A DNA stretch of 64,000 bases from an uncultured Candidatus Binatia bacterium (GTDB taxonomy: Bacteria > Desulfobacterota > Binatia > Bin18), in assembly GCA_965200965.1 (NCBI GenBank), contig OZ241744.1:832001-896000 (forward strand). The letters run 5' to 3'. Positions 1 to 64,000 of this stretch are shown here, piece after piece; the first letter of the stretch is position 1, and each line of letters starts with the position of its first letter. The notes below the pieces were generated by a model. The model had not been told where the DNA came from, did no database searches, and worked only from the letters and a program-made list of their open reading frames with translations. A program made the translations under genes and the position numbers.

Positions 1-533
1 ATGTCGGACAGGCCAACGGGCGCTACTTCTTCTCGGTGGCGGTCATGGGTTTGGCCGCCGAGATCAACCGCCGAGCCAACGCTCTGACCAGGCTGCGGGT
101 GAATGCGGTGTATTCTCTGCTCACCGTTGCCACGATTTTTCGCACCCATCCCCGTCTCTTTACCCTGGAGTACGAAGGCCGCCGCCGCCGCTGCTACAGT
201 TGGCTGATCGCGGTCGGCAATACCTTGAGCAGCGGCCGGGGCATGGCCCTCGTGCCAACCGCCCGGCCGGACGACGGACAGTTGGACGTGTGTGTGGTCG
301 GCGGCATGGGCCGGGTTGAGTTGGTGCTGTCCGTGTTTCCCCGTGTGTTCAGCGGTCGGCATATGTACCACACCGGGGTAGAGACCCTGCGCGGGAGTGC
401 CATAACGATTCACGCCGACCAGCCCGACGACATCTACGCCGACGGAGAACGGATAGGTCCCCTGCCGGTAAGGCTGACGGCCATTCCTCGGGCGCTGCGT
501 GTGTTGGTGCCGCCCGCCCCTCAGCGCGGATGA
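1..533 (+). CDS. Diacylglycerol/lipid kinase family protein (YegS/DagK-like), 5'-truncated by the window edge
   Basis: Frame open from the window start (VGQANGRYFFSVAVMG); C-terminal motifs GRGMALVPTARPDDGQLDV and IYADGE. Confidence 0.85.
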   Translation, partial: VGQANGRYFFSVAVMGLAAEINRRANALTRLRVNAVYSLLTVATIFRTHPRLFTLEYEGRRRRCYSWLIAVGNTLSSGRGMALVPTARPDDGQLDVCVVGGMGRVELVLSVFPRVFSGRHMYHTGVETLRGSAITIHADQPDDIYADGERIGPLPVRLTAIPRALRVLVPPAPQRG

Positions 534-626
534 TGATGTCTGCTTGCTCAGGAGCGCATTATGGTCCCCCTCGGTCCCCCTTGCAGTCCGGCGGCGATGT
601 GGTACACGGAGGCGAAGAGGTGAAAC

Positions 627-1029
627 ATGTTCTGTCAGGAAGAACAAATCACAGCGCGGGGAACAGCCGTTCAACTGCTCAAAGGCGGCCGTAGAGACCC
701 CCTCCTGTATCTACACACTGCTCTTTGCCGCCCCGACTCCAGCTTGGCCAAGACCTTTATTCCAGACAATCCCAGCCCCGCGGCCCCGTCACATGCCCTG
801 AAAGGAAAGCCCGGGCCGCCAGGGCCCGGGTCGGCTGGAATTCCTCTCTGTGCAATCCAAAGCTCCGGGAACGTCATATCGGCTCAGCCCCGCGGCGCAC
901 GGCAAAGCCTATCAGGCCGGTATTGCCGGCTCGCAGCTCGTGTCTCTTCCGGGCTATGGTCATGTCCCGCCGTTTGAGAAGCCGCAGGAGACCGCCGCGG
1001 CTGCGCTAGTGCGGTTTTTTGCGCAATGA
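627..1029 (+). pseudogene. Internally deleted, frameshifted alpha/beta hydrolase remnant
   Basis: ATG 627 after AGAGGTG; N-terminal GTAVQLLKGGRRDPLLYLH, middle ARVGWNSSLCNPKLRER and C-terminal HGKAYQAGIAGSQLVSLPGYGHVPPFEKPQETA..stop 1029 lie in three different frames. Confidence 0.65.
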
Positions 1030-1046
1030 AGCAGGGAGGGCCATCT

Positions 1047-1688
1047 ATGGACTACCCCGAACCGTTCACGGCCGAGATGTTTGACCGGGTTGACGCGACC
1101 GAAGATGAGCGCTTCTACGAGCTTGCCCGCAAGCTCGTCCATATTGACGAGCCGGCGATTGCCGCGGTGGGAGATTTTATCCAAACGGCCTTTGTGCCAA
1201 ACGGGGTGTTGCTTGACCTGATGAGCAGTTGGCGCTCTCATCTGCCCCGGGGCTTTGTCAAACATCGCCTGATAGGCCTGGGCCTGAATATGGAGGAGAT
1301 GGCCGATAACCCGGACCTGGACGCCTATGTAGTCCACAATCTGAATACCAATCCCGCCCTCCCGTTTGACGACGGAATGTTTCATGGCGTGCTGGTCACG
1401 GTGTCCATCCAATACCTGATTCAACCGCTCGAAGTGTTTGCCGAGGTCTGCCGGGTGCTGAGGCCGGGCGGGCTGTTTGCCGTCTTCTTTTCGAACCGCA
1501 TGTTTCCGACCAAGGCGATCCGGGTCTGGCAGACGCTCCGCGATACCGGGAGGCGCGATCTGGTCGAGAAATATTTTCAGCTGACCGACGGCTTTGAGGC
1601 ACCGCTGTTTTACGATCTGAGTCCCAACCCCGGCCACTCTGACCCGCTGTATGTGGTGTGCGCCCGCAAGAAGCCGGCCGCGGGGTGA
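1047..1688 (+). CDS. Class I SAM-dependent methyltransferase
   Basis: DEXFY..RKLVHIDE, LLDLMSSWRSH, VLRPGG and FSNRMFPTKA motifs; ATG 1047 after GGAGG. Confidence 0.85.
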   Translation: MDYPEPFTAEMFDRVDATEDERFYELARKLVHIDEPAIAAVGDFIQTAFVPNGVLLDLMSSWRSHLPRGFVKHRLIGLGLNMEEMADNPDLDAYVVHNLNTNPALPFDDGMFHGVLVTVSIQYLIQPLEVFAEVCRVLRPGGLFAVFFSNRMFPTKAIRVWQTLRDTGRRDLVEKYFQLTDGFEAPLFYDLSPNPGHSDPLYVVCARKKPAAG

Positions 1689-2353
1689 GGCACGCGCCCT
1701 GTCAAGCCGTGGGCCGGCCTGAGCGCCCTGCGCGGCCCAACCTCAGCCAGGAACGCAGGCTGTGGCAACACGGTCTGGGCGCAGTTGCCGGAGTTGACGA
1801 GGTCGGTATCGGGCCTTTGGCTGGCCCTGTGGTCGCCGCGGCAGTGATGTTTCCGGCCCAGCAGCTTGCCTCAGACCACGACATCCCGGCCGCTTGGCCC
1901 CAAGGCGTGCGAGACTCAAAGACCCTCACCCATACAGCCCGGCAGCGCCTCGATCTTGCCATTCGCCAGCTCGCCCAGGCTATCGGGATCGGGCTAGTTG
2001 AGGTTGAAGAGATTGACCGGATCAATATCTATCAGGCCGGACTCAAGGCCATGCGTTTGGCGGTGGAGCGGCTGAGCGTTCCACCTCAGCAGGTGTTGGT
2101 TGACGGTCGCCATATCCCTGAGTTGGCCTGTCTCCAGACCGCTTTTCCCAAAGGCGACCGTAACATTTTCAGCATTGCCGCGGCCTCGATTATCGCCAAA
2201 GTCTACCGCGACCGTCTGATGATCGCGCTCGATCGCCGCTATCCGCACTACGGCTTTGCCGGCCACAAGGGCTATGGCACGGCGTCCCACCGGGCGGCTC
2301 TGCGGGAGTTTGGCCCGTGTCCGGCCCATCGCCGCTCATTTCGCCTAGGGTAA
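1685..2353 (+). CDS. rnhB: Ribonuclease HII
   Basis: AGVDEVGIGPLAGPVVAAAV, DSK, SIAAASIIAKV, HKGYGT and HRRSF motifs; GTG start overlaps the upstream TGA. Confidence 0.95.
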   Translation: MRHAPCQAVGRPERPARPNLSQERRLWQHGLGAVAGVDEVGIGPLAGPVVAAAVMFPAQQLASDHDIPAAWPQGVRDSKTLTHTARQRLDLAIRQLAQAIGIGLVEVEEIDRINIYQAGLKAMRLAVERLSVPPQQVLVDGRHIPELACLQTAFPKGDRNIFSIAAASIIAKVYRDRLMIALDRRYPHYGFAGHKGYGTASHRAALREFGPCPAHRRSFRLG

Positions 2354-2414
2354 GCAACCCTTCCCCCAGTGTCTGAAGAGCGATATACTAGGCCCAGTTG
2401 ATATCGAGTCGGAA

Positions 2415-2463
2415 ATGACGAACCCTGATGACAGATCGAAAGGTGGGGAACAGGGTTCGTCAT
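2415..2463. repeat. 13-bp perfect inverted repeat directly upstream of the E2 ribosome-binding site
   Basis: ATGACGAACCCTG (2415-2427) / CAGGGTTCGTCAT (2451-2463), 23-nt loop, followed by GAGGAGG. Confidence 0.75.
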
Positions 2464-2475
2464 GAGGAGGAGCGC

Positions 2476-3756
2476 ATGGCCATTGATGTGTGTATGCCCC
2501 GTCTCAGTGACACTATGGAAGAGGGCAAGGTTCTCAAGTGGCTCAAGCAGGTTGGGGACCAGGTTGAGATCGGTGACATCATCACCGAGGTTGAAACCGA
2601 CAAGGCCGATATGGAAATGGAGGCCCTTGACGAGGGAATGCTGATCGAAATCCTCGTCCCGGAGGGCGGCACGGTCGTGGTCGGCGGCGTGATGGCCCGC
2701 TTAGGCACGGCCGATGAAATCGTCTCCGCCGGCAGCCCCGCGCGTGAGCCGGCCACGGGCGACGGGGCGGCCGAAACACCGCTGCCTGAGCCGGCTGTCA
2801 GCCCTCCAGCCCCGACTCCAGTGCCCAAGGTTCGTGAGCTGCGCGATATCCGCACCCAGCGCGAAGATCCCGGGCGGCCCCTTGCCTCGCCGCTCGTCAG
2901 GCGTATGGCCGAAGAGTTGAGCCTTGACCTCAGCCAAGTGCCGGGCAGCGGGCTAGGCGGCCGGATTGTCAAACGCGACCTTGATGCCTACACCGCGGCC
3001 CAGGCACCGCTCAGCGTCGCCCCCGAGACACGCACTGAGCCTGGACCCGAGGCCAACCCTTCCGGCCCAATCCCGGGCGGCCGAGAGCCGTTTTCGCGTA
3101 TGCGGGCGACCATCGCCAAACGGATGGCGGAGAGTATGCGGGAAGTGCCCCATTTTTATCTCACCGCCGAGATCAATATGTCCGAGGCGGTCCGCTTGCG
3201 AACCGCGCTCAAGGCCAGCAACCGGGTGAGCGAGGATGTAACCTATACCCATCTGCTGATGAAGGCGGTTGCCGTTGCCTTGAGCCGGCATCCGCGCCTC
3301 AATGCCAGGTTTGGCGGCGACGGCCGGGAGTATCAGGAGCAGGTCAATATCGGTTTGGCGGTCTCGCTCGACGACGGCTTGATTGTGCCGGTCTTGCACC
3401 ACTGCGATAGCCTCTCTCTGCTCGATATTGCCGGCCAAGCCGCTGCGCTTGTAGAGCGTGCCCGAACCGGCAAGCCCCGGCCCGAAGACCTGAGCGGGGG
3501 GACTTTTACCATCTCCAATCTGGGGATGCTGCCGATTGATCATTTTACGGCTATTATCAACCAGCCCCAGGGGGCCATTCTGGCCCTTGGGACGATCAAG
3601 GAGCGGCCGGTGGTTCGAGACGGCCAAGTCACGATTGCGTCAACCATGCTGCTGACCCTGTCGTGCGACCACCGGATTATTGACGGCATGACCGGCGGGC
3701 AGTTTTTGCAGGAGCTGAAAAGCCTGTTGGAAAATCCGGTGGGCCTGATGGTGTAG
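2476..3756 (+). CDS. 2-oxoacid dehydrogenase E2 (dihydrolipoamide acyltransferase)
   Basis: Lipoyl domain EVETDKA, E3-binding ASPLVRRMAEE..GSGLGGRIVKRD, catalytic DHRIIDG. Confidence 0.95.
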   Translation: MAIDVCMPRLSDTMEEGKVLKWLKQVGDQVEIGDIITEVETDKADMEMEALDEGMLIEILVPEGGTVVVGGVMARLGTADEIVSAGSPAREPATGDGAAETPLPEPAVSPPAPTPVPKVRELRDIRTQREDPGRPLASPLVRRMAEELSLDLSQVPGSGLGGRIVKRDLDAYTAAQAPLSVAPETRTEPGPEANPSGPIPGGREPFSRMRATIAKRMAESMREVPHFYLTAEINMSEAVRLRTALKASNRVSEDVTYTHLLMKAVAVALSRHPRLNARFGGDGREYQEQVNIGLAVSLDDGLIVPVLHHCDSLSLLDIAGQAAALVERARTGKPRPEDLSGGTFTISNLGMLPIDHFTAIINQPQGAILALGTIKERPVVRDGQVTIASTMLLTLSCDHRIIDGMTGGQFLQELKSLLENPVGLMV

Positions 3757-3771
3757 CGAAAGAGAGACCTC

Positions 3772-5172
3772 GTGGAACATTATGATCTTGTTGTCATCGG
3801 AGCCGGTCCGGGCGGCTATGTGGCGGCCATTCGGGCCGCCCAACTCGGGCTTACGGTCGCGGTGGTGGAAAAAGAACAGGCCGGTGGGGTGTGTTTGAAC
3901 TGGGGCTGTATCCCGTCCAAGGCGATCTTGACTTCGGCCGAGATGTATGAGGAGTTGAAGGAGAGCGAGCACTTTGGCATCAAAGTCCAGGGCTTGTCGT
4001 GTGACTACGGCCAAGTCATCAAACGCTCACGGGCCATTGCCAGTCGCCTGGCCAAAGGGGTCGAGTTTTTACTGAAAAAGAATAAGATTTCGCTGCTGAA
4101 AGGCACCGGGCGTCTTGACGGCCCGCACCGGGTCCTGGTTCGCGCCACGGATCAGACGGAACAGCAGCTCGAGGCCGACCGCATTCTGATTGCGACCGGC
4201 TCACAGGAGCGCAGCCTGTCCGGCCTGGAGATCGACGCCAGGCAGATCGTCACCAGCTATGAGGCCCTGACCGACGGCGAGATTCCGGACTCCATGCTGA
4301 TTGTCGGGGGTGGGGCGATTGGCTGCGAGTTTGCCTATATCTACAGTGTCTTTGGCAGCCGGGTGACGGTTGTGGAGATGGAGTCACAGCTATTGCCCGG
4401 AGTGGATGCCGAAATCGCCCAGGAATTAGAGAAAAGCTTTAAGAAAAAGGGTATTGAGGTACTCACCAGCACCACATTTGACAGCCTTGAAAAATTTCCG
4501 GCGCGTCTCGATATCCGGCTTGACCATCAGGGCGAGCGCAAAGAACGCACCGCCAACAAGGTGTTGGTCGCGGTCGGACGCGTGCCACTGAGCACCGACC
4601 TTGGCCTCGAAGCCCTGGGCGTAGAGTTCGAGCGGGGCTATATCAAGGTGAACGAACAGTTCCAAACGGGCTGTGAGTCGGTCTATGCCATAGGGGATGT
4701 CATCGGCCAGCCTCTGCTGGCCCACGCCGCCTCAGAGGAAGGAGTGGCCGCGGTTGAGTGCCTGTTTGGCGAGCGAGACAAGGGCGTAGACCATTCTCGG
4801 ATTCCGGCCTGCATCTACTGTCAGCCCCAGATCGCGGTGATTGGGTTGAGCGAACAGGAGGCCATTGATAGGGGCTACGAAGTCACGGTCGGCAAATTTC
4901 CCTTTCTGGCCTCCGGCAAAGCCTTGGCGGCCGGGCATGACGAGGGCTTGGTGAAACTCGTAGTTGATGTGCAGTACGGCGAGATTCTGGGCTGCCATAT
5001 GATCGGACGGGGGGCCACCGAGTTGATTGCCGAGGTGGGCTTGGCCCGCACCCTTGAGGCGACGACCGCAGAGCTGACCGGCACGGTCCACCCCCATCCG
5101 ACCCTGTCCGAAGCGATTATGGAAGCCGCGTTGAGCGCCGAGGGGCGGTCGATCAATTTTTGGGAGCACTGA
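3772..5172 (+). CDS. lpdA: Dihydrolipoyl dehydrogenase (E3)
   Basis: GAGPGGYVAA, GGVCLNWGCIPSK and HPHPTLSE motifs. Confidence 0.97.
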   Translation: MEHYDLVVIGAGPGGYVAAIRAAQLGLTVAVVEKEQAGGVCLNWGCIPSKAILTSAEMYEELKESEHFGIKVQGLSCDYGQVIKRSRAIASRLAKGVEFLLKKNKISLLKGTGRLDGPHRVLVRATDQTEQQLEADRILIATGSQERSLSGLEIDARQIVTSYEALTDGEIPDSMLIVGGGAIGCEFAYIYSVFGSRVTVVEMESQLLPGVDAEIAQELEKSFKKKGIEVLTSTTFDSLEKFPARLDIRLDHQGERKERTANKVLVAVGRVPLSTDLGLEALGVEFERGYIKVNEQFQTGCESVYAIGDVIGQPLLAHAASEEGVAAVECLFGERDKGVDHSRIPACIYCQPQIAVIGLSEQEAIDRGYEVTVGKFPFLASGKALAAGHDEGLVKLVVDVQYGEILGCHMIGRGATELIAEVGLARTLEATTAELTGTVHPHPTLSEAIMEAALSAEGRSINFWEH

Positions 5173-6021
5173 GTGCAGCTGCGGTGTCTCGATCTGGGGC
5201 TGGTCGAATACCGGCGTGCGCTGGCGCTGCAAGAGGCATGTGTTGCGCAGCGCCGCGGGGGAGTCGGTCAGGACAGGCTTCTGCTGCTCGAACACCCGCC
5301 CGTCTTTACCCTGGGACGCGGAGCGGACGAGGGCTTTGTGCTCAATGCCGGCCGCGTTCCAGTCCATCGGGTCAGCCGGGGAGGGCAGGTGACGTTTCAC
5401 GGGCCGGGCCAACTCATCGGCTACCCCATCCTGGTCCTGCCTCGCCACCGGCGAGATGTCCACGTCTATATCCGCGGCCTGGAAAACGTGCTGATCGAGA
5501 CCCTGGCGAGTTACGGCCTCGAAGCCCGGCAGCGCGAAGGCTTGACCGGCGTGTGGTGTGGCACTGACAAGATCGCCTCCATTGGCATTGGCATCCGCCG
5601 CTGGGTCACCTTTCACGGCTTTGCCCTCAACGTCGATCCCGATCTGTCGTATTTTGACGCCGTTATTCCGTGCGGCCTAGCCGGGGTGCGGATGACCTCA
5701 ATGGCGCGTATGCTAGGCCATCCGGTTGTCCTCCAGGCAGTCAAGCTCCGGCTGGCAGAAATCTTTGCCGCTACTTTTGGCTATCAAGGTGGTGCGCTCT
5801 TGGAGGAAACGCTATGGAACACGCACGGCCTGACAGGCCCGACCAGCCCCGGCCCAGAAAACGCCGCCCCGACTGGCTCAAAGTCCGCATGCCCGGTGGA
5901 CCGGGCTACACCAGGACCAAAGGGATTGTCTCAGCCTTCAAGCTCAACACCGTATGCGAGGAAGCCCACTGCCCGAACATCGGCGAGTGCTGGGGCCACG
6001 GCACGGCCACCTTCATGCTGA
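5173..6021 (+). CDS. lipB: Octanoyltransferase LipB (frame runs 208 nt into lipA)
   Basis: LLEHPPVFTLG, RGGQVTFHGPGQL, KIASIG, HGFALN and PCGL motifs. Confidence 0.92.
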   Translation: MQLRCLDLGLVEYRRALALQEACVAQRRGGVGQDRLLLLEHPPVFTLGRGADEGFVLNAGRVPVHRVSRGGQVTFHGPGQLIGYPILVLPRHRRDVHVYIRGLENVLIETLASYGLEARQREGLTGVWCGTDKIASIGIGIRRWVTFHGFALNVDPDLSYFDAVIPCGLAGVRMTSMARMLGHPVVLQAVKLRLAEIFAATFGYQGGALLEETLWNTHGLTGPTSPGPENAAPTGSKSACPVDRATPGPKGLSQPSSSTPYARKPTARTSASAGATARPPSC

Positions 6022-6701
6022 TGGGCGAGGGGTGCAGCCGTAACTGTCGCTTCTGCGCGGTCAAGCACGGGCACTTGGCCGGCCTTGACCCGGACGAGCC
6101 GCGGCGCGTGGCCAAGGCCGCCCTCACAATGGGTCTCACCCATCTTGTCGTCACCTCGGTGAACCGCGATGACCTGCCCGACGGCGGAGCCGAACACTTT
6201 GCAGAGACGGTCCGCCGTGTGAAGCGGGCTAAGCCGGACTGCACGATCGAAGTCCTGACCCCCGACTTCCAGGGCAATCAAGCCGCGGTCACCACTGTCG
6301 CCCGGTCTCCCTTGGATATTTACAATCACAATACCGAAACCGTCCCCCGGCTGTACAGGAAAGTCCGGCCCGGGGCCAAGTACGAACGCTCGCTGCGCGT
6401 CTTGGAGATTGTCAAGGCAGGCCGCCCGGCACGGCACACCAAGACCGGCCTGATGCTCGGCCTTGGCGAGACCTACGAAGAACTCCTGGCCGTGTTTGGC
6501 GATCTGCGCGCGGTCGGCTGTGACATCCTGACCCTTGGCCAGTACCTGCGGCCGTCTACAGATCAACTCCCGGTTGAACGCTATGTCCATCCCGACGAGT
6601 TTACGGCCCTCGGCCAACAAGCCCGGGGGCTGGGCTTTCGCCACGTTGAGGCCGGCCCCCTGGTGCGCAGCTCCTACCACGCCTGGAGGCATGTCGCCTG
6701 A
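5814..6701 (+). CDS. lipA: Lipoyl synthase
   Basis: CEEAHCPNIGEC, CSRNCRFC and RSSYHA motifs; ATG 5814 after GGAGG. Confidence 0.97.
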   Translation: MEHARPDRPDQPRPRKRRPDWLKVRMPGGPGYTRTKGIVSAFKLNTVCEEAHCPNIGECWGHGTATFMLMGEGCSRNCRFCAVKHGHLAGLDPDEPRRVAKAALTMGLTHLVVTSVNRDDLPDGGAEHFAETVRRVKRAKPDCTIEVLTPDFQGNQAAVTTVARSPLDIYNHNTETVPRLYRKVRPGAKYERSLRVLEIVKAGRPARHTKTGLMLGLGETYEELLAVFGDLRAVGCDILTLGQYLRPSTDQLPVERYVHPDEFTALGQQARGLGFRHVEAGPLVRSSYHAWRHVA

Positions 6702-7000
6702 TCTGGCCCGCTTGGCCTTCCGCCGGCGCTTATGACGCATTCGGTCTTCCAGGCATAGGGCTGGCCGATTGCTACTTGACCAGATGGGCGGCGGCCTGCC
6801 GGAGACGGTCAAGACCGAAGAGGGGCCGATGGGCGTTTGTCATCAACCGCACATCTGGGAAACGTCAGGGCGTCGGCTGGCGGGCACAGGTCGGTATCAA
6901 AATTTTCCAGGCGCAACACCTCGGGGTCTTTGGGGCTGTCGGTCAGGTCGTCCATCTGTTCAACAGGCGTGGCGTCCTCACTGTGAGCCGGGACACTGGG

Positions 7001-8134
7001 CTACATGCCGTAGACCCCGGCGGCACTGTCGCCGAGCAGGTTCCGGCGGGCGGTCTCGGACAGGGGCGCGACGAGCTCCTGCAACTCTTCCATATAGTTG
7101 CGGGGGTGGTCAAAGTGGGGATAGTCGGTAGCCCAGAAAAACCGATCGTCGCCCACATAGTCAATGATGTGGGCCAGTGCCCGTTCGTCGGGGTCGCCCG
7201 AGATCCAGCACTGGCGCTTGAAATAGAAGCTGGGTTTTTCTTTGAGCGGGACATTGTCGCCTAGACTGGTCTCATAGGTCGTGTCCATGCGGTCCAGTGC
7301 CGCCCCGATCCAGCCGGCCCCGGACTCCAGCACAACCGCCTTGATCTTGGGGAAGCGGTCAAACAAGCCCCACTGGAACAGGCCGTAGAAGGCCTGCTGG
7401 GGACCCTGCATCCCAAGCGCGTTCTGCATCCAGCGCGCTTTGCCCATGCCGTCAAAGCGCTGGTAGGTCCGAATCTTGGGATGTTCGGCCATTGGATGGA
7501 TGGCGACCGGCACGTTGAGGTCTTGGGCGGCGGCCCAGAACGCGTCGTGGTCGGGGTGGGCGTGGGGGATGCGGGTCAGGGTGTAGGGGGCCAGAAAAGC
7601 GCCTCTGGCCCCGGCACGCACGACGCGTTCCAGTTCGGCCGCGGCTTTGACCGGGTCGGCCAGCGAGATGTGGGCAATGGCGATCAGGCGACCGTCGGAG
7701 TCGGCGCAGAAGTCGCACAGCCAGCGGTTATAGGCCTGGGCGTAGGCCAGGGACAGCCCGGCGTCTTGCACTTCGCACTCCCAGGTCAGGCCCAGACTCG
7801 GATACAGGATGGCTTTGGCTATGCCCTCCTGGTCCAGCAGGGCGACCCGCTCCTTGGGGTCCATAGAGCCGAAGGGCGCAGTGCCCGGGTAGGACTGCTC
7901 CATCATGTCAGCCATTTCCTGGCTGTTTTTGCCCATCGCGCCGAGTCCGGCCAGGGTCCGAATATCGAAGAACCGCGACGGCTTGCCGTCCAACTCCAGC
8001 ACCTCCCGGCCGTTGTGCTGACGGACGCGCAGCGCCCGGTCACGGTAGGCCGGCTCAATGTATTTCTCCCAGGTATCAACGGGTTCAAGAATATGTCCGT
8101 CGGCGTCAATGATATTGTGGTAGGTCAGTGCCAT
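7001..8134 (-). CDS. Amidohydrolase family protein (amidohydro_2 type)
   Basis: IIDADGHILEP, VAIHP and ATDYPHFD metal-binding motifs. Confidence 0.9.
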   Translation of the reverse strand: MALTYHNIIDADGHILEPVDTWEKYIEPAYRDRALRVRQHNGREVLELDGKPSRFFDIRTLAGLGAMGKNSQEMADMMEQSYPGTAPFGSMDPKERVALLDQEGIAKAILYPSLGLTWECEVQDAGLSLAYAQAYNRWLCDFCADSDGRLIAIAHISLADPVKAAAELERVVRAGARGAFLAPYTLTRIPHAHPDHDAFWAAAQDLNVPVAIHPMAEHPKIRTYQRFDGMGKARWMQNALGMQGPQQAFYGLFQWGLFDRFPKIKAVVLESGAGWIGAALDRMDTTYETSLGDNVPLKEKPSFYFKRQCWISGDPDERALAHIIDYVGDDRFFWATDYPHFDHPRNYMEELQELVAPLSETARRNLLGDSAAGVYGM

Positions 8135-8209
8135 TGCCTTCTCGTCCTTTCTGTCTGAGCAGTGGGTACTGCACAATTCTAGCCGATTCTTGGACCGCTG
8201 GCCACCGGT

Positions 8210-8890
8210 TTACACGCCGCGTGTGTTTCCCCACAGGGCGACATGCAGGCGATAGCCGAGCCGGTAGCCATGCCGCAGACAGGCTTTGACCAAGTGGTGG
8301 GCCTGCTCGTTTAGCCGCTCGGCTTGGGCCGCTTCGGGCATCAGCATGACACGCTCGGCTGGCAGACCGAAGCGTGCCGCCAAGTCTGCAACCTCGGCAA
8401 TGTCCGCGCCCGTGGCAATCACAAATTTGAAGGTGGCGTTAGGCAGGGCCACAAAGGCCCGCAAAGCGCCCGGGTGCAGCCGTTTGTCGGTCGGGTTGCC
8501 CGAGTTCGCCAGCTTTGGCGAGACATTCCAGCGGGTGACGGCCGCGATCAGCCGCGTGGTGGGCACGAGGCTGCCGGCGGTCTCAACTTCGCTGCTCCAG
8601 TCCCGGCCGAGCAGCCCCAGCAACTTGGCTAGCGCCGGCTGTTGTAACAGCGGCTCGCCGCCGGTCACGACTAGGTTTCTGGGCCGCAGCCGCTGAAGCG
8701 CGCTGACCACTTGGTCCAAGCTGAATGCGTGGACTTCCGTGCGAATGTCGTAGGTCTTCCAGTCCCAGGTGTACCTGGTATCGCACCAGCCACAGCGCAG
8801 GTTGCAGTGGGCCAGCCGTAAAAACACGGACGGCACTCCCAGGGAAACGCCCTCGCCCTGGAGGCTTTCAAATATCTCGGACACCAGCAT
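8210..8890 (-). CDS. queE: 7-carboxy-7-deazaguanine synthase-like radical SAM enzyme
   Basis: SEIFESLQGEG, CNLRCGWCDT, VTGGEPLLQ, VSPKL and RLHVALWG motifs. Confidence 0.88.
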   Translation of the reverse strand: MLVSEIFESLQGEGVSLGVPSVFLRLAHCNLRCGWCDTRYTWDWKTYDIRTEVHAFSLDQVVSALQRLRPRNLVVTGGEPLLQQPALAKLLGLLGRDWSSEVETAGSLVPTTRLIAAVTRWNVSPKLANSGNPTDKRLHPGALRAFVALPNATFKFVIATGADIAEVADLAARFGLPAERVMLMPEAAQAERLNEQAHHLVKACLRHGYRLGYRLHVALWGNTRGV

Positions 8891-9080
8891 GGGGTCACGG
8901 CTATTCCAGATCATGCCTGATCCGTGTCATCATGAACTCAGGCGTGTCGTATGACGCGCTCCCACTGTTGTCAATGTGGACCGGCCGCTCAGGTTTTCTT
9001 TTTTTCCCGTGTGGTGTAGAAATTGGGGCCCAGGAAGTCGAGTGCCGCGCACTCTGGCGCGCGGAAGAAGGGAAACCTCA

Positions 9081-9872
9081 ATGGCACAATCAGCATCGTC
9101 CCCAGGGGCTACACCGGCAAAACGGTGTCCGCTCGACGGTGCCGCGTCATCGATCTGACAAAAATTATCGCTGGTCCGAACGCCACCCGTATGTTGGCCA
9201 CGATGGGCGCTGAGGTGATCCGGGTTGAGTGGCATGACCAGCGGGCGCTTGACCTGTTGCGCGGCGTCCAGCCCAAGGTGCCCGGTGGAGCGGCCGATAG
9301 TCCCAACCGCAGCGGCCTGTTTAACAACATCAATCCCAGCAAATACGGTATCACCTTATGAGTCTGCCCCAGGGCCGCGACTTGTTCAAACGCCTGATCG
9401 CCCGCTCCTCGGTCCTGTGCGAGAACTACAGCCCCGGTCAGATGGACCGCTGGGAGCTTGGCTATGAGGTATTGCGGGAGGTCAGCCCCGGGCTGACCTA
9501 TCTCCAGATCAGCGGCATGGGAAAGTCGGGCACCTATGATGACTATCTGAGCGTCGGCCCCACCGCCCAAGCCCTGTCGGGTTTGACCCATCTGTCGGGC
9601 TTACCCGAGCCAATGCTACCGGCCGGCTGGGGCTATTCGTATCTCAACCATTCAACTGACCCCCAGCTAAAGGCGCGCGGCGCGTTTGTGCCCTTACCGC
9701 ACTCCGAGATCGGCACTTGGCCGATTGAAGATTTTCCGGCCGCGGTCACAACATGCCGCTCAGCGTTGGCGGCGCGCCGTGCATGGGTGAGGACAACGAC
9801 ACGGTGTATCGTGACGTGCTCGGGCTGTCCGTTGAGGAAATTACCCAGCTCAGAGAGGACTGGATCATTTGA
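9081..9872 (+). pseudogene. CaiB/BaiF family III CoA-transferase, multiply frameshifted and internally deleted
   Basis: PLDG/RVIDLT split at ~9141, GITL/MSLPQG break at ~9358, central deletion near 9655; C-terminal GAPCMGEDNDTVYRDVLGL in another frame ending at TGA 9872. Confidence 0.8.
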
Positions 9873-11130
9873 ACAGCCAAGCAGCTTTGAGCCAAGCTCT
9901 TGGGGGCAGTGTGGTTGTTGAGTGTGGCGATGAACGCGGAGAGTTCGCCGGCCTGCTGCTGGCCTCGTTTGGTGCCGAGGTGATCAAACTGGAGGAGCGT
10001 CAGGGTGCCAACTCGCGCCGCCTGGGGCCTTTTGCCTCGTTACCGCCCGGCCTGGAACACAGCCTGCACTTCCGGCGCTACAACCTGGGCAAGAAGAGCG
10101 TCGCCTGCGATCTTGAGCGGCCGGCCGTGGCGTGCTGGAACGCCTGGTCCGACGGGCCGACATCGTCATTGATTGTGGCCGGGCTGCCGATGTTGAGCCG
10201 CGGCTTGCCCTGTACCGTGACATCCAGGCGACGCGCCCCGGCCTCATCATCTGCACAATCACCCCGTTTGGGCTGGACGGTCCGTACTGCGACCTTACCA
10301 TGATCGACTTGACCCAGCTGGCAATGGGCGGGGTGATGGCCTCGTGCGGCTACGATCCGGGACCGGATGGGGTCTACGATACCCCACCCATCGCCCCCGA
10401 CATGTGGCAGGCCTCCCACATCGCCTGCGAACACGCGGTGCTGACGCTGGCCGCGGCCCTCAACTTTCGTGAGTTGACGGGTGAGGGCGATTGTATTGAT
10501 GTCTCGATCCACGAAGCGGTGAGCACCTGCACCGAAGTTGCGCTGCCCTGCTATATCTACAATCGAGACCTGCTACAGCGTCAGACCGGACGGCACGCCG
10601 CCACGGCCACGACGCCGGCATGGCTGCGTCGGACCAAAGACAGCCGGTATGTGAAGGCCTTCCTGTTTTGGGGCAGCCGTGACGCGCGGGTCATTGCCGA
10701 GATGCTTAGCGAGGCGGGGATTGAGCACAATCTTGACACTGCGGCCTACCGCCAGTTGAGCGAGCGCTCCCCGGGCGAGGCTAACAAGCAGCTGAGCACC
10801 CAGGTCGATCGGCTCGTCGCCTCAATGACCGCGGAGGAGGTCTATCATAAGGCCCAGGCCAAAGGCTTGTTGTGGGCCAGCGTGCGCTCCCCGGAAGAAA
10901 ATCTGGACGACCTGCACTTCCAGGCGCGGGGGACGTTTCAGGCCATCCATCAGCCACAAATCGGCCGCGAACTATACTTCCCGGTGTCAGCCGCCACCGA
11001 CGGCCATGACCGGATGACTGACTTCAAGCGCGGCGCGCCGTTCTTGGGCCAGCACACGCGGGAAGTGCTGTCAGGGCTTGGATTTGACGAGGCTGGACTA
11101 GACCGCCTGGCCGCCCAAGGCGTCATCTAG
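9869..11130 (+). pseudogene. Second CaiB/BaiF CoA-transferase subunit, frameshifted
   Basis: GLLLASFGAEVIKLE..YNLGKKSVACDL in one frame; LERLVRRADIVI..APFLGQHTREVL in another frame from ~10130. Confidence 0.78.
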
Positions 11131-11152
11131 GCGCGGGGGAGGGGGAGGCCGG

Positions 11153-11461
11153 GTGGGAGAACTCATGCGCTGCCAGAAAGCCCGGATCGTTGAGCCGGAA
11201 AGCTGGGACTTGATTCATCCAGACTCGCACGCCTGGGTGCGGCGCAATCTCGGTGCCGAGTTGTGGGTGGAGGCGGTCCCGCCACACAAGAGTATCCCCT
11301 CACTGCACGGCGGCGAGGTCAACAATTCGGTCAAGACGCCCTATCTGTGGCTGGGACGGGTGCGCTATTGGATGTCGATGGATGTTCTGGAACTCCTGGC
11401 CGAGAGCGCCGAGGTCGCCGACCAGCCCCTTCTGAACTGGATGGATGCCCGACGCTTCTGA
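11153..11461 (+). CDS. Hypothetical protein
   Basis: 102-aa ORF after GGAGG with natural composition; no recognised motif. Confidence 0.55.
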   Translation: MGELMRCQKARIVEPESWDLIHPDSHAWVRRNLGAELWVEAVPPHKSIPSLHGGEVNNSVKTPYLWLGRVRYWMSMDVLELLAESAEVADQPLLNWMDARRF

Positions 11462-11496
11462 TCGGCCCGGAGTTGGTAGGCCGGCCGCTAGGCAAT

Positions 11497-11961
11497 TCAG
11501 TCTGGGCAGTGCTGTATCAGTTCCAGGGTCGTGCCATCGGGGTCACGGAAATAGACTGCTTTGACCTTGCCGTAGCCCTCGCCCCCAAGGTCAAACAACT
11601 GCGGGGCCGAATAGAACTTGACCCCCTTGGCCCGCAAGTTTTCGTAGGTCCGGTCAATATCCTTGACCCAAAACGCGACTTCGGTGATCCCGGGGTTGGT
11701 CAGCCCGGGATACGGCCTGCCGTCGTTTGCGGCCGGCTCAATGAAATGCAGGAGTTCAATCGGCGGGCTGCCTGGGTCGTCTTTGTAGCGCAGATACACG
11801 GCACGCAGCGTGGTGTTTGGGACTTGGGTGACGGTGCTGGCCTCCTGGCCGTCGATAGTAACATCCCCAATCACCTTGAGGCCCAGCGTATCACGATAAA
11901 ACTCAAGCGCTCTGTCCAGATCTCTGACCGTAATCCCGATGTGGGCAACAGTTCCTAACAT
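11497..11961 (-). CDS. VOC/glyoxalase family protein
   Basis: AHIGITVRDLDRALEFY and YFRDPDGTTLEL motifs. Confidence 0.92.
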   Translation of the reverse strand: MLGTVAHIGITVRDLDRALEFYRDTLGLKVIGDVTIDGQEASTVTQVPNTTLRAVYLRYKDDPGSPPIELLHFIEPAANDGRPYPGLTNPGITEVAFWVKDIDRTYENLRAKGVKFYSAPQLFDLGGEGYGKVKAVYFRDPDGTTLELIQHCPD

Positions 11962-12173
11962 GGCTCTCCCTCCTTGTGGCGTGTCGTAGTTGGCAGACTA
12001 GCGCCAACTTCAAGCCGGGTCTATGGCCGGGGAACAATTTCCAGGCGTACAGGGGGAGCGTTGGCAAGTACCCCCGGGAGCTTTCGCCAGCATAAAAGAT
12101 ATCGTCAGGCAGCACCTAAAGCCTTAACCCGGTCTGGTTCGTCCGTTGGTTTCCCTCAAAAACCGTGCTTCAG

Positions 12174-12530
12174 TGACACGCTTACAGGCCTTGCCGCGGC
12201 TTTGGTGTTCAGCCACCCCGCCCTTGCCCTATGACAGGACCACGGCAGAAGGCTATGGGGAATCTCTTATTAGGCTTGCTGCTACGTCAGTCCTTTGGGC
12301 AACTCACCCTCTGCCTGCCCTGACCAATATATCCGAATTGCTGGCGGGCTCCATATTCCGCCCGTGGCTCGGAATATCGGTCGAGTGGCCTGGAATATCA
12401 GCCGGGGTGATACCGAAGCCGTTTGCGGAGACCAAGACAACGGGTTCATCACTCAATGGAACTGGACCTTGATGGGGGAAGGGACCTATACCGCGGCGCT
12501 TGTGGTAGACGGAAAGACCGTTCAGATAAT
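12174..12530 (+). pseudogene. Remnant of a secreted protein with an RGDT-x3-CGD-x2-NGF-x4-NW domain
   Basis: One frame holds a signal-like LTGLAAALVFSHPALAL, stops at 12234 and 12273, then SRGDTEAVCGDQDNGFITQWNWTLMGEGTY; a paralogous segment lies at 41813-42273. Confidence 0.55.
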
Positions 12531-12549
12531 GATAATCAGCGGATGCGGG

Positions 12550-13959
12550 CTATTGCGACTGAAAGACGAAGATCCGTCCGGTTGCGACGTTATTGCCAAT
12601 CGTCTGGCCGGCCGCACCAATGGCGAACTCCGGGATGCCGTCGCCGTGCAAATCACCCGGCGAGGCCAGGGTGTAGCCAAACTTTGAGCCCTGGTGCGGG
12701 TTGGGGTTGTCAAAGGTGATCAGGTGGCGGCCGTCCCAGCCGTTAAACACAAACACCGCGCCCTGAATCTGAAACTCGTCCACCGTCTGGTGCGGCGCGC
12801 TGACCAATATCTCCGAAGCGCCATCCTCATTGATATCAGATGTCCAGGCTACCCGATAGCCAAAGCCAGCGTAGGCGTTGTTCAGGCCCGGGTTATGCAG
12901 GGACAGCAGCCGGCTGCCATCCGTCCCGCTGAACACATAGGCCTCGCCCTGGGCGCGGTTTGACTGCACATCTTTGTACGGCGCGCCCACCAGGGTGTCG
13001 GCGGTGCCGTCTTTATTGATGTCGCCGCCCGAGGCGATGTGCCAGCCAAAGACCGACCCGGCCCGGGGCTCGGGCGCGTCGATGGCGTACAGCAGGCTCA
13101 GGTCTCGGCCACTCATGGCGTACACCCGTCCCAGTATCCGGTGTTGGTCTACGCTGGTATACGGCGCACCGATCACTACATCCGGCGTCCCGTCCTTGTT
13201 GAGGTCGCCGGCACCGGCAACAGACCAGCCAAAGGTATCCTGGCCGGGCGGGGCCGGCGGTGCCAGGGTATGCAGCGGGCTGCCGTCCTGGCCGTTGAAG
13301 ATGTACGCCCGTCCTGACCCGTTTTGGGCCGGCGCGCCGATCAGGATTTCAGCAATGCCGTCACCGCTGAGGTCGCCGAGCGCTGCGACCGAAAAACCAA
13401 AAGCGGCCCCGGCATCCTGCTCGGGGGCTTGGACCGTATACAGCAGTTGACCGTTCTTGGCGCTGAACACAAAGGCTTGGCCACTGCCGACTTTTTTGAG
13501 TTCCGGGCTTTCGGTTCCACCGTCCCGCTGGGCGTCAATGGTGAGCGACAGGGCGCTGCCGGCCTTTCCCTGGCCGATGGCACCGACCACTAAATCGGCG
13601 ACCGCGTCGGCGTCAATGTCGTCAACGCGGGCCAGGGCAAACCCAAAGGCCGAGTCTGGCTGGGGCATGGGATTATCAATCGTGTACAGCAGCATCCCGC
13701 TGCGCCCGCTATACACAAAGACCCGTCCCTGCCGGTCATTGTTGTCTACCCGGTGTTGATAGGCACCGATCACATAGTCCGGCGTTCCGTCGGCATCGAC
13801 ATCGCCGACGATAGCAAACGCAGAAGCAAAACCGGTCAAGGGTAGCTTGGCGGGATGGTCAATGTTCATCACGCGCGGCTCTGCTCCGGCGGGTGTGTGG
13901 CAGACAAACAGGACGGCCAGGAATAGGGTTGGCGGACAGACACGCGGGAAGAATGGCAC
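12550..13959 (-). CDS. Secreted FG-GAP (integrin-alpha-like) repeat protein, 7-bladed propeller
   Basis: Seven FG..GD-x-(N/D)-x-DG..(IG/VG)A-type repeats; hydrophobic signal-like N-terminus; start uncertain. Confidence 0.9.
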   Translation of the reverse strand: MPFFPRVCPPTLFLAVLFVCHTPAGAEPRVMNIDHPAKLPLTGFASAFAIVGDVDADGTPDYVIGAYQHRVDNNDRQGRVFVYSGRSGMLLYTIDNPMPQPDSAFGFALARVDDIDADAVADLVVGAIGQGKAGSALSLTIDAQRDGGTESPELKKVGSGQAFVFSAKNGQLLYTVQAPEQDAGAAFGFSVAALGDLSGDGIAEILIGAPAQNGSGRAYIFNGQDGSPLHTLAPPAPPGQDTFGWSVAGAGDLNKDGTPDVVIGAPYTSVDQHRILGRVYAMSGRDLSLLYAIDAPEPRAGSVFGWHIASGGDINKDGTADTLVGAPYKDVQSNRAQGEAYVFSGTDGSRLLSLHNPGLNNAYAGFGYRVAWTSDINEDGASEILVSAPHQTVDEFQIQGAVFVFNGWDGRHLITFDNPNPHQGSKFGYTLASPGDLHGDGIPEFAIGAAGQTIGNNVATGRIFVFQSQ

Positions 13960-14115
13960 GGCAGTCGCTCCTTTGGCTGAATAGAGGTGCAAGAGACAAA
14001 GGGTATCAGGCGAGCCGCCCGACGGCAAGGGGAAAGGCTGTGGCCCGGGCGGCGGCACGTTGCGGTGGGGGGCAATACCTGTAAGACTGCCTCCGAGTTG
14101 AGAAAGGAGCCCACT

Positions 14116-14973
14116 ATGAGTTACGAACAGATTCTGTATAAGGTCCAGGACGGGGTGGCGACCGTGACGCTCAACCGACCCGACCGCCTCAACGCCTGGA
14201 CCCCGGTCATGGAGCGGGAGGTACGGGAGGCCATGACCGCGGCAACGGCTGACGAGGCGGTACGGGTGATCATCCTGACTGGAGCCGGCCGCGGCTTCTG
14301 CTCGGGTGCCGACATGTCAGGGCTGAGTGAGGCCAGCCAGAGCACCGCGCCGGACGCTGCTCCACGCGACCGCCACGCCGTCATGCGGGCTGATGGATAT
14401 GCCGCCGGTCCAATCGCCGGCGGGCTTGACCTGCCGCAGGCTTTCTCGTATCGCCACGCCTATTTCCCGAGTGTGCCCAAGCCGATTATTGCCGCCCTCA
14501 ACGGCCCGACCGCCGGCATCGGGCTGATTGTCGCCCTGTACGCTGATATCCGCTTTGCCTCCGAGGCCGCGGTCTTTACCACTGCCTTTGCCCGTCGGGG
14601 GCTGGTGGCCGAGCACGGCATTGACTGGATTCTGCCGCGTATCGTTGGCCTGCCGAACGCGCTGGACCTGCTCCTGTCGGCCCGAAAAATTAGCGCCGAA
14701 GAAGCCCTGCACATGGGCTTGGTGAACAAGGTTTTTGCCCGCGAGTCGCTCATGGAAGAGGTGCGCGCCTATGCGCTGGAGTTGGTCCTGATGGTCTCTC
14801 CACGCTCCATGCGGACCATGAAACAGCAGCTCTTCCGGGCCCAGAACCTGGACTTTGGGCAAGCCCTGTACACCTCTCTTCCAGATGTGGTGGACAGCCT
14901 GCACAGCGAGGACTTTCGAGAGGGGGTAGCGCATTTCGTTGAAAAACGCGTGCCGCGCTTCTCTGGTCGTTAG
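14116..14973 (+). CDS. Enoyl-CoA hydratase/isomerase family protein
   Basis: TLNRPDRLNA, FCSGADM, KPIIAALNG and EDFREGV..FVEKR motifs. Confidence 0.93.
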   Translation: MSYEQILYKVQDGVATVTLNRPDRLNAWTPVMEREVREAMTAATADEAVRVIILTGAGRGFCSGADMSGLSEASQSTAPDAAPRDRHAVMRADGYAAGPIAGGLDLPQAFSYRHAYFPSVPKPIIAALNGPTAGIGLIVALYADIRFASEAAVFTTAFARRGLVAEHGIDWILPRIVGLPNALDLLLSARKISAEEALHMGLVNKVFARESLMEEVRAYALELVLMVSPRSMRTMKQQLFRAQNLDFGQALYTSLPDVVDSLHSEDFREGVAHFVEKRVPRFSGR

Positions 14974-14976
14974 CGG

Positions 14977-15192
14977 CTACCAGTCGTCGTCGGCGTCGCC
15001 GGCCGGACTGTGGAGGCGGACGACGAGCGGCTCAGGCGTCTCGTCAAGTGGGCTGACGGTGAGTTGCTCAAGCGGCAGTTCACTGCCGGCCGCGGGACAC
15101 GACAGATAGACACGCAGTTCGCCGTGCTGGTCGTAGATCTCGTGCAGGTTCTGCAACAACTGCGACAGGGTGATGGATGGTTGCGCGTTCAT
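14977..15192 (-). CDS. Small hypothetical protein
   Basis: 71-aa ATG ORF filling the gap between two + strand genes. Confidence 0.5.
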   Translation of the reverse strand: MNAQPSITLSQLLQNLHEIYDQHGELRVYLSCPAAGSELPLEQLTVSPLDETPEPLVVRLHSPAGDADDDW

Positions 15193-15247
15193 GGCCCAAT
15201 GCTAGCACACCGCGCCGTGGGGGAAAGGCCGACAGAGAGGTCGGAGT

Positions 15248-17299
15248 ATGCGAGTTGGTTTTGATATTGGCGGGACATTCACTGATGTGATCGTCCTCGG
15301 GGATGACGGGAGGCTGAGCACCACCAAGGTGTTGTCGCTGCTCGACCGGGTGGGCGAGGATATTGTGGAGTTGATCCAGCACCCGGCCGACGCTCAGCTT
15401 GAGGGTTTTGTCCACGGCACGACGATTGCGTCTAACGCGGTGATTGAAAACAAGACGGCAAGGACCGGGCTGATTACCACTACGGGCTTCCGGGATGAGC
15501 TGGAGATGCGCGGCCAGCGCCGGCCCAATATCTACGACGCCTCGTGGGACCGCCTGCCGCCGCTGATTCCGCGCTCGCTGCGCCTGGAGGTCAATGAGCG
15601 CATCCTGGGCAGCGGGGAGGTTGAGCAGCCGCTTCAGCTTGACGATGCCCGCCAGCGTATTCAGCAGCTCTTGAACGAGCGGGTTGAGGCCATCGCAGTG
15701 TGTTTGCTTAACGCCTATCTGAACCCCGCGCATGAGCGCCAGATCGGTCAGCTTATTGCCGACATGGCTCCCGATACGGTGGTGTGCCTGTCGTCTGAGG
15801 TACACCCCGAGATCCGTGAGTATGAACGGACAAGCACCACGGTTATTAACGCCTCGCTCATTCCTGTGGTTGACCGCTATCTTGACCGGCTGGAGCGGCA
15901 TCTTTCGGCCTACAGCGATCGGCTGCTCATCATGCAGTCCAACGGCGGCATTATGAGCTCACGAACCGCCCGGCGGCACCCGGCGTATATGATCGAGTCC
16001 GGCCCCGCGGCCGGGGTGCTGGCCGCGGCCCGGCTGGTGTCGGAGACCGGCCAGGATGCAGTGCTGTCTTTTGATATGGGCGGGACAACAGCCAAGGCGT
16101 GTCTGATTGAAAAGGGTATGCCGCTGGAAAAGGCTGGGGGTGAGGTTGGGGGCGGGGCAACCATGACAACGCGCCTGTTTGGCGGGGCCGGGCACGCCTT
16201 GCGCGCGCCGTCGCTCGATATTGTGGAGGTCGGGGCCGGCGGCGGCAGCGTGGCCTGGATTGAGGCTGGCGGGGCGCTGCGGGTCGGGCCGCACAGCGCC
16301 GGGGCCGAACCGGGCCCGGTGTGTTATGGCCGGGACGGCCGGGAGCCGACGGTGACCGACGCCAATGTTGCGCTGGGCTATATGAATCCCGAGGCCATAG
16401 CCGGTGCCACCCTCAGGATCAACCGACCGGCCGCCCTGGCCGCGATCCAGGCCCAGATTGCCGAGCCGCTGCGGCTCGAGGTGTTGCCCGCGGCCTACGG
16501 CATCGTCCAGGTGGCGAACTCAACCATGATGCGGGCCCTGCGGGCGGTTTCGACCGAGCGGGGCCGTGACCCGCGCGAGTTTACGCTGATCGCGTTTGGC
16601 GGTGCCGGGCCGATCCACGCAGTGGCTCTGGCCGAGAGCCTGGGCATGACCAGCGTCCTGGTTCCGCCGTACCCCGGCCTGTTCAGCGCCCTCGGCCTGC
16701 TGCTGGCCGATTATCGGCACGACTATGTGCGCAGCGTGGCCCTGGCCCTGGAGCGGCTTGAGCCGCAATCCATTCTTGAGCAGTTTGCTGAGATGGAAGC
16801 AGCAGCCCGGGCGGAACTGCTGGCCGAGGGCATTGGCGGCGAGGCCATTCGCTTTGAGCGTCAGGTTGACCTGCGCCACAGCTATCAGGTCTCGGAGCTG
16901 ACCCAGCCCTTCCCGTCGCTTGCGCCGGGCGAGCTGGCGGGTGAGCTGGCCCGGCTGTTCACCCAGGCTCATCTCCAAGCCTTTGGTTATGAGCGGGACG
17001 ACACCATTGAGTTGGTCAGCCTGCGTCTGCGGGCGCTGGCCTCGGCCAGCACAGTCCGTTTCTCTGACCTGCTAGGCCGGATACCCCCGGCTGACCCTAC
17101 CCAAGCCACCGCCCGCCAAGCGTATTTCGGCCCCAGGCACGGCGTGCGGGAAACGGCGATTCGCCGACGGGCGGATATCAGCGCCACTCAGCCCGGGCCG
17201 CTGATCGTTGAAGAGCCGGACACCACCGTGGTCGTGCCGCCAGGGTGGTCGGCAAGCCGGGACAGGCTGGACAATCTGATTCTGGAGTGGCAGGGCTGA
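15248..17299 (+). CDS. Hydantoinase/oxoprolinase subunit A (HyuA-like)
   Basis: DIGGTFTD, HGTTIASNA, SGPAAG, DMGGTT and GAGGGS..SAGAEPGP motifs. Confidence 0.93.
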   Translation: MRVGFDIGGTFTDVIVLGDDGRLSTTKVLSLLDRVGEDIVELIQHPADAQLEGFVHGTTIASNAVIENKTARTGLITTTGFRDELEMRGQRRPNIYDASWDRLPPLIPRSLRLEVNERILGSGEVEQPLQLDDARQRIQQLLNERVEAIAVCLLNAYLNPAHERQIGQLIADMAPDTVVCLSSEVHPEIREYERTSTTVINASLIPVVDRYLDRLERHLSAYSDRLLIMQSNGGIMSSRTARRHPAYMIESGPAAGVLAAARLVSETGQDAVLSFDMGGTTAKACLIEKGMPLEKAGGEVGGGATMTTRLFGGAGHALRAPSLDIVEVGAGGGSVAWIEAGGALRVGPHSAGAEPGPVCYGRDGREPTVTDANVALGYMNPEAIAGATLRINRPAALAAIQAQIAEPLRLEVLPAAYGIVQVANSTMMRALRAVSTERGRDPREFTLIAFGGAGPIHAVALAESLGMTSVLVPPYPGLFSALGLLLADYRHDYVRSVALALERLEPQSILEQFAEMEAAARAELLAEGIGGEAIRFERQVDLRHSYQVSELTQPFPSLAPGELAGELARLFTQAHLQAFGYERDDTIELVSLRLRALASASTVRFSDLLGRIPPADPTQATARQAYFGPRHGVRETAIRRRADISATQPGPLIVEEPDTTVVVPPGWSASRDRLDNLILEWQG

Positions 17300-17443
17300 G
17301 CCGCGGTCAGGGGAGGGCAGCGGCAAGGTCAATGGCTACAGGCCGGCCATTTTTCCCTTGTCCTGCCTGCCCTTGTCGTTGTAGCCTGAAAATGATACAG
17401 AGTTTGAATCTGTAGTTATCCCACATACAAGGAGGAGTTGGCC

Positions 17444-17821
17444 ATGATCAAACTCAAATCCGTCCGTCACGCCGGTGTGCCGATCACCGACCTCAGAAAA
17501 GCCAAATCGTTCTATAAGATGCTCGGTTTTGAAGAAATCGAACGGCCGAAAATCAAAGGCGTTCCTGGTGCCTGGTACGAATGTGACGGAACCCAGGTCC
17601 ACCTTATCGGTCAGCGCAACGAGATGGCGGCCAAAAACCTGCCCGGCGTGGGCGCGCATTTGGCCTTGCAGGTCGAAGATCTCGCAGAAGCCAAGAAAGT
17701 CCTGAAGCGCAGAAAAATCGAATTTGCCGAGTTTACCCCACCGCCCAGCTTTGGCGGTGGTCCGGTCCTGTTCCTCAGAGACCCGGACGGCAACGCGGTT
17801 GAGTTGCGGACCGACCCGTAA
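17444..17821 (+). CDS. VOC/glyoxalase family protein
   Basis: HAGVPITDL and FLRDPDGNAVEL motifs; AAGGAGG RBS. Confidence 0.9.
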   Translation: MIKLKSVRHAGVPITDLRKAKSFYKMLGFEEIERPKIKGVPGAWYECDGTQVHLIGQRNEMAAKNLPGVGAHLALQVEDLAEAKKVLKRRKIEFAEFTPPPSFGGGPVLFLRDPDGNAVELRTDP

Positions 17822-17910
17822 GCCTCGGCCGTCTCAGAGGGAACTGTGCCGCGCGTGGAGAGTTCCCTCATCGGTCTTCCCCGTGCTCTCTGCGCCTAAG
17901 GAGACTGGTC

Positions 17911-18384
17911 ATGCGGATCGAAATTCATCCCAAGCCGGATGGCATGCAACACATCAATCTCATGTTCTGTGAAGACAGCCCGGACCCGGAAGACATCTGG
18001 ATCGCTGACCGTATCCAGGCGTTTCCGGTTCCGCCCAAACGAACCCTGGAGTGGGAACGCGAAGGCCGCCAGTATACGGTCTTGCAGTTTGGACAGTGTG
18101 TCATCGGCCATGTGATGTTTGACATTGAAAAACATAAGGGCATTGTCGATCAGCTCAGCCAAGTGTGCCGCGCGGAGATTGAACGGCTGACCGCCGAGGG
18201 AATGGATAAGACGGTCGTCCTGCGGCTCATTTCTGAGACTGCCTTAGCCTTTCACTGCCAAGCCAGGTTTGGCATCAGCAGCGACGGGGAGGTCGGCATC
18301 ACCCTTGACGCCGAGCAGGCTCGGGAGCGGCTGCGGCAAGCGATACACGAAGAGTGTGGCGAGCCAGCCGAATTGCCTGGGTAA
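17911..18384 (+). CDS. Hypothetical protein
   Basis: 157-aa ORF with AAGGAG RBS, closely coupled to the next gene. Confidence 0.7.
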   Translation: MRIEIHPKPDGMQHINLMFCEDSPDPEDIWIADRIQAFPVPPKRTLEWEREGRQYTVLQFGQCVIGHVMFDIEKHKGIVDQLSQVCRAEIERLTAEGMDKTVVLRLISETALAFHCQARFGISSDGEVGITLDAEQARERLRQAIHEECGEPAELPG

Positions 18385-18398
18385 AGGAGACAGTGTTG

Positions 18399-19559
18399 AT
18401 GTTTACCGCCCCGTCCAGATATTTTAACCAGGAACATGAACTCTTCCGCGAACAGGTGCGGAACTTCGTGAATAAAGAGATTGAACCATATCTTGACCAG
18501 TGGGAAGAAGATCGCCTTTTTCCCAAATCGGTCTATCGCCGCATGGGTGACCTCGGTTTTCTCGGCATCCGGCTGCCCGAAGAGTACGGCGGCAGCGACG
18601 GCGACATCTGGATGGCGCTCGTCTTCTGCGAAGAGCTGTGCCGCTGTCATGCCCTCGGCCTGCCAATGAGCGTGCTGGTGCATACCGACATGTCCAGCAC
18701 CCATATTGCCCGCTACGGTACGCCACAGCAGAAGGACAGGTATCTGCGGCCCCTCATCAGTGGCGAGCAGGTGTGCGCGATCGCGGTATCCGAGCCCTCG
18801 GGCGGCTCGAATGTCGCCGGGATTCAGACCACCGCGGTTAAGGACGGGGATGGGTATGTCATCAATGGAACAAAAATTTTCATCACCAATTCGGTCCATG
18901 CCGATACCTTCTGTGTGGCGGCCAAAACCGACAAAGCCGCCGGCCACAAGGGCGTGTCCATGTTCATTGTCGAGCGGGACAGCCCCGGCTTTCAGTTAGC
19001 CAAAAAGCTCAGAAAGATGGGCAATCACTCTTCGGACACCGGCGAGCTGGTGTTTGAGGATGTGCGGGTCCCGCGCGAAAATCTGCTGGGCGAAGAGGGC
19101 CAGGGCTTTTACTACATCATGAAGAACTTCCAGGATGAGCGGCTGATCGCGGCCAGCATGGCGGTCAGCGCCTCGCAGCGCGCCCTGGAAGATACCATTT
19201 GCTATACCCGCCAACGAGAGACCTTTGGCAAACGGGTCTTTGACCACCAGGCTATCGGCCATCGCCTAGCCGACCTTGCCACCAAGCTCGAGGCTGCCCG
19301 CCAGTTGACCTATTACGCCGCGGATGTCCTGAACAGCGGATGTGACGCCAGCACAGAAGTGTCAATGGCCAAACTGTACGCAACCGAGTTAGCCAATGAG
19401 TTGGCCTACGAATGTTTGCAATTTCACGGCGGCTATGGCTACATGGAAGAGTTCCACATTGAGCGTTTTTATCGAGACATGCGGATGACCAACATCGGAG
19501 GGGGAACCTCGGAGGTTATGCGCGAGATTATTGCCTATCGGGGATTGGACCGGGACTAA
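18399..19559 (+). CDS. Acyl-CoA dehydrogenase
   Basis: AIAVSEPSGGSN, INGTKIFITN, QFHGGYGYM and IGGGTSE motifs. Confidence 0.95.
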   Translation: MFTAPSRYFNQEHELFREQVRNFVNKEIEPYLDQWEEDRLFPKSVYRRMGDLGFLGIRLPEEYGGSDGDIWMALVFCEELCRCHALGLPMSVLVHTDMSSTHIARYGTPQQKDRYLRPLISGEQVCAIAVSEPSGGSNVAGIQTTAVKDGDGYVINGTKIFITNSVHADTFCVAAKTDKAAGHKGVSMFIVERDSPGFQLAKKLRKMGNHSSDTGELVFEDVRVPRENLLGEEGQGFYYIMKNFQDERLIAASMAVSASQRALEDTICYTRQRETFGKRVFDHQAIGHRLADLATKLEAARQLTYYAADVLNSGCDASTEVSMAKLYATELANELAYECLQFHGGYGYMEEFHIERFYRDMRMTNIGGGTSEVMREIIAYRGLDRD

Positions 19560-20249
19560 CACGCGCCGGCGAGTGGTCTCCGGCTTCGGTGGTGCTTATG
19601 TGGTGACGGGTTTCCCTCGGCTCGGTGGAGCGGAGGGTAGGGGTATGGGGGAAGAGATTATGGGGGCAGTGTTGGATGTGGATATCCCACAGAAGATGTC
19701 CGTGTGCCGAATTCAGCCGTTGGTATCGCTCTAGCCCAGGTGTCGTGGCAGGTCAAAATGTTCACCCACGACGGGGTCGTGCTGGCTGCGGTCTATCCTT
19801 TGAGGAACCGAACCTGATTATTGGCCTGTCGTTCTGGCAGGATGAGGCAACCGCCCGGCGTCTGTTCAAGGGAGCACTTGAGATTGGTCCAGGTGCGGAT
19901 ACCGACCCGTCCAGCCGCGCCCGTTTGACGGTTGAGCCTGATACCAAAATGGTTGATGAGTTGTTTCCAGCCGCCAAGTTGCTGAACCCGCGCCCGACCC
20001 GGACCAGCCAGCCGGGCCAAGTGCCACTTTTCACCCTTTTTATCTGAGGCTTTTCCAGACACGCCCCAGCTCTGGGCTCGTTCTCACAGTTGGCGCATTG
20101 CCTGCCGGATACGACGAGCGGCCCAGCCCATACGGGTTGGATGACAGCCGGCGGGTTTGCCCTCCCGGTCCGGTTTGAGTATAGTAGCCCGGCCACAGGA
20201 ATGTGCTGCACATTCCAACTGAGCCCCATTTTGGCAAGGAGGGAAACGT

Positions 20250-20729
20250 ATGGCCGATGAGGAGTTGAAAGAGAAAGTCAAAGAAGTCCTGGCCGAGCTT
20301 GGCGTTTTTTCTGGCCAACGCAACATTACGATGGAAGAGATCGCTATCCTGCAAGGCCAGCAAACGGGTCTGGCCCGGATCATGCCCGAGATTGGCCAGC
20401 GGACCTGGAAGCTGTTTTACGCGGCAAAAGAGGGTCACTGGGACTTGGCCAACTTCCAGTACTCAGAGATTACCGAACTGATGGAGCTCGGGGCCTACGC
20501 CCGGCCAAAGCACGAAGATGCGCTCAACCAGTTCATGGCCGAGGACTGGCCGCCGCTTGGTGAGGCGATCAAAAATAAGGACTTTGCCGCGTTCGAGCCG
20601 GCTTTTCATAAGGCCATTGAGCAGGCCAACGCCTATCATGAACTCAAGGACAGACCCTATATTCGTTGGCAGTTGCCCCCCGTCCCGCCGGACGACCTCG
20701 AACTCAAGCCGCGCGGAGGGAGCAAATAA
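20250..20729 (+). CDS. Helical protein resembling cytochrome c'-like bundle proteins but lacking CxxCH
   Basis: GLARIM..KLFYAAKEGHWDLA..AIKNKDFAAF..ANAYH; AAGGAGG RBS. Confidence 0.65.
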   Translation: MADEELKEKVKEVLAELGVFSGQRNITMEEIAILQGQQTGLARIMPEIGQRTWKLFYAAKEGHWDLANFQYSEITELMELGAYARPKHEDALNQFMAEDWPPLGEAIKNKDFAAFEPAFHKAIEQANAYHELKDRPYIRWQLPPVPPDDLELKPRGGSK

Positions 20730-20842
20730 TCGGGCCTCAAGGCACCTGAACCTGCTCGGCTCCGTTCAGGTACCAAAGAATGTCAGGGTGGAACAGAGGG
20801 CAGCCGGCTATGGCTGCCCTTCGCTGTATAAGGAGAGCGATT

Positions 20843-22909
20843 ATGTCTGGCACGCTTTTTCTCCTCGTCGTCTTCGCCGCCCTGGGGTTCTTTGCCTCCA
20901 CCTTGTACGGCCGTGTTCGGCTCTTGCTGGCGATGAGGCCGGTAGGCCGCTTTGACCGGATTGGCCGGCGGCTCAAGGCGGTGCTGGTCTACGCGTTTGG
21001 CCAAAAGAAATTCATAGTCGGCGAGCAGCCGGCCGGCTGGATGCACATCCTCATCTTCTGGGGCTTCATCATTCTCGCCCTCCAGGTCGTGACCATGTTT
21101 GGCCGCGCCTTTTCAGACCATTTCTTCGTGCCTGGCTTTGCGCCCGATCAGCTTGGCGGGCCGTTCTTTGTGCTCCGCGACCTCATGGAAGTCCTGGTCA
21201 TGGCCGCGGTGGCGGTGGCGGTCTACCGCTGGCTGGTCTCGCACCCGCCCCGGCTGTCTGGCTATATACCGGCCGAAGACCGCTTGGCCGGTCAGTCCCA
21301 CTGGGAAGCCGTGCTCATCCTGTGTTGCATCTTTGCCATTATGCTCTCCGGTCTGCTGTACGACGGCGGTCGGCTGGTCTTTCTGGCCGGCGACCCTGTG
21401 GTTGAAGCTGAGCGTCCCTGGCAGCCGATGGGTACCCTCGTCGCCCTGGCCCTGTCAGCCTGTGGCCCAGGCATTGCCGAGTGTGTCAGCAATGCCTCGT
21501 GGTGGGTCCACAATGTGGTTATCCTGGCCTTTCTCAATCTGTTGCCGCGCTCCAAGCATTTCCACATCATTACCTCAATTCCGAACGTGTTCTTCCGCAA
21601 ACTTGAGCCGGCCGGCGCACTTGACAAGATGGACCTGGAGAATACCGAAACCTTTGGCACCTCGTTCATCAACCAGTTCACCTGGAAGCAGGCCCTCGAC
21701 ATGTACAGCTGCACCGAGTGCGGGCGCTGCTCTTCGCACTGCCCGGCCACGGCCAGCGGCAAAGAACTCGCCCCGCGCCAACTGCTCCTCAACCTGCGCG
21801 ACTACCTATACGACCATCAGGCCGAGATGATCGCCGGGGGCAAGGGCGGTACCGCTCCGATAGGCGAGAATGTGGTCGGTGAGAACCTGATTCACGACAA
21901 TGTGTTGTGGTCATGTACCACCTGCCGGGCGTGCGAAGAAGCCTGCCCGGTGCTGATCGAATATGTCGATAAAATCGTGGACATGCGCCGCCACCTCGTT
22001 CAGGAAGAAACCCGCTTCCCCACCGAGTTGACCCGTACCTTCAAAGGCATGGAAACCCAGGGCAACCCCTGGGGCATGAGCACTGACAAGCGCATGGACT
22101 GGGCAGTGGGCCTGTCTGTGCCCCTGCTGGCCGACAACCCGCAAGCCGAATACCTGTACTTTGTGGGCTGCGCCGGCGCTTTTGACGACCGCAACAAAAA
22201 GACAGTTGCCGCCTTTGTCAACATTCTCAACAAGGCCGGGGTGAGTTTTGCCGTGCTCGGTCCCGAAGAACCATGTAACGGCGAGACCGCCCGCCGGCTG
22301 GGCAACGAATACCTGTTTCAGACCATGGCCGAGACCGCGGTTGCGCGCATCAACGGCTATGGAGTCCGCAAGGTTATTGCCAACTGCCCGCACTGCTTCA
22401 ACACGCTCAAAAACGAATATCCCCAGTTTGGCGGCAACTACCAAGTCATCTCGTCCGCCGAACTCGTCGACCATCTGTTCAAACAGGGCAAGCTGAGCGT
22501 CCGGGAAGACCCCGATCTCACTGTCACCTATCATGACTCGTGCTATTACGGCCGCCACAACAACATCTACGAGTCGCCGCGCGAAATCATTGCCAGAATC
22601 ATGGGCAAATCCCCCCGGGAGATGGAACGCAGCCGTCAGACCAGCATGTGCTGTGGCGGTGGTGGCGGCTGGATGTGGATGGACGAAGCCCCAGGTCAGC
22701 GGGTGAACATCCTGCGCGCCGAGCAAGCCCTGGAGACCAGCCCCGATGTCGTCGCCGTATCCTGCCCCTTCTGTATGACCATGCTGAGCGACGGCATCAA
22801 AACCACAGAGGCCGAGGACCAGGTTGAGGTCCTTGACGTGATGGAACTCGTGGACCGGGCCAGCGACCCAGATTTTCCCCCAAGAGAGGCGGACGCCCCC
22901 CATGCCTGA
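20843..22909 (+). CDS. Membrane Fe-S oxidoreductase (FadF/HdrD-like, two CCG domains)
   Basis: N-terminal TM helices, CTECGRC..CP and CTTCRAC..CP, HDSC, CCGGGGG, CPFC. Confidence 0.92.
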   Translation: MSGTLFLLVVFAALGFFASTLYGRVRLLLAMRPVGRFDRIGRRLKAVLVYAFGQKKFIVGEQPAGWMHILIFWGFIILALQVVTMFGRAFSDHFFVPGFAPDQLGGPFFVLRDLMEVLVMAAVAVAVYRWLVSHPPRLSGYIPAEDRLAGQSHWEAVLILCCIFAIMLSGLLYDGGRLVFLAGDPVVEAERPWQPMGTLVALALSACGPGIAECVSNASWWVHNVVILAFLNLLPRSKHFHIITSIPNVFFRKLEPAGALDKMDLENTETFGTSFINQFTWKQALDMYSCTECGRCSSHCPATASGKELAPRQLLLNLRDYLYDHQAEMIAGGKGGTAPIGENVVGENLIHDNVLWSCTTCRACEEACPVLIEYVDKIVDMRRHLVQEETRFPTELTRTFKGMETQGNPWGMSTDKRMDWAVGLSVPLLADNPQAEYLYFVGCAGAFDDRNKKTVAAFVNILNKAGVSFAVLGPEEPCNGETARRLGNEYLFQTMAETAVARINGYGVRKVIANCPHCFNTLKNEYPQFGGNYQVISSAELVDHLFKQGKLSVREDPDLTVTYHDSCYYGRHNNIYESPREIIARIMGKSPREMERSRQTSMCCGGGGGWMWMDEAPGQRVNILRAEQALETSPDVVAVSCPFCMTMLSDGIKTTEAEDQVEVLDVMELVDRASDPDFPPREADAPHA

Positions 22910-23954
22910 GCAGCTTGAAAATACCCACCTAGTTGACCTGCAACCCCTGATAGCCCCGCGCGCGGTCAAGGCCGAGCTGCCGCTGACCGAGCCGGCCGCG
23001 GCCCTCGTCCTCCAGACGCGCCAAGCGATCCGCGCCATCCTGTACGGCCAGGACCGCCGGCGTCTCCTGGTCGTGACCGGGCCGTGCTCCATCCACGACG
23101 CCGCGGCGGCCTCCGAATACGCCGGCCGCCTCAAACCTGTCATTGACGCCACCCGCGACCGGCTGGTGATTGTCATGCGGACCTACTTTGAAAAGCCGCG
23201 CACAACAGTCGGCTGGAAGGGCCTGATTAACGACCCCCACCTCGACGGCTCGTGCGATATCCCCACCGGCCTGCAAATGGCCCGCCAGATTCTCCTGCAC
23301 ATCAACCAGGCCGGCGTGCCCTGTGCAGTAGAGGTCCTTGACCCTGTCACCCCCCAGTATGTGGCCGATCTGATCAGCTGGGCGGCCATTGGCGCACGCA
23401 CCACCGAGAGCCAGACCCACCGCGAGTTGGCCAGCGGGCTGTCCATGCCAGTCGGCTTCAAGAACGGTACCGACGGCAAAATCCAGAGCGCCATCAACGC
23501 CATGATCTCAGCCCGTCACCCGCACAGTTTTCTGGGCATCAACGTCGACGGCCTGACCTGCATGATTAAGACCGGCGGCAACCCTGACCGGCATATTGTG
23601 CTGCGCGGCGGGGGCGGCAAGCCGAACTGCGGCCCTGAAGACATTGCCCGGGCGGTCGAGTTGGTGGCCGGCGAAGAGATTCCCCGGGCGGTTATGGTTG
23701 ATTGCTCACACGACAACTCGGGCAAAGACCACACCCGGCAGGGCCAAGTGTGTCGGGATGCCCTGGCGGTCTTCCGCGGGGGTCAGCGGGCGCTGATGGG
23801 CGTGTTGATCGAGAGCAATCTTAAACCGGGCAAACAGACCTGGAAAGAGGGGGTGCAGCTTGACTATGGCGTGTCCATTACCGACGCCTGCATCGGCTGG
23901 GAAGAGACCGAGCGGCTGCTGTATGAGATCGCCGAGGCTGTCCCGGCGCAGTGA
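22902..23954 (+). CDS. aroF: DAHP synthase (class I-alpha)
   Basis: GPCSIHD, YFEKPRTTVGWKG, IGARTTESQ, DCSHDNS and SITDAC motifs; paralog name (aroF/G/H) uncertain. Confidence 0.92.
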   Translation: MPEQLENTHLVDLQPLIAPRAVKAELPLTEPAAALVLQTRQAIRAILYGQDRRRLLVVTGPCSIHDAAAASEYAGRLKPVIDATRDRLVIVMRTYFEKPRTTVGWKGLINDPHLDGSCDIPTGLQMARQILLHINQAGVPCAVEVLDPVTPQYVADLISWAAIGARTTESQTHRELASGLSMPVGFKNGTDGKIQSAINAMISARHPHSFLGINVDGLTCMIKTGGNPDRHIVLRGGGGKPNCGPEDIARAVELVAGEEIPRAVMVDCSHDNSGKDHTRQGQVCRDALAVFRGGQRALMGVLIESNLKPGKQTWKEGVQLDYGVSITDACIGWEETERLLYEIAEAVPAQ

Positions 23955-24040
23955 GAAGACAGACTGGGCTGATTTCCGTCCTCATGTAGACAAAATCGGC
24001 CCAATAGGGGAGAAAATTATGATTCTCCTGAGCTATCTGT

Positions 24041-24304
24041 CTACTCCCAGCGAGAAATTTGCTTATACAACTCCCCCTTTATGAATATCTTCCTGGTTAA
24101 CGTTTGACTTCCACCAACCGTTATATTCGCTGCGAGGTAAGCATCTTCTACCTCAAATCCCTCTGCGTCTACACCTTGTAGCCACATACGGACATCTTCA
24201 CTGTCTGACCCGTTCTCAACGGTTGCTTTGATTGCCAGTTGTACATCCCCGTCTTCGTCGGTAGCGATGACTTTAGTAGCAATGTCGCTGACTTTGTAAT
24301 CCAT
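24041..24304 (-). CDS. Small acidic hypothetical protein in a lower-GC patch
   Basis: 87-aa ORF with GGAGG RBS; AT-richer codons than its flanks. Confidence 0.65.
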   Translation of the reverse strand: MDYKVSDIATKVIATDEDGDVQLAIKATVENGSDSEDVRMWLQGVDAEGFEVEDAYLAANITVGGSQTLTRKIFIKGELYKQISRWE

Positions 24305-24576
24305 GAGAGCCTCCCGCTTGATTACCCCTCGCCTCGTCGGCGAAACCTCTTAGCGCTTTTCGAGCCAGAGAAGAGAGTAGGGCACCTCCCCTGTAGCAGC
24401 CTTGTGTTACGGCGTCAATAGTCATCGTTGAACACCCCTGCCCGGGGAAACGCGCAGGTGGTGGAGTGAAGCCGATGCACCGGCAGATCGTGGCGGCAGT
24501 TTGGGTGCTTGCAGGCCGGATGGCTGCAGACCGAGGGGCCAAAGCCGGCTTCTCTGATGGCCTGTCGGCTTGGGTT

Positions 24577-26973
24577 TCAATTTTCCAGTCTGGGCTCCCA
24601 GTTCCGCAGCCTCAGCGAGTTTGCCACCACGCTGAGGCTGGAGAAGGCCATTGCCGCCGCGGCCAGCGGCGGGCTGAGATAGCCCAGGGCGGCCAGCGGC
24701 AGGACGATGACATTGTAGAGAAAGGCCCAGAACAGGTTCTGCTTGATCTTGCGGAAGGTCCGACGACTCACTTCAATTGCGCTGGCCACCAGCCGGGGGT
24801 CGGGCCGCATGAGGGTGATGGCCGCGGTCTCCATCGCCACATCGGTTCCTGAACCCATTGCTATGCCCACCGTGGCCTGAGCGAGGGCCGGTGCATCGTT
24901 GATGCCGTCGCCCACCATGCCGACATGGCAACCTCGGTCGGTGATTTCTTTGACGATTCTAGCCTTGTCTTCGGGCAGGGCCCCGCCGTGGACATTGGCA
25001 ATGCCGAGCCGCTCGGCAAGGCGTTCGGCCACCGGGACAGCGTCGCCGGACACCAGCATCGGCACAACGCCGAGCTGCTTGAGCCGCCGGACTGCGGCCG
25101 CGGACTGCGGCCGCAGCGCATCGACGATTTCAAACCGGGCCAGCAGGGTTTCTCGGCCCGGCAGGCTGATGCCGAGCCAGACTTGGGCACCGCCGTGGTG
25201 CAGGTCACGGGGAGGGGGATCAAGCCCGCGGTGGGTGAACATGCCCTCGTTGCCGAGCAGATAATGCACCTCGTTGATATCGCCCTCAACACCCTGGGCT
25301 ACCGAACTCTTGAACCGTTCGACCGGCAGCAGCGTCAGCTTCCGCTCCTCGGCCGCGGCGCGAATGGCGGCGGCGATCGGGTGCTCGCTGCCCTGTTGCA
25401 GGGAGGCGGCGAGTTGCAGGGCCTCGTCCTCTCCGAGTCCGGCCAGGAGCTTGATCTTGCCCAGAGTGGGCTTGCCTTCGGTCAGGGTGCCGGTCTTGTC
25501 AAGGATGACATGGGACAGGCTGTGGGCCTGCTCCAGCGAGACAATGTCTTTGATCAGGATGCCAGAGCGCGCCGCGGCCCCGGAGCCGGTTAGAATGGCG
25601 GTTGGCGTGGCCAGCCCAAGGGCGCAGGGACAGGCGATGACCAGCACCGCAACAGCGCTGATAATCGCCTGCTCAAAGCCTGCGCCGACCGTCAGCCACA
25701 CGAGGCAGGTGCCCACGGCAATGGCGACCACGAACGGCACGAAGACTCCGCTCACGCGGTCTACCAGGCGTTGGACCGCGGGCTTGCCGGCCTGGGCATT
25801 CTCAACCAGCTGAATCATTTTGGCCAGGGTTGAATCGGCCCCGCTGGCCTGCGTCTCAATGTCAATGACCCCGTTGATGCTGATTGAGCCGGTCCTTACT
25901 GTGTCGCCCGGCTTCTTGAGGACCGCGGCACTCTCGCCGGTGAGGAGTGCTTCGTCAATTTCGGCTTCGCCGCTGACCACGATGCCGTCCGCGGCAACTT
26001 GCTGGCCTGGGCGGCAGACCACGATGTCGCCGATCTTCACCTCCTGGGCTGGTCGCTCAATCAGGCTGCCGTCGGGGAGACGGAGCAGGGCAGTGCTGGG
26101 CCGCAGGGCCAGCAGCTCCCGGATGGCCTGGGCCGCACCGCGCTTGGCGCGGGTTTCCAGGTACTTGCCGAGCAGCACCAGGGTGATGATGAATGCCGAT
26201 GCCTCAAAGAACATCTGGCCCCGGGCGTCCATGCCGAGCGTGATGAGCAGATACCAACTATAGGAGTAGGCAGCGCTTGTGCCCAGGGCGACCAGCACAT
26301 CCATGTTGGCCCCGCCGCCGCGCAGGGCGTTACAGGCCCCGCGGTAGAAACGCGCGCCAAGCATGAATTGCAGCGGGGTGGTGAGCGCTGCCTCGAGCAG
26401 CGGGTGCATGTGCCAAGCGGATCCACCGCTCAGCATGACCAGCATCTGAACGAGAAACGGGGCGGTCAGAATCGCTCCACCGACGATAAGCCTGCGGTCG
26501 TGGGCGGCTTTCCGCTGCTCGCGCTCCAGCGAGACCTTGGGGTCGTGAACGGCGACCAAACGGTAGCCGACGGCTTCTACTGTCGCGCTCAGGTCTTCAT
26601 CTGTGACGGCCAGAGACATCAGCCTGAGCTGTGCCTGTTCGGTGGCCGGATTGACATTGGCATCAACTACCCCGGGAAGTGCCCGGAGCGCTTTCTCGAC
26701 CTGGAGCGCGCCGGCAGCATCGTTCAGACCCTCAACACTGAACTGGCGAGTCTCTACCCCGACATCGAAGCCAGTCTGTCGCACAACGCTGACTACCGAC
26801 TCAAGACTCAGCGTCGCGTCACCGTCAACCATCGCCCGCTCCAGCGGCAGATTGACCGCAGCCTCCACGATCCCGTCGGCCTTGGACAAGGAGTGCTCAA
26901 GTCGTGCCGCGCAGGCGTTGCAGGTCATGCCCTCAATGATGAGCTTGTAGCGCCTGAGTTGCTGCGTTGTCAT
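24577..26973 (-). CDS. copA: Copper-translocating P1B-type ATPase
   Basis: GMTCNAC metal-binding domain, TGES, CPC, DKTGT, SEHP, GDGIND, YN and MAFSS motifs. Confidence 0.93.
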   Translation of the reverse strand: MTTQQLRRYKLIIEGMTCNACAARLEHSLSKADGIVEAAVNLPLERAMVDGDATLSLESVVSVVRQTGFDVGVETRQFSVEGLNDAAGALQVEKALRALPGVVDANVNPATEQAQLRLMSLAVTDEDLSATVEAVGYRLVAVHDPKVSLEREQRKAAHDRRLIVGGAILTAPFLVQMLVMLSGGSAWHMHPLLEAALTTPLQFMLGARFYRGACNALRGGGANMDVLVALGTSAAYSYSWYLLITLGMDARGQMFFEASAFIITLVLLGKYLETRAKRGAAQAIRELLALRPSTALLRLPDGSLIERPAQEVKIGDIVVCRPGQQVAADGIVVSGEAEIDEALLTGESAAVLKKPGDTVRTGSISINGVIDIETQASGADSTLAKMIQLVENAQAGKPAVQRLVDRVSGVFVPFVVAIAVGTCLVWLTVGAGFEQAIISAVAVLVIACPCALGLATPTAILTGSGAAARSGILIKDIVSLEQAHSLSHVILDKTGTLTEGKPTLGKIKLLAGLGEDEALQLAASLQQGSEHPIAAAIRAAAEERKLTLLPVERFKSSVAQGVEGDINEVHYLLGNEGMFTHRGLDPPPRDLHHGGAQVWLGISLPGRETLLARFEIVDALRPQSAAAVRRLKQLGVVPMLVSGDAVPVAERLAERLGIANVHGGALPEDKARIVKEITDRGCHVGMVGDGINDAPALAQATVGIAMGSGTDVAMETAAITLMRPDPRLVASAIEVSRRTFRKIKQNLFWAFLYNVIVLPLAALGYLSPPLAAAAMAFSSLSVVANSLRLRNWEPRLEN

Positions 26974-27059
26974 GCTCCCCGGTCCTGTGGCATCACCTTT
27001 TCGGCGCGGTCTTTTTGATACATTGCCGGGTGTTGATGTGTGTGGCCACCGTTGGTTCC

Positions 27060-28250
27060 TTACTTTGCCGCCGGACCGGCGACCGACACCCGGTAGCCGG
27101 TCTTCTTCTCGTACTGGTCGATTTCTTGGGCCACGGCGCTCATCGCTCCGCCGATCAGGCTGTCGTGGTCGCTGCGGCACCATTCCCTGGAGCGGACCGG
27201 CCAGTCGCCCGATCCCTGAAAGCGGGGGAAGACTTCTTTGGCCAGCAGTTCGTAGGAGGCCAGCGAGGCGGTGCGTTCCACCCAGTCGTTGGCCATAATC
27301 AGATAGCAACCAAAGCCGCCCGACTGCTTTTTCAGCCGTTTGATCTGGGCCGCGGCATCGTCCGGGGTGCCAATTACGGCCGTCCCGGAGTCAACCAGGG
27401 CCTGGACCCACTTGCCCGGGTCGGGCTCTGCCGGGGCCAGCGGCAGAGCCACGACATGCTTGAAATAGTCGATCCATTCATGAATGCCGTACTCGACCTC
27501 TTCAAGCGCCTGTTGGCGGCTCGGCGCGACATGCATTGGCCCGACCAGCCGCCAACAGGCGCGGTCTACGGTATGGCCGTGCTGGACGGCGGTATCATTC
27601 CAGATCTTCCAGTGGTCGGCCAGCACGCCAAAACCGCCTTGGCTGGTTGCCCCTACCGACAGCAGGCCGACGCCGTAATGGCCGGCGGTGCGCGGACCGG
27701 CTGGGGAGACGGTGGCCGCTACCGCGATTTCAAAATGCGGATAGGTGTAGGGACGGAGTTGGAGGCGGGCCTCGTGGAGGGTGAACCAGTCGGTTTTCAG
27801 GCTGAGCGGCTCTTCTGAAGTAAGCAACAGCATGATTGCTCCCAGCGCCTCTTCCATCCGGCTCCGCTGGCTGGCCGGGTCAATGCCCATCATCCGCGCG
27901 TCGGAGGGCAGAGCGCCGGGACCGACGCCGAACATCACCCGTCCGCGCGTCATATGGTCAAGTTGGACAATGCGGTCGGCCAGCATCAGGGGATGGTGGT
28001 AGGGCAGGGAGCTGACCCCGGTTCCGAGCCGGATATGCCCGGTGCGCTGGGCGGCAGAGGCGATCATTACTTCGGGCGAGGCGATGATTTCCAGCCCTGC
28101 CGAGTGATGTTCTCCGATCCAGACTTCATTGTAGCCGAGTTGGTCAAGACGTTCGATCAGTTCCAGGTCGCACTCCAGGGCCAGGGTCGGGTTCTGCCCG
28201 GCAGGGTGAAAAGGGGCCATGAAAATACCAAAGCGTAAGGGTCGTTCCAT
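27060..28250 (-). CDS. LLM-class flavin-dependent monooxygenase (limonene monooxygenase-like)
   Basis: RFGIFMAPFHP, WIGEHHS and LGTGVSSLPYH motifs. Confidence 0.9.
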   Translation of the reverse strand: MERPLRFGIFMAPFHPAGQNPTLALECDLELIERLDQLGYNEVWIGEHHSAGLEIIASPEVMIASAAQRTGHIRLGTGVSSLPYHHPLMLADRIVQLDHMTRGRVMFGVGPGALPSDARMMGIDPASQRSRMEEALGAIMLLLTSEEPLSLKTDWFTLHEARLQLRPYTYPHFEIAVAATVSPAGPRTAGHYGVGLLSVGATSQGGFGVLADHWKIWNDTAVQHGHTVDRACWRLVGPMHVAPSRQQALEEVEYGIHEWIDYFKHVVALPLAPAEPDPGKWVQALVDSGTAVIGTPDDAAAQIKRLKKQSGGFGCYLIMANDWVERTASLASYELLAKEVFPRFQGSGDWPVRSREWCRSDHDSLIGGAMSAVAQEIDQYEKKTGYRVSVAGPAAK

Positions 28251-28274
28251 ACCTTCCTCCATGTTAGCCGCAGG

Positions 28275-29459
28275 CTAGCGCCCCTTGGGCATCTCCAACA
28301 CCCGTTCGGCAATGATATTGCGGAGAATCTCGGATGTGCCGCCCTCGATGGTGTTGGCCTTTGAACGGATGAAGCCGTACTGCCAGTATGCCCTGTTGCC
28401 CTCATTGGATATCTGGGCGTAGGGGCCCTGGATATCCACCGCTAGCTCTTGCAAACGCTGGTTGGACTCGGCCCAGTGCAGCTTGGCAATTGATCCTTCG
28501 GCCCCAGGTGGGGCACCGCGCAGCAGTGTGGTCAGGGCACGATAATTGTTGAGCTTCAGCACCTCGCTATCAATATACGCCTGGGCCATCCGTTGCCGAA
28601 CGGTGGGCGAGTCCCTCAGCGGTTCGCCGTAGCGGGCCTCGCCTTGGACTGTGTGCTGGAGGTCACGGCAGGCCCGTTGCATGGCAAAGGTGAAGTAAAA
28701 TCCCAAGCCCTGGCGTTCAAACATCAGCGAGGTGATAATCACCTGCCAGCCATGGTCTTTTTCACCCAGAAGTTGAGCCTTGGGCACTCTGACATCCTCA
28801 AGAAAGAGCTCGTTGAACTCGCTCTCGCCGGTCATGGTCCGCAGTGGTCGAATACTGATCCCAGGACTTTTCATATCGACCAGAAGTGCTGATAGACCCT
28901 GATGTTTTGGCGCGTTGGGATTGGTCCGTACCAGGAGCAGACACCAGTCCGCATAATTGGCCAAGCTGGTCCAGACCTTTTGTCCGTTGACAACAAAGGC
29001 GTCGCCTTCCTCCTCGGCCTGGGTCTGTAGAGATCCCAGGTCTGAGCCGGAACTAGGCTCTGAGTATCCCTGGCTCCAGACCTCTTCTCCACTGAGGATA
29101 TTCGCCAGGTATCGTTGCTTTTGGGCTTGGCTGCCATGGGTGATGATCGTGGGGCCGACAATCTCCAGACCCAGCACATTCATCAGGCCGGGCGCTTTGT
29201 GGGCGGCCATCTCTTCGTCAAAAATCATTCGTTCAACCAGCGAAGCACCTCTGCCGCCATACTCCTTGGGCCAGGAGATGCCGGCCCAGCCGCCTTTGTA
29301 GACGGTCTTCTGCCAGTCTTTCAGAAACCTGAGATCGGCCGGCGAAGCTTGGGGTTGAAGATGGCGGAGACGCTCGCTGTCGGGAGGGACATGGCTTGCC
29401 AGCCAGGAGCGAAGTTCGTGGCGAAACGTTTCTTGTTCGGGGGTAAAGGTGAAGTCCAT
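28275..29459 (-). CDS. Acyl-CoA dehydrogenase
   Basis: WSQGYSEPSSGSDL, NGQKVWTS and IEGGTSEI motifs. Confidence 0.95.
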   Translation of the reverse strand: MDFTFTPEQETFRHELRSWLASHVPPDSERLRHLQPQASPADLRFLKDWQKTVYKGGWAGISWPKEYGGRGASLVERMIFDEEMAAHKAPGLMNVLGLEIVGPTIITHGSQAQKQRYLANILSGEEVWSQGYSEPSSGSDLGSLQTQAEEEGDAFVVNGQKVWTSLANYADWCLLLVRTNPNAPKHQGLSALLVDMKSPGISIRPLRTMTGESEFNELFLEDVRVPKAQLLGEKDHGWQVIITSLMFERQGLGFYFTFAMQRACRDLQHTVQGEARYGEPLRDSPTVRQRMAQAYIDSEVLKLNNYRALTTLLRGAPPGAEGSIAKLHWAESNQRLQELAVDIQGPYAQISNEGNRAYWQYGFIRSKANTIEGGTSEILRNIIAERVLEMPKGR

Positions 29460-29481
29460 TCTCCCTCCTCCTGCTGATGGG

Positions 29482-30924
29482 TCACTTGAGTTTTTTCTTC
29501 AAGATCTGGTTCAGGAGTTGCGGGTTGGCTTTGCCCTGCATGGCCCGCATGACCTGACCGACAAAAAAGCCGAGCAGCTTGTCTTTGCCGCCCTGGTAGG
29601 CCATGACTTTGTCGGGATGGGCAGCCATGACCCGGTCGATCTGGGCTTCGAGGGCTGCACTATCGCTGATCTGAAGCAGTCCTTTGGCCTTGATGATCGC
29701 CTCCGGCGGCTGGCCGCTTGCGGTCATGTCGGCAAAGACGGTTTTGGCAATTGTGCCGCTGATCTTGCCGTCGTGAATACAGATGACGAGCTGTGCCAGG
29801 TGTTCCGGCGGGCACGGCCAGCGGGGGATATGCAGCCGGTTGTCAAGTTTGTCGTCTTTGAGCGTGCGCAGCACGCTGTCCATGACCCAGTTGCTCAGCG
29901 CTTTTGGATCAACCGGCTGGGCGCGCAGTGCCTTTTCATAATAGTCGGCAACCTCCTTGTGGGCGGTTAAGACCGCAGCGTCATAGGCCGGCAAGCCGTA
30001 CTCCTGGATAAAGCGCGTCTGCCGCTCGGTCGGTAGCTCGGGCAGGCCGGCTCTGATATCTGCCACCCAGCCATCGTCAACCACCAGGGGCAGGAGGTCC
30101 GGGTCGGGAAAATAGCGATAATCGTGGACGAACTCCTTGCTGCGCATGGAGCGGGTGATTTCACGCTCGGCGTCCCACAGCCGTGTTTCCTGTACAATTT
30201 TTTCGCCCGACTCGGTGGCCTGTGTCTGGCGTTGAATCTCGTACTGGATGGCCTTTTCGACCGCTCGAAATGAGTTAACATTTTTAATTTCGGTTCGTGT
30301 GCCAAACTCGGTGCTGCCACGCGGTCGGATCGACACATTGGCGTCACAGCGCAGGCTGCCTTCTTCCATGTTGCCGTCGCATACTTCGAGGTAGCGCAGC
30401 AGGCTGCGCAGGGTACGCATATACGCCCCGGCTTCTTCGGGGTTGCGGATATCCGGCTCGCTGACAATCTCTAAGAGGGGGACGCCGGTCCGGTTCAGGT
30501 CTACTAAACTGGCGTCGCTCTGGGCGTCGTGAATATTCTTGCCGGCGTCCTCCTCCATATGAATCCGGGTCAGGCCTACCCGTTTGGTCTGCTCGCCAAG
30601 TGGCACGTCAAGATAGCCGTGCTCGGCGATTGGCAGATCGTACATGCTGATCTGATAGCCCTTGGGCAGGTCCGGGTAAAAATAGTTCTTGCGCGCCCAA
30701 CGGCTGTGGGGCGCAATCCGACAGTGGGTGGCCAGGGCGGTCTTGAGGGCATAGTCGACGACCCGTTTGTTGAGGACCGGCAGCACCCCGGGCAGCCCCA
30801 TACAGACCGGGCAGGTGTTATGGTTGGGCTTGGCTCCAAACCGGGTTGAGCAAGCACAAAATATCTTGGACTCGGTCAACAGTTGGGCGTGGACTTCAAG
30901 GCCAATGACGGGTTCGTGTTCCAT
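29482..30924 (-). CDS. gatB: Asp/Glu-tRNA amidotransferase subunit B
   Basis: [28 protein letters not shown] and [10 protein letters not shown] motifs. Confidence 0.98.
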
Positions 30925-30948
30925 ACGCTGTTCTCTCCCTGGCGAACT

Positions 30949-30963
30949 GGTCATCATCGTTCA
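30949..30963 (-). repeat. Intergenic repeat core TGAACGATGATGACC, copy 1 (overlaps the gatA stop codon)
   Basis: Identical 15-mer at 42722-42736 and 44076-44090 on the + strand. Confidence 0.7.
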
Positions 30964-32430
30964 TGTGATGGGCGGTTTTGTCGTGTACCAAGCGGTAGCC
31001 TGCTCATAGGCATAGCCCGCCCGTAGCAGTGTCTCTTCGCCAAACGCTTGTCCAATCAGTTGCAGGCTGATCGGCAGACCCTTTGCGTCAAATCCACACA
31101 GGACCGACAGCCCCGGCAGCCCGGCCAAGTTGACTGCAATCGTAAAAGCATCCGATAAATACATGGTCAAGGGATCGGTCACTTTCTCCCCGATCTGAAA
31201 CGCTGTTGTCGGCGCGGTCGGCGTGGCAATAATATCGCAACGCTCAAACGCGTCCAGAAAATCCTGCCGAATCAATTGGCGCACTTTTTGTGCCTTCAAG
31301 TAGTATGCATCATAATAGCCGGCTGACAAGGCGTAGGTGCCGAGCATAATCCGCCGCTTGACCTCCGGGCCAAATCCCTGGGCTCTGGTCCGGTGGTACA
31401 TCTCGGTCAGGTCCGTAGCCTGCTCTGCCCGATAGCCGTACTTCACCCCGTCGTAGCGGGCCAGATTCGAGCTGGCCTCGGCCGTGGCAATAATGTAGTA
31501 GGCGGCGACAGCGTAGTCGGTATGCGGCAGTGATATCGAAACTGGCTCGGCTCCAAGCGCCTCCAATTCCTCAATCGCGTGGCGTACCGCGCGTTCGACC
31601 TCGGGCTGGACACCTTCCACAAAATACTCTTTGGGAATACCGACTCTGAGGCCCTGTACGCCGCGCTCCAGCGCAGCCTGATAATCCGGCACCGGCAGGT
31701 CAACCGAGGTTGACTCTCGGGGGTCATGGCCGGCAATGACTTGGAGCAGCGTGGCGCAATCCCGCATATCCTTTGTCAGCGGTCCAACCTGATCGAGCGA
31801 TGACGCATAGGCAACGACCCCAAAGCGACTTACCCGGCCATAGCTTGGCTTTAAGCCGACCACGCCGCAAAACGAGGCCGGCAGACGGATTGAGCCACCG
31901 GTGTCGGTGCCCAGTGCTGCCAAGGCCTGGTCGGCCGCAACACAGGCCGCGGACCCGCCCGACGAACCGCCCGGTACTCTGGAGACATCCCACGGATTCC
32001 TGGTCGGCCCGTAGGCCGAGTTTTCGTTTGACGACCCCATACCAAACTCATCGCAGTTGACTTTCCCAATAATGACAGCGCCGGCGTCTTTGAGTTGGCG
32101 GGTCACGCTGGCGTCGTAGGGCGGTATGAAGTGCTCAAGGATTTTTGAGCCGGCTGTCGACCGCAAGCCTTTGGTCAGAATACTATCTTTGATCGCAATC
32201 GGAATGCCGCACAGCGGGGGAGGGGGCTGCGGGCCGGCCAAGCTACGGTCTGCCGCCTCAGCCTGGGCTAGGGCCTGCATTTCGTCAACCGTGATATACG
32301 AGTGGAGCGTCCCGTCGGTAGCCCGAATCCGTTCAAGAATGGCTCGGGTGAGTTCTTGTGCGCTGAGTTCACGCGAGTGCAATAGCGCGCGTGCTTGATG
32401 TATGGTCAGGCGAGAGAGGTTCATGGCCAT
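30961..32430 (-). CDS. gatA: Asp/Glu-tRNA amidotransferase subunit A
   Basis: [17 protein letters not shown] and SSNLARYDG motifs. Confidence 0.98.
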
Positions 32431-32768
32431 TATTCAATGATCTTGGGTACTTTCAAAAAGTCGGCCTGTCGTTGTGGCGCGTTTTGGAGCATTGCGTTGG
32501 CATCGGCTCGGGTGGCGACTTGGTCGTCGCGCAGGCGGCCTGCTAAGGTGGGGAATCCTCTCTTTCCGGTAGAACGGTCAGGATCACCTGTCTTCACATC
32601 AACCGCATGGGCCAAAGGCTCAACCCTGTCCGTATCAAGCTCACTCAGCTTGTCCATGTAGGCCAAGATTGTGTCGAAGTGGGCTACTAGTTCGTCCGTC
32701 TCTGCATCGCTGAGTTCCAGGCGGGCCAAAAGGGCTACCCGCTGGACTTCTTGTCGGTTCACCCGCAT
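32430..32768 (-). CDS. gatC: Amidotransferase subunit C with a ~16-17 aa insertion
   Basis: VALLARL, LDT..VEPLAHA and FLKVPKII motifs; position upstream of gatA. Confidence 0.93.
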
Positions 32769-32830
32769 GGTCTGAACATCCTAAAAGAAAGGCATTGATC
32801 CGACTAGGGGCTCTCGGTTACTCTTTGACT

Positions 32831-33214
32831 ATGGCGGACGATCGAGGGCACTTAGGCCAGTCTGGGGAGGCGGAGGCCGAGCGATTCTTACGGGCAAAAG
32901 GCTATATCATTATGGCCAAAAACTACCGCTCTCGGCTGGGTGAGATTGACTTGGTGGCTCTGCATCAGCACACGGTGGTCTTTGTTGAGGTCCGTAGCCT
33001 GAGCGGACCTGAGTTCGGTGACCCGCTGGCAACAGTGACGCTGCGCAAGCAGTGCCACATTGCCAAAACTGCCCTGGCCTATCTCAGTCGTTACCAGTTG
33101 CACGACCGGGCGGCTCGTTTTGATGTTATTGGCATTCAGTGGCACAATGATGCGAAGCGGCCGCTTCGCATCAGCCATATTCAAGACGCTTTTGAGTTGC
33201 CAGCCGCTCTCTAG
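32831..33214 (+). CDS. yraN: YraN (UPF0102) family protein
   Basis: GQSGE..A, NYRSRLGEIDLV, VFVEVR and RFDVI motifs. Confidence 0.92.
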   Translation: MADDRGHLGQSGEAEAERFLRAKGYIIMAKNYRSRLGEIDLVALHQHTVVFVEVRSLSGPEFGDPLATVTLRKQCHIAKTALAYLSRYQLHDRAARFDVIGIQWHNDAKRPLRISHIQDAFELPAAL

Positions 33215-33222
33215 AGGTTCCC

Positions 33223-34503
33223 GTGCTGGATATAAAAATCGTCCGTGAGCAGCCCGAGTTTGTCAAACAGGAACTCAGCAAAGTTGATTTCCCGGCCGAA
33301 GATATTGATGCCCTGTTGGAGTGTGACCGCCGCCGGCGTACGGTCATCCAGGAAACCGAGTCGCTGCGCGCCCATCGCACCAGCCGTTCAAAAGAGCTCC
33401 GCTACCTCATTGACCCCCAGGGGCACCAACAGGCTATTGACGAAATGCGGGTGGTCGGCGACCGAATCGGTCAGCTCGAAAAAGAGCTCAACAGCCTTGA
33501 GAACGAGTTTCAGCAGCGTTTGCTGTTGATCCCGAACTTGCCGCATCCAGATGTTCCGGTCGGCAGAGACGAGCACGACAACCGCATCACGCGGCTGGTT
33601 GGCGAACAACGTGAGTTTGCTTTTCCGCCCAAGCCGCACTGGGAGTTGGCCGAGCAGCTGGGGATTATCGATTTTGTGCGCGGGGTCAAAATTTCCGGGA
33701 CCCGTTTCCATGTCCTCAAGGGGCTTGGTGCCCGTCTCCAGCGCGCTCTGATCAGTTGGATGCTAGACCTGCACATCACTGAACACGGTTATACCGAGGT
33801 GTATCCACCGGTCATGGTCAAGGAGCAGTGTCTGGTCGGGACCGGCAATCTGCCCAGATTCGGCGACAACCTGTATCGGGATCTTGAAGAAGACTTCTGG
33901 TTTATCCCCACGGCCGAGGTGCCGGTGACTAATCTGTACCGTGACGAGTTGCTTGAGGCCGAGCAGTTGCCCATCTGCCATGTGGCCTACACTCCGTGTT
34001 TTCGGCGAGAAAAAATGTCGGCCGGCCGCGATGTGCGCGGGATCAAACGGGGTCATCAGTTTGATAAGGTCGAAATGGTCAAGTTTGTCCGACCCGAGAC
34101 CTCGGACGCCGAACTTACCAGCCTACTTGATAATGCCGAGGATGTCTGCCGCGGGCTCGGCATCCCCCACCGGGTAGTTCAGGTGTGTACCGGTGACCTG
34201 AGCTTTGTGGCCGCCATGAAGTACGATGTGGAAATGTGGGCCCCGGGCTGCTACGAGTGGCTGGAGGTCAGTTCGTGCTCGAACTTCCGGGATTTTCAGG
34301 CCCGTCGGGCCAAGATTCGCTATCGTCCAACCCGCGGAGCCAAACCAGAATTCCTGCATACTTTAAACGGTTCCGGTTTGGCCCTGCCACGCGTACTTAT
34401 TGCTGTGCTGGAGAATTACCAACAGGCGGACGGTAGTGTCGAGATTCCGGCTGTCTTACGGCCCTATATGGTTGGAATAGAGCGGATCGGTCCGCCGACC
34501 TGA
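33223..34503 (+). CDS. serS: Serine--tRNA ligase
   Basis: MLDIK start; PTAEVP, CFRRE, EVSSCSN and TLNGSGLA motifs. Confidence 0.98.
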   Translation: MLDIKIVREQPEFVKQELSKVDFPAEDIDALLECDRRRRTVIQETESLRAHRTSRSKELRYLIDPQGHQQAIDEMRVVGDRIGQLEKELNSLENEFQQRLLLIPNLPHPDVPVGRDEHDNRITRLVGEQREFAFPPKPHWELAEQLGIIDFVRGVKISGTRFHVLKGLGARLQRALISWMLDLHITEHGYTEVYPPVMVKEQCLVGTGNLPRFGDNLYRDLEEDFWFIPTAEVPVTNLYRDELLEAEQLPICHVAYTPCFRREKMSAGRDVRGIKRGHQFDKVEMVKFVRPETSDAELTSLLDNAEDVCRGLGIPHRVVQVCTGDLSFVAAMKYDVEMWAPGCYEWLEVSSCSNFRDFQARRAKIRYRPTRGAKPEFLHTLNGSGLALPRVLIAVLENYQQADGSVEIPAVLRPYMVGIERIGPPT

Positions 34504-34651
34504 AGCGACGCTAGGGGCGGTGGACCCAGGCGAGATTAGAGGAGCAAATTTGTCGTATAACGCTGTCTAATCCCGACTTTTGTCCGCTGACTCAGGGGGC
34601 TTGACGGGTCGAGAAGGGGCAGATACTTAGTCGGCCAGACATGGCGGAATT

Positions 34652-35008
34652 GTGGTACCCGGAGCGGAAAAAGAAGAGTCTGGCCAGGACCTTGAAGACA
34701 AGATTGAGCGCCTGACCAAAGAACTCTCCAGCCTCATCAATGAAGCTGGAACACAGAGGCGAGAAGAACTGCGTGAATATGCGGTCAGCCTGATCCAGAC
34801 AGAGACGGCCCTAGTTGAAGAGCCGGCCGAGCGGGAGGTAAGCAAACAGGAGTTGGCCTTTAACCCTTTAGCTCTGAGTATTCCCTTTGTCCTGATTGGC
34901 ATCCTTCTGCTCCTCCTCTTTCCTCCAGTTGGGGCAGTCATGCTCCTGTTTGCGGCGGTGATGGCGGTCGGCGGAGGGCTCTATACGCTGCTGTTTCATC
35001 GCAAATAG
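34652..35008 (+). CDS. Hypothetical membrane protein
   Basis: Acidic helical N-terminus plus two C-terminal hydrophobic segments; directly upstream of the Rieske gene. Confidence 0.7.
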   Translation: MVPGAEKEESGQDLEDKIERLTKELSSLINEAGTQRREELREYAVSLIQTETALVEEPAEREVSKQELAFNPLALSIPFVLIGILLLLLFPPVGAVMLLFAAVMAVGGGLYTLLFHRK

Positions 35009-35025
35009 ACATCACTCAGGAGGAA

Positions 35026-35637
35026 ATGTGTGATATGGCCAGAAAACCCATCTCACAAGAAGAACAACAGGAAATCGAAGCCCGGCGACGCATTGAACAG
35101 GTTGCCGAACGCAAAAAACGGGTCTCTGAGCGGTCTGAGCGTCCTGGTCTCTGGTCGCGGCGTGACTTTTTTGGTCGGCTCAGTTGGGGCGGCTTTGGTC
35201 TGGTGTCTCTGGTGAGTCTGCTGGCCTTTGTACGGTCGGCTTTTCCCCGCGTGCTCTTCCTGCCCCCTTCAAAATTCAAAGCTGGTTTTCCGGGTGACTA
35301 TCCAGTAGGCGAAGTGAGCGAAAAATATACCCAAGAATTTCGGGTGTGGATCGTCCGTGAACCCGTAGGACTGTACGCGATCTTTGCCAAATGCACCCAT
35401 CTCGGCTGCACTCCACGCTGGTCGGGATCTGAGAACAAGTACAAGTGCCCCTGCCATGGGAGTGGCTATTACAAGACTGGCTATAATTTCGAAGGGCCTG
35501 CGCCCCGTCCCATGGATCGCTTCCAGCTCTCGCTGGATGAGGAAGGGCAGTTAGAGGTGGATATGAGCAAGGTGTTCACCATGCAGCCCGGGGTTGATCC
35601 CAACAAGCAACATCCGGACAGTATTCTCAGGATCTAA
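35026..35637 (+). CDS. Rieske 2Fe-2S subunit of a cytochrome bc complex
   Basis: Tat motif SRRDFF, CTHLGC and CPCHGS. Confidence 0.95.
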   Translation: MCDMARKPISQEEQQEIEARRRIEQVAERKKRVSERSERPGLWSRRDFFGRLSWGGFGLVSLVSLLAFVRSAFPRVLFLPPSKFKAGFPGDYPVGEVSEKYTQEFRVWIVREPVGLYAIFAKCTHLGCTPRWSGSENKYKCPCHGSGYYKTGYNFEGPAPRPMDRFQLSLDEEGQLEVDMSKVFTMQPGVDPNKQHPDSILRI

Positions 35638-35659
35638 CCAATACAGAGGAAGAGACTTT

Positions 35660-36430
35660 ATGAGTCAGTGGGACGAACTCAAACGCCAGGTGATGGAATC
35701 GCAGGCGTGGCAGTCCATCTTTCGTCACGGCTACGAGGACACGCCGCGGAACCGGATCCTGATGGTGTCGGGTAATGTGTGGCTTCATCTCCATCCGTCT
35801 AAAGTCCGTAAGCATTCGACCCGTTTACGCTTCACTTGGTGTATGGGCGGTATTACCTTCCTCATGTTTCTAGTGACGACTATAACCGGGATATATCTTA
35901 TGTTTTACTACCGGCCGGTCGCCGAATACGCCTACGCGGATATCAAATATCTCGAGTTTGATATGCCGTTCGGTATGTTGATGCGCAACATGCACCGCTG
36001 GGCGGCGCACGGCATGGTCATTGCCGTATGGCTCCATATGTTCCGCGTCTTTATGACCGGCTCCTATAAACCGCCGCGCGAGTTTAACTGGGTAGTCGGG
36101 GTCATTCTGCTGGTGCTGACCCTTTTACTGTCCTTCACCGGTTACCTGTTGCCCTGGGACCAGCTGTCGATTTGGGCGGTGTCGGTTGGATCGAACATGG
36201 GCCGTGCCACACCTCTGTTGGGCCACGAAGGGCCGGGCCGCGAGTTGTTAGGGGTCAACGCGGTCTACGACGCCCGGGCTTTTCTGTTTGGCGGTGGAGA
36301 AATTGGGGCGCACACCCTGCTGCGCTTCTACATCCTGCATTGTATTTTTATCCCCTTGGTCACCAGTTTGTTCCTGGCAGTTCATTTTTGGCGGATTCGT
36401 CGGGATGGGTTCTCTGGTCCTCCATTGTAG
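35660..36430 (+). CDS. Cytochrome b6-like N-terminal subunit
   Basis: WCMGG, MHRWAAH..LHMFRV, GYLLPWDQ and RFYILH..VH motifs. Confidence 0.95.
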   Translation: MSQWDELKRQVMESQAWQSIFRHGYEDTPRNRILMVSGNVWLHLHPSKVRKHSTRLRFTWCMGGITFLMFLVTTITGIYLMFYYRPVAEYAYADIKYLEFDMPFGMLMRNMHRWAAHGMVIAVWLHMFRVFMTGSYKPPREFNWVVGVILLVLTLLLSFTGYLLPWDQLSIWAVSVGSNMGRATPLLGHEGPGRELLGVNAVYDARAFLFGGGEIGAHTLLRFYILHCIFIPLVTSLFLAVHFWRIRRDGFSGPPL

Positions 36431-36442
36431 AAGGAGTCTGTT

Positions 36443-36532
36443 ATGCATGTGCTTGTTGTGCCAATCCTTATGGTCCTGGTGTTGTGGGGGCTGTACCTGA
36501 TTGCCAAGCCCTCCGTCCACAAGGATTCCTAA
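36443..36532 (+). CDS. 29-aa single-TM peptide inside the bc operon
   Basis: AAGGAG RBS; MHVLVVPILMVLVLWGLYLIAKPSVHKDS* fills the intergenic gap. Confidence 0.6.
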   Translation: MHVLVVPILMVLVLWGLYLIAKPSVHKDS

Positions 36533-36550
36533 ACCGCTGTGGAGAGATGT

Positions 36551-37351
36551 ATGGCTGAAATAAACGCTCCAATGCCACGACGGGTTGAGGCCTCGCTTAA
36601 AAAAGCGGGCAAGCCCGGGGATGACAAAGTCCACACTTGGCCATTTCTGGTACGCAGTGAGTTTCTATGCACAATCCTTGTCCTGGTCTTTCTGCTCTTC
36701 TGGTCCTTGTTAGTGGACGCTCCGCTGGAAGAGCCGGCCAACCCGGGGCGCACACCCAACCCCTCAAAAGCTCCCTGGTACTTCCTGGGCTTACAGGAAA
36801 TTCTAGTGTTTTTTGACCCCTGGCACGCCGGCGTAGTTGCCCCGACCTTTATCATTGTCGGCCTGATGGTCATTCCCTATATCGACATCAACACCAAAGG
36901 GAACGGCTACTATACATTCAAAGAGCGCAAGTATGAGATCCTGACGTTTCTGTTTGGCTTTCAGGTCCTGTGGGTGTCAACGGTCATTATTGGGACCTTT
37001 CTGCGCGGCCCGGGCTGGAACTGGTTTTGGCCCTGGGAGCCGTGGGATTCCCATAAGGTTGAAGCCATGACGAACCAGGATCTGCCTTACTTGGTCGGGT
37101 TTCGCGACTACTGGACCTCGGCCGCCTTTGGCGGCGGGCTGGTTGTGCTGTACTTTGTTATGGGGATCATCCTGATGTACTGGTGGGTGGTATGGATCAA
37201 GGGCCGGGAGTTCATGCGACGCTGGGGGATGGCGCGTTTTGGACTCACTGCATTTCTGTTTCTGAATATGCTTGCTATTGTGGTCAAGATGGTGATGCGG
37301 AGTACTTTTAACATCAAATATATTATGGTGACGCCGTGGCTGAATATATGA
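36551..37351 (+). CDS. Cytochrome b C-terminal subunit (subunit IV-like, extended)
   Basis: APLEEPANP..TPNPSKAPWYF (PEWY-equivalent) and several TM helices. Confidence 0.9.
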   Translation: MAEINAPMPRRVEASLKKAGKPGDDKVHTWPFLVRSEFLCTILVLVFLLFWSLLVDAPLEEPANPGRTPNPSKAPWYFLGLQEILVFFDPWHAGVVAPTFIIVGLMVIPYIDINTKGNGYYTFKERKYEILTFLFGFQVLWVSTVIIGTFLRGPGWNWFWPWEPWDSHKVEAMTNQDLPYLVGFRDYWTSAAFGGGLVVLYFVMGIILMYWWVVWIKGREFMRRWGMARFGLTAFLFLNMLAIVVKMVMRSTFNIKYIMVTPWLNI

Positions 37352-37361
37352 GGCTCGGTCG

Positions 37362-37532
37362 GTGTTGGGTGTGGCGAGATTTTTACAGGCCTTGGCGCTG
37401 GCTGTTGTGGGCTACGCGCTGATGGTCGGCCTGACCGAAGCTAACAGCATGGGCAAGGAATTATACCTCCTTGGGTTCGGCGTTGTAGTGTTTTACCTTG
37501 GCCGTCTGCTTGAACAGCGGGTATGCTCCTGA
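37362..37532 (+). CDS. 56-aa two-TM protein inside the bc operon
   Basis: GTG start; LGVARFLQALALAVVGYALMVGL..ELYLLGFGVVVFYLGRLLEQR fills the gap to the next gene. Confidence 0.65.
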   Translation: MLGVARFLQALALAVVGYALMVGLTEANSMGKELYLLGFGVVVFYLGRLLEQRVCS

Positions 37533-37541
37533 GTTGGATGT

Positions 37542-40304
37542 ATGGCACGCAGAGAGCTCGACGACGAGAAAAAATCGTATAGCGGACTGTTCCTCTTCTG
37601 TATTGGACTGTTACTGATGGGGACGGTCTGGTCGGTCTGGGATGACTCCGTATCGCGTCGTCCGTGGAAAAGATATCAAGCTGAGTTCGCCCGTATTTCG
37701 TACGATACGCTCACTGCAGACCTTCAGCGCGAGGAGGAACGGCTGGCCAATGATCCGGCCTATCAAGAGGCGCTGACTAAATTTGCCGAAGCCCAAGATC
37801 AGATCAGCGGCGGCGAGGGTGCCGAGCGCCTAGCCCAGTTGCAGGCTGAGTTGGCGGTTGCCGAAGTAGCAGCTAGCGAGGCCGAAAACGCCCTGCGCTT
37901 AGTCCGCAGCGAGATTGAGGTGGCCTGGTATGAGTATGATCATGCCATTATTACAGACCATTCGATCCGCGAACCCAAGGAGCACCTTAATGCGCTGCTA
38001 GCCGAAGCTGAGGTCTTGGATACAGACTTCAAAGCCAAAACCGCACACCGCGACCAACTCCAGAACGAAATTGATGAAATAAACCTGAGTGTGCGGGAGT
38101 GGGACGATACACTCAGGCGGCTGACTTCTGACCGTGAGCGCTTAAAGCAGCGACTGGATGATACTGTCCTGTTTGCCTCTGATGGTTTCATCATTCCCTA
38201 TTTCCCGGCTATTAATCAGATTGTCTTGCCCGAGTTTGATCGGAGCAATTTTGATACCCCTTTGCAGCGTGTTGACCGCTGTACTTCGTGTCACATTGGG
38301 ATTAACCGCAGCGGCTTTGAGGATCAGCCCAATCCGTATAAAACCCACCCCCACCGTCGGACCTTGCTGGGCAGTCATGTCGGATGCACGCCGTGTCATG
38401 AGGGGCAAGGAGTGGCAACCAACAGCATCGCCCAGGCCCACGGCAATGTCCAATTCTGGGAACACCCGTTGCTTGAGGGCGAGAAGGTAGAGGCCAACTG
38501 CATTAAATGTCACGCCGATGTACAGGATATTGAATTTGCCGACAATATCGCCCGGGGTGAAAAACTGTTCATGCAAGTCGGTTGCACCGGCTGTCACTTG
38601 GTTGAAGGTTATGGTGACGCCCGGAAGATTGGCCCCTACCTGAGACGGGTTGCGGCAAAAGCCGATCCGTCCTGGCTCGTTGAGTGGGTGACCAACCCGC
38701 ACCAATTCCGTCCCCAGACCCGTATGCCGCAGTTCTTTTTTACCCAGGAGCAGGGCAAAGCCATTGCCGCCTATCTCCTCAATGCGAGTCAAGAAGAGGG
38801 TCAGGCTTGGCTGGATGCGCGGCCCGCGCCAGAGGGCATTGATCCGACCGACACCGCCCTGGTCGAAAGAGGCAGAGCGCTGGCCAATTCGGTCGGCTGC
38901 CGGGGCTGTCACATGTTGGAAGAGGGGCAAACTGCGACCCTGGTCGGCTCGGCCAAGACATATGCGCCGCTGCTGGCACGGATTGCTGAAAAGACCAGCT
39001 CGCGCTGGTTGTATTACTGGATTAAGAACCCCCGCGACTACTCGTCGCATACGGCCATGCCAAGTCTGCGTCTGACCGATGATGAGGCTAAAGCAATCGT
39101 CTCGTACCTGATGACGCTGGGAGAAAAACCGGCCGCCTTTGCCTCCCGGCCCGACTTGGACGATGCCGAGTTGATCAACCACGGCCAGGGATTAGTCCGC
39201 CAGCACGGCTGTCACGGCTGTCATGAGATTCCGGGTATGGAAAGAGAGGGCCGGATTGGCGTAGAGCTGTCCGCGTTTGGCTCCAAGACGCTTGAAGAGC
39301 TATACTTTGGGAACCGGACCGACATCCCGCATACCTGGGACGGCTGGACCTATTACAAGATCAAAGAGCCGCGTGGCTATGCAACCGAGCGGATTGAGCA
39401 GCTCATGCCGTGGTTCAATCTACCGGATGAAGACATCCGTCTGCTTCGGGTCTTTCTGACTAGTCGGACCGAAGGAGAATTCAGCGAAGCCTACCATGCC
39501 CTCAGCAAATGGACTCCCGCGTTGGTTGAGGGTCAGCGCATGGTCCACTACTACAACTGCACCGGCTGCCATGTAATAGAGGACAAGGGGGGAGACATTC
39601 GAGTGCTGTACCAAGAGAGTCCGACGCTTGCCCCGCCCATCCTGAAGGGACAAGGCGAGAAGGTTCAACCCGAATGGTTGTACGAATTCCTGAAAGGACC
39701 GACCCCGATCCGACCCTGGCTTGAGGTTCGTATGCCAAGCTTCCACTTCAGCGATACCGATGCCCGGACCGTGGTTGATTACTTTATCGCCCAAGCCAAG
39801 CTCGAAAATCCGTACACCTATCTTAATCCGGCTGAACTGCCACCCCACATGGTCCAGGCCGGCGAGATCCTCATGTCCGATGACTACTTCGCCTGCTTCT
39901 CGTGCCATCAGCAGGGCGACAAAAAACCAGAGGGGCCTCCTGAAGGCTGGGCACCCGATTTGGAACTGGCTAAAGATCGTCTGAATCCAGAGTGGGTCGT
40001 CAAATGGATTGCAGATCCTCAAACACTGATGCCGGGAACGCGTATGCCCAGCTTTTATCCAGGCGGCCCGGATGATATTCTGGATGCCGATGAGCCCAAA
40101 CAGATGGAAGCCATGCGGGACTATATTTGGACTCTGGGCCTGCCTCAGGTAGCGAAACTGGCAGATCCTGACTCGGCCGCGCCCGCTGAGGAACCGGCTG
40201 AGAGCACAGGACCTGCTCCAGAAACGACTGTGCCGTCTGGGGAATCGGTCCAGACTGATAAGCAGTATGTGGCTCCCGCCGTCCAGCGGACGGATCGAGG
40301 ATGA
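37542..40304 (+). CDS. Membrane-anchored octaheme c-type cytochrome
   Basis: N-terminal TM and coiled coil, then eight CxxCH (CTSCH, CTPCH, CIKCH, CTGCH, CRGCH, CHGCH, CTGCH, CFSCH). Confidence 0.93.
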   Translation: MARRELDDEKKSYSGLFLFCIGLLLMGTVWSVWDDSVSRRPWKRYQAEFARISYDTLTADLQREEERLANDPAYQEALTKFAEAQDQISGGEGAERLAQLQAELAVAEVAASEAENALRLVRSEIEVAWYEYDHAIITDHSIREPKEHLNALLAEAEVLDTDFKAKTAHRDQLQNEIDEINLSVREWDDTLRRLTSDRERLKQRLDDTVLFASDGFIIPYFPAINQIVLPEFDRSNFDTPLQRVDRCTSCHIGINRSGFEDQPNPYKTHPHRRTLLGSHVGCTPCHEGQGVATNSIAQAHGNVQFWEHPLLEGEKVEANCIKCHADVQDIEFADNIARGEKLFMQVGCTGCHLVEGYGDARKIGPYLRRVAAKADPSWLVEWVTNPHQFRPQTRMPQFFFTQEQGKAIAAYLLNASQEEGQAWLDARPAPEGIDPTDTALVERGRALANSVGCRGCHMLEEGQTATLVGSAKTYAPLLARIAEKTSSRWLYYWIKNPRDYSSHTAMPSLRLTDDEAKAIVSYLMTLGEKPAAFASRPDLDDAELINHGQGLVRQHGCHGCHEIPGMEREGRIGVELSAFGSKTLEELYFGNRTDIPHTWDGWTYYKIKEPRGYATERIEQLMPWFNLPDEDIRLLRVFLTSRTEGEFSEAYHALSKWTPALVEGQRMVHYYNCTGCHVIEDKGGDIRVLYQESPTLAPPILKGQGEKVQPEWLYEFLKGPTPIRPWLEVRMPSFHFSDTDARTVVDYFIAQAKLENPYTYLNPAELPPHMVQAGEILMSDDYFACFSCHQQGDKKPEGPPEGWAPDLELAKDRLNPEWVVKWIADPQTLMPGTRMPSFYPGGPDDILDADEPKQMEAMRDYIWTLGLPQVAKLADPDSAAPAEEPAESTGPAPETTVPSGESVQTDKQYVAPAVQRTDRG

Positions 40305-40331
40305 GAACGCAACACTGGAGAAGGAGGAGAT

Positions 40332-41051
40332 ATGTGCAGTTGTAGACACCTGGTTCTGGTTGTCCTGGGTATTCCTGTTCTGGCCCTTTCAAGTGCTTGG
40401 GGCTATGAGGACGGAGTTGTGAGTAACGGGGGAAAGATTGTCGGAACCGTAAAGTTTGTCGGTGAGGCCCCGGCTATGGTCAAGATTGAGACGACCAAAG
40501 ATGTAGAGGTGTGCGGCAAAACCGAGAAGTTTGACGAGGCGCTTGTTGTCGGCGATGGGAACGGGCTGAAGAATGTCGTCGTGTCCATTGTCAACATTGA
40601 AAAGGGCAAGGCCCAGGCTGCCGAGGGGGGCACTCTTGACCAGAAGGAATGTGTGTACCGCCCGCGTGTCATCCTCTCGCCAGCCGGGGCTGAGTTGAAT
40701 ATCTTGAACAACGACGGGATTTTGCACAATATCCACACCTACAGCGAAGCCAACCCCCCAATCAACAAAGCCCAGCCCAAGTTCCGCAGGAAGATGACGC
40801 AGAAATTCGACAAAGCCGAAACGGTTCGGGTTGAGTGCGATGCGCATAGTTGGATGAAGGGTTGGCTGGTTGTGACCGACCATCCGTACTATGCTGTCAC
40901 TGACGCTAGTGGGATGTTTGAGCTGGCAGAGGTGCCGGCCGGTTCGTATATCCTGAGATTCTGGCATGAAACGCTAGGTGAAATGACGCAGGATGTGACA
41001 GTCGAGGCTGGTCAATTGGTCTCGCTCACAGTTGAAATGGTCCAGAACTGA
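40332..41051 (+). CDS. Secreted cupredoxin-like/carboxypeptidase-regulatory-like domain protein
   Basis: Signal peptide; DQKEC..P, HNIH, CDAHSWM and HPYYAVTD..G.F motifs. Confidence 0.8.
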   Translation: MCSCRHLVLVVLGIPVLALSSAWGYEDGVVSNGGKIVGTVKFVGEAPAMVKIETTKDVEVCGKTEKFDEALVVGDGNGLKNVVVSIVNIEKGKAQAAEGGTLDQKECVYRPRVILSPAGAELNILNNDGILHNIHTYSEANPPINKAQPKFRRKMTQKFDKAETVRVECDAHSWMKGWLVVTDHPYYAVTDASGMFELAEVPAGSYILRFWHETLGEMTQDVTVEAGQLVSLTVEMVQN

Positions 41052-41097
41052 TTTTTCCAGGACTGTTTTCAGAAGAGGCTTCCAGCCTCTCCTTCAT

Positions 41098-41133
41098 AAA
41101 ACCATTTATTGACTATAGTCAATAAATGGTTTT
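41098..41133. repeat. 36-bp perfect palindrome centred on TGACTATAGTCA
   Basis: AAAACCATTTATTGACTATAGTCAATAAATGGTTTT is its own reverse complement. Confidence 0.9.
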
Positions 41134-41197
41134 CCAAAAAACGCTTTTCTGGTTAGGTATTGTCTCGTTATGTCCTGATATTTTGTCTCCAAAGGAC

Positions 41198-41753
41198 CTA
41201 AAAATGAAATGCAATGACGATGCGATGGATGAGATACGAATCGGAATTTTCAGCGTTGGAGAAGGGAGGAATTGTGATCAAAAGTATTATAGTGTCGCGG
41301 ACACTTTGATATCGCCTTCGACATCTGTCCCCCCAAGTGTGGGCAGGCTCTGCCGACAGAACCGGACTACCTGAACGTTCCAGGTGCTGATACAGACCCT
41401 CGGCCTGCTTCCATATCCGGTATATCTCGTTGCAGACGTTGGTCTTGGCCGTGGTCTTGCTCTTTCTTGCCGGGGCTTTTTTCCGTGTCGGCTTCGTCTT
41501 TTCCCCCCACTTGGCATCCCACTCGGCCTGCGCTTCTTTCGCTTCCTTCGCCCACCTAGCGTTTGCCTCCTCTTGCGCCCGCTTCGCCTTCGATGAGTTC
41601 ATACACCGACTCGACTTCCTGCTCGTGAGGAACCTCTTGCTTCTACCGTAAATCTGCAAGCTCCGGGCTGATTTCGTATGTGAGCGGTGGTTTCTGAACC
41701 GCGCATCCTGCCACCACCAACGCCAGGGCTAGGGGTAAGAGGGTTTTCTTCAT
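41198..41753 (-). pseudogene. Fragmented lipoprotein gene
   Basis: Lipoprotein signal MKKTLLPLALALVVAGC, premature TAG at 41643-41645; protein-like continuation (AQEEANARWAKEAKEAQAEW) in a shifted frame. Confidence 0.5.
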
Positions 41754-41812
41754 TCCCGTTCCTTCTTGCTGAACCCGGCCGTGCTGGGCAGAGCCGGGGC
41801 TATCCGTTGGGG

Positions 41813-42273
41813 TTAGTTGCACCACCTCGGGTTTATCAGGACATAGCCCTGTTTACTCTCTTCCCAAGTGACTGAAACAGACCGATTAGGAAAAATGGGG
41901 TGTGGGATAGTCTCACAGAACGATTCAACACCTCGGACAAACTCCTGCCCCAATGTCGACACCCGGAAATCGTTTGCCGTGACGAGTGTATCGTTCACAA
42001 CTAGCCCCATGCGGTGTGTTCCATCCCCAAGCAGATTCCAGTTGAAGAGCAAGCCAAAGCCGTTATTGGTATCGCCGCATGCTCTGAGCGTATCGCCGCG
42101 GGCGGTTCCATAGGCAGGATAGAGCGGGCCAACGCTCCCCCTAGATGTAGCAACGCTTCTGTCCGGGTTGTAGCATAGGGCGGGGTAGATGTTGCCGTTG
42201 TGGTGGCAGTCTGTCCGAAGGCCGGACTAGCCAAGGCCAACACCATCATCAACATAAAAATCGCCTTCATCAT
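41813..42273 (-). pseudogene. Frameshifted secreted protein with an RGDT-x3-CGD-x2-NGF-x4-NW domain
   Basis: Signal MMKAIFMLMMVLALASPAFG in one frame; AYGTARGDTLRACGDTNNGFGLLFNWNLLGDGTH..STLGQEFVRG in another. Confidence 0.65.
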
Positions 42274-42427
42274 TCTTCCTTCCTTCCTGAACCCCGAGGC
42301 CGACGAGTAACGCAATCTTGCGTTTGAGTCAAACATCATGCCCTGCCCAGTATAGACGGGTTTATAAGAGAGGAGACGGAAGGCTGTGAAGGGCTACTGG
42401 CAAAAGATTATGCCTATAAAAAATATA

Positions 42428-42439
42428 TGACTATAGTCA
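42428..42439. promoter_or_regulatory. TGACTATAGTCA palindrome, copy 2
   Basis: Exact 12-mer in AT-rich intergenic DNA; regulatory role inferred. Confidence 0.65.
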
Positions 42440-42541
42440 AAATTACTCTGTCAAATCATATAAAAATCTCTGTTCTGTACATTTAGAGTTATTTTTTAGC
42501 TGAATAAGTGTTTGTTCGCATGGTTTTAATTTTTGAAAAAT

Positions 42542-42567
42542 TATTTTATGACTATAGTCATAAAATA
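42542..42567. promoter_or_regulatory. 26-bp perfect palindrome, TGACTATAGTCA copy 3
   Basis: TATTTTATGACTATAGTCATAAAATA is self-complementary. Confidence 0.7.
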
Positions 42568-42721
42568 TCGTTTTTTCTCAAAGACAGACGGCGAAGCTGG
42601 TTAATTCCGACCATCAATGTTCACTGCCTAATCAGTTAGGAGTCTCGCTGAGGACCCAGACCAACCATCCTTACAACAGTAAGCGGTGTGTTGCGACAGT
42701 GTGGGAGAACGCGCCCGAAGG

Positions 42722-42736
42722 TGAACGATGATGACC
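42722..42736 (+). repeat. Intergenic repeat core TGAACGATGATGACC, copy 2
   Basis: Identical 15-mer at 44076 (+) and 30949-30963 (-). Confidence 0.7.
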
Positions 42737-42786
42737 CTCATCATCAGGAAGAAATTATTGTTCGCCTTTGCGTCGGTATAATCTAT

Positions 42787-42814
42787 TATTGACATAATAT
42801 ATCTTATCAGACAT
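42787..42814 (-). other. Putative dif site (XerC/XerD chromosome dimer resolution)
   Basis: ATGTCTGATAA-GATATA-TTATGTCAATA has the 11-6-11 layout of E. coli dif GGTGCGCATAA-TGTATA-TTATGTTAAAT; intergenic and AT-rich. Confidence 0.8.
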
Positions 42815-42836
42815 AAAAGATTATATTGCTTCCCCC

Positions 42837-43505
42837 TTAATCAAGCTTCCGCTCAACCAACTCCTTCAGGAGCGAATTGTCGGCCATCTCTGCAAACTTT
42901 TGATAGTACGATTGGGCCTGCGTGCGATCATTGGTTTTTTCAAAAATCCTGGCCGATGATAAAAAGGCCTGTGACTGCGTCGGACCGTCTATCTCGGCAG
43001 CTTGCATATAACGGCTCTTGGCGAGCGCGATTTCCCCGGCCTGTTCTGCGACCTCGCCCAGCTTGAGCAAAGCCAGTTGCACCAAGTAATGGTCACCGTG
43101 CTTGGCGTCTGCTGCAACGGCTTGGTAGGCCCGAGCCGCTTTCCCAAACTCCCGCTGCTGCTGATAGGCGTGGCCGAGGTGCCACAAGGCCAACTGACGC
43201 GGCTGCCCGCCTAAACGGGCAGCCGCGGTTTCAAAATGCCGAATTGACCCGTCCAGAGCGTCCGGTATCAGGGTTTCTTCTGCACTTGCCGCTAAGCCCG
43301 CTCGCAGGGCTTCTAATCCGCTCGCGGTCTGGTAGTGCCAAAAGAGGCTGACACCGCCCCACACCACTAGCACGACTAGTCCAACGCCAGCCACGGTGGT
43401 CAGCAATCCCTGCCGTGGCTGACTCCAACTCGAAATCTGACGCGCCCATTCAGACAGATGCTCAAAGGGGTAACGAGTTAAGGCCGCTTTTCGTTCGGGG
43501 CGCAT
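42837..43505 (-). CDS. Membrane-anchored TPR-like protein (YfgM-like)
   Basis: Single TM followed by helical repeats (ALWHLGHAY, ALLKLGEV, AQSYYQK). Confidence 0.75.
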   Translation of the reverse strand: MRPERKAALTRYPFEHLSEWARQISSWSQPRQGLLTTVAGVGLVVLVVWGGVSLFWHYQTASGLEALRAGLAASAEETLIPDALDGSIRHFETAAARLGGQPRQLALWHLGHAYQQQREFGKAARAYQAVAADAKHGDHYLVQLALLKLGEVAEQAGEIALAKSRYMQAAEIDGPTQSQAFLSSARIFEKTNDRTQAQSYYQKFAEMADNSLLKELVERKLD

Positions 43506-43511
43506 ACCGCT

Positions 43512-44033
43512 CTACATCTTGTATTTGAAATCGTCGGGAGACATTTTTTCAAGAATCTCGGCCCACTTGTCGCGCGAGACATTCGACAGGTTAGTGTCGT
43601 CTTTTTGCCCCTCTTCGATCTGTTGCAACACGCTGGACGCCTCAAGCACCTGCTTGGCTACAAAGATCGGACTTTTGGTCCGTAGGGCTAAGGAAATCGC
43701 ATCGCTGGGGCGAGCATCAATGCTCAGCGTTTTATCCCCGGCCCGCAGGCAAATCGAGGCGTAATAGGTGTTGTCCTTGAGTTCGGTGACCTCAATCAAT
43801 TCAACTTGGCCGCCCAGCTCATCAATCAGCGTACGCAGCAAATCGTGGGTCATGGGCCGCGCCATCTGAATGCTCTCCAGTTCGGTGGCCATGGCTGTGG
43901 CTTCCATAAGACCGATCCAAATCGGCAGATTGAGTTTATTGTCCACATCCTTGAGGATGACGATCGGGGTTTTGGTCATTGGGTCAAGAGTCAACCCCCC
44001 GACACGCATCTCAACAAAATTCTCTCGGGCCAT
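43512..44033 (-). CDS. Bifunctional nuclease family protein (DUF151/BFN)
   Basis: LPIWIG..EA, RPMTHDL and IDARPSDAI motifs. Confidence 0.93.
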   Translation of the reverse strand: MARENFVEMRVGGLTLDPMTKTPIVILKDVDNKLNLPIWIGLMEATAMATELESIQMARPMTHDLLRTLIDELGGQVELIEVTELKDNTYYASICLRAGDKTLSIDARPSDAISLALRTKSPIFVAKQVLEASSVLQQIEEGQKDDTNLSNVSRDKWAEILEKMSPDDFKYKM

Positions 44034-44075
44034 GTTTCCCCCTTGCTCTGCCCTCACGCAGCCTTGGTCCCGTAC

Positions 44076-44117
44076 TGAACGATGATGACCTCCTCTCATC
44101 AGGAGGAGAGCAGCGTA
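44076..44117 (+). repeat. Intergenic repeat, copy 3 (core plus AGG..GAGA.CAGCGTA tail)
   Basis: Shares the 15-bp core and the CAGCGTA tail with the gatA-gatB copy. Confidence 0.7.
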
Positions 44118-44146
44118 CACTTCGCCCCGCAGCGTCAATTCGGCAT

Positions 44147-45559
44147 TCAGGCGGTGACCAGACGATCAATAACACGGTACAGTTGGTTCAGGTTGCGGCA
44201 CTCTTCAACCATGCTGCAGTATGGCGCGTAGCGATCCATTTCACTGTCCCCAAATCCCCAGGTGAGCTTGCTCTCCGGGTTGAGCCAGATCACCTGCTTG
44301 GCGCGCTGTTGGAGCTCTCTGAGCACCCACTCGTGGGGCAGATTGTAGTTATTGCGGGCATCCCCCAAGACGATGACCGTGGTGCGTTTGTTGATGATCG
44401 AAAAATGGTCACGGTGAAACGTTCGAAACGCCCGGCCAAAGTCCGAGTGGGCGTAGATGTTAATAATATTTCCCCGTAGCGATAAGTCGATGGCCGAATG
44501 GATATCGTTGTCCTCAAACAGTCGGGTGACCTCGCCGAGGTCAGCGACAAAAATATAGCTCCGCACCCGCGAGTACAAATCCTGAATAGAATAGACAAAC
44601 TGGAGCATGAAGCGCGAGACGTTGCGCACCGAGTCTGACACGTCGCACAAGATGACGACCTGGGGCTTTTCTTTTTTCTTTTTGTCAAGCACGATCTTAA
44701 ACGGCACGCCCCCATACTGGAGGTTTTTGCGTAACGTCTGCTGGAGATCAAAGCGGCCCTTTTTAGCGTGTTTGCGGCGGATGGCAATAACCTGCTTGAA
44801 GCGCTGGGCCAGCTTGGCCACCGCCTCTTTCATTTTCCGAATCTCGTCTTCAGTCAGATAGTAGAAGCTCTTATCGGCCAAGCTGCGCATCTTTTGCTGG
44901 TCACGAACCTGAGAGTCCCGCTTTTCCAGTTCAGCCCGCACATAGCTGCGAATCATATGGGCCAAGTCCTGCAGACGGCGGTCCAGATAGGTCATCATCT
45001 GTTCAATCTGTTCGGTCGACAGGCCCGCCTGCTGCAGGGCGTCTTTCATATCCGCCAACTCTTGGGTCAACTGGCCGAAGCCGAGTTGTTGGGCGACCGC
45101 ATTGGCAAACTGTCCCTCTTGAAACGAGCGCTGGATATCTTGCAGGTTGGCCTGCTCGGCCGCTTCGCGCAGCAGGCGTTCCAACTGGCCGGTGTTGTTC
45201 TCGAGCAGCGCCTGGGCTAGTTCGGACAGATCAGACCCCATGATTTCAAGCGCTTCCTTGAGTTGATCGAGAAACTGCTGGAACTCTTCTTCAGACATCT
45301 CCATGGCCTGCATGGTCGCTGTACCAGCCTCTTTGATGATTTCCCCCAAACCGCTGAAAAACATGTCAAACAGTTCGTCATAGGTCTGTATATCAACCGC
45401 TCGCTTGACCAGAGTTGAACGCAGCGTATCCTTGACCACTGCGCGCTCACCAAGACCGATCAGACCGAGCGCGGCGAACGTGTCCATATTTTCAGCGGCC
45501 GACACCTTGAGGCCGTTCTGACGCAAGAGATTGCCAAATTCGATGATTTTATCGTCCAT
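44147..45559 (-). CDS. VWA domain protein (CoxE-like)
   Basis: MIDAS-like CDVSDSV, LGDARNNY and WLNPE motifs; follows the MoxR ATPase. Confidence 0.9.
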   Translation of the reverse strand: MDDKIIEFGNLLRQNGLKVSAAENMDTFAALGLIGLGERAVVKDTLRSTLVKRAVDIQTYDELFDMFFSGLGEIIKEAGTATMQAMEMSEEEFQQFLDQLKEALEIMGSDLSELAQALLENNTGQLERLLREAAEQANLQDIQRSFQEGQFANAVAQQLGFGQLTQELADMKDALQQAGLSTEQIEQMMTYLDRRLQDLAHMIRSYVRAELEKRDSQVRDQQKMRSLADKSFYYLTEDEIRKMKEAVAKLAQRFKQVIAIRRKHAKKGRFDLQQTLRKNLQYGGVPFKIVLDKKKKEKPQVVILCDVSDSVRNVSRFMLQFVYSIQDLYSRVRSYIFVADLGEVTRLFEDNDIHSAIDLSLRGNIINIYAHSDFGRAFRTFHRDHFSIINKRTTVIVLGDARNNYNLPHEWVLRELQQRAKQVIWLNPESKLTWGFGDSEMDRYAPYCSMVEECRNLNQLYRVIDRLVTA

Positions 45560-45658
45560 GAGTCCTCTCCCAAAGTGAGCGATGACAGGCGCTTTATGCA
45601 GAAGATACCATTGGCCCACTTTGCTCATCGTAGTGCAAGCGGCCGCCCTCTCCCCTGT

Positions 45659-46615
45659 TTAGTGTAAGAGGTCTTCGTGCTCGCCCTCTTCAACGGTTTG
45701 GGCTTTCTTCTTTTGCAGGTAGTCCTTTAACTCCGCCTCGGCTTTACGCACATCTCCCTCATATTTCAGGATGGCGTTCAGAGTCTCGTTGACCACCCCT
45801 TCCTCAAGCTTATGCACATTGAGCAGGGTCAGGGCCTTGGCCCAGTCCAGGGTTTCGCTGATGCTGGGGACCTTTTTCAGGTCCAGTTTGCGAATATTCT
45901 GGATGATCTCGACCACCTCCCCAGCCAGTTTCTCGGACACTCCCGGGACCTTGAGTTTGACAATATCGAGTTCCTGTTTGTGATCTGGAAAATCGATATA
46001 CAGGTGGAGGCAGCGCCGCTTGAGCGCGTCAGACATCTCCCGCGCGTTATTACTGGTCAGCACGACGAGCGGGATATGCTTGGCCTGAAGCGTGCCCAGT
46101 TCCGGCACACTGACCTGAAAATCGCTCAGCACCTCGAGTAAAAAGGCTTCAAACTCACTGTCTGATTTGTCGATCTCATCAATCAGCAGGACTAACCGCT
46201 CGTTGGCCGATATGGCTTGCAGGAGAGGCCGCGGCAGAATGAAGCGGTCAGAAAAGAACACTGTATCCTGGTCTGCAATCCGCTCAACCGCGTCTTTGAG
46301 GGTCGCCGTCCCTTCAAGGGTTTCGCTGATTTTGTCCTTAAGAATCTGCGTATACAGCAGCTGCTTGGCATACTCCCACTCATACAGCGCCTTAGCCTCA
46401 TCGAGCCCCTCATAGCACTGCAGACGGATCAATTGGCACCGCAGAGACGCCGCCACGACTTTGGCTAACTCGGTCTTGCCAACTCCGGCTGGCCCTTCCA
46501 CCAGAATCGGTTTTCGCAGATGACTCGCCAAGTAGACGATCGTTGCAATACGCCGATCACAGATATACTGCTCGTCGGCAAATTTACTGATCACATCTTC
46601 AATAGATTCGAACAT
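45659..46615 (-). CDS. MoxR family AAA+ ATPase (CoxD-like)
   Basis: EGPAGVGKT, RLQCYEG, LLIDEIDK and DALKRRC motifs. Confidence 0.93.
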   Translation of the reverse strand: MFESIEDVISKFADEQYICDRRIATIVYLASHLRKPILVEGPAGVGKTELAKVVAASLRCQLIRLQCYEGLDEAKALYEWEYAKQLLYTQILKDKISETLEGTATLKDAVERIADQDTVFFSDRFILPRPLLQAISANERLVLLIDEIDKSDSEFEAFLLEVLSDFQVSVPELGTLQAKHIPLVVLTSNNAREMSDALKRRCLHLYIDFPDHKQELDIVKLKVPGVSEKLAGEVVEIIQNIRKLDLKKVPSISETLDWAKALTLLNVHKLEEGVVNETLNAILKYEGDVRKAEAELKDYLQKKKAQTVEEGEHEDLLH

Positions 46616-46738
46616 CCTTCCTCCCCAAGGCGAGTGATTTGGGCCAACCTAGCACAAGGGTAGGCGAAAGACAACGCGCACACCCAACCGGTACCGCTTG
46701 CGCCCGGCAACGCTCCGCCTCTATAATCCGTCCCCGTT

Positions 46739-47506
46739 ATGTGTACCCTGGCTCTGTATTTCCGCGTTTTTGCCGACTCTCCCATTGTGGTCGCGGCCAA
46801 CCGTGATGAATTGCTCGCCCGCCCCTCAGATCCCCCTCTTCAACTGGCGATCAATCCCTGGATATGGGGCGGGCGTGATCGGATCGCCGGCGGCACATGG
46901 CTAGGCGTGAATGCCGCCGGCGTCATGGCCGGTATTCTTAACCGCCAGTCCCCCCTCCCCCCAGACCCAAGTCGCCGCTCACGCGGTCAACTCTGCCTCG
47001 ACGCCCTGCGCTATCCATCGGCCACCCAAGCTGCCGAACAGATCATTCGTCACTTTCCGCACGAATATAATCCTTTCACCCTGGTGATCGCTGATACACA
47101 GCGAGCCTACGCCATCAACACGGCACCTATTGCCCTCGCCCTGCACACCCTCAAGCCCGGTCTCTACCTGTTTACCAACCGTGATTTTAACGACCCCAGT
47201 TGTCCCCGCATTGCGCGTCTGCTCCCCCATTTCCAACAGCTCAGCCAGACGACAGAGCAGCCTGCCTTTGCCGCTCTGGGTCCCCAACTACGCCACCTTA
47301 TGGCCGACCACGGTACCCGTCCTCCCGAACTGGAGGGAGCGCCCTCCGAGCCCGATACCCGTAACAGCCTGTGCCTGCACCTGGACGGCTATGGCACATG
47401 TTCGTCCACCCTCCTAGCCTATCAGACCGAAGTCCAGTCTTACCACTATCTGTTTGCCCCGGGTGCCCCATGTCAGCACCCTTATGAGATGGTGTCTCTG
47501 CCGTAA
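46739..47506 (+). CDS. NRDE/TANGO2 family protein
   Basis: MCT start, AANRDE, GRD..AGGTWLG and YGTCSST motifs. Confidence 0.92.
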   Translation: MCTLALYFRVFADSPIVVAANRDELLARPSDPPLQLAINPWIWGGRDRIAGGTWLGVNAAGVMAGILNRQSPLPPDPSRRSRGQLCLDALRYPSATQAAEQIIRHFPHEYNPFTLVIADTQRAYAINTAPIALALHTLKPGLYLFTNRDFNDPSCPRIARLLPHFQQLSQTTEQPAFAALGPQLRHLMADHGTRPPELEGAPSEPDTRNSLCLHLDGYGTCSSTLLAYQTEVQSYHYLFAPGAPCQHPYEMVSLP

Positions 47507-47539
47507 AGGTCAACGATCTCTTCCTGCTTATGAGGATCG

Positions 47540-48283
47540 TCATTGACCTTCCAGCCCAGACGCTAACCAGCCCCCGTCAAGCACATAAGTCGCGCCCGAT
47601 ATAAAATCTCCCTGCTCGATCAGAAAGCGTACTGTACGGGCTACATCGTGCGGGCTGCCAAGCCGGCCCAGGGGCGTGTTGCGGCGGAGGCGTTCCAACT
47701 CGGCAGTCGTGTATATGGCGGGCGGTAAGACCGGGCCGGGCGCAATCGTATTGACTTGGACCTGGGGTGCCAGGGCTTTGGCCAAGGCTAGACTCAGGGT
47801 CTGGATACCGCCTTTGGACACACAATAGGCTAAATAGTCCTGGGACGGCCGCAGCCCGCTCCAGTCGCCGAGCTGAATAATTTTTCCCGCCCCCTGACGA
47901 CACATGACCCGACCCAACTGGATTCCTAAACAGAACGCCGCGGTCAAATTTGTGTGTAGAAAAGCGTTCCAGTCCGCAGTGCTGAGCCGGGCAATGGGGG
48001 TCGGGTAAAAGAGGGCAGCATTATTCACTAGCACATCGACCCGGCCGTCGAACTCCAGGGCCTGATCGCCCAACCGTTGGACATCTGCCACCCGGCGCAA
48101 GTCCGCCTTGAGGATATGTGTCCGACGTCCACGCAGGCGGATAGCAGCCGCCAACTCCCGCGCAGAAGAGGTATGGACATGCAAGATGACATCCGCCCCA
48201 GCCTCGGCCAGCGTCAGGGCAATGGCCCGTCCCAACCGCCGGGCCGCCCCGGTCACCAGCGCAACACATCCCTCTAGTTGCAT
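47540..48283 (-). CDS. Pteridine reductase-like SDR (FolM/PTR1 type)
   Basis: TGAARRLG (Arg-containing cofactor loop), NNAALFYPT, YCVSK and IAPG motifs. Confidence 0.85.
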   Translation of the reverse strand: MQLEGCVALVTGAARRLGRAIALTLAEAGADVILHVHTSSARELAAAIRLRGRRTHILKADLRRVADVQRLGDQALEFDGRVDVLVNNAALFYPTPIARLSTADWNAFLHTNLTAAFCLGIQLGRVMCRQGAGKIIQLGDWSGLRPSQDYLAYCVSKGGIQTLSLALAKALAPQVQVNTIAPGPVLPPAIYTTAELERLRRNTPLGRLGSPHDVARTVRFLIEQGDFISGATYVLDGGWLASGLEGQ

Positions 48284-48594
48284 CTCTGGCCCCGCTATCA
48301 GCTTTCTCGATCGGCACTGTGGCAAAGGCGAATTTGGATATGTTGCCGCGCGATCTCAGCGTAGCGGAGGGTCAAGGTGCGCATGAAGATATGCGCTGCC
48401 CTAACCGGTAGACAAACGAGATACAGGCCACTTGACCCCATCTGTAACAATAACCGTGATTTTTTCCATGGTTTTGACCCTTTGAGTGAGGACTGTGACT
48501 GTATGGGTTTATCCAGAAAGGGTCAAGAAAAAGACGATCCACCCATATTACTCCTTCAACCGGACACAACCTTCCAGCTTCCAGAAGCCAAATA

Positions 48595-48925
48595 CATATA
48601 ATAAGCAAGTAATAATTTTCTGAAAAATAAAAAGAAATAAAATTAGAATAAAAATTATTGCTAAAGAAATAATAAAGTAAAAAATAACTAAATAAAAAGA
48701 AAAACAGAAGAAAAGATTTTTCTTAGTAAATTCAATATGTTAGAAGAATATTAACCTCGCTTCAGATCTATTTTAGTCACGAAGACAAAATAGAAAACAG
48801 GAAAGAAATTTGGCGATCAGTAATAATAGCTTGGATTTTATAGCCCAAGTAATAAATAATGGCCTTTTCCACAGAGTTAAGAAATACTGTGGATAAAACA
48901 CAGCAACAAAAGACAGGAAACAAGC
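48595..48925. promoter_or_regulatory. Very A-rich intergenic tract with two DnaA-box-like 9-mers
   Basis: Long A/T runs at 48595-48760; TTTTCCACA at 48865-48873 and TGTGGATAA at 48888-48896. Confidence 0.5.
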
Positions 48926-49681
48926 ATGGAAGCGAGTACCACAGCACGGCGGGGAGTCCGCCCAAAAAGTCCGAATGCCCCGGCCTACACCATCCAGGAG
49001 TGCTTGGAGGATATCCGCAAAATCTTTCGAGCAGAGCATCAAGTCCCGATTAGCCGGGAGTCTATAGCCGAACACCTGAGTTTGGCGGCACAATCGGGGC
49101 CTTTTAACAGGAAACTGAGCAGTCTACGTCAATTTGGCTTGCTTGAGCCAATCGGTAAGGACCTTCGGGTGAGCGACCTGTTTTTGCGTATTGAGCACGC
49201 CGCAGACGAAAACGATCGCTATCATGCCCTGCGAGAAGCCATAGGCCGGCCGACCATCTTTCAAGGCTTGCTCGGCCAATACGAAAACAGCGGTACGCCT
49301 TCGGATATCAACCTGACGAACCAGTTGATTATCAAATATCGTTTCACCAAAAAGAACGCCGAAACTGTCTCAAAAGCGTTTTTAGAATCTTACCGATTTG
49401 CCGGTCTAGGACCGCAAACGCGCCCGCTGTCTTCACCGGCTCTGCCCTTCCCCGCTCCTCCAGCACCGCCTCCAATACCCGATCCGTCTCCCTCGGTGCA
49501 GCCTATCCCCACGGTCCCCTCCCCTATTCCAAACGAGCCGCCTCACCGGCCTCAGTGCCGTCAGGAAATCCCGCTCGGCACAGCTCGACGCGCCGTGCTT
49601 GAGCTGCCTGACGACGTGACACCCGAGGAAATCGCCAAAGTGATACGGGTCCTTAAAGCCCTGGTCGACACCGACACCTAA
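48926..49681 (+). CDS. Uncharacterised protein: probable winged-helix N-domain, Pro-rich linker, small C-domain
   Basis: KSPNAPAYTI..ISRESIAEHL..KLSSLRQFGLLE pattern; PAPPAPPPIPDP linker. Confidence 0.75.
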   Translation: MEASTTARRGVRPKSPNAPAYTIQECLEDIRKIFRAEHQVPISRESIAEHLSLAAQSGPFNRKLSSLRQFGLLEPIGKDLRVSDLFLRIEHAADENDRYHALREAIGRPTIFQGLLGQYENSGTPSDINLTNQLIIKYRFTKKNAETVSKAFLESYRFAGLGPQTRPLSSPALPFPAPPAPPPIPDPSPSVQPIPTVPSPIPNEPPHRPQCRQEIPLGTARRAVLELPDDVTPEEIAKVIRVLKALVDTDT

Positions 49682-49933
49682 GCGATCCCGAGTCGGACAA
49701 GGAGCACGGACATGTCTGAGCAGGCGGCCCTTTCTGCCAAGCCTTGGAGAATCTGTTCTTTCGATAAGAGAACTGGATCAACGCTGTCTTTTCCAACATA
49801 ATTCGTCCGCTCCGCAAAATTATGTCAACTTTATTCTCTTCCGCCTCTTTCACTCCAGACAAAACTGACCTATTGACCGGCTATCTGGATTTCTGCATTG
49901 TAGGTCCAGTTCGGATTCACAGTTGAGGAACAT

Positions 49934-50782
49934 ATGCACTACTTGACCCGCCTAGTCGAATTTGAGGCCTCACACCGGTACTGGAACCCGGACTTCACAC
50001 CGGAGCACAACCACCAGACCTTTGGGAAATGTGTCAGCCCCTACGGTCACGGCCATAACTATGTACTCCACGTCACCCTGGCCGGCCGGGTGGCCCCCCA
50101 CACCGGCATGGTCATCAATATCACTGAACTTGACCGTATTCTCAAACAGGTCAGCGCCGAGTTTGACCACAAGTTCATCAACCTTGACCACTCAGCCTTT
50201 CACGACCGCATCCCAACGACCGAAAACCTTGCGTCGTATATGCGCGACCGCATTGAAGACACGCTTTGCACCCAGCACCACGCAGACTACCGCCTCACTC
50301 TGGTCCGGCTGTCTGAAGAACCCAGCCTGTGGTCTGATGTGATTGGTGGAGAAGGAAAGAATATGGCCTCCTTAACCAAGACCTTCGGTTTCAGCGCGGC
50401 GCACCGCTTACACAGCAACGCACTCTCCGAGGAAGAAAACCGGGCCGTTTTCGGCAAGTGTAACAATCAGCACGGGCACGGGCACAACTACGAGCTCGAA
50501 GTAACGGTCAGCGGTCCCATCGCTCCACAGACCGGCATGGTCATGAACTTGGCAGTGTTGATGCGCATTGTCCGGGAAGAAGTGCTGGACCGCTTTGACC
50601 ATAAACATCTGAATGAGGATACCTTGGAATTTCAAACCCTTAACCCGACCGGCGAAAACATTGTCCGGGTGATCTGGGACCTGCTCAAGCCACGAGTCGG
50701 CGAGCGCCTGACCAAGGTCGGGCTGTGGGAAACGCCCAAAAACTTCTTTGAGTACCACGGCGAAGAAGGTGATTGCTCCTGA
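49934..50782 (+). CDS. Tandem-domain 6-pyruvoyl-tetrahydropterin synthase (PTPS/QueD family)
   Basis: Two domains, each with F.A.HR..FGKC-x5-HGHNY, DHK and T.EN. Confidence 0.92.
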   Translation: MHYLTRLVEFEASHRYWNPDFTPEHNHQTFGKCVSPYGHGHNYVLHVTLAGRVAPHTGMVINITELDRILKQVSAEFDHKFINLDHSAFHDRIPTTENLASYMRDRIEDTLCTQHHADYRLTLVRLSEEPSLWSDVIGGEGKNMASLTKTFGFSAAHRLHSNALSEEENRAVFGKCNNQHGHGHNYELEVTVSGPIAPQTGMVMNLAVLMRIVREEVLDRFDHKHLNEDTLEFQTLNPTGENIVRVIWDLLKPRVGERLTKVGLWETPKNFFEYHGEEGDCS

Positions 50783-50806
50783 CCGCTGCATCAAGAGAGG
50801 AATCGT

Positions 50807-51532
50807 ATGCCCAGACAAGCGCTGAACGGTCGGGTCGCTATTGTCACCGGCGCGGGATCGGGCCTGGGCCAAGCCATCGCCGTGGCCCTCGGCGCGGCGG
50901 GCGTTCGGGTCGCCTTAGCGTCACGCACCAAGCCGGCGCTTGAGGCCGTAGCCGACGAGATTCGCACGCCTGGCGGGACTGCCCTTGTCATTCCCACCGA
51001 TGTCGGCGATGAAGCCCAGATTCAACACTTAGTCGGCCACACCCATCAGGAATGGGGGCATATTGATATTCTTGTTACCAGCGCTGGTGGTGCCAGTTTT
51101 GGGCCGCTGGTCGAGTCCAGCACCCAAGACTGGGACAGTATGATGAGGACGAACCTGCGGGCGACCTATCTCTGCGCCAAGCATACGCTGAAGGTTATGC
51201 TGGCCCAGCAGAGCGGCCATATCTTGAACATCCTGTCCTTAGCCAGCCAGACTGCCCTCCCCGGCTCGGCAGCTTATACTGCCTCCAAATTTGGTGCTTT
51301 AGGGCTGACCAAGGTCATGGCCGCCGAGGTGCGCAGTCAGGGCGTCAAAGTCACCGCAGTAATCCCCGGCGCGGTCAATACGCCGCTGTGGGATAAGAGC
51401 GGCGGCGACTTAGACCGCACCAAGATGCTCACCCCTGGCGATGTTGCCGACGCCATACTTGACGTTATTGCCCAGCCTCCAGGCATCTATACCGACGGAA
51501 TTTCTCTGATGCCCCCTTTAGGTATTCTGTGA
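50807..51532 (+). CDS. SDR, candidate sepiapterin reductase
   Basis: TGAGSGLG, YTASK and PGAVNTPLW motifs; directly behind the PTPS gene. Confidence 0.75.
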   Translation: MPRQALNGRVAIVTGAGSGLGQAIAVALGAAGVRVALASRTKPALEAVADEIRTPGGTALVIPTDVGDEAQIQHLVGHTHQEWGHIDILVTSAGGASFGPLVESSTQDWDSMMRTNLRATYLCAKHTLKVMLAQQSGHILNILSLASQTALPGSAAYTASKFGALGLTKVMAAEVRSQGVKVTAVIPGAVNTPLWDKSGGDLDRTKMLTPGDVADAILDVIAQPPGIYTDGISLMPPLGIL

Positions 51533-51544
51533 GGATGGTGAGGA

Positions 51545-51633
51545 CGGAGGGAGTGGGATTTGAACCCACGAGAGCCCGCTAAGGCTCTGCCGGTTTTCAA
51601 GACCGGTGCATTCGACCGCTCTGCCATCCCTCC
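51545..51633 (-). tRNA. tRNA-Ser (TGA anticodon), CCA not encoded
   Basis: GGAGGGA/TCCCTCC acceptor stem, anticodon loop CT-TGA-AA, long variable arm, GGTTCAAATCC T-arm. Confidence 0.97.
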
Positions 51634-51775
51634 CACGCCGGACAAGACGCCATCTAACACGCTCCTGTGCCCCCGTCCAGGGCTGCTCGTATCCCAGCTA
51701 GCCTTAAAAAGCATCTCCCCTCGGACACTCTCTGGATAATAAACCAGAGGGTGTCCGAGTTGATAGAATATCATA

Positions 51776-51793
51776 TATTGACTATAGTCAATA
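51776..51793. promoter_or_regulatory. 18-bp palindrome, TGACTATAGTCA copy 4, upstream of tRNA-Ser
   Basis: TATTGACTATAGTCAATA; the minus strand reads TTGACT followed by TGA-TATTCT (possible extended -10). Confidence 0.65.
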
Positions 51794-51919
51794 AAAAATA
51801 AAGCCTCTTTCTCAAATCCACCAAAAGCTCTACACTGGAAACAACATCCCAGACGCACTTATTCAGCGCCTTGTTCACAAGCGCGCTTGCCCTCATTGTG
51901 TCATGGTAGCGAGACTTGT

Positions 51920-52381
51920 ATGAAACGCCCTATTGTAGACTTTCACCGCGACAAAGAGAAGGATTGGGTGGCTGACCTGGACTGCGGCCACAGCCAGCAT
52001 GTCCGTCACCGTCCCCCGTTTGAAAATCGCCCCTGGACGACGACCGAGGCGGGACGGCGCTCAAAGCTGGGCCAGCATCTGAACTGCCTAAACTGCGACC
52101 GTTTTGAGCTGCCAGGCGGATTCCAGGCGTATCAACGGACGCAGGAATTTGATGCGTCCTCAATTCCAGACGGCCTGCGCAAAGCCCACTCCACCAAACG
52201 CGGGGTATGGGCAAAAGTGCATGTGCTGCAAGGACGGCTGCGCTACACCGTTCATCCCCCCCTCGCTCGGGAGTTTCTCCTTGAACCCAAGAACGGGGGA
52301 ATTATTGTCCCCGAGGTTCGCCATCATGTTGAGCCGATCGGTCCGGTCCGGTTTTACATCGAGTTCCATAGGAGGAAATAG
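51920..52381 (+). CDS. DUF3565-DUF1971 (TehB/YeaR-like cupin) fusion protein
   Basis: DWVADLDCGHSQHVRHRPP..C..CD, then HSTKRGVWAK..G.LRY..P...HHVEP. Confidence 0.8.
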   Translation: MKRPIVDFHRDKEKDWVADLDCGHSQHVRHRPPFENRPWTTTEAGRRSKLGQHLNCLNCDRFELPGGFQAYQRTQEFDASSIPDGLRKAHSTKRGVWAKVHVLQGRLRYTVHPPLAREFLLEPKNGGIIVPEVRHHVEPIGPVRFYIEFHRRK

Positions 52382-52383
52382 GC

Positions 52384-52962
52384 ATGTCCTTAGCAAGAAA
52401 ACCCCGTCTGTACTTGGCCGGCCCCGAGGTGTTCTTACCCGATGCGGTGGAACACGCCCACCGACAGCATCGCCTGTGTGAGCAATACGGCTTTATCGGT
52501 CTGCACCCGATGGATAATAACATCGAGCTCAGGGACCGATCCCTGCAAACAGCCGTGCAGATCTATCGTGGGGATATCGCCCAAATCCGGGCCTGTGACA
52601 TTGTTGTCGCCAACTGTAACGCTTTTCGCGGGCTGCTGATGGACGACGGCACGGCGTATGAAATCGGCTTTGGCAATGCGCTCGGAAAGCCGGCCTACGG
52701 CTATATTGACGCGCTGAACACGGTCTCCGAGCGCACCCGCACCCAGTATCCGTGTCGGCAGTTGGCCGACGGCAGGACGATCGATCAAGACGGTTATCTG
52801 GTCACCGACGATTTTGGTACCTCAGTCAATCTGATGATGCAGTGCGGCATGATAGAGACCGGAGGACGCCTGATTGAAGGCGATTTTGAAGCCTGTCTGC
52901 AAGCGATGCGTGAAGATATGGACAGCGGCAGGCTGAGTCTCGTTCTTCCAACCACTGCTTGA
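52384..52962 (+). CDS. Nucleoside 2-deoxyribosyltransferase family protein
   Basis: YLAGPEVF, DDGTAYEIG and VNLMM motifs. Confidence 0.9.
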   Translation: MSLARKPRLYLAGPEVFLPDAVEHAHRQHRLCEQYGFIGLHPMDNNIELRDRSLQTAVQIYRGDIAQIRACDIVVANCNAFRGLLMDDGTAYEIGFGNALGKPAYGYIDALNTVSERTRTQYPCRQLADGRTIDQDGYLVTDDFGTSVNLMMQCGMIETGGRLIEGDFEACLQAMREDMDSGRLSLVLPTTA

Positions 52963-52993
52963 AGCCTTCGGTGGAGTCTTCTCAGGGAAGCCC

Positions 52994-54130
52994 TCAGCTC
53001 TGGCAGGCGGCAAACCGCTCTAAATGGTGTTCGGCATCGCCAAACGTCTGACTGATAGTGGTCAGGCGCCGAAAGGTATGGCTGACCTTGAGTTCTTCGG
53101 TCATCCCCATGCCCCCGTGGAGTTGCACCGCCTCCTGGCTGATATGCCGACACGCGTCGGAGACCTTGATCTTGGCCGCGGCAATTACCCGGTGGCGTTC
53201 GGCCGCCTCAGTGCTATCCACCTTCACACAGGCCAGGCAGGCCATGGATTTGACCTGCTCATAGGTTATCAGCATATCAACCACCCGGTGCTGGAGGGCC
53301 TGGAAGGAACCGATCGGCACGCCAAACTGTTTGCGGGTTTTCAGATATTCCAGGGTGGCGTCGTTGGCAAACTTCACCGCCCCAACCGTCTCGGCACACA
53401 GCAGGGCAATCGCATAATCGGTGACTTCTTCGATCAGATCCAAGGCTCGACCTTCGACACCAATCAACGCGTCGGCCGGCACGACCGTGGCCGAGAACCG
53501 GATGTCCGCGGCTCGGAGATTATCAAGCGTCTTATACGAGTTGAGGCTGACCCCGGGCGCGTTGCGATCAACCAGAAAAAGACTAATGCCGTTGGGGTCG
53601 GTCTCCTGCCCCGCGGTCCGGGCCGAAACAATGATGTGGTCTGCGCACGGACCGTGCAGCACTACACACTTTTCGCCGTCAATGACATAGCCGTTGTCAG
53701 ACGTGTTTGCCCGGCAGCCGATGTGGGCCAGATCATAGCGTGCCCCACGCTCGGTTTGGGCAAAGGCCAGCTTGCACTTGCCCTCCATCAGGGCCGGCAG
53801 GATCGCCTGTTGCTGGGTCGGGCTGCCGCCCCGGGCAATGAACTGCCCGCCGAGGCCAACGGTGGCCAGATACGGCTCAAGCAGCAACCCTTCTCCAATG
53901 GCGGCCATGACCGGCATCAGGTCAACCGCACCGCCACCAAAGCCGCCCACCTGACTGGAAAACGGCAGGCCCAGCAGACCCATAGCGGCCAAGCTGGACC
54001 ACACCTGCTCACTATAGCCGGACTCGGATTCAACAATCGCCCGGCGGGCCTCAAATGTATACTCCCGGGCCATGAACTGTTGGACGCTGTTGGCCAGGAG
54101 TTGTTGTTCTTCCGTATAGTCAAAGTTCAC
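52994..54130 (-). CDS. Acyl-CoA dehydrogenase (PimD-like partner subunit)
   Basis: RKQFGVPIGSFQALQH and QLHGGMG motifs. Confidence 0.92.
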   Translation of the reverse strand: MNFDYTEEQQLLANSVQQFMAREYTFEARRAIVESESGYSEQVWSSLAAMGLLGLPFSSQVGGFGGGAVDLMPVMAAIGEGLLLEPYLATVGLGGQFIARGGSPTQQQAILPALMEGKCKLAFAQTERGARYDLAHIGCRANTSDNGYVIDGEKCVVLHGPCADHIIVSARTAGQETDPNGISLFLVDRNAPGVSLNSYKTLDNLRAADIRFSATVVPADALIGVEGRALDLIEEVTDYAIALLCAETVGAVKFANDATLEYLKTRKQFGVPIGSFQALQHRVVDMLITYEQVKSMACLACVKVDSTEAAERHRVIAAAKIKVSDACRHISQEAVQLHGGMGMTEELKVSHTFRRLTTISQTFGDAEHHLERFAACQS

Positions 54131-54151
54131 GGCCTTCCCTCCTGGGCGGCT

Positions 54152-55330
54152 CTACAGACCGAGGGACCTTTTGGCAATGATATTGCGCTGTATCTCGTTT
54201 GAGCCGGCGTAGATGCTCGTCTTGCGGTAGTTGCAGTAGCGAGGAGAAATCCGGGCGGTATCGGCGTCGAAGTTTTCCGCCTCAAGTGGCTGAAAAACTT
54301 GGGCAAACGGCCCTACTGCATCCATCATCAGTTCGGTCAGGGCTTGCTGAATTTCAGTGCCGCGAATCTTGAGCAACGACACCTCGGCTCCGGGCTCACG
54401 CCCGCCACGCATCTGGTCAAGAAAGCGCAGGTTGGTGATCTCAAGCGCCATCAATTCAACCTCGACCCGGGCCAGACGGTCGGCAAAACGCGGGTCTTCG
54501 AGCAACGGCTGGCCGTGTTTGGTCTGGCCGGCGGCCAACTCCTTGAGACGGGCCAGCTCCCGCTTGGAGGTGCCGATACTGCCCGTATTGAGACGCTCAT
54601 GGCCGAGCAGATATTTGGCCACCGTCCAGCCGTCGCCCTCCTCGTAGACCAGGTTTTCGGCCGGTACCCGTACATTATCAAAAAAGACCTCATTGACCTC
54701 ATGGCCGCCATCCATGAGGATCAGAGGGCGGACTGTAATGCCCGGAGTTTTCATGTCAATCAGCAGAAAAGAGATGCCATGTTGTTTCTTCTGGGTCTGA
54801 AAATCGGTTCGCACCAAGCAGAAGATCCAGTCGGCAAACTGGGCCAGGGTAGTCCAGATCTTCTGGCCATTGACGACGTATTCATCACCTCGGCGTACCG
54901 CGCCAGTTTTGAGCGAGGCCAAGTCTGAGCCGGATTCGGGCTCGGAATAACCCTGGCACCAAAAGTCGTCACCGTTATAGATGCGCGGCAGATATTTTTG
55001 CTTCTGCGCCTCAGTCCCAAACCGGAACAGCACCGGTGCGCACATCGACAGACCAAACGGCATCCGACCCGGACAGCCGGCCGCCCCCATCTCCTCCTCA
55101 AAGATATAGCGCTGGACAATAGTCCAGTTCGTTCCGCCCCACTCTTGCGGCCATTCCGGGGCCACCCAGCCTCTGGCGGCCAGGACTTTATGCCAACGGA
55201 TGTAATCGTCTTTGCTAAGCTCTTGATAGTTAACGACTTTTTCGCGTATATCATCCGGCAGACTGGCCTTGATCCATGAGCGGACTTCATCGCGGAAAGC
55301 AGTCTCTTCGGCTGAATAGTTCAGGTCCAT
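54152..55330 (-). CDS. Acyl-CoA dehydrogenase (PimC-like subunit)
   Basis: WCQGYSEPESGSDLASL, NGQKIWT and IYAGSNEIQ motifs. Confidence 0.94.
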   Translation of the reverse strand: MDLNYSAEETAFRDEVRSWIKASLPDDIREKVVNYQELSKDDYIRWHKVLAARGWVAPEWPQEWGGTNWTIVQRYIFEEEMGAAGCPGRMPFGLSMCAPVLFRFGTEAQKQKYLPRIYNGDDFWCQGYSEPESGSDLASLKTGAVRRGDEYVVNGQKIWTTLAQFADWIFCLVRTDFQTQKKQHGISFLLIDMKTPGITVRPLILMDGGHEVNEVFFDNVRVPAENLVYEEGDGWTVAKYLLGHERLNTGSIGTSKRELARLKELAAGQTKHGQPLLEDPRFADRLARVEVELMALEITNLRFLDQMRGGREPGAEVSLLKIRGTEIQQALTELMMDAVGPFAQVFQPLEAENFDADTARISPRYCNYRKTSIYAGSNEIQRNIIAKRSLGL

Positions 55331-55332
55331 CT

Positions 55333-55653
55333 TTACTCTCTCCTACCCGCATCAGGTGGCACGCTCAAGCCACCAATAGTCGCCCGCCGCCAGCCGGCAA
55401 TGTCCGGTACGAGGATGTCGGCACCCAAGTGAAGCTCCGGCTCAAAAAGAAACCACCTGCCGCCAAGCCCACCAGAATCGCGGTGAGAACAATCGGAAGG
55501 ACCAAGGTCCTGGATGATGACCGAAGCTGCCCGGGCATGCGGAAAAGCCGGTCGCGGCGTGGTCAGCAATTCCCCGTCAAGAATCCCGGCGATAAAACGG
55601 TCGGGGACCCGCAGCAGGTCTGCATAGCTGGTGCGACGCTGAGCTGGGTTCAT
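55333..55653 (-). pseudogene. 3'-truncated Uma2-family PD-(D/E)xK nuclease
   Basis: YADL..ILDGEL...PRP...H, EPELHLG and VPDIAGWRR motifs; the C-terminal half (EVLSP motif) is absent. Confidence 0.75.
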
Positions 55654-55672
55654 AGACGCAAGGCTAGCACAG

Positions 55673-57572
55673 TCAGCCGGGGAGGAACAGGGGATGCGAG
55701 ATGCCCCGGTCTTCCAGCGGCGTCCCAGCCCAGTCTTTCCCAACCGTTGTCTCGACCTCAATTGGCACGCGGTCGCCAATAATCTCGCGCATGGCCGCGG
55801 TCATGTGGTGGGCCAGCCACTGCGCGGCGTGGCCGGCCTCGGCCAGCGGGGCTTCGGCCACAATTTCGTCGTGGACGCAGGCCACCGGAAACGCTCCGGG
55901 CACCTCATGGCGGTGTTCAAACAGGCGACCCAAAGCCAGCTTCAGCCCGTCCCCGCCGGTACCCTGGACCGGGATGTTGAGCAGAACATTGAAATGGCGA
56001 ACGCCGAGAAACCGCCTGCCGGTCAGGGTGCGGGTCTCAAGGGTTTGCTGCCTGCGCTGGACGTGTTCGAGCTGGCGTTTGGCCTGCTGATGCCAACGCT
56101 GGAGGCCCTGATAGGTGCGAAAGAAAGCCTGGTGATAGCCGGCAGCCTCGGCCTCGGTCATCGTCACCCCATACTTGGCTTCGGCATCCAGCCTGAGCCC
56201 GCGGATACCCATGCCGTACAGCAGGCCGAAGTTCACGCTTTTGGCCAGTTGACGGTGCTGTGTGTGGACCTCGGCCAGGGGAAGCCGGAGAATGCGTGAG
56301 GCGGTCAAGGCATGTAAATCGGTCCGCTCACGAAACGCCCGCAGCATAGTCTCGTCGCCGGCCAGGGCCGCGGCGATGCGCAGCTCAATCTGTGAATAAT
56401 CGGCCCGAATAAGCGCCCTGCCCGGCTCTGCCTGGAAACAGGCACGAAAGGCCACGCTTTTGGGGACCTGCTGGATATTGGGCCCGCCGCAGCTCATCCG
56501 GCCGGTTGCCGCGCCGTTTTGAAAATAGACCGGATAGACCCGCCCGGTTTGGGGGTCACATGAGGAATCAATGACTGCCCGGCCGTAGGTATTCACCCGC
56601 TTGGCAAGCTCTTTGTAGGCCACGAGGAGACGCGCCAGCAGATGATCGACCTTTTTTAAGGTATCGGCTCGGGTGTTGGGCAAAACAATGCCGAAGTTGT
56701 GGAACAGCCGCTTCACCTGCTGGTGCGAAAGCCAGTTGACAGCCCTCCCCTGACCGGCAACCGCGCTATCGAGCTGGTCTTTGAGGTCGGCCAAACGGGC
56801 CTCGTCATCCAGGGTGCGGGCCAGCCAGCCCTCGGAGTCAAAGCCCATGCCCTGCATTTCGAGCCAGGCCAGCCCCTTGACGCAGCGGAACTCAATATCC
56901 GCCGCCCGCTCCAGGCCAGCGTCGTGGAGGGCGGCCTGCAAGCCGGTGTACAGCGGCCACAGAACGGCCACATCGCGGGCCGCGTAGGCACGCTGTGGTT
57001 CGGACAGCTCGGCCTGGGTCCAGTCACTGGCACGGACCGTTTTTGGGCAGGCTCAGGTCGAGCTGACGCTGTACCAGGTCTTCCAGGCCATGTCCGACGC
57101 GCAGCCCGGCCGTCAGCAGTTGACTGGCCAACATGGTGTCAAAGATATGCCGCGGCCAGGGCAGCCCGGCGCGGACCAGGAACTTCACATCAAACTTGGC
57201 GTTGTGAAAAATCCACACCCGGTCGTTTTCAAACACCGGGGCCAAGGCTTGGGGCGGCAGCGCGCAGGCATCAAACAGGTAGACGTGTTCAGGGCTTGCA
57301 ATCTGGATCAGCCGCAAGGCATCTTTTCGGCAGTCCAGACCCGTTGTTTCGGTATCACAGGCAAGGGCTGGGGCGGACAGGAGTCGGGGCACAAGCTGGG
57401 TAAGGTGGCTGAGGCGGGAAACACAGGTGTAGGCTGGGGTTGGACAGGGGGGACGCTGCTCTCTTCCCAATCGGTGCTCACCGTCGGTACCCTTGAAGGC
57501 GTGCCCCGCCCCAGCCGGCCTGGTCGGCCGGTCAAACTCTTCGGGGAACAGCACCCCCTGCTGTTCATCCAT
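55673..57572 (-). pseudogene. Family A DNA polymerase (3'-5' exonuclease plus polymerase, no 5' nuclease), split by one frameshift
   Basis: ExoI DTETTGL, ExoII HNAKFD, ExoIII YAARD, motif A DYSQIE, motif B AKSVNFGLLYG, motif C VHDE; one extra A in an A5 run near 57040-57044. Confidence 0.85.
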
Positions 57573-57717
57573 AGCCTTCCCCCTCCTGTCTCTGTTGTAC
57601 GCCTTCCAACCGCGGGATCAAGCCGGAAATGCCAGCGATGTCTTGCCGCTCTTTTGCTGTGCCCGCCAAGCTGCTAACACAGTGGCTGAGGTACGCGCAT
57701 AACAAGGAGGGACAACC

Positions 57718-59583
57718 ATGCAGCATCGAGGATTCCGTAGCAGCATCACCACCCAGGGCCGGCGCATGGCCGGTGCCCGGTCCCTGTGGCGGGCAACCGG
57801 CATGAAGACCGAGGATTTTCAGAAACCGATTATCGCCATCGCCAACTCATTCACCCAGTTTGTCCCCGGCCATGTCCACCTGCACCAGATTGGCCAGATG
57901 GTCAAAGAAGTCATTGACAGCCACGGCGGCTATGGGGTGGAGTTCAATACCATTGCGGTTGATGACGGCATCGCCATGGGCCACGACGGCATGTTGTACT
58001 CCCTGCCTAGCCGTGAGCTGATCGCCGACAGTGTGGAATACATGGTCCAGGGCCACAAGGCCGACGCCCTGATCTGTATTTCCAACTGCGACAAAATTAC
58101 GCCGGGCATGCTGCTGGCCACTATGCGCCTCAATATCCCGACAATTTTTGTGTCCGGCGGGCCGATGGAAGCCGGAAAAACCGAGCTGTCCTCCGGCCCG
58201 GCCAAGCTCGACCTGGTCAACGCGATGGTCGGGGCCGGGGATGACCGCCTGTCGGATGAGGATGTCGCCAAGATGGAGGAGGCCGCCTGCCCGACCTGCG
58301 GCTCATGTTCGGGTATGTTCACCGCCAACAGCATGAACTGCCTGAATGAAGCGATCGGCCTGGCCCTGCCCGGCAACGGCACGATCCTGGCGACCCACGC
58401 CCTGCGCTGGCAGCTCTTTGAGCGGGCCGCCAAGCGCATTGTCGAGATGGCCAAAGCCTATTACATGGACGGCGACGAATCAGTCCTGCCGCGCAGTATC
58501 GCTACCTTTGAGGCGTTTGAGAATGCCATGACCCTGGACATCGCTATGGGCGGCTCAACCAATACGGTCCTGCACCTGCTGGCCACCGCCCAGGAGGCCG
58601 GGGTGAACTTCAGCATGGCCGATATTGACCGCCTGTCGCGCCACGTCCCGTGCATCTGCAAGCTGGCCCCGGCCTCCGACACATACCATATTGAGGACTG
58701 CGCCCACGCCGGCGGCATCCCGACCATTCTGGGCGAGCTGAACCGGCTGGGCAAGCTCCACACCGATGCCCTGACCGTCAGCGGCCAGACCATCGGCCAG
58801 ATGCTCGCCACCAGCGACATCCGCGCCGAGACGCCGGACGACTTCGCCCACCAGCGCAGCCTGGCCGCCCCGGGTAATGTCCGCACCAAACAGGGCTTCT
58901 CCCAGCAGCAGTCTTATGAGCACGCCGACCTTGACGCGGTCAGCGGCTGCATCCGGGCCGGTGAGTTTGCCTACAGCCAGGACGGCGGGCTGGCCGTCCT
59001 GTTCGGCAACCTGGCCGAGAACGGCTGTATTGTCAAAACCGCGGGGGTGGACGAGTCCATCTGGGTCATGCAGGGCCCGGTGCGCATCTTTGAATCGCAG
59101 GACGAAGCCTGCGCCGGCATCCTGGACAACACCCTCAAGCCCGGCGATGTAGTAGTCATCCGCTACGAAGGCCCCAAGGGCGGGCCGGGAATGCAGGAGA
59201 TGCTCTACCCCACCTCCTACATCAAATCCAAGCATCTGGGTACAAAATGCGCCCTGCTGACCGACGGCCGCTTCAGCGGCGGCACCAGCGGCCTGTCCAT
59301 CGGCCATGTCTCGCCAGAGGCGGCCGAGGGCGGCGCTATCGCCCTGCTGGAAGAAGGCGACATCATTCAGATTGATATCCCCAAGCGTTCCATCAATGTC
59401 CTGCTGCCGGATGGCGAGTTGACCGCCCGGCGCAACAAGATGGAAGCCCGCGGCAAAGATGCCTGGACGCCGACCAAGCGCAGGCGCAAGGTCTCAGCCG
59501 CCCTGCAAGCCTATGCCGCCCTGACCACCAGCGCCGACCGCGGCGCAGTGCGTGACATCCGCCAGGTCCAGGCCGGCAGCTAA
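57718..59583 (+). CDS. ilvD: Dihydroxy-acid dehydratase
   Basis: [35 protein letters not shown] and TDGRFSG motifs. Confidence 0.97.
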
Positions 59584-59600
59584 GGCCACGCCGATAGAGC

Positions 59601-59620
59601 ATCCGGCCTTCGGGCCGGGT
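59601..59620 (+). terminator. GC-rich hairpin with TTCG loop after ilvD (no U-tract)
   Basis: ATCCGGCC-TTCG-GGCCGGGT. Confidence 0.45.
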
Positions 59621-59646
59621 GAGGATTGAAACCAACCAACCAAACC

Positions 59647-62481
59647 ATGCCCAAACAGCGCCACCGTGAGGAGGTCGTCAACACACAGCTTGCGGTGCTG
59701 ATCTCAAAGCTCGGCGTGAGCGCTGACGCCGAGACCATCCACGTTCACGGCAAGCACCGGCCCGATGTGCTGTTCCAGCTTCGCGGTCTCCGGGCAGTCA
59801 TTGAAGGCAAGTTCGCCGATGTGCCGAACGCCGACCAGATCGTCCTGGACGACGCCCGCACACGCGTGCGGGCCGGCATTGCCCATCTGGCCGCGGCAAC
59901 GGTCTATCCCGAATGCCTGCGCACCACCCCCACCGCCCGGCTGCTTGACGCGCTGAGCAGGGCACGGCTGCACTACTGCATCATCACCGAGACACACGAA
60001 GGCGAGGACTGGTTTGAAGGCAGTCCCGCGGCCCTGATGGAGAGCTTGCGCCGCGCTCAGGAAGCGCTGACCCAAGACGACATTGTTGAGCAAACGGCCA
60101 AGGCACTCCACGGCCGGCTGCTCAGCATTGCCCAACTGTGGCTGGGACAGGCCGGTGCCTGTGACCGCCTGTCAGACATTCTGGGCATCGGCACGCCCAA
60201 AGGCGAGACGCCCGACAAGGCCGAGGGCCGGCGCGAGACCGCGGCCAAGGTCTCAGCCCTGGTGCTGGCCAACGCCTTGATTTTTCAGGAACAATTGGCC
60301 TTGAGCGACGGCCGTGTCAGCCCGCTGCGGAAGCTCGATAAGGAAGCCAGCCTCGTTGAGGCCATTGCGAGACACTGGCGCTGGATATGGGAGCATATCA
60401 ACTATGTCCCGATCTTCCAGTTGGGCGAGCGGGTGCTTGACGAGCTGCCGGCCAACCTCAGCACCACCCGCGCCGTAAGCGCTGTGCTCGGCGAGGCCAA
60501 AGCCATCTGCGAGAAACAGGCCGCCCTACGCCACGACCTGATGGGCCGCATCTACCACTGGTTGCTGCACGAAGCCAAATATGTCGGCACCTATTACACC
60601 TCAGTGCCGGCGGCGACCCTGCTGCTCAAGCTGACCCTGGCCGCGGACTGGAAGCGGGACTTTGGCGACCCCGCCGAGTTGGCCGGCTTCAAAGTGGCTG
60701 ACCTGGCCTGTGGCACAGGGACGCTGATGATGGCCGCGGCCCAGGCTTTCGCCGACGAGTATATCCGGACGCGCGCCGGCTCAGACCGGCCCCTCGGCCC
60801 GCCCGAGCTGTCGCGGCTCCACCGGACCCTGATGGAGCACACCCTGCACGGCTATGACGTGCTGCCCTCAGCCGTTCACCTGACCGCCTCCACCCTGGCC
60901 CTGCTCGCCCCGGATATCGCCTTTGCCCGGATGAATCTGTTTGTCATGCCGCTCGGGATGGACCAGGGGCAGGCCCGTCTGGGGAGTTTGGATTTCCTTG
61001 ATACCAGGGAACTGCCAACCCAGATGGCGCTTGACCAGTCGCAGCTCGAGACCGTCCGCGCCGGGGCGGCCAGCACTCAGGCTGCTGCCGCCCGCCTGCC
61101 CAAGCTGGACCTGTGCGTGATGAACCCGCCCTTTGTCCGCAGCGTGGGCGGCAACCTGCTGTTCGGCTCCCTGCCCGATGAGCGCGGCGCGCTGCAAAAA
61201 GACCTCAAGAAGCGGGTGAAGAAGCTCTCGGCAAATAGCACCGCGGGGCTGGGCAGCGTGTTTGTGGCCCTGGCCGATACCCACCTGGAGCCGGGCGGCC
61301 GGCTGGCCTTCGTGCTGCCCGCGGCCCTGGCCTCGGGCCAGGCCTGGGGGGCGACGCGGGCCTTGCTGGCCGACCGCTACCACCTGGAAACCATCGTTTC
61401 GAGCCATGACGCCGAGCGGCCCAACTTCTCGGAAAACACCGACCTGTCTGAACTCCTGTTCATTGCTCGCAAGCTCGGCCGCGGGGAGCAACCGGGCCGC
61501 ACAAGCTGCATCAGCCTGTGGCGCAACCCCCGCTCCATTCACGAGGCCATGCACCTGGCAAACGCCATTGCGCAGGCCGGCCCGCCTGTCAGTGTTGAAG
61601 GCGCTGGCATCACCAGCGTCAAGCTCGGCAATGACAAGCTGGCCGAACTGATGAGCCTGCCGGCCGCGGCGGCGGAGGGCATCTGGCCCGGCGCACTGTT
61701 TGCCCAAGTGGAATTGCTGCGCATCGCCTGGCATTTGGGCCGCGGCAAGGTACTGCTCAGCCAAGCCAAGCCGGTTCCGCTCTGTCGGCTTGGCGATCTC
61801 GGCGCGATTGGCCCAGACCGAAGGCGGATACACGATGGGTTCAAGGTGACAAAATCCGACTGGACCCCCTTCCCCGGTTTCTGGGGGCACGATGCCAAAG
61901 CAGTCACGACTATCGCTCAGACACCGAACTGCAAACTCCTGGAGTGGACGGACTCCCCGCGTGGGCCGCACTACGGCTCTCATCTCTGGCAACGGGCGGG
62001 AAGCATCCTGCTGGTAGAAAGATTATGGCCTATCACCCACTCCGTTTTGGCGGTCGGATTCGAGGAGAAAGTGTTAGGCAATACCTGGTGGGCTTTCGAG
62101 TTGTCTGAATTGAATGAGCAACGAAGAAAAAGTTTACTGCTGTGGCTGAACTCCACGCTGAGCCTTGTTTTGTATTACAGCCGACGGGCGGTAACGCGGA
62201 GCGCTTGGATGCAGATGAAGCAGCCGGCCTGGGAGTCCATGCTTGTGCTTGATGTGCGACGCCTGAGGCCGGCCCAGCTTACCGCGCTGGCCAGCGCCTA
62301 TGACACGGTGGCCTCACAAGCGCTCGCCCCGCTCGCCCAACTCGACGCCGACCCGGTCCGCATCGGCATTGACGAAGCCCTGTGTACCGCCCTTGGCCTG
62401 CCCTCCCTCGTCCCGGTCCGCGCCCTGCTGGCCCGAGAGCCGGGCCTGACCGGCCGGAAAATCCCCCCACCGGGACACTGA
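59647..62481 (+). CDS. Fused restriction endonuclease/N6-adenine methyltransferase (Type IIG-like)
   Basis: N-terminal PD-x11-EGK nuclease motif, GTYYT, DLACGTGTL (motif I), NPPF (motif IV), C-terminal specificity region. Confidence 0.85.
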   Translation: MPKQRHREEVVNTQLAVLISKLGVSADAETIHVHGKHRPDVLFQLRGLRAVIEGKFADVPNADQIVLDDARTRVRAGIAHLAAATVYPECLRTTPTARLLDALSRARLHYCIITETHEGEDWFEGSPAALMESLRRAQEALTQDDIVEQTAKALHGRLLSIAQLWLGQAGACDRLSDILGIGTPKGETPDKAEGRRETAAKVSALVLANALIFQEQLALSDGRVSPLRKLDKEASLVEAIARHWRWIWEHINYVPIFQLGERVLDELPANLSTTRAVSAVLGEAKAICEKQAALRHDLMGRIYHWLLHEAKYVGTYYTSVPAATLLLKLTLAADWKRDFGDPAELAGFKVADLACGTGTLMMAAAQAFADEYIRTRAGSDRPLGPPELSRLHRTLMEHTLHGYDVLPSAVHLTASTLALLAPDIAFARMNLFVMPLGMDQGQARLGSLDFLDTRELPTQMALDQSQLETVRAGAASTQAAAARLPKLDLCVMNPPFVRSVGGNLLFGSLPDERGALQKDLKKRVKKLSANSTAGLGSVFVALADTHLEPGGRLAFVLPAALASGQAWGATRALLADRYHLETIVSSHDAERPNFSENTDLSELLFIARKLGRGEQPGRTSCISLWRNPRSIHEAMHLANAIAQAGPPVSVEGAGITSVKLGNDKLAELMSLPAAAAEGIWPGALFAQVELLRIAWHLGRGKVLLSQAKPVPLCRLGDLGAIGPDRRRIHDGFKVTKSDWTPFPGFWGHDAKAVTTIAQTPNCKLLEWTDSPRGPHYGSHLWQRAGSILLVERLWPITHSVLAVGFEEKVLGNTWWAFELSELNEQRRKSLLLWLNSTLSLVLYYSRRAVTRSAWMQMKQPAWESMLVLDVRRLRPAQLTALASAYDTVASQALAPLAQLDADPVRIGIDEALCTALGLPSLVPVRALLAREPGLTGRKIPPPGH

Positions 62482-62619
62482 AAAATTGAGAGAACTGACA
62501 CATGAACACCTGTGAACTTAGCTGGATCGGGGCTTCGGTGACATACATCCGTAGCCGTTCTCATATTGACTTTTCTTGTCACTCGTGTACAGGTTGTTCT
62601 CCACACGCAGGGGGGCCTT

Positions 62620-62868
62620 ATGATGAAACGGTCGTTTCAGGTTCAAGCTGTTTGGGATGCTGATGCAGCAGTCTTCTATGCAAAAAGCGATATTGAAGGT
62701 CTGCATATTGAGGCTGAGAGTGTGGAGAAGTTCAAGGCCATCCTGCTTGATGTTGCGCCAGACTTGATTCTGGCCAACCATAGGGATGTAAGCGATCTCC
62801 AAAATCGCTCCATTGCCGACCTCATCCCGACCATTCTCTGCGAACCGCCACAGATAACAAAAGTCTGA
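62620..62868 (+). CDS. DUF1902 (HicB-like) protein
   Basis: VQAVWDADAAVFYAKSDIEGLHIEA..L..N pattern. Confidence 0.75.
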   Translation: MMKRSFQVQAVWDADAAVFYAKSDIEGLHIEAESVEKFKAILLDVAPDLILANHRDVSDLQNRSIADLIPTILCEPPQITKV

Positions 62869-62988
62869 GGTGACGGAGACCTTTTATCAACCTGATTCTG
62901 CCCCGTCGTCTCAGAAGTCGCCATACGGCAAACGGTATTCTCAAAGACGCCGGCAGTCAGACGAAGGTGTGAGGGGAAAGCCGGCTGT

Positions 62989-63870
62989 CTACAAGTGCTG
63001 GGCATACCAGGCTGTGATGTGGGGCAGGGCTTGCTCAAAGCCCGGGCCGGTGAGGATGTCGCTGTGGCCGAGGCCGGGCAGAATGACGATCTTTTTGGGC
63101 TCGCCGGCTTTGGCATACATGGCCTGTGACTCTTCCATTGACACCCGTTCGTCGGCATCGCCGTGCAGCCACAAAATTGCTCGGGGCGCAATGTTGGCCA
63201 CTACCGACTCCGGCCTGTAGGCAATCAGCGGCAAGCCCGAAGACAGGCTGATCTCTCGGCTCCACTGCGGGTACTGATCCAGAATCTGAGCAAACAGGGC
63301 GGCCGTGCTCTCCGGCTCGGGCACAATCTCCTTGGCCTGTACATATTCCAGTTCACCACTCAGGACGCGCCGCGCCCGGTCGGCCTTGAGACGCTGGAGC
63401 AGCACCCGCCACTCCCAGAAGTGGCAGGCATCCCGAATCCAGCGTCCGCAGTCACCAATACCGCACACGCTGACCGTGGCTCTGACCCGGTCTTCAACCC
63501 CGGCCGCATAGCTCACGTTAGCCCCGCCCAGACTCACCCCAAACAAACCCAGCCGGTCAGAGTTGACCTCAGGCTGGTTTTGCAGAAACGTCACCGCGTT
63601 GCGGATATCCTCTATCTGTTGCAGGGGAATGATCTGACGCCGGGGCTCGCCACCGCTCGCTCCCAGAAAGCGATAGTCAAAGGTCAACACCACATAGCCG
63701 AGGCCGACCAAGTGCCGGGCAATCTCGGGCAGTATGAGCTCTTTGACCGCGGTAAAGCCGTGGCACATGACAATACCGGGCCGGGTCTCGCCCGGGCTCA
63801 GGTCATCGGGCACAAACATGAGGCCGGCCACAGGGATGTTTTCACTGTAGAACTGTACGGTCTTCTCCAT
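62989..63870 (-). CDS. Alpha/beta hydrolase
   Basis: HGF, FDYR..G.SGG, GVSLGG nucleophile elbow, HGDAD and terminal His. Confidence 0.9.
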   Translation of the reverse strand: MEKTVQFYSENIPVAGLMFVPDDLSPGETRPGIVMCHGFTAVKELILPEIARHLVGLGYVVLTFDYRFLGASGGEPRRQIIPLQQIEDIRNAVTFLQNQPEVNSDRLGLFGVSLGGANVSYAAGVEDRVRATVSVCGIGDCGRWIRDACHFWEWRVLLQRLKADRARRVLSGELEYVQAKEIVPEPESTAALFAQILDQYPQWSREISLSSGLPLIAYRPESVVANIAPRAILWLHGDADERVSMEESQAMYAKAGEPKKIVILPGLGHSDILTGPGFEQALPHITAWYAQHL

Positions 63871-64000
63871 CAGATACCCCCTTCTTCATCCGACTGGCCG
63901 CCCTGGCCGGCCGCTTCGCTCAGGCTCCACTCTTCGTCCTCATTGCGGATACGGGTTGACGGCGGGGCGAGTTGGTAGACCGCTTCGCTGAGGTTCATGA
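63870..64000 (-). CDS. C-terminal end of an upstream gene (runs off the window)
   Basis: Open frame MNLSEAVYQLAPP..DEEGGI*; its TGA overlaps the next ATG. Confidence 0.55.
   Translation of the reverse strand, partial: MNLSEAVYQLAPPSTRIRNEDEEWSLSEAAGQGGQSDEEGGI

Follow-up and report, generated by a model that had tools for sequence, protein, structure and literature searches.

Inward-facing 26-bp sites at the chromosome terminus of Candidatus Binatia: probable Ter sites of an undescribed fork trap

Known terminus systems and the Binatia sites

RTP, the terminator protein of one of the two described fork traps, is a winged-helix protein, and KOPS and AIMS are short, abundant motifs with a strand bias that flips at dif. 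According to two papers, known fork traps are confined to the Tus systems of three gammaproteobacterial clades and the RTP systems of some Bacillales, and most bacteria are believed to have none (PMC6549158, PMC10331603). Excerpts on related systems describe matS as a 13-bp target with 23 copies over 800 kb (PMC3330122), AIMS as 8-mers (PMC5993296), and terI of B. subtilis as lying ~0.1 kb from terII (PMC13220808). Here we analyzed a stretch of 64,000 nucleotides (the window) from an uncultured Candidatus Binatia bacterium. Inward-facing sites at its terminus, lost in some relatives jointly with a nearby gene, likely form a fork trap unrelated to Tus and RTP. In the literature, with subscription journals outside the scope of the search, we found nothing on this lineage's terminus or on a third terminator, and the core 12-mer of the sites is known there only from an unrelated context.

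The closest parallel is RTP-Ter of B. subtilis. Both termini carry polar sites in two opposing groups, the innermost two sites being ~0.1 kb apart and dif lying to one side of them. They also share a bipartite site of similar size (about 30 bp in RTP-Ter, 26 bp here) and a terminator gene in the terminus region, the candidate here being P0001, whose product is predicted to contain a winged helix. However, the site sequences are unrelated, P0001 is a 251-aa multi-domain protein, and the nine RTP sites span ~10% of the chromosome, whereas 4-6 sites span about 10-190 kb here. In RTP-Ter the strong core (B) site is proximal to the blocked fork, whereas here the weaker-looking tail would be. Both tus and rtp carry a Ter site in their own promoter; the P0001 gene has DnaA boxes instead. 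Tus-Ter, found in E. coli and, as narrow type I traps, in Edwardsiella and Dickeya, likewise has polar terminus-flanking sites, a scattered occurrence with losses in some lineages, related sites by plasmid replication modules and sporadic homologues in mobile-looking DNA. Tus acts as a monomer, whereas the site here has a perfect dyad core.

The earlier note on this DNA had called the sites matS-like. MatP-matS does share a terminus-restricted dyad with TGAC/GTCA half-sites, but its spacer is 3 bp rather than 4 bp, and the likeness breaks down at the one-sided tail, strict polarity and low copy number of the present sites. In addition, the matS core TGAC-N3-GTCA occurs in 51 copies spread round the whole genome, and MatP (PF06303) was found in none of five genomes (control over the cut-off in one genome and positive in E. 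coli and C. vibrioides). The same five genomes gave no RTP (PF02334) at E<=0.1, with the control over the cut-off in B. subtilis, and no Tus (PF05472), with a positive control in E. coli. The sites also differ from KOPS and AIMS in being 26 bp long and present in 4-6 copies, with a flip at the inner pair and dif outside it in 25/25 loci.

Polarity and layout of the sites

The core 12-mer TGACTATAGTCA occurs exactly at 41110, 42428, 42549 and 51779. The window scan at up to two mismatches returned nothing beyond these copies, none of 100 shuffled windows reached four matches (mean 0.71), and the closed 3,620,516-bp genome has no other exact copy. The cluster near dif described in the earlier note is thus real, its farthest member (copy 4) lying 8,965 bp from dif, and so are the palindromes of 36, 26 and 18 bp that it listed, which lie at copies 1, 3 and 4; the perfect palindrome at copy 2 is 12 bp. 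The 36-bp palindrome (41098-41133) is the longest perfect one genome-wide. What that note overlooked is the polar tail on one side of the dyad and the co-inherited gene at 48926-49681. The whole element is TGACTATAGTCA-N8-WWTTCC (26 bp), and a genome scan with its matrix gives 29.6-44.6 bits for the four sites and 6.9 for the next best match.

Site 1, the left outlying site (41110..41135, plus strand), consists of a core within the 36-bp palindrome and a rightward tail (…TTTTCC), with an orientation score of +20.5 and matrix scores of 44.6 bits on the plus versus 35.4 on the minus strand. Site 2 (42428..42453, plus strand) is the left member of the inner pair; its tail is degenerate in this genome, and it has a leave-one-out orientation score of +5.7 (29.6 bits plus versus 22.1 minus). 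Its partner, site 3 (42535..42560, minus strand; core 42549-42560, 121 bp from site 2), has a leftward tail and scores +12.4 in the inward orientation (39.5 bits minus versus 26.0 plus). The right outlying site 4 (51765..51790, minus strand; core 51779-51790) also has a leftward tail, an orientation score of -12.7 and matrix scores of 40.7 (minus) versus 25.4 (plus), and lies between a tRNA-Ser gene (51545-51633, minus strand) and a DUF3565/DUF1971 gene.

A dif-like 28-mer at 42787-42814 on the minus strand, which by its consensus we take to be the XerCD-type chromosome dimer resolution site dif, is the genome's only hit to the dif pattern (32.6 bits versus 14.7 for the runner-up). It sits outside the inner pair, ~310 bp from the pair midpoint. 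When mapped, the motif falls where the earlier note had placed it, with all four copies at dif and by the cumulative GC skew maximum (genome 873,300, window 41,300). The inner pair lies opposite the origin, 0.5-2.5% of chromosome length off the antipode of dnaA/oriC in all five single-contig chromosomes. A skew minimum at 2.48 Mb hinted at replichore asymmetry, which was ruled out by oriC at 2.703 Mb and nearly equal arms.

The layout is conserved among Candidatus Binatia relatives. In 7/7 other genomes of the genus the exact core is concentrated around dif, and in G016 the inner pair is still beside dif although the flanking genes differ completely; this clustering supports the earlier suggestion of terminus-specific sites for an undescribed protein rather than operators. 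Chromosomes carry 4-6 sites, whose direction flips across a gap of ~0.1 kb. The inner pair faces inward with a spacing of 107-132 bp (25 loci), dif lies between its members in 0/25, and the distance to dif is 104-1,467 bp in all 25 loci where both were found. Of 86 distinct chromosomal sites, 57 have the TTCC tail on one side, the side being picked by the matrix itself, and none has it on both. With each pair left out in turn, 39/40 inner-pair members score inward, and the orientation of outlying sites held out of training was predicted correctly in 12/12. All 59 outlying sites from 23 genomes, mostly orthologous among kin, are aimed at the inner pair, and the G223 layout also fits the inward rule. 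G113 lacks the left inner partner, the left inner member of G025 scores outward, and in G002 one site lies 359 kb off.

Several other identities were considered for the sites. There is no RNA-terminator-like call at them and the core sequence is almost invariant; the 4-bp spacer is, by inspection, incompatible with the dif geometry of a Xer-type site; and a hairpin telomere is disfavored by the several copies, the self-complementarity of the flanks being modest (0.496 versus 0.425).

The P0001 gene and its joint loss with the sites

The earlier note had suggested looking for DNA-binding proteins that co-occur with the motif, and such a search yields P0001 (48926..49681, plus strand), a candidate terminator protein of 251 aa. 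Its predicted domains are a winged helix (residues 23-82), a second helical domain (84-158), a proline-rich linker and a C-terminal beta-beta-alpha unit (210-248). The AlphaFold model has a mean pLDDT of 88.4 and matches winged helices at Z about 7. The best fold match, a middling one, is a FokI-type recognition domain (Z 8.2, rmsd 3.9, 149 aligned), followed here by the BrxA winged helix (Z 7.4) and generic MarR-type winged helices (Z about 7, residues 22-93). FokI, BrxA and MarR have the helix-turn-helix DNA-recognition fold in common with the model, although P0001, unlike FokI, has no nuclease domain. RTP is not among its best 50 fold matches. Foldseek gave no match at E<=0.001, and a sequence search of the PDB gave none. 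Among 136 homologues, no Pfam family scored above the cut-off and at most two fell in any one PHROGs family. The family comprises 4,312 uncharacterized clusters at 50% identity. A homodimer prediction scores 0.17 (mark 0.42) and counts neither for nor against a dimer. Other binders fit less well: 5/5 genomes, G014 and G105 without sites among them, have a single PadR copy, distant from the terminus, and the genes adjoining the sites have no DNA-binding gene in common.

A P0001 ortholog is present in 27/30 family genomes and in G025, and outside the order only distant copies occur (5/169 genomes). The gene lies 6-15 kb from the inner pair in 23/23 genomes. In G014, G105 and G089 it is absent even by broad-profile search, and the inner pair and the DnaA-box pair are likewise absent, while dif is kept; G089 retains two decayed cores without tails. 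In a survey of about 40 kb around dif, plus 200 kb of G014, 22 of 23 syntenic neighbors are retained in all three genomes, and P0001 is the sole one of the 23 missing from all of them. The losses represent one or two events, since G014 and G105 are sisters and all three genomes are joined in 58% of bootstrap trees.

Thirty bp upstream of the P0001 gene is an inverted pair of what we take, by their consensus, to be DnaA boxes (TTTTCCACA-N14-TGTGGATAA, 48865..48896). Only three perfect inverted pairs exist genome-wide, namely this one, one in the dnaA promoter and one at oriC, and in 28/30 loci a pair spaced 12-16 bp stands ahead of the gene. The P0001 promoter has no copy of the 26-bp site (best matrix score 7.1 bits across 30 loci).

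A fork-trap model and its alternatives

We propose that the polar 26-bp sites probably serve an undescribed fork trap as its Ter sites and that P0001 likely binds them; binding and fork arrest are here read from sequence and layout. A P0001 dimer would read the 12-bp dyad, and an additional contact to the one-sided AAAC-N5-TTCC extension would make the complex asymmetric. A fork reaching the core first would pass and one reaching the tail first would stall, a polarity that any trap with this site layout must have. The two forks would accordingly meet and fuse in the ~70 bp that separate the inner tails, with the outer sites as back-ups, and DnaA may regulate the P0001 gene, tying terminator supply to initiation. 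We also lean, with less assurance, towards a broader account: a third independent bacterial fork trap, with a P0001-family terminator that the ancestor of one Binatia order domesticated, controlled by DnaA rather than autoregulated, blocking at an auxiliary face opposite to that of RTP and shared with the order's plasmids. GC skew lends the fork-trap reading no support, because G014 and G105, which lack the sites, switch (139 bp and about 670 bp from dif, respectively) just as sharply as genomes that have them.

The unaltered skew would suit a reading that we consider possible but rather unlikely, in which the same protein and sites organize the terminus as a polar SMC barrier or unloader or a Ter-divisome anchor, a directional analogue of MatP/matS. 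An origin-derived extruder would meet the core side first, which is the blocking side in RTP-Ter, and the outer-site spacing of about 35-60 kb in genus g8 could suit loop control. Terminus-specific SMC unloaders are known elsewhere, and the accessible text of two papers names MatP for MukBEF (PMC8669397) and RipX/XerD in B. subtilis (PMC13220808). However, an organizer leaves unexplained the conserved innermost pair with its 107-bp minimum spacing, the g1 arrays of only about 10-30 kb, the DnaA-box pair at the P0001 gene and the sites adjoining plasmid rep modules. It is improbable that the sites serve FtsK/XerCD at dif as guides or gates, whether by orienting or stopping the translocase or as accessory dimer-resolution sites. 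The pair does stay within 1,467 bp of dif in every locus and follows it when neighbors change, but polarity flips at the pair rather than at dif. Since dif never lies between the members, one inner site points away from it; moreover, the pair-dif distance varies 14-fold, dif survives in the three loss genomes, and most extra pairs described below have no dif-like site nearby.

Slightly less probable still is that the array is a trap or an organizer with another binder, P0001 having been lost in the same lineage through a related or chance cause. The small number of loss events and the promoter without an autoregulatory site would fit; its absence, alone among 23 syntenic genes, from all three genomes, its predicted DNA binding, its DnaA-box pair and the confinement of its orthologs to the site-bearing order argue for P0001 as the binder. 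The earlier note's alternative of a TetR-type operator has lost ground, and we give very little credence to operators of a TetR- or MarR-type factor whose regulon lies near the terminus by chance. The 12-bp TGAC-N4-GTCA dyad in AT-rich intergenic DNA resembles an operator, a gene lies downstream of some outlying sites, and a rep-like gene follows the symmetric plasmid sites. But in most relatives the genes on either side of the inner pair are convergent, 41000-42900 has no promoter-like match, the downstream genes encode unrelated enzymes that differ between genera and form no coherent regulon, and site orientation tracks chromosome position rather than gene direction.

If the fork-trap reading is true, a third trap in a distant lineage would mean that traps evolve repeatedly and escape homology searches. 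It would also offer a new mechanism of polar arrest for comparison with Tus and RTP, assign a first function to thousands of hypothetical proteins that form one family and, through DnaA, link initiator to terminator. An SMC barrier instead would be of a directional type, also new. A 251-aa protein and a 26-bp site are testable in E. coli despite the uncultured host.

Extra pairs, plasmid-like contigs and metagenomes

Seven fragmented genomes have contigs with further inward pairs, 92-121 bp apart and away from dif, with a clear dif-like site nearby in 1 of 11. These count against a trap, since they would obstruct forks if on a chromosome arm. Three plasmid-like contigs have one site adjoining a parA-rep module, 60-70 bp ahead of a rep-like gene. 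Their placement speaks for a trap, plasmid R1 likewise having ter sites near its origin (PMC10331603); against one, all three sites have tails on both sides and would block forks from both directions. Plasmid tblastn with P0001 and P0130 gave no match. Two plasmid proteins beside a symmetric site were rejected as the chromosomal binder, being present in 13/56 and 3/56 genomes and neither in G000.

Outside the order, 26/169 genomes have 1-3 two-mismatch matches; matches in family f9 (four genomes inspected) are scattered and GC-flanked, with no polarity. Viral matches to the site (13 loci, best 18 bits) were taken as chance. A metagenome scan gave at least 118 loci; among those listed, the other matches are mostly lone and in AT-rich DNA, and Binatia-like contigs again show the pair with dif.

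Core copies at the terminus of the source genome

The exact 12-mer core, a palindrome with a TGAC-N4-GTCA dyad, is present at 41110, 42428, 42549 and 51779 of the window, the same four positions that the earlier note had reported. Allowing up to two mismatches adds no further match in the window, and none of 100 shuffles of it reaches four copies. The longer palindromes claimed for three of the copies are likewise recovered, the perfect palindromes around the four cores measuring 36, 12, 26 and 18 bp. Mapping against skew and dif places the motif at the presumed terminus, as had been proposed: the whole 3.62-Mb single-contig genome holds exact cores at these four positions only, cumulative GC skew peaks at window position 41,300, and beside it is a single dif-like 28-mer (42787-42814), which we take to be dif from its fit to the dif consensus. 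Since dnaA lies at genome position 2,701,715 with 15 DnaA boxes clustered just downstream, only 18 kb (0.5%) separates the inner pair, formed by the second and third sites, from the point opposite oriC.

Outside the window, the skew minimum (2,481,858) and a parA homologue (~2,511,000) lie ~200 kb from dnaA/oriC (2,702,800), which suggests a rearrangement near the origin. Between the first two sites (41198-42339), where congeners carry two genes, one of them for a CxxCxxCC protein, short ORFs without a Pfam match look like decayed insert DNA. At 55673-57572, a DNA polymerase family A domain and a 3'-5' exonuclease domain are annotated as two separate ORFs. In addition, for the sites of relatives together with window 41098-41133, the 8-base flanks of the cores are more self-complementary within a site (0.496) than between sites (0.425; 0/5,000 permutations), a pattern that may stem from symmetric binding or from mutation by template switching where forks stall.

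Polarity of the sites among relatives

The motif was expected near dif in close relatives, and the exact core indeed occurs in all seven genomes of the genus, in 16 of the 24 family genomes and in none of 16 from outside the family; in a class-level search, a tailed pattern matches at least 28 of the 30 family genomes. Aligned flanks reveal a one-sided extension of the core, with the consensus TTGACTATAGTCAAAAantnntaTTCCaaa. Of 86 distinct chromosomal sites, 57 carry TTCC on a single side, and no site carries it on both. An asymmetry score trained on inner pairs only puts 39 of 40 inner-pair members inward (leave-one-pair-out) and correctly predicts the orientation of all 12 outlying sites tested. 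Among the matches listed from pattern searches, every outlying site on the same contig as the pair is aimed at it (59/59 in 23 genomes), although many are orthologous and the 59 are not independent draws. This tally leaves out mirror reads of one site, any site on a contig other than that of the pair, and seven matches with two mismatches that lie far from the terminus (G020, G129, G162, G177 and three in G002); it includes the G020 site at 3,039,449, a pattern tie whose orientation was decided by the matrix, and a G002 site 359 kb off, counted on the assumption of a circular contig.

Across 25 loci, the inner pair is spaced by 107-132 bp and faces inward by a matrix trained on most of these pairs in 24, while dif is found at a distance of 104-1,467 bp, in no case between the two members. 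The left member scores outward in G025, no left partner was found in G113, and in G016 the pair still sits beside dif amid different genes. When the whole collection is scanned for pairs of exact cores separated by 88-118 bp, 13 loci are returned, 12 of Binatia type and one Hymenobacter tandem array. The latter, on a Hymenobacter metallicola contig (L047:6001-6112), has five tail-less 12-mers at 22-33 bp intervals, iteron-like and apparently within a reading frame. A record titled Klebsiella pneumoniae (L046) has a pair of Binatia type together with dif, at a GC content of 56%, and is probably a mislabelled bin.

A candidate binding protein lost together with the inner pair

G014 and G105, both 100% complete, retain dif but, in the stretches read, contain neither the pair nor any other site. 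A comparison of 200 kb of terminus DNA between G020 and G014 singled out the gene at window 48926-49681 (+). This predicted winged-helix gene, missing along with the inner pair in G014, G105 and G089, would answer to the co-occurring DNA-binding protein that the earlier note had envisaged. It is matched in 43 of the 56 genomes of the order and in 28 of the 31 that combine a completeness of 90% or more with low contamination, the three lacking it being G014, G105 and G089; profiles find it in 27 of the 30 genomes of the family and also in G025. Ten other genomes without a match are all <90% complete; of four looked at, G001 and G023 have the neighbouring gene close to a contig end, and G018 and G228 lack that gene too. 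Outside the order only distant copies occur (5/169 genomes). Four distant copies read, three from outside the order and the second G212 copy, have no sites nearby, and two of them have transposase genes alongside. G089 was considered as an exception to the co-loss and ruled out by a contig spanning its whole locus, from which the gene, its DnaA-box pair and the inner pair are all absent; two tail-less cores of 16.3 and 6.2 bits remain. In the run of 23 G020 genes that starts at gatB and ends at the second short-chain dehydrogenase, the candidate gene alone is missing from the three loss genomes, all of which keep the other 22. In a tree built from the VWA protein encoded next to it (G007 skipped, a duplicate G020 row dropped), G014 and G105 are sisters and G089 has no firm position, so the losses amount to one or two events.

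For the 251-aa product, P0001, no Pfam family exceeds its cut-off, the sole hit being a weak Crp-type HTH match, and 136 homologues likewise have no family above cut-off. A homologue is annotated in one source as a winged helix-turn-helix protein. Its family comprises 4,312 clusters (E<=0.001). An AlphaFold model from a 136-row alignment reaches a mean pLDDT of 88.4, against 59.7 for one from a shallower alignment. In the former, a winged helix is followed by a second helical domain, after which a flexible, proline-rich linker leads to a beta-beta-alpha unit at the C terminus. Structural comparison yields no more than middling matches, led by the FokI recognition region (Z 8.2), BrxA (7.4) and MarR-type domains (~7). 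The promoter, in which no array site was found, carries an inverted DnaA-box pair 30 bases upstream of the gene, one of three perfect pairs in the genome alongside those of the dnaA promoter and oriC; one mismatch per box raises the number to 25. Such a pair, spaced by 12-16 bp, recurs in 28 of 30 loci examined from the 43 genomes with the gene, the exceptions being an off-geometry pair (L290) and a single box (L286). In genus g8 (L295, L297, L299, L306, L312), a conserved imperfect palindrome with the half-site TATAGTCAAA just upstream of the DnaA boxes is possibly a weak autoregulatory site.

A possible fork trap, and sites on putative other replicons

The array resembles RTP-Ter and Tus-Ter in layout but belongs to neither: profile searches for RTP, Tus and MatP were empty in 5/5 genomes while controls were detected. 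The empty MatP search also speaks against the matS-like reading of the earlier note. The reviews PMC10331603 and PMC6549158 describe fork traps for Tus and RTP only; in B. subtilis, according to PMC13220808, terII is ~0.1 kb from terI and RTP arrest occurs with the strong B site toward the fork. The literature searched yielded the core motif in no relevant context and nothing on such a terminus system. A role in replication, as a fork trap, is what we consider probable, because the innermost pair is tight, polarity changes there and not at dif, the candidate gene carries DnaA boxes, and sites occur at the replication modules of plasmid-like contigs. A dimer would occupy the dyad and make an extra one-sided contact, and the tail side would be the blocking side if the layout is a trap, the reverse of RTP, which blocks core-first.

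Against a trap, the skew switch, which lies within ~1.2 kb of dif or the inner pair in G000, G020, G002 and G201, is equally close and as sharp in the site-less G014 and G105, and two-tailed plasmid-like sites fit awkwardly. An organiser for SMC or the divisome is unlikely, though the leading alternative. Accessory sites for dif/FtsK would share the location, but polarity changes at the inner pair and not at dif, and we regard them as improbable. It is slightly more doubtful still that a protein other than P0001 binds the sites, and a function as operators seems very improbable.

Three contigs of 80-110 kb (G005, G041, G168), which we infer to be plasmids, share parA, a gene for an HTH protein and, in divergent orientation, a presumably rep-like gene of 365-370 aa. 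Each has one site, 60-70 bp before the latter gene and with tails on both sides in 3/3; the module, with the two-tailed site and repeated CCTAAGTAAA motifs in between, lies at L067:2900-3700, L062:2400-3700 and L088:6658-10434. Eleven extra inward pairs, spaced by 92-121 bp, occur away from dif in the fragmented assemblies of G008, G011, G015, G019, G023, G229 and G231 (L245, L246, L247, L248, L249, L251, L254, L256, L260, L262 and L069), and none was seen in single-contig chromosomes. Several sit amid IS or integrase genes, and one of the 11 has a clear dif-like site nearby. They are possibly termini of secondary replicons, and would be explained if each replicon had a trap of its own. In G005:C2:4071-18807, four identical dif-like matches recur exactly every 4,906 bp; the probable source is a small circular element that was assembled as tandem copies.
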